Origin: a virus
Taxonomy: Duplodnaviria; Heunggongvirae; Uroviricota; Caudoviricetes
Length of the DNA: 18,585 bases
IMG/VR virus record: IMGVR_UViG_3300028833_000126
Location: 64,716-83,300 of that record
Strand: one strand, 5' to 3'
Shown: positions 1-18,585 of the stretch, in pieces
Layout of the letters: each line of letters starts with the position of its first letter
How positions within the stretch are numbered: position 1 is the stretch's first letter
The notes under the pieces: model-generated
What the model was told of the DNA's origin: nothing
Databases searched by the model: none
The model's input: only the letters and a program-made list of their open reading frames with translations
Made by a program: the position numbers and the translations under genes

Positions 1-3000
1 GCAACGTTATCGCCAACAGACTTGCCGACGTTCTGAGCAGTCTCTTTCGATTCCGGCTCTTCGGTTCCACCTTTTATCTTATCGATGATACTCTTTCCAA
101 GATCTTTTGCTTTACTGACAACGGATTTTGCACCATCAATGATCTTTCCGACAACGGTCTTGAGCGCTTCAACAGCTTCCTCAACCTTACTGGTAAAGCC
201 TTCTTTGAGATTGTCGATGATCTCTTTGCCTCGATCAATGAACTCAGGAAGCTTCTCTTTGACTTTCTCGACAAGATTTGTCATAAATTCGCCAATCGCA
301 AGGAATGCATTCATAGCGAATTCCGCGATACCAGAAGTCAGACCATTAATCATATCTCCTGCGATATTGACGAATTCTTCAGCCTTGTCTTTGTCGACAC
401 CGAGGAAGATCAGAATTGCTTCAACAATGCCTTTGAACAGATTCGTGAAAGCTTCTCTTGCTCTTTCCGCATTGTCGACAATACCCTGTCCAAGACCTTC
501 AATCAAACTCAACACAATGTCAACACCTGCCTGAATGAAGTCGGGCAGGTATGTAGCAATACCGTTAAGAAGATTAAGAACGATCGTTGCTACAGAATCG
601 ATAATACTTCCAGAATGCTCTGCAAGAGTTGCCAGAACGCTATCAATAATAGTGATAACGGTCTCAACAAGCTTCGGAATCAAAACCTGAGCCGCATCGA
701 GAATTGCCGCAGCAACCTTAACAACATTTTCTGCAATAATCGGGGCATTTGTGCCGATAAGCTTAATGATCTCAACTATGCCTTCTCCAATTTTCAGCAC
801 CAATTTCGGTATAAGTTCGATAATCGATGTGATCGCAAGTACTAGCAAAGAAATGCCAGCGCTGCCTACGGCCGCCAATACTTCAAGACCAGTTGCAAAT
901 AATGTAAGTCCTGCTCCGACTCCAAGAACTGCCACTCCAAGAGCAGCAACTGCCACAGACAGTAACAATATCAGCGGTGTAATTGGTCCAAGAAGAAGAC
1001 CAGCAACCCCGACAATCGCAAACACACCTGCTAATGTCACGAGGCTCTTGATAATTTCGCCAAGAGACATGGAACCGAGTATCTGAAGAGATGGAACAAG
1101 GATTAATAATGCTGCAGCGACAGCCGCCAAAGCAACTGAGAACAAAAGGATCATCGGCGAAACAGTACCGAATACAGCTCCAAGACCACCGATAATGGCA
1201 AATGCCGCTGCCATGGTCACTAAGCTCTTTACGATTTCGCCAAGAGCCATAGAGCCAAGCAATTCTAATGATGGAACAAGAAGCAAAAGCGCAGCAGCAA
1301 TTGCGGCAAGAGCAACAGAAAACAGTAAAATCATCGGTGAAACTGTGCCAAATACAGCTCCAAGACCACCAATGATAACAAATGCTGCAGCCATGCTTAA
1401 AAGACTCTTAACGATCTCGCTAAGAGACATGGAACCGAGAAGCATTAACGAAGGCGTCAATAGCATCAGTGCCGCAGCGATTGTTGTCAATGATGCTGCA
1501 AACGCAATTATCGAAAGAGCAAATTTGCCAAGAACGGCTCCAAGGCCTCCGATAATGACGAATGAACCAAACACCATAAGTAAACTCTTTGCAATTTCTG
1601 TGAGGCTCATTTCACTAAAAGTCTTAAGAGGAACCGTCAACAAAATTAATGCAGCAGCCATTGCACCAAAGCCAACAGCTGCAAGAAGTCCGTTTCCTCC
1701 AAACTTGTTCAGCGCAATCATAGCGATTGTAATTTCGGCAAGAGCAAGTCCCATTCCGGCAAGACCATCAACAATGCTATCCCATCCCATTTCTGCAATA
1801 TTCTTTAGCGCAAGAGCAAGAATATTCATCGATATTGTCAAGGCAAGCATCGTAGCACCGGTTCCGCCATGTGAACTGCCAAACTTGTCGATCGCAATGA
1901 CAGCAAGAGACATTTCAGCAAGAGCAACCCCCATACCGACAAGTCCTTTGGTGATGGCTTCCCACTCCATTTTCCCAATACTCTTAAGTGCCTGAGCAAC
2001 AACGAGCATCGAAATGGATAGAGCAATCATTGTGGCACCTTTGCCATTGTTCTTTCCGCCGAACTTGTCAATCGCAACGACAGCAAGAGACATTTCTGCA
2101 AGAGCAAGGCCCATTCCTGCAAGACCATTTTGAATCTGTTCCCACTCAAGTTCACCGATTTTTTTCAAAGCGGCAGCTGCGATATATAAGGAAGCAGCCA
2201 TAGCAATAAGCTGTGTCATCGCATTGTTCGACTTCTTTGCGGTACCGCCGTTAAGCTCATTACTAACAGCCATTGCACCAATGAGTTCGGCAAGAATACC
2301 TGCAACTCCACCAAGCCCAACAGACAATCCTTCTGCATCAACTCCGCTTAACGCAATAAGAGAAGCGGTAATGATGCCTATTGCAACCGCGATCGCAACT
2401 ATATCTCTCGGCTTCACTTTTTTCTGAAAAGATTCGATGGTGTCGCTAATGCTCTCAAATACACCGCCAAACTTTTTCGTCAGATCGCCAACATTAAATA
2501 TGAGTTTAGCAAATCCGGCTTTAATTGCTATTCCAAATCCTTTTGATACAAGATCAAGAATGGAACCAATATCGGCATTCTTGAATGCATTGCCAATCGA
2601 TTCGCCAAGGGCGCCTAACGCTTCACCGGCTTTCGTAATAATAACATCAAATACCGGCTGAAGTTTCTTCAAAACTGTCCAAAGACCACCGAAAAGTTTC
2701 TTTAAACCCTCAAGCAAACTTGCCAACGGCGATAATTTCTTTTCGGCTTTATCACCAAACTCGTCAAACTCTTTTGTCTCATCCTTCTTAAACAGTGCAA
2801 AGAAAGACTTAACATGTCCAATTGCTGCAACAACAAATTCACTGACTTTTTCAAAAACTGTAGCCGCTGTATCGGCAATTTGGTGCAAATTCAGTCCGGT
2901 TACTCTTTGAATCACATCGGCGATCAAATCGAGAATGTCTCTCAGCTTCTGAGTGATGACTGCCGCAATGCCAGAAAGCCCACCGCCAGCATCTCTAAAA

Positions 3001-5381
3001 GTTTGAATTATGTCACTAAACGATAAAAATTTCGCAAGAAACTCGGAAATATCACTGATGATTCCTTTGAATCCATTTACAACTTTTCCAAGCGTCGGCG
3101 AATTAGCAATGAAATCATTGACAGCATCAAGACCCTTCTCGATATTGGCAAAGAAACCCTCGACTCCTTCTCCTTCTTTCCCAATGAGCATGCCGATTCC
3201 ATCGATCATATCATTCCATATGGACGACATTGCATCGCCAAGCGGCTTAAGCCAGTCAACAATGGAACCAAAACGCTCTTCAAATGTGCCGAAAAGTCCC
3301 CAAAATTTTTCACCGAGGCGGTCAAATACTCCATCTGCCTGAAGACTCTCGATTGTTCGCTCAAATTTTAATATTACTTCCCACGCCTTATTGAACGGCT
3401 CAGCCAAGTCGATTCCAGTCCAAGTTTTTACAAGATCAGAAATAAGATTAAACAAATCTCTGATGGAAAAAGCAATAATATTGACAACGCCCGCAATTCC
3501 CTCGCCTGCTTCTCCGAAATATACGAAATATTCATTGAGAGAAAACAGTTTGCCGAAATACTCGCCAATAGATGAGAGGCTCTCTCTTAACTTATGAAAA
3601 ATATCAACGAGCCCATAAATAACAGGATAAGCTTCCTTAAGCTTTTCAAGTTTTCCTCCGGCTCTGCCAGTCTCATCGAAAATCTCGTAAACAGCAGAAA
3701 TACCTTTTAATTTTTGTACAAACGCGTCAATTCCGTCAGATATATCTTCAATTGCAATCAGAATGCCTTTGCCAAAGCCATCGCCCATCTCACCGAACAA
3801 GCCATCCGTGAAGGCACTTGAAAGAGATTTTATCCCATCTGTTACAAACTTGATGACACCAAAAATCTTCTCAAATGCTTCTCCGATTCGTGCCATGGTT
3901 TCTTCACTAATCTGAAGACCTTCAGTAAACGCCTGAAATCTCGCAGTGAGATCGAAAAGCTGCTGCCCGTCTATCGGCTGAAAAATAGCTTCCCATGCTT
4001 CCGTAATCGGATCAATGATATTGCGAGCGGCATGGTAAAGATCCTTAAAAGACTGGATCAGTAACCCTCTGCCGTTTAAACCGTCCGGAGTTTTAATATT
4101 GTTCCAATCCGTCAATAAGTCATTCAGACTGCTCACAGGACCGGCAAAAATATCCCATAATTCATTGGATAATTCAGTCCACATGGTTTTTGCTTCTTCA
4201 TAGTTGCCGAATATCTGTTCGAAGACATTCATCCAACCAGTAGAAACCGCATCTTTGGTAGCATTTACAACATCTTCGAAAGTCTTTGCTTCCTGAGCTG
4301 CAGCAAAAGCACGTCTGCCAAGTTCGTATTCTTCACTGCTGAGCTCGCTGAGATAGGGAAGAATTTCTTCTGCCGCAAGACCTGTCTTTTTAACAACTTC
4401 CTCGATCTCAAGCGTTCCGTCCTCATACTGCTTTATCCACTTGAGTATCTGTGATGTTGTAACATCATAATTTTCATTGAAAACATCATATACTTCATTT
4501 AAGCGACCAGCAAAGCCGCCGAATTTATTCATGGCTTTGATAAGTACATCGCTGTCAAACCACCCGGCCGCAAGCGTCGTTCTGAAGTTTCCTACATTTA
4601 CAAAATTATCTCCGGAATAGTTGCTGGCTGTATTCTGGAGAATATTTCCGTATTTATCGAGTTTGCCAAGCTCAACAGCTGTATCGATGATCGTCTGTTT
4701 GAACTCTTCCGTTGCCATATTCGCATTTTCAACAGACATCCAGTCCTGTAACTTCACAGCACCCATACCGAGCGCCTGTGAGAAGTTATACATTACTCGG
4801 CTGGCGGACTGAGCATTCTGACCAGCAAGTGCTGCTGCAGTGGAAATACCTTCCATCGCTGCAACAGCATCTTCCAATTCAACGCCCTGAGACGTGAATT
4901 TACCGATACTATTAGTCATATCGGTAAAGTTATAAGAAGTCTCGTCAGTAAACCAGTTCAGCGTTTTTAGTTTCTCAGAAACATCATCGATACTGCGGCC
5001 TGTGGCATTCATGATTGTTTGCACAGCGGTCGTTTTCTCGCCGTACTTACTGAATCCTTCAGTTACCTGATCGATGGACACTTCTTTGAGCTTGTCGATA
5101 ACATACGAACTCGCAGCTGCTCCTATATTCATAAGAGCCCCAACGGCAACTGTCTCAAGCGCTGAGAATTTGTTGCCAAGCCCATCAAGCGCATCTGACA
5201 TACCGTGCAAATTGACTTTATCAGCAGCCGAAGAGATACCGGAGAATGCTTTCTCCACACCATCGAAGTTAAGCGCGCTCTTAAGCTTGTCGAGCGTAGA
5301 CATACTCTGCGATACATTTGACTCGAAATCTCGGTTATCAAATCGCATCTCTACGACTTTTTCATCGATTGTTCTAGCCAA
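1..5381 (-). CDS. Tape measure protein, 3' end truncated by the window edge (about 1793 codons visible)
   Basis: Absent from the ORF track because it has no stop in the window. TTG start at 5381 after GGAGGAGGTG. N-terminus MARTIDEKVVEMRFDNRDFESNVSQSMSTLDKLK is typical of sipho tape measures. Frame spot-checked open near 5300, 4600, 3400, 1200 and 1-60, not codon by codon. Ala/Gly/hydrophobic repeats; expected position after the tail chaperones. Confidence 0.93.
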   Translation of the reverse strand, partial: MARTIDEKVVEMRFDNRDFESNVSQSMSTLDKLKSALNFDGVEKAFSGISSAADKVNLHGMSDALDGLGNKFSALETVAVGALMNIGAAASSYVIDKLKEVSIDQVTEGFSKYGEKTTAVQTIMNATGRSIDDVSEKLKTLNWFTDETSYNFTDMTNSIGKFTSQGVELEDAVAAMEGISTAAALAGQNAQSASRVMYNFSQALGMGAVKLQDWMSVENANMATEEFKQTIIDTAVELGKLDKYGNILQNTASNYSGDNFVNVGNFRTTLAAGWFDSDVLIKAMNKFGGFAGRLNEVYDVFNENYDVTTSQILKWIKQYEDGTLEIEEVVKKTGLAAEEILPYLSELSSEEYELGRRAFAAAQEAKTFEDVVNATKDAVSTGWMNVFEQIFGNYEEAKTMWTELSNELWDIFAGPVSSLNDLLTDWNNIKTPDGLNGRGLLIQSFKDLYHAARNIIDPITEAWEAIFQPIDGQQLFDLTARFQAFTEGLQISEETMARIGEAFEKIFGVIKFVTDGIKSLSSAFTDGLFGEMGDGFGKGILIAIEDISDGIDAFVQKLKGISAVYEIFDETGRAGGKLEKLKEAYPVIYGLVDIFHKLRESLSSIGEYFGKLFSLNEYFVYFGEAGEGIAGVVNIIAFSIRDLFNLISDLVKTWTGIDLAEPFNKAWEVILKFERTIESLQADGVFDRLGEKFWGLFGTFEERFGSIVDWLKPLGDAMSSIWNDMIDGIGMLIGKEGEGVEGFFANIEKGLDAVNDFIANSPTLGKVVNGFKGIISDISEFLAKFLSFSDIIQTFRDAGGGLSGIAAVITQKLRDILDLIADVIQRVTGLNLHQIADTAATVFEKVSEFVVAAIGHVKSFFALFKKDETKEFDEFGDKAEKKLSPLASLLEGLKKLFGGLWTVLKKLQPVFDVIITKAGEALGALGESIGNAFKNADIGSILDLVSKGFGIAIKAGFAKLIFNVGDLTKKFGGVFESISDTIESFQKKVKPRDIVAIAVAIGIITASLIALSGVDAEGLSVGLGGVAGILAELIGAMAVSNELNGGTAKKSNNAMTQLIAMAASLYIAAAALKKIGELEWEQIQNGLAGMGLALAEMSLAVVAIDKFGGKNNGKGATMIALSISMLVVAQALKSIGKMEWEAITKGLVGMGVALAEMSLAVIAIDKFGSSHGGTGATMLALTISMNILALALKNIAEMGWDSIVDGLAGMGLALAEITIAMIALNKFGGNGLLAAVGFGAMAAALILLTVPLKTFSEMSLTEIAKSLLMVFGSFVIIGGLGAVLGKFALSIIAFAASLTTIAAALMLLTPSLMLLGSMSLSEIVKSLLSMAAAFVIIGGLGAVFGTVSPMILLFSVALAAIAAALLLLVPSLELLGSMALGEIVKSLVTMAAAFAIIGGLGAVFGTVSPMILLFSVALAAVAAALLILVPSLQILGSMSLGEIIKSLVTLAGVFAIVGVAGLLLGPITPLILLLSVAVAALGVAVLGVGAGLTLFATGLEVLAAVGSAGISLLVLAITSIIELIPKLVLKIGEGIVEIIKLIGTNAPIIAENVVKVAAAILDAAQVLIPKLVETVITIIDSVLATLAEHSGSIIDSVATIVLNLLNGIATYLPDFIQAGVDIVLSLIEGLGQGIVDNAERAREAFTNLFKGIVEAILIFLGVDKDKAEEFVNIAGDMINGLTSGIAEFAMNAFLAIGEFMTNLVEKVKEKLPEFIDRGKEIIDNLKEGFTSKVEEAVEALKTVVGKIIDGAKSVVSKAKDLGKSIIDKIKGGTEEPESKETAQNVGKSVGDNV
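940..2130 (-). repeat. Degenerate repeats with ~180-nt (60-aa) period inside the tape measure gene
   Basis: aatacagctccaagaccacc at ~1171 and ~1351, degenerate at ~1531. agagacatggaaccgag at ~1064 and ~1424. gcaagagcaa-n-n-cccat at ~1738, ~1918 and ~2099. Boundaries approximate. Confidence 0.8.
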
Positions 5382-5754
5382 CGCGCTTCACCTCCTCCCA
5401 TGCCTCTTCAGCGATTTTTTCAAAAACAGGGCGGAGTGCAGGGTTGATATAGTCGATGCCCTGCACATACCCGCCATTTCTTGTAGCATGCCCATACTGC
5501 AATATGACTGCAATTGGAACTCCATTTTGAACGTTCGTATTGTTAAACATGATGGACACGCTCCCGTCTCCGCGTGTAACACGATATTCCCAGGAATCCG
5601 CGGTTAATCCTGTATCTTTAGGCGTCGCAGATCTGAGCGCAGTAACGCCTTCCTCGCCGTATTTGTCAAGGATTCCAACATCGAAGCCTTTATTGACCTT
5701 CAGCAAATAGTTTGTGAGTGTCTTAAAATCGCCTTTCTGTTTGAACTTAATCAT
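5374..5754 (-). CDS. HK97 gp10-like neck/tail completion protein (126 aa)
   Basis: AAAGGAGG RBS. Sequence LRSATPKDTGLTADSW...GHATRNGGYVQGIDYINPALRPVF resembles the TPxDTG-type gp10-like family. Overlaps the tape measure start by 8 nt. Confidence 0.7.
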   Translation of the reverse strand: MIKFKQKGDFKTLTNYLLKVNKGFDVGILDKYGEEGVTALRSATPKDTGLTADSWEYRVTRGDGSVSIMFNNTNVQNGVPIAVILQYGHATRNGGYVQGIDYINPALRPVFEKIAEEAWEEVKRVG

Positions 5755-5771
5755 ACGACGCCTCCTTTCAT

Positions 5772-6320
5772 CTATCCTTTTGTGCCGAGTCGCTTTCTGT
5801 TCTCAGCATTGATTCTCGCGTGATCTGCCATAATCTCCTTCATAGATTGTTTCTTTTTGGGCTGATTCTCGGCATTACATACGCGAATAAGTGTGATGAG
5901 CCGGTTCAAATGCCAGTTCTCACACGGTTCAAAAGGTATCTGCAAAGAGACCATCCAGTAATAAATGACCTCCGCAGTGATTATGTTCCTTCTTGGTTGC
6001 TTTTGCGGTCCTCTTTCAGAAATCGTTGTAGCTGTCATTGGGTCGTTAATGTAGCCCAAGATAATATCAATTGTCCTTTTTGACAATGTTTCATATACTC
6101 TGCTATTAACATTTGGAGTTAAAGTCATGCATCGCACATAGTCAATAGTTTCAGCATGAGTCTTTTCTTCCTTTGACAGAAACGGTTTCTTCCATTTTGA
6201 TTCCCACTTAGCAAGAGAGACGAGCGAATGCTCCAGTAAGATGGTTTGTCCCTCTATATAGAAAAATTCCTGTGTTCGCTCATCCCAATAGTCTCCTCCG
6301 GGAATTACTAGGCGAAGCAT
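5772..6320 (-). CDS. Conserved tail-region protein, probable tail assembly chaperone partner (182 aa)
   Basis: Fills the gap between the chaperone and the neck gene. LEHSLVSLAKWESKWKKPFL and WHLNRLITLIRVC look like a conserved phage protein. No clear SD upstream. Confidence 0.6.
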   Translation of the reverse strand: MLRLVIPGGDYWDERTQEFFYIEGQTILLEHSLVSLAKWESKWKKPFLSKEEKTHAETIDYVRCMTLTPNVNSRVYETLSKRTIDIILGYINDPMTATTISERGPQKQPRRNIITAEVIYYWMVSLQIPFEPCENWHLNRLITLIRVCNAENQPKKKQSMKEIMADHARINAENRKRLGTKG

Positions 6321-6329
6321 AGGCTATGT

Positions 6330-6725
6330 TTATTCGATTACAGCAACCTGTCCAACAGATTCCTTAACGTCAGCAGGCATAATGCCATTCACAAAAGCTG
6401 CTGCTTCCTTGGAATCGCTTGCAAGCGCAACGAACAGATCAGAGTAAGCGTTTGTCTGCGCAAATTCTTCAGAGAGCTCGGGAGACTTAATAAATCTCTT
6501 GCCGTCCGGAGATTTCACGCCGTAAGACTTCAAGATAAGTTCCTTGAAGATCTTGATGATTGCAGGCGTATCTTTTGCCTTGGTGATTCTCTCGATCGTA
6601 GCACCGAGGCCACCTTCGGTCGAGAGCTCCATTTCTGTGATTTCAGCTTTCGTGAGGTTGAAATAGAAGTCTTCGTTTCTTTCCTCGTCGTTGAAATCCT
6701 TGTAGGTCATGTTCTTCACATACAT
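6330..6725 (-). CDS. Tail assembly chaperone (131 aa; start reassigned to MYVKNMTY at 6725)
   Basis: AAAGGGGA RBS before the ATG at 6725. The longer track ORF crosses a terminator and overlaps the tail gene. Acidic helical protein directly after the major tail protein. Confidence 0.7.
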   Translation of the reverse strand: MYVKNMTYKDFNDEERNEDFYFNLTKAEITEMELSTEGGLGATIERITKAKDTPAIIKIFKELILKSYGVKSPDGKRFIKSPELSEEFAQTNAYSDLFVALASDSKEAAAFVNGIMPADVKESVGQVAVIE

Positions 6726-6747
6726 GGTAAATTTCCCCTTTCGGTAT

Positions 6748-6788
6748 AAAAAAAATAAGGGACCGCCAGCCTTACTGAATACGGTCCC
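6748..6788 (-). terminator. Rho-independent terminator after the major tail protein gene
   Basis: Minus strand GGGACCG-TATTCAGTAAGGCTGG-CGGTCCC then TTATTTTTTT: a 7-bp GC-rich stem followed by a U-tract. Confidence 0.85.
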
Positions 6789-6813
6789 AAGCGGTAAAAG
6801 ATGTGGTACTATC

Positions 6814-7497
6814 TTAGGAAAGAGTGCTGATAACTTCAGCGGGAAGAGGCAGTCTGGCATCGACAGCAGCAGTCTGACCGGCAGCAGGCGTACCATAAAG
6901 AATCTGCTCGAGGTTGCCAAGCTTGGTAGCGTCGCACTTAGTCGAGTCAATTTCGATGTGAGCAGTGGGCTTGTAGTTAGCAACCGGAACCGGAACGGTA
7001 TTGATTTCCCAGGACATCGTCATCGGTTCGGGAGATTCGTTGACAGTAGAGTAGCTTCTCTCAGAAGGAGCTGCGGTTGCGCCATAAATCAGATGAATCT
7101 TATAACCGTGATCCTGACCATCAGTATCGTTACCGATCAGAGTTCTGTAAGTGAAGCCAAACATCTTTCTGGTCTGCTGACCGATCTTAACACCAGTAGC
7201 AACTTCGGCAGAACCATCACATTCTGCGAATTCATTCGGATAAGTGTATGCTTCGATCGTAGCACCAAAATCTTCGCCGGATCTCAGATTCAGATACTTG
7301 ATGTTATCAGCCCAGAAGTCACTTGCTTCCGCGCCAGAAGGATTCTGAGAAACAGAAGTAAGACCGTTCCAAGCAACACCAGCGCCATATGTGCTGTTTT
7401 CGTTGTCATAAGGATAAAGAACACCACGGTCTACACCAGTCTCATAAAGGTGCTCGCCAGTGGCATCCCATTTAATATTAAAATCATTAGTAGGCAT
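6814..7497 (-). CDS. Major tail (tube) protein (227 aa)
   Basis: GAGGAGG RBS. KWDATGEHLYETGVDRGVLY, AWNGLTSV, ADNIKYLNLRSGEDFGATIEAYTYP and AAPSERSYSTVNESPE are characteristic of sipho tail tube proteins. Follows the tail terminator gene. Confidence 0.88.
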   Translation of the reverse strand: MPTNDFNIKWDATGEHLYETGVDRGVLYPYDNENSTYGAGVAWNGLTSVSQNPSGAEASDFWADNIKYLNLRSGEDFGATIEAYTYPNEFAECDGSAEVATGVKIGQQTRKMFGFTYRTLIGNDTDGQDHGYKIHLIYGATAAPSERSYSTVNESPEPMTMSWEINTVPVPVANYKPTAHIEIDSTKCDATKLGNLEQILYGTPAAGQTAAVDARLPLPAEVISTLS

Positions 7498-7510
7498 GAG
7501 TTAGTCCTCC

Positions 7511-7816
7511 TCAGTAATATAATTCGAGTGCCCAATGATTCAGATTATCTGCCGTATAATGTCGATTAAAGCTGCACAATGGCAGTTCAAGCATCTTATC
7601 CACGAGCGGGTAATCCGGATCTTTGCTGATAATGTTAACAAAGTATCTCTTTTTACCGAGATACGTCTTATTGTCAGCTTTCGCTATGAAATATCTGTCA
7701 AGATTGTAGACGATGCATGGATACACCAATCTGACAGTCTCGGGCGGCTGAAAATAAACATGGCTTGACCCAAGCAGTTCTTCAAGAATATGATGCAGTT
7801 CAATTCTCCGGTCCAT
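7511..7816 (-). CDS. Tail terminator/completion protein (101 aa; start MDRRIELH)
   Basis: GGAGGTG SD 6 nt before the ATG at 7816. VYFQPP...YPCIVY motif; lies immediately before the tail tube gene. Confidence 0.75.
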   Translation of the reverse strand: MDRRIELHHILEELLGSSHVYFQPPETVRLVYPCIVYNLDRYFIAKADNKTYLGKKRYFVNIISKDPDYPLVDKMLELPLCSFNRHYTADNLNHWALELYY

Positions 7817-8135
7817 TCCAAACACCTCCAACGGTAAGAACGATTCTCGGATAATTCACTTTCACATCCGTGATTTTCCACTTGTTGCCAAGCCATGTCA
7901 GATACCGCATATAAGCAAGATTCTCCATAGCAAAAGGATCGGCAAGAATGCTGATCTCATTACGAACATTGATGTTGTCGTTCAAGCCTTCACCAGTTTC
8001 ATAGCGTCGGTTGTTCGACAATACATCGCCATAGTAATGCCGTTCGGTTTCAACCTCTGTGTAAACACCGGGATGATTCACAGGATCGGTCTCTTCCGTT
8101 CGCATATAACCGACTGTTCCGTAATATTTCGCCAT
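7800..8135 (-). CDS. Head closure (stopper) protein (111 aa)
   Basis: GAGGA RBS. Beta-rich, ending ILADPFA...YLTWLGNKWKITDVKVNYPRIVLTVGG; follows the capsid gene. Confidence 0.72.
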   Translation of the reverse strand: MAKYYGTVGYMRTEETDPVNHPGVYTEVETERHYYGDVLSNNRRYETGEGLNDNINVRNEISILADPFAMENLAYMRYLTWLGNKWKITDVKVNYPRIVLTVGGVWNGPEN

Positions 8136-8181
8136 TTTGAATTCCTCACTTATTCATCATCCGATGGCTGAATAGGGTCCT

Positions 8182-8228
8182 TGGCGTGATCTAGAATCGG
8201 ATCGTATGTATGATCCAGAATCACGCCA
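8182..8228 (-). other. RNA stem-loop 7 nt downstream of a GGGGGAA slippery site at the capsid 3' end
   Basis: TGGCGTGAT (8228-8220) pairs with ATCACGCCA (8190-8182); inner GGATC (8216-8212) pairs with GATCC (8203-8199). No U-tract follows, so it is not a typical terminator. Confidence 0.7.
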
Positions 8229-8232
8229 GAGA

Positions 8233-10242
8233 TTATTCCCCCACCACGTGCTCAACGACGATCGCAGAATTCGGCTTAACAAGAGTACCGGACTCACGAG
8301 TCTCGATAAGGTACTCAAGCTTGTTGAAGTCGATATCGAAGTCATCAAACCAGTTGACCTGACCACCCTTGTCGTTACCGACGTTATAGTCGTTGAGGTC
8401 GACAATGATTGCATCAAGAACTCTGGTAGCACCAGACACTGTTCTGGTCTTGTTCTTCATGACCGGAACGCCGACAACATTGTCAACGAGCATCGCAGAA
8501 GCAAGCTCCGCCTTGGACTTGTAAAGTCTGTGACCGAAACCATCCTCAAGAAGCATCAGATCGGAGAGTTTATCCGTCGCAATGAATGCGGTCGTGTTGC
8601 CAGAGCCATCGTAATCGTCAAAGCCCTTAACGGCAGCACGAATGACGCCCTTAGCGATGTCTTCAGTAGTAGCGTTAGCCGGAACAGTAAAGACGGCGTT
8701 GACAGCAAAGAGATCTTCCATGGTCCAAATCGGACGGATCTTGGTCTCGTCGATCTTGCCGGGAGCAGAGATACCGCGACCGTCACCAATCAGGTAAGCG
8801 CGAGCACGCTCCTCATCGAGCTTAAGCTTCATTTCAGCCTTCAGCCATGCAACAACGTCGAAATCGGTGATGTCGAGAACGTCATCGCGGTCGATCTTCT
8901 GGAGCTTGTAGATGGTAGTGGCAGGAGTCTCACGCTTAAGGAGAGCGATGACCTCTTCAACCTTCTCAGTGCCCTTTGCATAACCCTTTGCACGAGCTTC
9001 ATCAGGAGTGATGTCAGCAAAGATGGATCTGATACGGGAGAACGGGGTGTGATGAACACCATTCATGACAGTTGTAACCCAGTTCTGGTTTTCCTTAATG
9101 AGCTCAGGGCGGTTAGTATAGTTCTTGTAATCGGGATACGCATTGCTAATGTCGGTGATGCCGTGCTTGAGAACAGCTTCTTTCAGGCTGCCCATCTTCT
9201 TCGCGTCATTGAGGATCTCAATCTGCTCGGCGTGGGTGAGAACTTCCTCGTTCTCCTTGGTCTTTTCGAAAACATTGTATTCCATGTTATTACCTCCTTC
9301 GGTATTTTCAGAAATGTTAGAATCGTTGTGGGTGATTTCTTCCTCTTCGTCAGAGTGCTTTGTGTCAGCCTTTTCAGCTTCAATCCTTGCCTGGCCAACA
9401 AGAAGGTAGAAGACGTTCTTCTGCTCTTCGGTCATAGTATTGATGATGTCTTCAACGGTCTCTTCAGAGTCATCGCTAGAATCATCCGCATGGTTTGCTT
9501 CATCAGGATCTTCATCGTCCGAATCTTCAGAGCCATCATCAGTCAGAGCGAGACCGATGAATGCATAAAGAAGATCTTTCTGCTTCTTGTTGAAAGATTT
9601 CACAACATCAGCAACGGTCTTTTCATGTTTCTCTTCGGTCTTCGGCTCAGGCTCGTTGTCCGCATGAGAAACCTCTTCGGTTTTCTTTTCGGGCTCGCTA
9701 GTTTCTTCGGACTTGACCTCGGTCTCGGTGTTCTGTTCTTCAGACTGTTCCTCGGATTCTTTCTCAGGCTCTTCTTTCATGTCCGGATCAACGTGCTCAA
9801 GATCGATAAACTCATTCATAAAAATGATAGCTTCGCCTTCGGAAACTTCTCCGTGACGAATCACCTCATCGATATGAGCGCCGGAATTTGCACCGGCAAG
9901 CACAAGAGACACTTCTTTGATCTCGCCGTGAAGAACGTCTCCACCATTCTGCTTGAGATGTGTTGCGCAGATGGACAGAGAGTCCACATCGCCATGAAGA
10001 ACGGCAAGCTTAGCACTCTGAGCCTTCTTAGTTTCATTGAACGAACAGTAAGCATAAACGCCCTCATCTTCGTTATGAAGCAGGGCGTTTCCGAGAACAT
10101 TTTCGGGATCGTTATGCTGATGATTCCATACAAGCGGAACCGTCTTGCCGTCACATTCTTTAAATGCGTCTTTTCGGATAGTTCGACCGTCAGTGCAGAG
10201 AATGTTATTCTTTGTCGCCCATCCGCTAAAATCATAAGACAT
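8233..10242 (-). CDS. Prohead protease-scaffold-major capsid protein fusion (669 aa)
   Basis: AAGGAGG RBS. N-terminal ~130 aa has HK97-type protease motifs (VPLVWNH, DSLSI, EVSLVLAGAN). An acidic low-complexity linker follows, then a ~350-aa capsid-like domain (YKLQKIDRDD, RAYLIGDGR, FDDFDIDFNKLEYLIETRESG). Confidence 0.9.
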   Translation of the reverse strand: MSYDFSGWATKNNILCTDGRTIRKDAFKECDGKTVPLVWNHQHNDPENVLGNALLHNEDEGVYAYCSFNETKKAQSAKLAVLHGDVDSLSICATHLKQNGGDVLHGEIKEVSLVLAGANSGAHIDEVIRHGEVSEGEAIIFMNEFIDLEHVDPDMKEEPEKESEEQSEEQNTETEVKSEETSEPEKKTEEVSHADNEPEPKTEEKHEKTVADVVKSFNKKQKDLLYAFIGLALTDDGSEDSDDEDPDEANHADDSSDDSEETVEDIINTMTEEQKNVFYLLVGQARIEAEKADTKHSDEEEEITHNDSNISENTEGGNNMEYNVFEKTKENEEVLTHAEQIEILNDAKKMGSLKEAVLKHGITDISNAYPDYKNYTNRPELIKENQNWVTTVMNGVHHTPFSRIRSIFADITPDEARAKGYAKGTEKVEEVIALLKRETPATTIYKLQKIDRDDVLDITDFDVVAWLKAEMKLKLDEERARAYLIGDGRGISAPGKIDETKIRPIWTMEDLFAVNAVFTVPANATTEDIAKGVIRAAVKGFDDYDGSGNTTAFIATDKLSDLMLLEDGFGHRLYKSKAELASAMLVDNVVGVPVMKNKTRTVSGATRVLDAIIVDLNDYNVGNDKGGQVNWFDDFDIDFNKLEYLIETRESGTLVKPNSAIVVEHVVGE
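9283..9299 (-). promoter_or_regulatory. Internal in-frame translation start (AAGGAGGT-6 nt-ATG at 9285) for a 350-aa capsid protein
   Basis: Minus strand GAAGGAGGTAATAACATGGAA: perfect SD with 6-nt spacing, at the linker/capsid boundary (M320). Confidence 0.75.
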
Positions 10243-10260
10243 TTTGATTCATTCCTCCTT

Positions 10261-12552
10261 CTACAGATTTTTCTTACCCTTATAGACTACAGTGGTAGAT
10301 TTTTCTTTGCTTCCACTGGAGCCCTTGGTTTTCTTTGTGGTCTGATACTTTGCCTGAGACTTGATCTGCTCGAGTTCTTCTTCATACATCTTTTTATACT
10401 CATCACGAACCTGCTGACTGTAGTCTTTGTGTTCCTGTTTGAGCCTATCAGATGTATCTTTATGCTCCTGCTTCACCTGCTTAGAGGTGGCCTTATGGTC
10501 TTCACGCAGCTTGCTTGTCTTGCTCGAGTGACTCTGACGCTCAGCATCCGCAGTCATTTTGTGCAGTTCATTGAGATCGTTTCTCTGAGATTTGAATTCT
10601 TCAGAAAGCTCTTCTCTCTTCGCCTTGTTATCAGCTCTGAGTTGAGCAATTTCTTCGTTGATCATCTCTCTTTGATTTGCCTTCTCGGACTTATCAAGAC
10701 CTTTGAGGTAGTCCTTAAGCGCGTCAATTCTGGACTGCATCTGATTCTTATGCGATTCAACCTCAGTCTTCATGCGCTCACGACGAGTCTCGATAGATCT
10801 GTCTCGATTAGCTTTTGAAGACTCGATCATGCGATCGCGATTCGCCTTTGAAGCTTCGATTGCCGCATTCATGCCTTCTTTCGAGGCTTCGACGCGTTGA
10901 CTCGCGGAATCCTTGCTTGACTCGATGTTACTGTCCATCTGAGTCTTGTGTGCATTGATCTTCGCATTGCGCTCGCTGTTATACTGCTCCCTCGCATAGC
11001 GCGCTGCGGCTCTTCCTTCTTCGTTCAGACCTTTGGTAGACGATCTTTCATAGTCTTTATGAAGGCCCTTCTTTTCGAAGTTGATGTAGTACAAGTGCCT
11101 GCGCTCAGGATCATAATCGCTTGCGTGAAAGAAGTCCTCGTCATCATCGGAATGACTTACAGAGTCAGAATTAACAGTTTTCTCGAGAGCATTGAGCTGC
11201 TTATCGACATCATCGAACTGTTTAACCAATTCGAGGTATTCCACTTCAGTCATCGGCTCTTCTTGAGTTTCCTCATCAGACGCATCCTCTTCGTACTCTG
11301 TTCCATCCTCAGGCGCCTCTTCGTCTGTCGGTACCATAGGACCACCAGTGGTATCGTAGAGGTTCTTGTTTCTGAGCGTGTCCGCATTCGGATCATCCGA
11401 GGGCTTCATACCGATTGCCTGACGAATCTCATTGGATGTAACGATCTCGTTTCTCGTGAGCTTATCTGCAATCTCAGCAATCTGATCCATCGGGACAAGA
11501 GCAAGAGGATCTCTGAAGTATTCGATGGATTGCCTCTGAGAGATGGCAGTCTTTGTGAGAAATGTTCGCTTCATGCTGTCAGCAACAGCAGCCACAAGCG
11601 GCTCAATAACACGATTGTTATAATTGAGCATTGTTTTCTCATCGGCAGTACCATTCAGAATCTCGGGTGTAACGCCAACCTGTGAATAAGCAAGATCTGT
11701 GAGATACTGAATCTGACCAAGAAGATTATTCTCGAGAGGACGGTTAAGCTGCTGAATCCGTTCAGTACCATCTGTGTAAGCGATACCGTATTTTGATCCG
11801 GAAAGCTGCCGTTCGATCTCATTCCTTCTGATCTCTGCCTGCTGTCGCTTCTGCTCTGTCTTAACAACATAAGGAAGCTGAATAATCAGATCAAGCTTAC
11901 CGGAAGACGACTGCTCATCGACTGCATCGAGAAGTGCGAGTTTATGTGTCAATCTCTGGAATGTCGAGTTCGGCTCATTCATGATGGAGTAGAATGGGTT
12001 CTCTACAATTGCCACGATCTTCTTCGGAACAATAACGTCCTCTCGAAGACCGGTGTTTTCATTGTAGACGTTCACTTTCACCATCTTGCTTCGCCATTCA
12101 ACGATCTTGCCGACACGCATATTGTTGATCGAGTAAGTACCTGAAATCTCAGGGTCAAATGTGGTGTCAATCGGAACAAGAGCAATGGCTCCTTCATCAA
12201 GAAGCGATAAAAAAATATTCAGACGAAACGCACGCCCCGTCTGATCGATATTTGCTTCGAGATTAAGACAACGGTTGAGACCGGAGTCAATAGTTTCAAC
12301 ATATCTGTCATTCTCGTCGAGTCTGACATGCTGAATTACTACCTGCGCTGCATCAACAGCGATTCTGTTTTTTAATACGGTTACGATCGACTTGTCAGAC
12401 AAAGCGTTATAATATGCTCCGCTGATATAGCCCGGGCGATAACCGTCAAGACCGCCATAACTCCAGTCTCGCATTCGTCTTTCGTCCGTCGGGTCACGGC
12501 TCTTGAAGACGTTCCAGGCATGTTTCAGCCTGTTCGCAAAAGAAAGTTCCAT
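10261..12552 (-). CDS. Portal protein with long C-terminal acidic plus coiled-coil extension (763 aa)
   Basis: AAGGAG RBS; sits between the terminase block and the protease. Portal-like core of ~400 aa (LNRCLNLEANIDQTGRAF, SLLDEGAIALVP, LTRNEIVTSNEIRQAIGMKP), then a ~340-aa extension. Confidence 0.9.
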   Translation of the reverse strand: MELSFANRLKHAWNVFKSRDPTDERRMRDWSYGGLDGYRPGYISGAYYNALSDKSIVTVLKNRIAVDAAQVVIQHVRLDENDRYVETIDSGLNRCLNLEANIDQTGRAFRLNIFLSLLDEGAIALVPIDTTFDPEISGTYSINNMRVGKIVEWRSKMVKVNVYNENTGLREDVIVPKKIVAIVENPFYSIMNEPNSTFQRLTHKLALLDAVDEQSSSGKLDLIIQLPYVVKTEQKRQQAEIRRNEIERQLSGSKYGIAYTDGTERIQQLNRPLENNLLGQIQYLTDLAYSQVGVTPEILNGTADEKTMLNYNNRVIEPLVAAVADSMKRTFLTKTAISQRQSIEYFRDPLALVPMDQIAEIADKLTRNEIVTSNEIRQAIGMKPSDDPNADTLRNKNLYDTTGGPMVPTDEEAPEDGTEYEEDASDEETQEEPMTEVEYLELVKQFDDVDKQLNALEKTVNSDSVSHSDDDEDFFHASDYDPERRHLYYINFEKKGLHKDYERSSTKGLNEEGRAAARYAREQYNSERNAKINAHKTQMDSNIESSKDSASQRVEASKEGMNAAIEASKANRDRMIESSKANRDRSIETRRERMKTEVESHKNQMQSRIDALKDYLKGLDKSEKANQREMINEEIAQLRADNKAKREELSEEFKSQRNDLNELHKMTADAERQSHSSKTSKLREDHKATSKQVKQEHKDTSDRLKQEHKDYSQQVRDEYKKMYEEELEQIKSQAKYQTTKKTKGSSGSKEKSTTVVYKGKKNL

Positions 12553-12570
12553 TTTGATTTTGCTCCTTCC

Positions 12571-13104
12571 TTAAACCGTGTTGACTGACTTCTTACGATA
12601 AGCAATACGCCCGGATCCATAAACGCCGCGTTTTACCTGACTGAGATCATAGCCTTCATCAGCAAGAGCCATGTGAACGCCCATCTCTCCTCGTTTAGCG
12701 ACCCACTTGACAAGTTTTCCGGAAGGGGCTCTGACGTCTCTCGCGTTCCTGTTCATGATCTCGGCAAGTCCCTGATTGTAAGCATTCACATAGTTATAGC
12801 TTAACTTTCCACTCTTCAATCTGCTGTCGAGTGTCTGGTTAAGCTCTTTAGCGAATTCTTTAATCTCTTTCTTGCTGTCTTTAAAGGCTTGGTTATAGAT
12901 CCTATCGTAATTCTTTTTTGCCCATTTGCTGTCTTTTTTCTCGAGGCGCTTCTGGTCTTTCAATGTATTCCCTTCTTCTCTGGTAGTAAAGTCTTCGTCA
13001 TATCTCTTTCTACCAGCAGGAGTAAGGGTACCATCTTTATTCTGGAATCGTCTGATACCCCAGTGCATTCCCAGAATGCCATGATGATTCAGTTCATCCG
13101 CCAT
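12571..13104 (-). CDS. Leader-motif protein A (177 aa; start MADELNHHGILGMHWG), function unknown
   Basis: AAGGAGG RBS before the ATG at 13104. The leader resembles the HHGxxGMKWG N-terminal domain I recall as DUF7211 (unverified). Basic C-terminal region. Confidence 0.85.
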   Translation of the reverse strand: MADELNHHGILGMHWGIRRFQNKDGTLTPAGRKRYDEDFTTREEGNTLKDQKRLEKKDSKWAKKNYDRIYNQAFKDSKKEIKEFAKELNQTLDSRLKSGKLSYNYVNAYNQGLAEIMNRNARDVRAPSGKLVKWVAKRGEMGVHMALADEGYDLSQVKRGVYGSGRIAYRKKSVNTV

Positions 13105-13126
13105 TGAACCGCCTCCTTCTAGTGTA

Positions 13127-13672
13127 TTATTTTTTATTTTTATCGGAATACTGCTTCTCAGCATATGCAATCTCCGAATAATATGTGTCCATAAAAGGAG
13201 CATTCTTAACCCAATCCATTGACTTTTCAACGGGATGCTTGCCAAACATGTCCTCCAAGGCCTTCGTGTATGACGTGGTCCATAAGTCGTTAACCTCGTT
13301 CAAATACTTAATGCCCTCTTTGGTAGCAAAGCCATTTCTGAAATCACTATCTTTGTATTTTTCATTTATGGCACTAATATTTGCATTAAATGGCTCATTG
13401 GCTTTGTTATACGCTTTCCACCAATTATTGGCTACATTCCGATTAAACTGTGTGGCTGCTTTTTGCTCTTGCTTTGCCTGCTTCTTTTCCTGCTTCTCTA
13501 AACGCTTCTGGTCTTTCAGGGTATTCCCTTCTTCCTTGGTAGTAAAGTCTTCATCATATCTTTTTCTACCGGCAGGAGTAAGGGTGCCATCTTTGTTCTG
13601 GAATCGTCTGATACCCCATTTCATTCCGAGAATGCCGTGATGTTCGAGTTCGTCCGTTTTGATATATTCCAT
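13127..13672 (-). CDS. Leader-motif protein B (181 aa; start MEYIKTDELEHHGILGMKWG), function unknown
   Basis: GAGGAGG about 11 nt before the ATG at 13672; same leader, unrelated C-terminal region. Confidence 0.85.
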   Translation of the reverse strand: MEYIKTDELEHHGILGMKWGIRRFQNKDGTLTPAGRKRYDEDFTTKEEGNTLKDQKRLEKQEKKQAKQEQKAATQFNRNVANNWWKAYNKANEPFNANISAINEKYKDSDFRNGFATKEGIKYLNEVNDLWTTSYTKALEDMFGKHPVEKSMDWVKNAPFMDTYYSEIAYAEKQYSDKNKK

Positions 13673-13697
13673 TGGGATGAGGCCCTCCTCTATATAG

Positions 13698-14183
13698 TTA
13701 GTCATACCATTCGGGACTTCGCAGAATAGTAGCCGTTGTACTGACAGTTTCAAGATGAGGTCCCATGACATCTCTGATTTTATTGACGGTGCTAACAACC
13801 GTTGACACAGCACCGGTAACGGCGGCAATCGTTCCGGCAGTTTTTACGAATTTATCGACATAATCTTTACCGCTTTTCTTTGCAACACTGTCCTTTGTCA
13901 TTTTTTCGTACTGCTTTTCGAGATTTAGCCGATTGACGATCTGCTGAAGCTCTTTGGTATCATACTCTTTAACCGACTTGCCAGAATGCGCCTGCTTGTA
14001 ATCATCATGCTCTTTTCCGGCATTTTTAAGAGTATTTCCTTCTTCTCTGGTAGTAAAGTCTTCATCATATCTCTTTCTACCAGCAGGAGTAAGGGTACCA
14101 TCTTTGTTCTGGAATCTTCTCACACCCCACTTCATTCCAAGAATGCCATGGTGTTCCAGTTCATCAGTTTTATTATACTCCAT
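13698..14183 (-). CDS. Leader-motif protein C (161 aa; start MEYNKTDELEHHGILGMKWG), function unknown
   Basis: GAGGAGG RBS before the ATG at 14183; same leader; C-terminal amphipathic/hydrophobic helix (FVKTAGTIAAVTGAVSTVVSTV). Confidence 0.85.
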   Translation of the reverse strand: MEYNKTDELEHHGILGMKWGVRRFQNKDGTLTPAGRKRYDEDFTTREEGNTLKNAGKEHDDYKQAHSGKSVKEYDTKELQQIVNRLNLEKQYEKMTKDSVAKKSGKDYVDKFVKTAGTIAAVTGAVSTVVSTVNKIRDVMGPHLETVSTTATILRSPEWYD

Positions 14184-14211
14184 TTTGATTTTCAACCTCC
14201 TCTCTGCTCGA

Positions 14212-15270
14212 TTAAATGTAATGCACAGCCTTAAGCCAGCCCGGCATCCACTCAAAGACCATAAAGCGCTTATGCGCTCCGACAAATCCTTCGTCCTCAG
14301 ACCACTTATCTGTTTCGCCATTTCTGGACAGCCTGCGGATCATGACGCCATAAAGGTCACCTTCAGTTTCATGATGTAAATGGCCGGCGTGAATCTCTCG
14401 AACTGTGGATTCAGAGAATTCCTTCGGAAACTCAATTGTAAACTGGCCGCGCAAATCATGGAACTTGTTCTTCATGTAATGCCCATGCGTAACGCCGATA
14501 AAGCAGCCGTTCCAATAAATGCACTTGCGCTGTTTCAGGCTGTCATCGACTTCGACCTGCGGATAGTGGTCTTTCAGCATCTGCACGAAGCACCACGCTA
14601 GGCTCTCATCGTGATTGCCAATTGAGTAAATCAGCTTCACTCGCTCAGCTTGTCGGAGAGAGGTGTCGATCACGTTATACCAGATTGTCTTCGCCATTTG
14701 CCATGCGGCAGCAACGTCAACCTTCTCAATCACTCTGCCTGATGCGGTTCTGCCTCTCATGTCATCATTGTGGAACAAATCCTGTCCAATAATAATATTG
14801 ATCTCATTCCATTTCTGACGATTGATAATTCCGAGAAGAAGCTCAATGCTCTTCAGATGATCGGAGAGAGGAAGATGCATATCATAAAGCGGAATCTCAA
14901 GCATGCCTTCACCGTCACCAGTAACCGGATCTATTTTGATTGGCTCCGTGTTCTCGTGAATTACATCAAGCAATGCGTCCCATTGACTATCGTCAAGAGT
15001 TTGCTTGATCCATGCCTGAACGATCTCGCCCTTGTCGTTTACCTGAACGGTTGCATCGTGGGCAGTAAAGCCCTCATAAGTTCCACTGTCGAGCGTAAAC
15101 TTGTCTGGGTGAACTTTACTGCGCCATTTGCGCATTGTTCTTCTGAATGACTCATAAGTCGTGTCAGGATAATCATCGTGAAAGAGTTCTAGATAAATCT
15201 TCTTGATTGGCTGCCCATTGTTGTAGGCACTCATGCATCGTTTCTTTGTTTCAATGTCAACGGCTCGCAA
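14212..15270 (-). CDS. Calcineurin-like metallophosphoesterase with possible N-terminal helical/HTH-like region (352 aa, TTG start)
   Basis: GGAGGTGA SD 7 nt before the TTG at 15270. Metal-binding motifs in order: YDMH, GQDLFHND, IGNHDE, VTHG, HAGHLHH. Confidence 0.82.
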   Translation of the reverse strand: MRAVDIETKKRCMSAYNNGQPIKKIYLELFHDDYPDTTYESFRRTMRKWRSKVHPDKFTLDSGTYEGFTAHDATVQVNDKGEIVQAWIKQTLDDSQWDALLDVIHENTEPIKIDPVTGDGEGMLEIPLYDMHLPLSDHLKSIELLLGIINRQKWNEINIIIGQDLFHNDDMRGRTASGRVIEKVDVAAAWQMAKTIWYNVIDTSLRQAERVKLIYSIGNHDESLAWCFVQMLKDHYPQVEVDDSLKQRKCIYWNGCFIGVTHGHYMKNKFHDLRGQFTIEFPKEFSESTVREIHAGHLHHETEGDLYGVMIRRLSRNGETDKWSEDEGFVGAHKRFMVFEWMPGWLKAVHYI

Positions 15271-15289
15271 TAGGCAGTCACCTCCCTTA

Positions 15290-17038
15290 TCAAGATTCAA
15301 AAGCGTCACGGTTGGCTTTATATGCCACATAGGCGTCCATCAAAGCTGCAACTGAGTCAATTTTCTGGTCATACCGCTTCTTCATAAGTTTGCGGTTGCC
15401 GTTCGTATCTTCGACCGTGATACAGTTCCCCATTGCAAATGTCATGAGCTGCTCATCGAAGATCAGCATCCGCTCACCAGCAAGTTTCTTGAGCTCGCCA
15501 AGAGGTACAGATTCGGTCTTGGCGCCCTGAATGACTTTCTCAACGCCGAATGAACCATTCTCGGTGATCCATCGCTCGACAAACTCTCTCGCATTATACG
15601 GGTCATAGCCAAAGCACCTGACATCATACTCCTTTTCGGTGATATGACGGTCAAGATCTTCGTAAACTTCAATCATGTCAAGGACAGTGCCTTCCATGAC
15701 CACAAGAGAACCTTCAGCCATGAACTCCTCATACTTCTGCCTCAGAGCTGCCTGTAACTTGCTCATGGTGAGTGATGTAATGTATGCTCGCGTCTTCACA
15801 CCATAACAGCCGTTCGATAGCGGGAACAAGAAGGTGAATGCGCAGAAGTCGTCACCAAGCGATAGGTCTGCACCAAGTGCGCAAGGCATTGACCAGAAGT
15901 CTCTCGGACGGTGAACCTTCGTCTCCTCATATGTGAAGTAATACGTGTAGCCCTCCATAGGAATGCCGAACCTCTTCGCAAGAATATCGTTGCGGGCGGA
16001 AGGAACCTTCTCTGCTCTCTCGACATCGAGCTGGTAGACATCGTAAGTGACTGTCTTCCCGAGATTCGGATTACACTTGAGCCACATGTTCGGCTTGCCG
16101 ACTTCATCAATATTGTCGAGCTTGTACCACCAGATAGAGACATGCGGGTTGATGTACTCGCCTTTGAGGATCTGCATAAGCTCCATTTTGATTGCGTCAC
16201 CAACACCGTTACGCACAGTGCCTTCAGAACTTGTCGCGATGATGATGTAATCTTCAAGCTTGGACGCACCTTGCTCAATAGGGCCTATGACATCCTCATT
16301 CACATCTCCAGAAAGCCACTCGTCGATCGTTGCTACCTTGCATCGCAGACCCTGAAGTCTGTCAACACTCATGGGTCGGATCTCAAGAAGCGATCCATTA
16401 AGGAAATTCTCGATTCCCTTCTTCGTCGAAGCGAGCTTAACACGTTTGGCTTTTGAACCGGTTGTGTTCTGGAGAGAACCTTCTGTCAGAAAACGAAAAA
16501 GCGGCCCACGAGACCGTGTGATGGCTGTCCGAATGGGGTTAAGCACCTCATCAGCCTGTCGCATGGTCGGAGCCGTCGTAATCTGGTTTGTTGTTGAAGA
16601 GTCTGAATTCAAGAAATAGGCCTGAATGCTCGAGGCATACATTGACTTTGCCGCACCTCGTCCGACAATCAGATACTGCTTGTGGCAAAGACGTTTCCGA
16701 ATTCTCTTTCGAACATATCGTCCACCATGTCCATCAGACCGTGGCTCGTAGACAGTTCTTTCATCAAAGTAGTACCATCCGAGAAGATCTTCTCCCCATA
16801 ACTTGAAGGAAGGAAGAAGCGTCATGTCTGAACCGTCTGTCAGAGTAAGCTCATTCTCACAGAACTTCACCCAACGCTCGACAGGTTCAGGGTCATAGTA
16901 GTAGTTCGGACTTCGGATCAAGTAGTCAATCCGGTTCATCTGCAATGAGATTTCACGGTTTACGGGTATTTCACCCCTGATAACGGCATCCCTGAACTTG
17001 CCGTAATACTTTGGGACGGCAGTGTTCGATAATGCCAT
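15290..17038 (-). CDS. terL: Terminase large subunit (582 aa)
   Basis: AAAGGAG RBS. Walker A-like GRGAAKS, Walker B VATIDE, coupling motif ATSSEG, RNase H-like nuclease acids (GADLSLGDD, KIDSVAALMDA). Confidence 0.95.
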   Translation of the reverse strand: MALSNTAVPKYYGKFRDAVIRGEIPVNREISLQMNRIDYLIRSPNYYYDPEPVERWVKFCENELTLTDGSDMTLLPSFKLWGEDLLGWYYFDERTVYEPRSDGHGGRYVRKRIRKRLCHKQYLIVGRGAAKSMYASSIQAYFLNSDSSTTNQITTAPTMRQADEVLNPIRTAITRSRGPLFRFLTEGSLQNTTGSKAKRVKLASTKKGIENFLNGSLLEIRPMSVDRLQGLRCKVATIDEWLSGDVNEDVIGPIEQGASKLEDYIIIATSSEGTVRNGVGDAIKMELMQILKGEYINPHVSIWWYKLDNIDEVGKPNMWLKCNPNLGKTVTYDVYQLDVERAEKVPSARNDILAKRFGIPMEGYTYYFTYEETKVHRPRDFWSMPCALGADLSLGDDFCAFTFLFPLSNGCYGVKTRAYITSLTMSKLQAALRQKYEEFMAEGSLVVMEGTVLDMIEVYEDLDRHITEKEYDVRCFGYDPYNAREFVERWITENGSFGVEKVIQGAKTESVPLGELKKLAGERMLIFDEQLMTFAMGNCITVEDTNGNRKLMKKRYDQKIDSVAALMDAYVAYKANRDAFES

Positions 17039-17061
17039 TTTGATTTTCTCCTTTCAAGGGC

Positions 17062-17090
17062 TTTACAAGTCTTGCGATTTATGGTATAAT
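17062..17090 (+). promoter_or_regulatory. Near-consensus sigma70/sigmaA promoter, antisense to the structural operon
   Basis: TTTACA (17062-17067), 17-nt spacer, TATAAT (17085-17090), with extended -10 TG at 17082-17083, in an AT-rich intergenic gap. Confidence 0.7.
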
Positions 17091-17108
17091 CAATTAATTA
17101 AAAAATAT

Positions 17109-17840
17109 TCAGATGCGCCTCGATCTATTCGCGCCAAGAAGTCTGTGAACCTCACTGTAAATCTCGTCAGATAACTGATCGAAGTCGCTCTGTTGCTGTT
17201 TCTTCTTTTTCTTGCTAGACTGCTGCTGATTATTCGAAGAAGACTGGGAATTATTAGAGCTATTCGACATTCCAGCAAGTCCGACTTTAAGACTTCTAAT
17301 GCCTTCCTCTATCGAGTCCAGACGTTCATTAACCTTATTGTCTTTCTTATTATTTTTGTTTTCTTTGTCATTATTATCTTTGTTGTCTTCATCTTCAAGA
17401 TGCAGTGCTTTTCTCATCTTCTTCTTAAGATACTGAGCACCTACATCCTTGGCAGACATATAGAAGATCTCACCAATCAGCTTTCGACCGGCAGACATTT
17501 CTTTCTTCTCTTTTTGCTTCGGCTGCTGCACCTGAGGCTGTGCCTGAACCTGCTGCGGTTGCGGCTGAGGAGTTGTGAGCTGAATATAGCGTCTCTCCAT
17601 ATCAAGTCGGTTAAGAGCAGCTCTCAGCTCATCATCAGTCATAGCATATACAGGCTTCACATAAGTCTGATTCTGGAAAGAAGAGCCATTATAGGAATAT
17701 CCAGACCCGGTCTGAGATGCTGGCTCATCCACGCCATATCTTTTACGTCCGGCAGGAGTGAGAGTGCCATCAGGATTCTGGTATCGCCTGACACCCCATT
17801 TCATACCGAGGATACCATAGTGCATAAGCTCATCATTCAT
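17109..17840 (-). CDS. Leader-motif protein D (243 aa; start MNDELMHYGILGMKWG), function unknown
   Basis: AAGGAGG RBS before the ATG at 17840; same leader; PQ-rich, N/D/K-rich and S/N/Q-rich low-complexity tracts. Confidence 0.85.
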   Translation of the reverse strand: MNDELMHYGILGMKWGVRRYQNPDGTLTPAGRKRYGVDEPASQTGSGYSYNGSSFQNQTYVKPVYAMTDDELRAALNRLDMERRYIQLTTPQPQPQQVQAQPQVQQPKQKEKKEMSAGRKLIGEIFYMSAKDVGAQYLKKKMRKALHLEDEDNKDNNDKENKNNKKDNKVNERLDSIEEGIRSLKVGLAGMSNSSNNSQSSSNNQQQSSKKKKKQQQSDFDQLSDEIYSEVHRLLGANRSRRI

Positions 17841-17884
17841 AGGATCGCCTCCTTCTTTAGTATTTTGCATAAGGATGTTATATA

Positions 17885-18397
17885 ATGCGTTTATTTAGAC
17901 TCGGAACTATACGAAGAACAATTAAATATACAGTAAAGGGAACAAAACTTGTACTGGATTCGCCCTTCTTAGTCTTAAAAGGGATGATCATGATAGTTGC
18001 CGCTCCATTTGTTGGAGCATACTACGCACTTAAAGTAATAGTCTTGTTCGCTGCTGCTGTATTTAATTTCTTCTACTCAAGACGCACTGCTACAAATGCG
18101 TTCCGCAAACGACCAAAAACAGAGGAGATCACTGGGCCCAGATACATATGCATTCCGAAAGGACTCACGCCATACAACGAACAGTATTATTACGTTATAC
18201 TCGGAACATTTCAGGCCGCGGGTTTCACGAATGTCATCTGCTTAAATCTTGAAGATATGGGCGCAATTTCGCCATACAAAGAAGAACGAGTAAAGGACGT
18301 CATGATCAACGGCGTCCAAGTTCATCCTGGAATGGGTCCATTCATCTCTGACGTGCCAATAATCGTTACGTATCACGGCAAGAAAGTCAAACGATAA
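17885..18397 (+). CDS. Opposite-strand accessory membrane protein (170 aa; alternative start at 17990), unknown function
   Basis: The only + strand ORF here that does not shadow a minus-strand gene; it occupies the gap between two minus genes. Long hydrophobic segment FLVLKGMIMIVAAPFVGAYYALKVIVLFAAAVFNFFY. AAAGGG lies 6 nt before the ATG at 17990. Confidence 0.72.
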   Translation: MRLFRLGTIRRTIKYTVKGTKLVLDSPFLVLKGMIMIVAAPFVGAYYALKVIVLFAAAVFNFFYSRRTATNAFRKRPKTEEITGPRYICIPKGLTPYNEQYYYVILGTFQAAGFTNVICLNLEDMGAISPYKEERVKDVMINGVQVHPGMGPFISDVPIIVTYHGKKVKR

Positions 18398-18402
18398 TCT
18401 GA

Positions 18403-18585
18403 TTAATCCTCAAGCATCTTGTCACACTCAACAAACCCTCTCCACTCATACTCGGCAGCCATTGCTTTCATCGCATCAAGTGCTCCAGAGCTCTGAGGCG
18501 GATCAAACATGAGCTTCACTCTGATGATGACATACGACTTGCTGTACTCCAGCACGTTCATCTTGTCACCAAGAAAGTCAGACCA
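18403..18585 (-). CDS. Partial conserved phage protein, probable head-tail adaptor (C-terminal 60 aa)
   Basis: Hand translation: WSDFLGDKMNVLEYSKSYVIIRVKLMFDPPQSSGALDAMKAMAAEYEWRGFVECDKMLED*. The KSY...VKLxFDPP...EWR pattern recalls connector/adaptor proteins of this phage type (from memory). The start lies outside the window. Confidence 0.55.
   Translation of the reverse strand, partial: WSDFLGDKMNVLEYSKSYVIIRVKLMFDPPQSSGALDAMKAMAAEYEWRGFVECDKMLED

Follow-up and report, generated by a model that had tools for sequence, protein, structure and literature searches.

Organization of the capsid locus

The DNA analysed here (hereafter the window) is a stretch of 18,585 nucleotides from a tailed phage, positions 64,716 to 83,300 of IMG/VR record IMGVR_UViG_3300028833_000126, which carries on its minus strand a fusion gene for protease, scaffold and major capsid protein, followed by a DUF7253 gene (Table 1). 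Pfam Phage_capsid (PF05065) covers residues 428-663 of the capsid ORF, Peptidase_S78 is recorded on homologues, and relatives in GenBank phages carry the label "major capsid and protease fusion protein". For the capsid domain, an AF2 model shows the HK97 fold and matches the capsids of GTA, HK97, T7 and T5; it is a mediocre model (mean pLDDT 63) and was used only for confirmation of the fold, not for placement of the C-terminus. Sequence searches against the PDB with the capsid domain and with an 18-sequence profile gave no match.

Table 1. Features at the 3' end of the capsid gene (window coordinates)
Feature	Position	Strand	Basis
Protease-scaffold-major capsid fusion gene, 669-aa zero-frame product	8233..10242	minus	Pfam, homologue annotation, fold model
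Slippery heptamer G GGG GAA	8236..8242	minus	In phase with the capsid frame
Zero-frame stop TAA, abutting the heptamer	8233..8235	minus	Read from the sequence
Stem-loop: 10-bp outer stem, 5-bp inner stem, 8-nt loop	8182..8228	minus	Folding, relatives
-1 frame tail ORF, 30 codons from the heptamer, 28 residues past the junction	8150..8242	minus	Open frame, coding signature
Next gene, DUF7253, 111 aa, with Shine-Dalgarno (SD) sequence	7800..8147	minus	Pfam PF23911, E=3.5e-40

The capsid ORF ends GTG GGG GAA TAA, exactly as the first-pass annotation had described it, and the heptamer stands two codons before the stop. In the -1 frame the sequence reads GG-IISGVILDHTYDPILDHAKDPIQPSDDE and reaches a TAA at 8152-8150, and we confirmed the earlier statement that this frame fills the gap up to the ribosome-binding site of the next gene and encodes an acidic tail with the motif ILDH twice (7 acidic residues and 1 basic residue). 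The DUF7253 gene has its SD (GAGGA) at 8147-8143 and its ATG at 8135-8133, with the tail ORF ending 14 nt upstream of the ATG. Since another stop of the -1 frame lies only 4 codons before the heptamer, productive slippage is limited to the last 6 codons of the capsid gene. The candidate recoding site lies at the 3' end of the major capsid gene, the location of the T7 10B shift.

The outer stem pairs a 5' arm TGGCGTGATT (8228-8219) with a 3' arm GATCACGCCA (8191-8182) after a 7-nt spacer from the heptamer, and the inner stem pairs GGATC (8216-8212) with GATCC (8203-8199). A 9-bp plus 5-bp hairpin starting 7 nt after the heptamer had been proposed before; its inner stem stood, and its outer stem was found to be 10 bp long, with one extra U-A pair. 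Compared with shuffled sequences the hairpin folds moderately better, z being -2.2 over 121 nt and -2.5 over 84 nt. The heptamer G GGG GAA deviates from the canonical X XXY YYZ, and a slip on it needs a mid-codon G:U pair. On the coding strand of the 83.3-kb genome GGGGGAA occurs in phase four times, and only the copy at the capsid end is accompanied by all three of a neighbouring stop, a hairpin and a long -1 frame. The remaining three lie inside genes, which indicates that the heptamer by itself is not strongly avoided, and neither they nor an in-phase GGGAAAG near a gene end have a hairpin or a gap-filling -1 frame. A pattern scan of IMG/VR for the GGGGGAA junction returned only two matches, neither of them cassette-like. 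Taken alone, the window is suggestive of a frameshift, and the weight comes from its relatives.

The tail in related phages

Identity to the capsid domain of the window is 67-75% in about 90 protein clusters. The tail was compared among 12 sequences representing about ten distinct lineages, i.e., the window and 11 tail-bearing relatives (L244, L241, L242, L251, L002, L005, L245, L248, L252, L003 and L247), whose capsid identity to the window is 58-75% (96% for L244). The homologous tails align without gaps across 27 codons, with I4, I8, D10 and D18 invariant. The junction that leads into this tail differs among lineages: GGGGGAA followed by a stop in 5 of the 12 (window, L244, L241, L242, L251), the canonical G GGA AAC followed by TGA in another 5 (L002, L005, L245, L248, L252), and no heptamer with the tail in frame behind a TGA in 2 (L003, L247). 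The homologue check proposed in the first-pass annotation, that relatives keep GGGGGAA, a hairpin and an open -1 frame, gave the following: the tail frame is open in 12/12, the stem lies at 7-8 nt in the frameshift lineages, and GGGGGAA itself is kept in 5/12, with GGGAAAC in 5/12 and neither in 2/12. All ten sequences with a -1 tail have an in-phase heptamer abutting the stop, no tail lies in the +1 frame, and a plain in-frame fusion of the tail was found in none of the 12. GGGGGAA stands at the same position in two further relatives, L243 and L179.

In the wider capsid family (158 distinct capsid 3' ends compared) a heptamer lies at the stop in 12 ends, the stop following directly in every case. 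A -1 frame of at least 30 codons is present in 12/12 of these heptamer-bearing ends vs 14/146 of the others (Fisher p=3e-11, the rows being not fully independent). In the 12 tail-bearing sequences the tail frame never contains an internal stop, and the other frames are stop-free in only 1 of 24 cases. The tail stop lies 14-15 nt upstream of the DUF7253 ATG in 11 of the 12 sequences, including L252, in which the gap is 50 nt longer and the tail frame stays open for 46 codons. The tail is absent in five close relatives (L083, L085, L246, L249 and L250, of which L249 is the sister of L245), so that the extension is accessory and dispensable. The compared lineages, about ten in number, may have swapped the tail segment by recombination.

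Conservation of the stem-loop

In all frameshift lineages the stem starts 7-8 nt after the heptamer (z -1.3 to -6.4). The position of its 5' arm is fixed and the 3' arm is found in three different registers. Three sequences have a common 14-bp helix in which 90% of cells are paired, with 5 compensatory pairs vs 0-1 in slid controls, and a seven-sequence group is 77% paired vs 19-46% in slid controls. Substitutions in the 96-99% identical relatives L001 and L244 extend the inner stem, and the stem is weakest in both TGA lineages (L003 and L247), where an aid to frameshifting would be needless. By this comparison a predicted RNA structure lies 5-9 nt downstream of the slip site, as the stimulatory structure of a frameshift cassette does.

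Stem-loops are common after capsid genes, and the covariation would also be expected if the structure acted purely as an mRNA-stabilising, processing or attenuating element, the heptamer and the open -1 frame being incidental. Because AGGACCCTATTCAG, the sequence directly after the stem, lacks a T-run, the stem is not an intrinsic terminator, and a search of Rfam 15 assigned it to no family, giving only sub-threshold matches to miRNA-like hairpins (E of 0.3 or more). A purely structural role would also leave unexplained the three-base periodicity and the excess of pS over pN in one frame (see below), the stop-free tail frame in 12/12 and the in-phase heptamer in 10/10 sequences with -1 tails, and the fixed distance of 7-8 nt despite the moving 3' arm, and we regard it as very unlikely.

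Coding signature and proposed expression of the tail

pS greatly exceeds pN in the tail frame only (for L245/L248, e.g., 0.72 vs 0.12). The entropy totals of the three codon positions are 22.6, 17.8 and 33.1, an excess at third positions with a permutation p=0.0005; on this evidence the tail evolves as coding sequence. A usable start codon is missing from the tail in most lineages: the tail frame of L241 contains no ATG, GTG or TTG, and L005, L242 and L003 have one only near the end of the tail (in L005 and L003 not earlier than its last third), so that independent initiation of the tail is impossible in L241, L005 and L003. The -1 frame is open and under purifying selection and in most lineages lacks a start codon, as expected of a frameshift cassette.

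The start codons bear directly on whether the tail could be a separate small protein, made without fusion by termination-reinitiation or from a weak start near the capsid stop. Some junctions would allow this: where GGGGGAA is followed by TGA (L251, L243 and L179) the -1 frame opens with an ATG overlapping the stop (ATGA), separate ORFs of 30 aa and 136 aa were annotated by a gene caller among ends of this type, and the window has a GTG at tail codon 7. The conserved N-terminal motif lies upstream of that GTG, however, and independent initiation would require neither the -1 position with an in-phase heptamer nor the in-frame location behind TGA. Together with the tails that have no start codon at all, or one near the end only, this makes a separate protein scarcely probable.

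A different question is what the frameshift, if real, is for. The tail peptide is highly variable in its C-terminal half, which reflects the 5' stem arm and whose sequence is largely fixed by the requirement for pairing with that arm; part of the peptide may thus be without a separate function. Capsid protein is needed in copy numbers far above those of connector proteins. Ribosomes that have shifted might be the only ones to pass the hairpin, and the main purpose might be their delivery to the SD of DUF7253, expression of the head-completion genes being tied to a small fixed fraction of capsid translation and the peptide being of minor importance. Such a role would be in keeping with this difference in copy need, with the variable half of the peptide, with the 14-15 nt between the tail stop and the next ATG in 11/12 sequences and with the longer gap of L252, which is matched by a longer ORF. 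The DUF7253 gene, however, has a strong SD of its own (GGAGGAA), and tail-less relatives have only 19-35 nt between the capsid stop and that start, which means that gating is not required in general. Synonymous changes have left I4, I8, D10 and D18 and the acidity of the tail intact, a sign that the peptide is under selection, and in other relatives what the cassette adds is a genuine domain, either one of about 130 aa or a Cadherin-like one. We therefore consider delivery of ribosomes unlikely as the main purpose.

Comparison with known recoding systems

The shift in T7 gene 10 occurs at about 10% and adds an extension of 53 aa, and the resulting 10B is surface-exposed and dispensable; the extension of A2, of about 85 aa, is essential. 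The earlier note had cited the capsid frameshifts of T7/T3 gene 10 as precedent, correctly so: capsid extensions made by frameshift are described for T7, T3, A2, A118 and A500 (-1) and for PSA (+1), the extension being an Ig-like domain in A2 and not in T7 (PMC5009743). The window resembles T7/T3 10A/10B in the predicted slip within the last codons of a major capsid gene of HK97 fold and in the short C-terminal extension of what would be a minor isoform. It differs in its heptamer (GGGGGAA, and GGGAAAC in relatives), in the abutting stop and the local stem-loop 7 nt on, in a shorter (28 aa) and strongly acidic tail, and in its protease-capsid fusion and its setting in Clostridia phages, and there is no sequence similarity. 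With gp5A/5B of Lactobacillus phage A2 and the capsid frameshifts of Listeria phages A118/A500 and PSA, all from siphophages of Firmicutes, the window shares putative recoding where the major head gene ends (3'), giving a longer second capsid component; it differs in that its extension is a 28-aa peptide and is missing from several close relatives, and PSA shifts +1.

The heptamer itself is best known from another gene. In about 1000 tail-chaperone genes of SEA-PHAGES actinophages the -1 slip site is annotated as GGGGGAA, with the G:U rationale (PMC10885494), and the corynephage phi16 uses it as well (PMC5506516). The first-pass annotation had named it as the slip site of L5-like tail chaperones; its use in tail chaperones is borne out by the first of these sources, in which "L5-like" is not specified. 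The window shares with the G/GT of actinobacteriophage tail chaperones the identical heptamer and the predicted G:U re-pairing, and differs in gene and product. In the tail chaperone region of the window phage itself no frameshift site was found; two stops separate the gene from the next ORF, which continues without a change of frame. Unrelated phages have the 17-nt junction of the GGGAAAC(-TGA) lineages where their tail assembly chaperone genes end (phrog_16513, E=1.5e-42; phrog_344, E=7e-7).

Ig-like domains are added to phage structural proteins in frame or by frameshift, according to Fraser et al. 2006 as cited in PMC5009743. Within the same capsid family as the window, the cassette of the distant relative L188 leads to a Cadherin-like beta-sandwich domain (PF12733, E=4e-9), the only extension that fits the Ig-like or beta-sandwich type. 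What follows the cassette in L243, L179, L019 and L134 is a domain of about 130 aa, which P0096 carries in frame; a Pfam search with the -1 extension of about 130 aa gave no match for L243, L025 and L019 and sub-threshold matches only for L179 and L134. Unlike these extensions of the Fraser type, the tail of the window (28 residues) is far too short for a domain. A bolder reading is that the unit of heptamer, stop and hairpin is a portable module, swapped among capsid tails, capsid Ig-like domains and tail chaperones, which have the junction in common, interconverting with UGA readthrough and, in this clade, doubling as a gate to the head-completion genes. We hold this to be doubtful; if it were true, the share of tailed capsid subunits and the ratio of capsid to connector would both follow from a single slip frequency.

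Proposed mechanism and its meaning

We interpret the locus as a programmed -1 frameshift cassette at the end of the capsid gene, predicted to yield a minor, C-terminally extended capsid isoform, and assign this reading a probability of about three in four. The same isoform had been proposed in the first-pass annotation from the window, and the tails, heptamers, coding signature and stem covariation of the relatives support it. Most ribosomes would read GGG GAA and terminate at the TAA, producing the 669-aa protease-capsid precursor. A minority would stall against the stem-loop 7 nt downstream with their tRNAs on G GGG GAA and slip back by one base, tRNA-Gly re-pairing with GGG and tRNA-Glu with GGA via a central G:U pair; the abutting stop codon would probably assist by slowing the zero-frame alternative. 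Reading of 28 further codons would give a 697-aa precursor with the acidic tail ...VVG(E or G)-IISGVILDHTYDPILDHAKDPIQPSDDE, E being predicted for a tandem slip and G for a P-site slip. RNA polymerase slippage on the G5 run is unlikely as an alternative source of the tail, and it cannot account for the G3A3 lineages.

The extended subunit should be incorporated into the capsid as a minor component. By likeness to other capsid C-terminal extensions, its tail would most likely lie on the outside of the shell. Trimming of the tail by the prohead protease, which had been suggested before, is not supported by the sequence comparison: the first tail His is present in 8/11 lineages (the near-identical L244 left out) and the second in few, and the residue after the tail His is bulky (T, V, L, F), whereas G, A, S or N follows the conserved His sites of the linker. 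A tail on the outer surface would probably also be away from the internal protease.

As judged from the comparative evidence, the probable capsid-tail frameshift is a well-supported new example of a trick known from phage T7. Since gene callers miss the predicted tailed product, the virion proteome of this widespread group of Clostridia phages from rumen and gut would be incomplete. The prophage L161 of an Oscillospiraceae MAG indicates the host group. The clade would amount to a natural recoding experiment in which the same tail is reached via GGGGGAA, via GGGAAAC, via an in-frame UGA, or not at all, and in which the stem has been rebuilt in three registers. Its members thereby offer a ready-made series of mutants for the contributions of heptamer, adjacent stop and stem in Firmicutes, and would allow the effect of a sub-stoichiometric acidic tail on a capsid to be tested. 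In practice the benefit is modest, namely improved annotation of phages and possibly a natural site for capsid display.

Lineages with an in-frame TGA

The A1 coat protein of the RNA phage Q-beta is a UGA readthrough product with a large extension. In L003 and L247 the tail lies likewise in frame behind a TGA, an arrangement that looks like readthrough; the window itself, unlike Q-beta A1, would use the frameshift form, and readthrough in the two TGA lineages is putative. The TGA before the tail stands in the context TGA-A, and the other genes of these two lineages terminate normally, at TGA-G or TGA-T. Recoding of TGA in L003 and L247 was ruled out because the neighbouring genes terminate normally at TGA. 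Selenocysteine insertion was also considered at the UGA of both lineages; a hairpin lies 11 nt after the UGA, and its stem is degraded in L247.

The capsid gene end and the proposed frameshift

All genes around the junction lie on the minus strand. The closest GenBank relatives of the capsid ORF, from Arthrobacter, Gordonia and Streptomyces phages, are labelled "major capsid and protease fusion protein", and a mediocre AlphaFold model of its C-terminal 310 residues (pLDDT 63) matched HK97-fold shells (GTA, encapsulins, HK97, T7, T5) in structure comparison. The first-pass annotation had described a heptamer, stop, hairpin and open -1 frame at the end of this gene, and its description was accurate on re-examination. 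The -1 frame is shut four codons upstream of the heptamer; directly after the stop of the 28-residue tail that it encodes come an SD and the ATG (8135) of the next gene, encoding a DUF7253 protein. By itself the hairpin stands out only moderately from shuffled sequences (z about -2.2 to -2.5). In-phase GGGGGAA occurs four times in the 83.3-kb genome, the capsid-end site included, and the remaining three sites have no adjoining stop, hairpin or gap-filling frame.

Judging from these sequences, we think it likely (probability about 0.75) that a fraction of ribosomes shifts -1 on G GGG GAA and yields a tailed capsid precursor. The hairpin would promote the shift, as probably would the adjoining, slow-to-decode stop, and the product would be the capsid precursor extended by a tail of net charge about -6. 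If T7 10B and the domain extensions within this capsid family are a guide, the tail would sit on the outer side of the shell.

Positions of features in the window and in other database loci (L numbers)
Feature	Position	Strand	Remarks
Capsid ORF	8233..10242	minus	669 aa; Phage_capsid domain over C-terminal 240 residues
Heptamer GGGGGAA	8242-8236	minus	phase G GGG GAA, adjoins stop; gene ends GTG GGG GAA TAA
Outer stem, 10 bp	8228-8219 with 8191-8182	minus	begins 7 nt 3' of heptamer; 5-bp stem and 8-nt loop inside
Tail frame	heptamer to TAA 8152-8150	minus	30 open codons
Second small hairpin	8150-8174	minus	TATTCA..TGAATA, inner CAT/ATG pair
Linker His sites	9163-9855	minus	VIRH-G, DLEH-V/A, EAxH-A, xKH-SDE, EIxH-N, VLxH-A/S, VLxH-GITD; capsid residues 130-360
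Start motif sites	8132-8144, 12549-12561, 17035-17047, 14180-14192, 16183-16195, 6192-6204, 2125-2137	minus	
Tail assembly chaperone Phage_TAC_17 (end 6330) and next ORF (5772-6320)	5772-6740	minus	same frame, ...E*T*PM... between them
Antisense open frame	8206-10818	plus	870 codons
-1 domains of distant relatives	L243:2970-3383, L179:2183-2575, L019:3476-3865, L134:3240-3641, L188:3156-3446		
GGGAAAC junction matches	L276:9570-10084, L253:10574-11061, L260:10190-10689, L279:9281-9858, L261:7652-8208		17-nt junction exact

Four states of the capsid-DUF7253 gap

Relatives were drawn from IMG/VR, metagenome and genome contigs, a 5.8-billion-protein search and contigs encoding selected proteins; their source samples were mostly rumen- or gut-like. 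The clade at 58-75% capsid identity to the window (about ten lineages, possibly sharing the segment by recombination) showed four states: (a) GGGGGAA with TAA or TGA and a -1 tail of 28-30 residues (the window, its 96-99% relatives L001, L081 and L244, and L241, L242 and L251); (b) canonical G GGA AAC with TGA and a -1 tail (L002, L005, L245, L248 and L252; L006 and L161, a prophage within an Oscillospiraceae MAG, have the same capsid end as L005); (c) no heptamer, the tail in frame behind TGA (L003 and L247); and (d) no tail, the next gene starting 19-35 nt past the stop (L083, L085, L246, L249 and L250). The comparison of homologues for heptamer, hairpin and open -1 frame, called for in the first-pass annotation, was run on about ten lineages and supported the proposal, the heptamer being GGGGGAA or GGGAAAC in the tail-bearing lineages other than L003 and L247.

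An in-phase heptamer abuts the stop for every -1 tail, the tail is in frame in both lineages that lack the heptamer, and no tail-bearing relative has it in the +1 frame. Of 158 distinct 3' ends in the wider capsid family, GGGGGAA or GGGAAAC sits at the stop in 12, and a -1 frame open for 30 codons or more follows 12/12 of these ends versus 14/146 of the others (Fisher p=3e-11, with related rows). TGA reassignment in L003 and L247 was rejected, TGA being an ordinary stop there at which neighbouring genes end; the capsid TGA is followed by A, that of neighbouring genes by G or T.

Coding signature of the tail

The tail alignment is gapless across 27 codons, with the consensus x-x-[ILM]-I-[ES]-[DEG]-x-I-[QL]-D-[H..]-x4-hydrophobic-hydrophobic-D and then a variable end. 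In 12/12 sequences the tail frame is free of internal stops; the other two frames have a mean of two stops each, and 1/24 is stop-free. In pairwise Nei-Gojobori counts pS greatly exceeded pN in the tail frame (0.72 vs 0.12 for L245/L248; 0.87 vs 0.29 for L241/L251) and not in the shifted frames, and column entropy by codon position was 22.6, 17.8 and 33.1 (permutation p=0.0005, kinship of sequences ignored). Five tail positions separate the 96% relative L244 from the window, three of the changes being synonymous and two conservative. The L241 tail frame contains no ATG, GTG or TTG, and in L005, L242 and L003 a start-type codon appears only close to the end of the frame. Only ribosomes that arrive from the capsid gene can therefore make the conserved N-terminal motif. 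An independent small ORF leaves this frame-specific evidence unexplained and is extremely unlikely.

From tail stop to next ATG the distance is constant at 14-15 nt in 11/12 sequences; even in L252, with 50 nt more gap, the frame runs on for 46 open codons and ends 14 nt upstream of the ATG. This spacing is compatible with a second role, in which shifted ribosomes would be handed on to the head-completion genes; we regard that role as unlikely. Over the last tail codons and tail stop, just upstream of the next SD, the window has a second small hairpin, and several relatives share a conserved tail end W-E-stop (TGGGAATAA), the GAAT of which could pair with ATTC 3' of the SD.

Trimming of the tail by the prohead protease, suggested earlier from the likeness of its ILDH to the hydrophobic-x-His sites of the polyprotein linker, was unsupported. 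In the tails only Asp residues are invariant in this comparison; few tails have the second His, and His is followed by a bulky residue instead of a small one. The linker sites are invariant over four lineages (63-67% identity), a pattern that fits putative maturation cleavage sites.

The stem-loop across lineages

In all frameshift lineages a stem begins 7-8 nt 3' of the heptamer (z -1.3 to -6.4), with the 3' arm in one of three registers: alignment columns 52-61 (window), 69-78 (GGGAAAC group) and 78-91 (L241, L251, L242). Such a pattern is expected where what is selected is the presence of a structure this far from the heptamer, not one RNA motif. Pairing reaches 90% in the 14-bp helix of three sequences, which shows five compensatory pairs (slid controls 36-52%, 0-1 compensatory), and 77% in the stem of a seven-sequence group, versus 19-46% in slid controls. 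The two TGA lineages have the weakest stem; in L247 the 3' arm has decayed and the frame is still open. That the hairpin acts purely as RNA is very unlikely, for the frame-specific evidence would go unexplained. The 3' arm sits within the tail ORF, so the second half of the tail peptide largely mirrors the first, and this C-terminal part may have no function of its own.

Evolution of the tail

On a maximum-likelihood tree of the capsid domain the four states are interspersed, and thus the tail has been repeatedly lost or exchanged and the route to it altered. The near-identical L245 (frameshift) and L249 (no tail) pair as sisters (branches 0.012 and 0.031), which indicates that the stretch from the capsid gene to the DUF7253 gene was recently replaced; L251 (GGGGGAA) is sister to L005 (GGGAAAC), and L002 (frameshift) clusters with L003 and L247 (TGA). 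Plain in-frame fusion of the tail never occurs in this clade, which argues that selection maintains a low dose; among the 120 best matches no annotated protein carried the tail without an intervening stop.

Similar junctions in distant capsids and other genes

In distant members of the capsid family the cassette of heptamer, stop and hairpin opens onto larger -1 modules. A domain of ~130 aa, without a Pfam match above threshold, follows GGGGGAA-TGA and a hairpin in L243 and L179, TTTTCAA/TTTTCAG-TAA in L019, L025 and L047, and CCCTTCC-TGA, with no recognisable slippery heptamer, in L134; the related protein P0096 appears to carry it in frame. In L188 the module behind CCCCCAA-TAA is a Cadherin-like beta-sandwich domain (PF12733, E=4e-9). 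These in-frame and frameshifted domains agree with the Ig-like domains that phage structural proteins bear either in frame or by frameshift, and with the capsid frameshifts of T3, T7, A2, A118, A500 and PSA (PMC5009743), the T7/T3 cases having been correctly named in the first-pass annotation. So had the use of GGGGGAA in tail chaperones: it is the sole "five-two" motif in about a thousand annotated SEA-PHAGES tail-chaperone frameshifts, for which G:U pairing of tRNA-Glu on GGA has been proposed as an explanation (PMC10885494), and corynephage phi16 provides a further example (PMC5506516).

An IMG/VR scan with the 17-nt GGGAAAC junction (GGGAAAC-TGA-TNGAGGA) found, besides known loci, several ends of 112-123-aa ORFs in unrelated phages, with -1 extensions of 49-76 aa and a stem again starting at GGA, ~7 nt past the heptamer. 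Two of these ORFs are tail assembly chaperones (PHROG, E=1.5e-42 and 7e-7), so the junction also serves at accepted frameshift sites; its recurrence may mean that an optimal context evolved convergently or that the junction is mobile. The window's own chaperone region contains no slippery heptamer, and the usual G/GT -1 frameshift is not evident there.

Antisense to the capsid gene and the portal gene 3' end runs a long open frame, probably the shadow of an acidic, GAN-rich coding strand. A start motif, (A/T)ATCAAAATGG, occurs seven times in the window within two mismatches (1.05 expected), including the portal, terL and DUF7253 starts. A longer form, GGAGGAATTCAAAATGGC, lies upstream of the DUF7253 homologue even at a capsid identity of only about 45%; an SD-to-ATG spacer is not usually conserved to this extent.

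Follow-up and report, generated by a model that had tools for sequence, protein, structure and literature searches.

In phage T4, the internal proteins IPI-III and Alt carry a common N-terminal capsid-targeting sequence (CTS), which the gp21 prohead protease removes at L/I-x-E. Prohead proteases of the assemblin fold favor a hydrophobic residue at P3, as in V/L-x-A↓S for the herpesviruses and L/I-x-E↓ for T4 gp21 (arrows mark cuts or candidate cuts throughout). To our knowledge, His has not been reported at P1 for any prohead protease. A second modular arrangement, the MuF or SPP1 gp7-type proteins, was reportedly described by Jamet et al. in 2017 as a group of phage-packaged polymorphic toxins.

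We analyzed an 18,585-nt stretch (the window) of an 83.3-kb virus record. The window belongs to the 1706/FP_oengus/actinophage lineage of siphophages of Gram-positive bacteria (Lactococcus 1706, Faecalibacterium FP_oengus, and actinophage clusters AM, AU, AW, DJ and BI), which has a signature terminase, portal, protease-capsid fusion and two-barrel RNA polymerase. The supercluster paper (bioRxiv 10.1101/842583) presents this lineage with a putative two-barrel RNA polymerase. In its passages on capsid, protease, virion, terminase and polymerase we found neither the leader family nor the His sites discussed below. An Arthrobacter phage paper describes the capsid-protease fusion and has nothing on the leader. 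We observed four genes, A-D, within the packaging and head block, as the initial annotation had placed them, with the terminase, the portal and the protease-capsid fusion alongside (Table 1). The phosphoesterase-like gene separates the leader array from the terminase; homologues at this position are rare (2 of 76 related loci).

Table 1. Features of the window, with positions counted from its first letter
Feature	Coordinates	Strand	Description
Gene D	17109..17840	-	243 aa; DUF7211 leader residues 1-35 = 17736-17840; C/D-type helix motif
Large terminase subunit	15290..17038	-	Pfam TerL_nuclease 1.3e-29; phrog_9 8e-105
Phosphoesterase / DNA-repair-exonuclease-like gene	14212..15330	-	phrog_704 8e-52
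Gene C	13698..14183	-	161 aa; leader 14067-14183; helix motif KELQQIVNRLNLEKQYEKM; C-terminal hydrophobic helix
Gene B	13127..13672	-	181 aa; leader 13556-13672; orphan C-terminal domain
Gene A	12571..13104	-	177 aa; leader 13000-13104; conserved helix + beta-hairpin domain
Portal protein	10261..12552	-	763 aa; Pfam Phage_portal 2.7e-17
Head protease-acidic linker-major capsid protein fusion	8233..10242	-	669 aa; phrog_3270 5e-198; Pfam Phage_capsid

Translation and alignment of the four ORFs confirmed that A-D share one N-terminal leader of ~35 residues, with the consensus (D)EL-x-H-[HY]-GILGM[KH]WG[VI]RR[FY]QN-x-DGTLTPAGRKRY and 28 invariant columns in the first 35. Each gene has a good ribosome-binding site, as had been claimed (GGAGG-type, 6-10 nt 5' of the ATG). 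We set the start of D at 17840 and not at 17870, because an ATG at 17870 would translate the ribosome-binding site. The suspicion that the motif was already catalogued as a DUF proved correct: a Pfam profile search matched D, C, B and A to DUF7211 (PF23847; 25-position profile; gathering score 27 bits) with 42.6, 37.8, 30.7 and 26.3 bits. Gene A fell just below the cut-off because of the K-to-H change in GMHWG. In a DNA-level profile search of the genome, all four genes scored above the cut-off, and A-D were the only DUF7211 matches in the 83.3-kb record. Across the family the motif is M-x(4-12)-[DEN]-x-L-x-H-[HY]-G-[IV]-x-G-M-[KR]-W-G-x-R-[RK], within the N-terminal ~20-35 residues. A database search placed the family at 29,331 clusters at 50% identity; its PHROGs are 32444, 7021, 11022, 14126 and 7502, and Pfam attaches no function to it. 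We found no description of DUF7211 or the leader in the literature, including work on capsid targeting, protease-capsid fusions and two-barrel polymerases. The family census, the multi-leader polyproteins and the proposed tie to His sites extend what the Pfam entry records.

We then compared the leaders at the codon level. Those of C and D differ by 18 synonymous and 4 nonsynonymous differences over 33 codons, and those of A and B by 8 synonymous and 2 nonsynonymous codon differences. Because the codon differences are mostly synonymous, the leader peptide is under selection. Recent duplication as the sole source of the similarity was rejected on the same grounds, together with a DNA identity of 73-76% between D and A-C. 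The proteins had been said to diverge right after the ~35-residue leader; instead, A, B and C have a common stretch of ~55 residues (through ...EEGNTLKDQKRLEK). AF2 models of A and C left the leader unfolded (pLDDT <50 for the gene A leader), which is what a docking peptide would be expected to look like. An ordinary secretion signal was rejected, as the leader is basic and Trp/Gly-rich and has no hydrophobic core.

The description of A-D as carriers of four unrelated domains held in part. The sole orphan is the C-terminal domain of B, of which residues 62-181 matched just 2 database entries. C and D are related: they have a second motif in common, T-x-EL-x4-NRL-x-(L/M)E-x2-Y, and identical PHROG assignments (32444 and 7021), and this C/D type is the commonest leader family. 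The gene C protein was modelled as extended and helical (pTM 0.28, AF2), with a Kyte-Doolittle maximum of 1.43 at residues 112-130. The gene D protein is mostly disordered, basic (pI 9.5) and low in complexity; its ESM Atlas model has a pLDDT of 0.52 and a pTM of 0.16, and an ESM Atlas look-up with D returned DUF7211 clusters only, with a poor model. Gene A belongs to a conserved family in which the leader is almost constant, with 179 relatives of its C-terminal domain (DUF7211 annotation on most of the 120 listed), and A-type genes are usually the last before the portal gene. The A domain was modelled at a pLDDT of 74-91 (AF2), and had no fold match at E <= 0.001 in PDB or BFVD. The weak BFVD rows for this model were other leader proteins.

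To survey the leader in relatives, we collected 268 leader ORFs. The leader always lay 4-13 residues after the start, and the C-terminal parts fell into 92 clusters, 75 of them singletons; the catalogue of attached domains, which the initial annotation had proposed, holds varied cargo, including an ADP-ribosyltransferase and a GNAT acetyltransferase. At loci holding both terminase and portal, 182/194 leader ORFs preceded the terminase or sat in the terminase-portal interval. A number of leader genes are found in other places, either between the major tail protein and tape measure genes or after a head-tail connector gene. Loci L137 and L113 are of the former kind; we rejected them as exceptions lacking the fusion, since their leader genes are in the tail region and the L137 contig holds the fusion elsewhere (L150).

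The initial annotation had also called for a test of co-occurrence with this type of protease-capsid fusion; the two do co-occur, in samples that are either biased or very small. Using only the leader as bait, we drew loci from bacterial assemblies; 37 of the 43 that reached 15 kb had the fusion within 10 kb, in a sample biased toward close leaders. DUF7211 and the fusion occurred together in 2 of 400 sampled Clostridia genomes (one independent genome), and neither occurred alone in any. All four cultured relatives tested carry the leader near the terminase, in 1, 2, 2 and 9 copies.

These features resemble those of the T4 CTS. There, too, proteins that are unrelated, mostly basic and encoded among the head genes begin with a short common peptide, toward the end of which stands a hydrophobic-x-[specific residue] element. 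The relatives' cargo includes an ADP-ribosyltransferase, as does that of T4 with Alt. The two differ in that they have no sequence similarity, the specific residue here would be His and not Glu, and the protease here is fused to the capsid protein. The leader proteins also resemble MuF proteins in joining a constant N-terminal part to exchangeable C-terminal domains and in having their genes next to that of the portal. MuF, however, is a folded domain of ~300 residues (PF04233), whereas the DUF7211 tag is a linear motif of ~25 residues. We did not detect PF04233 in A-D or in 47 variable relatives by Pfam search; A-D matched DUF7211 only.

The large terminase gene follows gene D directly, and no small terminase is recognizable in the window. 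At 62/97 loci, a leader ORF ended within 500 nt of the start of the terminase gene, on its upstream side (C/D type at 41), and P118, Qui and 1706 likewise have a leader gene just upstream of the terminase. D and other C/D-type proteins could accordingly be read as the missing small terminase or a packaging accessory, with the basic leader as a DNA-binding arm. We consider this very improbable. This phage has two C/D-type copies, Arthrobacter phage Qui has up to nine leader genes, and C/D modules are also found inside the polyproteins described below. Neither D nor C has a helix-turn-helix or a match to a small-terminase family (Pfam, PHROG), and the predicted structures are a largely disordered, low-complexity chain for D and an extended helical one for C. 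In 1706, orf7 is labelled structural, unlike small terminases.

We next assessed the His residues of the fusion and the portal. The fusion linker (residues 131-360) has a net charge of -50 and 8 His. With H130 the region holds 9, of which 8 are in a hydrophobic-x-H context, the exception being EEKH. H130, H150, H337 and H360 are conserved in an alignment of 67 homologues. Across those homologues we counted 398 linker His, with L/M/I/V/A/F at P3 in ~97% and G/S/A/N at P1' in 92%. The portal has a basic coiled-coil C-terminal extension of 293 residues (about 10264-11142, pI 9.2); ahead of it stand the two His sites SVSH↓SD and FFH↓AS. In the 67 homologues, a hydrophobic-x-His motif marks the linker and the portal extension alike. 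The fusion and the portal are the only real genes of this genome with multiple His sites. Hydrophobic-x-His followed by G/S/A/N looks, from these patterns, like a head protease site, and it has the P3/P1/P1' layout of the assemblin-fold proteases (hydrophobic-x-H↓small). By analogy with those proteases, we infer that His would be the P1 residue.

The initial annotation had matched the EL-x-H of the leader to the His motif of the scaffold and the portal extension. The motifs are present and the upstream side fits: the P side of the leader scored 3.7 (true sites, 5.7; background, -6.1). The P' side is strongly unlike a putative site, with a score of -8.6 (sites, 3.3; background, -4.0). After the His, the leader has H/Y/F/W-Gly, and the putative sites have G/S/A/N-(D/E/V/I). 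Apart from the L-x-H of the leader, a sequence scan of A-D found no full His site. We performed a complex prediction with the whole fusion and a 50-residue leader, both given as alignments, which returned a score of 0.00 and a partner pLDDT of about 30, values that speak neither for nor against an interaction.

In some relatives, the A-B-C array is replaced by a polyprotein with 2-5 leaders per chain. One such polyprotein, of 1335 aa, lies exactly between terminase and portal, and its junctions (M-T-H↓S, I-S-H↓S and A-R-H↓S) resemble sites in the linker of the neighboring fusion. Of 198 internal leaders, 56% follow a full site at a distance of 40 residues or less, vs 0.03 expected. We rejected a gene-calling artefact, as the contigs show no stops in these polyproteins under table 11. 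Between a full site and the internal leader that follows it there are 5-25 residues; the conserved GILGMKWG part therefore probably stays on the mature protein. The leader is thus probably not removed in the manner of the T4 CTS, from which DUF7211 also differs in that its conserved part follows the candidate cut.

We also compared the leader with the phage's RNA polymerase, whose N-terminus carries DIL-x-HYG. A profile-profile alignment matched the two over 11 columns (P = 1.3e-4); the common element is x-L-x-H-[HY]-G only. In the record of phage 1706 (EU081845), orf7, a gene upstream of the terminase, has DUF7211 twice, and orf75 is a homologue of the polymerase (36% identity, E 1e-164). The label 'structural protein' is attached to each of them. 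Predicted functions in this record carry 'putative', unlike these two entries, and the basis of the labels is assumed.

These labels bear on a quite unlikely reading, in which the leader proteins would be late cytoplasmic effectors that are never packaged, the leader would bind a host or phage target, and the position among head genes would reflect late timing. Small size, basic charge and disorder are common among the leader proteins, and some have toxin-like domains, which suits such effectors. Against them stand the 1706 two-leader protein and the polymerase homologue, if the assumed basis of their structural labels is right. The polyprotein junctions also resemble the putative sites of a head protease, an enzyme active inside proheads, and the leader is tightly coupled to one head module.

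Another reading, which we regard as unlikely though less so, accepts that the proteins are virion-internal and takes the leader to be a retained working module and not an address label. It would bind DNA or the portal/tail channel, or aid exit from the head and action at the host membrane, and loading would depend on, for example, bulk charge complementarity with the acidic linker. The probable retention of GILGMKWGVRR is consistent with this reading, as are the basic, W/R/K-rich composition of the leader, the hydrophobic helix at the end of C/D-type members, whose relatives in Qui are annotated as membrane proteins, and the leader genes that adjoin a tape measure gene. Such a module is not expected on partners as unrelated as an ADP-ribosyltransferase, a GNAT protein and, in variant form, an RNA polymerase. 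Because the polymerase has only x-L-x-H-[HY]-G in common with the leader, a handling signal is favored over a DNA- or membrane-binding fold.

Our preferred reading, held with moderate confidence, is that A-D are basic DUF7211-family proteins (pI 8.6-9.9, vs 4.2 for the acidic linker) whose leader is a putative handle for loading into the head. The idea of a modular address label stands insofar as the leader is a selected N-terminal module, on varied proteins, placed with head genes; the domains are not all unrelated, and the P' side is unlike a site. A core set (the A type and the C/D type) and changing accessory proteins would enter the assembling head by this common handle, and the phage's own two-barrel RNA polymerase would do so by a variant form of it. 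The capsid-fused protease, with its very acidic linker, would line the interior of the head in several hundred copies. The protease would most likely cut after His in hydrophobic-x-His↓small-residue sites, which would free the capsid protein, the C-terminal extension of the portal and, in relatives, the polyprotein modules. As the leader's L-x-H is site-like on its upstream side only, GILGMKWG would probably stay on the mature internal proteins, which may then be delivered with the DNA. Given the hydrophobic C-terminal helix of the C/D type and its frequent occurrence in the small-terminase slot (41/97 loci), other roles are possible for these proteins.

A more specific and quite unlikely version makes the leader a non-cleavable substrate mimic in a candidate protease-docking loading system. 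The [DEN]-x-L-x-H element would fit the S side of the His-specific protease fused to the capsid protein, and the bulky H/Y/F/W-Gly that follows would block cutting. Protease domains on the inner face of the prohead would in this way hold the cargo, the virion RNA polymerase included, until the protease digests itself away and sets it free.

If the leader is a loading handle, one short peptide would explain how heads are stocked with enzymes, toxin-like domains and the phage's own RNA polymerase across a very large phage lineage, whose named hosts in phage records are Lactococcus, Faecalibacterium, Streptomyces, Arthrobacter, Gordonia, Microbacterium, Curtobacterium and Rhodococcus. It would also define a head-protease rule, hydrophobic-x-His, that is apparently unreported so far, and would provide a usable tag to put foreign proteins into the heads of phages of Gram-positive bacteria. 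Cultured relatives exist, so the idea is open to direct testing. The cargo would act at the first moments of infection, when host takeover and counter-defence are decided.

Four minus-strand genes of the window, A to D, encode proteins that begin with the same leader. We aligned them and obtained (D)EL-x-H-[HY]-GILGM[KH]WG[VI]RR[FY]QN-x-DGTLTPAGRKRY, which matches Pfam DUF7211, and a GGAGG-type ribosome-binding site precedes each gene (4/4). The initial annotation had read a shared leader, good ribosome-binding sites and a DUF that was probably already catalogued, and all three were borne out. A genome search returned no DUF7211 copies beyond A-D in the whole virus genome. Leader codon differences are mostly synonymous (for example C vs D, 18 synonymous and 4 nonsynonymous), so the peptide itself is under selection. 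Our literature search found no paper describing the leader family, which is catalogued but unexplained.

The four proteins had also been called unrelated domains. This did not hold for C and D, which match the same PHROGs and share a further helix motif, or for A, whose C-terminal domain is a conserved family (179 relatives; DUF7211 annotation on most among the matches listed). The C-terminal domain of B is an orphan. All four proteins are basic (pI 8.6-9.9), and neither of the two AF2 models shows a folded leader. A forms a small helix and hairpin domain, for which a fold search of the A model against PDB and BFVD found no known relative. C has an extended helical form that ends in a hydrophobic helix, and D is disordered for the most part.

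An 83.3-kb IMG/VR virus record, complete according to CheckV, has the window as its right end (64716-83300), with morphogenesis genes on the minus strand throughout. The phosphoesterase/DNA-repair-exonuclease-like gene (phrog_704, 8e-52) overlaps the terminase end by 41 nt; homologues occupy the position between terminase and leader array in only 2/76 leader-fetched loci. The tape measure runs past the window, reaching 2194 residues in the genome; in it a hydrophobic unit rich in glycine and alanine (…EIVKSL…AAFAIIGGLGAVFG…) recurs as about five near-repeats.

Morphogenesis features of the window, in gene order
Feature	Position	Strand	Placement
D	17109-17840	-	first
Large terminase	15290-17038	-	second, after D
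Phosphoesterase/exonuclease-like gene	14212-15330	-	between large terminase and C
C	13698-14183	-	after phosphoesterase/exonuclease-like gene
B	13127-13672	-	between C and A
A	12571-13104	-	between B and portal
Portal, 763 residues	10261-12552	-	between A and fusion
Portal extension, residues 471-763	10264-11142	-	C-terminal in portal
Protease-linker-capsid fusion, 669 residues	8233-10242	-	after portal
Fusion residues ~315-325	9283-9299 region	-	within fusion
Connector and tail genes, very long tape measure		-	after fusion
Tape measure	3-5381	-	

A leader profile search (E <= 0.001) returned 29,331 clusters at 50% identity. Cataloguing the attached domains, as the initial annotation had proposed, sorted 268 distinct leader ORFs, gathered across 160 related loci, into 92 C-terminal clusters (116 C/D type, 17 A type, 75 singletons). 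In these ORFs L-x-H-[HYFW]-G is nearly invariant, and the His lies 4-13 residues from the start. Among 47 variable leader proteins, an ADP-ribosyltransferase domain was matched in one and a GNAT domain in another; the others had no match except DUF7211. In a rival to the reading favoured below, leader proteins may be effectors that are not packaged. Of the placeable ORFs, 182/194 lie upstream of the terminase or in the terminase-portal gap. In another rival reading, the C/D type may have a small-terminase-like role.

Bacterial assemblies were searched with the leader as sole query. The fusion lay within 10 kb of the leader in 37/43 loci of at least 15 kb, a sample biased to close leaders; terminase was present in 40 of these loci and the polymerase in 27. 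In two apparent exceptions, leader genes are flanked by the genes for the major tail protein and the tape measure; in one, locus L137, the fusion is elsewhere on the same contig. Of 400 evenly sampled Clostridia genomes, the same 2 held both DUF7211 and the fusion and none held just one of them, in what is a small sample with one positive genome as the search centre. Cultured phages carry leader copies near the terminase (P118, 2; FP_oengus, 1; Qui, 9; 1706, 2), and 244 fusion relatives occur in cultured phages of Arthrobacter, Gordonia, Streptomyces, Lactococcus, Faecalibacterium and others. The assembly and Clostridia tests point the same way, to coupling of the leader with the fusion head module.

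The L137 pair, from another phage (L137:9629-10612 and L137:9029-9616), fills the usual chaperone slot before a 2647-residue tape measure. One of these genes opens MNNFREFSRQYNDYLMH|ASS, in which the pre-His segment leads into a full protease-type site that replaces the leader body; further on the segment is repeated with a true leader.

We observed 398 His in the variable acidic linker of 67 distinct fusion homologues, with a common context, [DE]-x-V-[LMIV]-x-H-[GSAN]-[DEVI] (P3 hydrophobic in ~97%, P1' small in 92%). H130, H150, H337 and H360 are conserved in the window's fusion, whose linker has a pI of 4.2 and a net charge of -50; VLKH|GITD is located at the capsid fold start. The His is most likely P1 of putative head protease sites, because assemblin-fold proteases have analogous sites (herpesvirus V/L-x-A|S, T4 L/I-x-E|). 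Among this genome's real genes only the fusion and portal hold several such sites. In the portal, SVSH|SD and FFH|AS directly precede a 293-residue basic extension, which looks like a second route for bringing protein into the head, by portal fusion and subsequent cutting-off. The extension is a repeat-rich coiled coil (pI 9.2); FP_oengus and other relatives have ~420-residue portals without it. Around fusion residues 315-325, the conserved M-K-H-N-V-F (a protease-type M-K-H|N site in relatives) reads NNMEYNVF here, after GG-rich codons that resemble a ribosome-binding site.

Leaders were scored with a position matrix built from the fusion linker sites. On the P side the leader scored 3.7 (true sites, 5.7; background His, -6.1), and on the P' side -8.6 (true sites, 3.3; background His, -4.0); H/Y/F/W-Gly always follows the leader His. 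The link with the protease motif that the initial annotation had put forward therefore stood upstream of the His and failed downstream. The leader contains only half of a putative protease site, the upstream half.

The best-scoring representatives of the profile search were single chains with 2-5 leaders each. A five-leader chain of 1335 residues sits exactly between terminase and portal, the A-B-C position, and its junctions (M-T-H|S, I-S-H|S, A-R-H|S) resemble the neighbouring fusion's linker. Across 150 representatives, 56% of 198 internal leaders were preceded by a full site at a distance of at most 40 residues (0.03 expected), usually 5-25 residues ahead of the leader His. Gene array and cleavable polyprotein look interchangeable, which points to polyprotein processing by the head protease. 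Released modules would keep the pre-His segment and the leader. From the site position at these junctions, we think that the conserved GILGMKWG part is retained on the mature protein, unlike the capsid targeting sequence of T4. The junctions thus argue for the leader's being kept; in a further rival reading, it may be a retained working module.

The record's left end encodes a 958-residue phrog_4291 protein (labelled RNA-dependent RNA polymerase). This is the hallmark of the 1706/FP_oengus/actinophage supercluster, a putative two-barrel RNA polymerase (bioRxiv 10.1101/842583); a term search of this preprint retrieved no passage on the leader. The conserved N-terminus of the polymerase, DIL-x-HYG-[MV]-[PK]-RRSGRYPWGSG, aligned with the leader solely across x-x-L-x-H-[HY]-G-hydrophobic (profile-profile, P = 1.3e-4). 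The gene (2847-5723 of the whole record, minus strand, outside the window) lies ~3.5 kb upstream of D on the circular map, on the same strand; its product opens with the variant DILQHYGMPRRSGRYPWGSG and has helix-turn-helix modules at both termini. In another locus, an unrelated 184-residue non-polymerase (L092:2500-3054) adjoining a three-leader polyprotein starts MNNELYH-YGVPKRSGRYPWGSG, the usual MNNELYH followed by the polymerase-type variant.

In Lactococcus phage 1706, orf7 (462 residues, two DUF7211 copies) lies directly upstream of the terminase, and orf75 is homologous to the polymerase (36% identity, E 1e-164). The original record labels both "structural protein" and marks predicted functions "putative", which suggests that the structural labels have an experimental basis. 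Two small ORFs of the replication/early region, orf62 and orf71, are likewise labelled "structural protein", which, as with orf7 and orf75, suggests virion mass spectrometry rather than gene position as the source of the labels. With sequence inference and this one record's annotation as its basis, the best reading, in which we place about even confidence, is that the leader would mark proteins for carriage inside the phage head.
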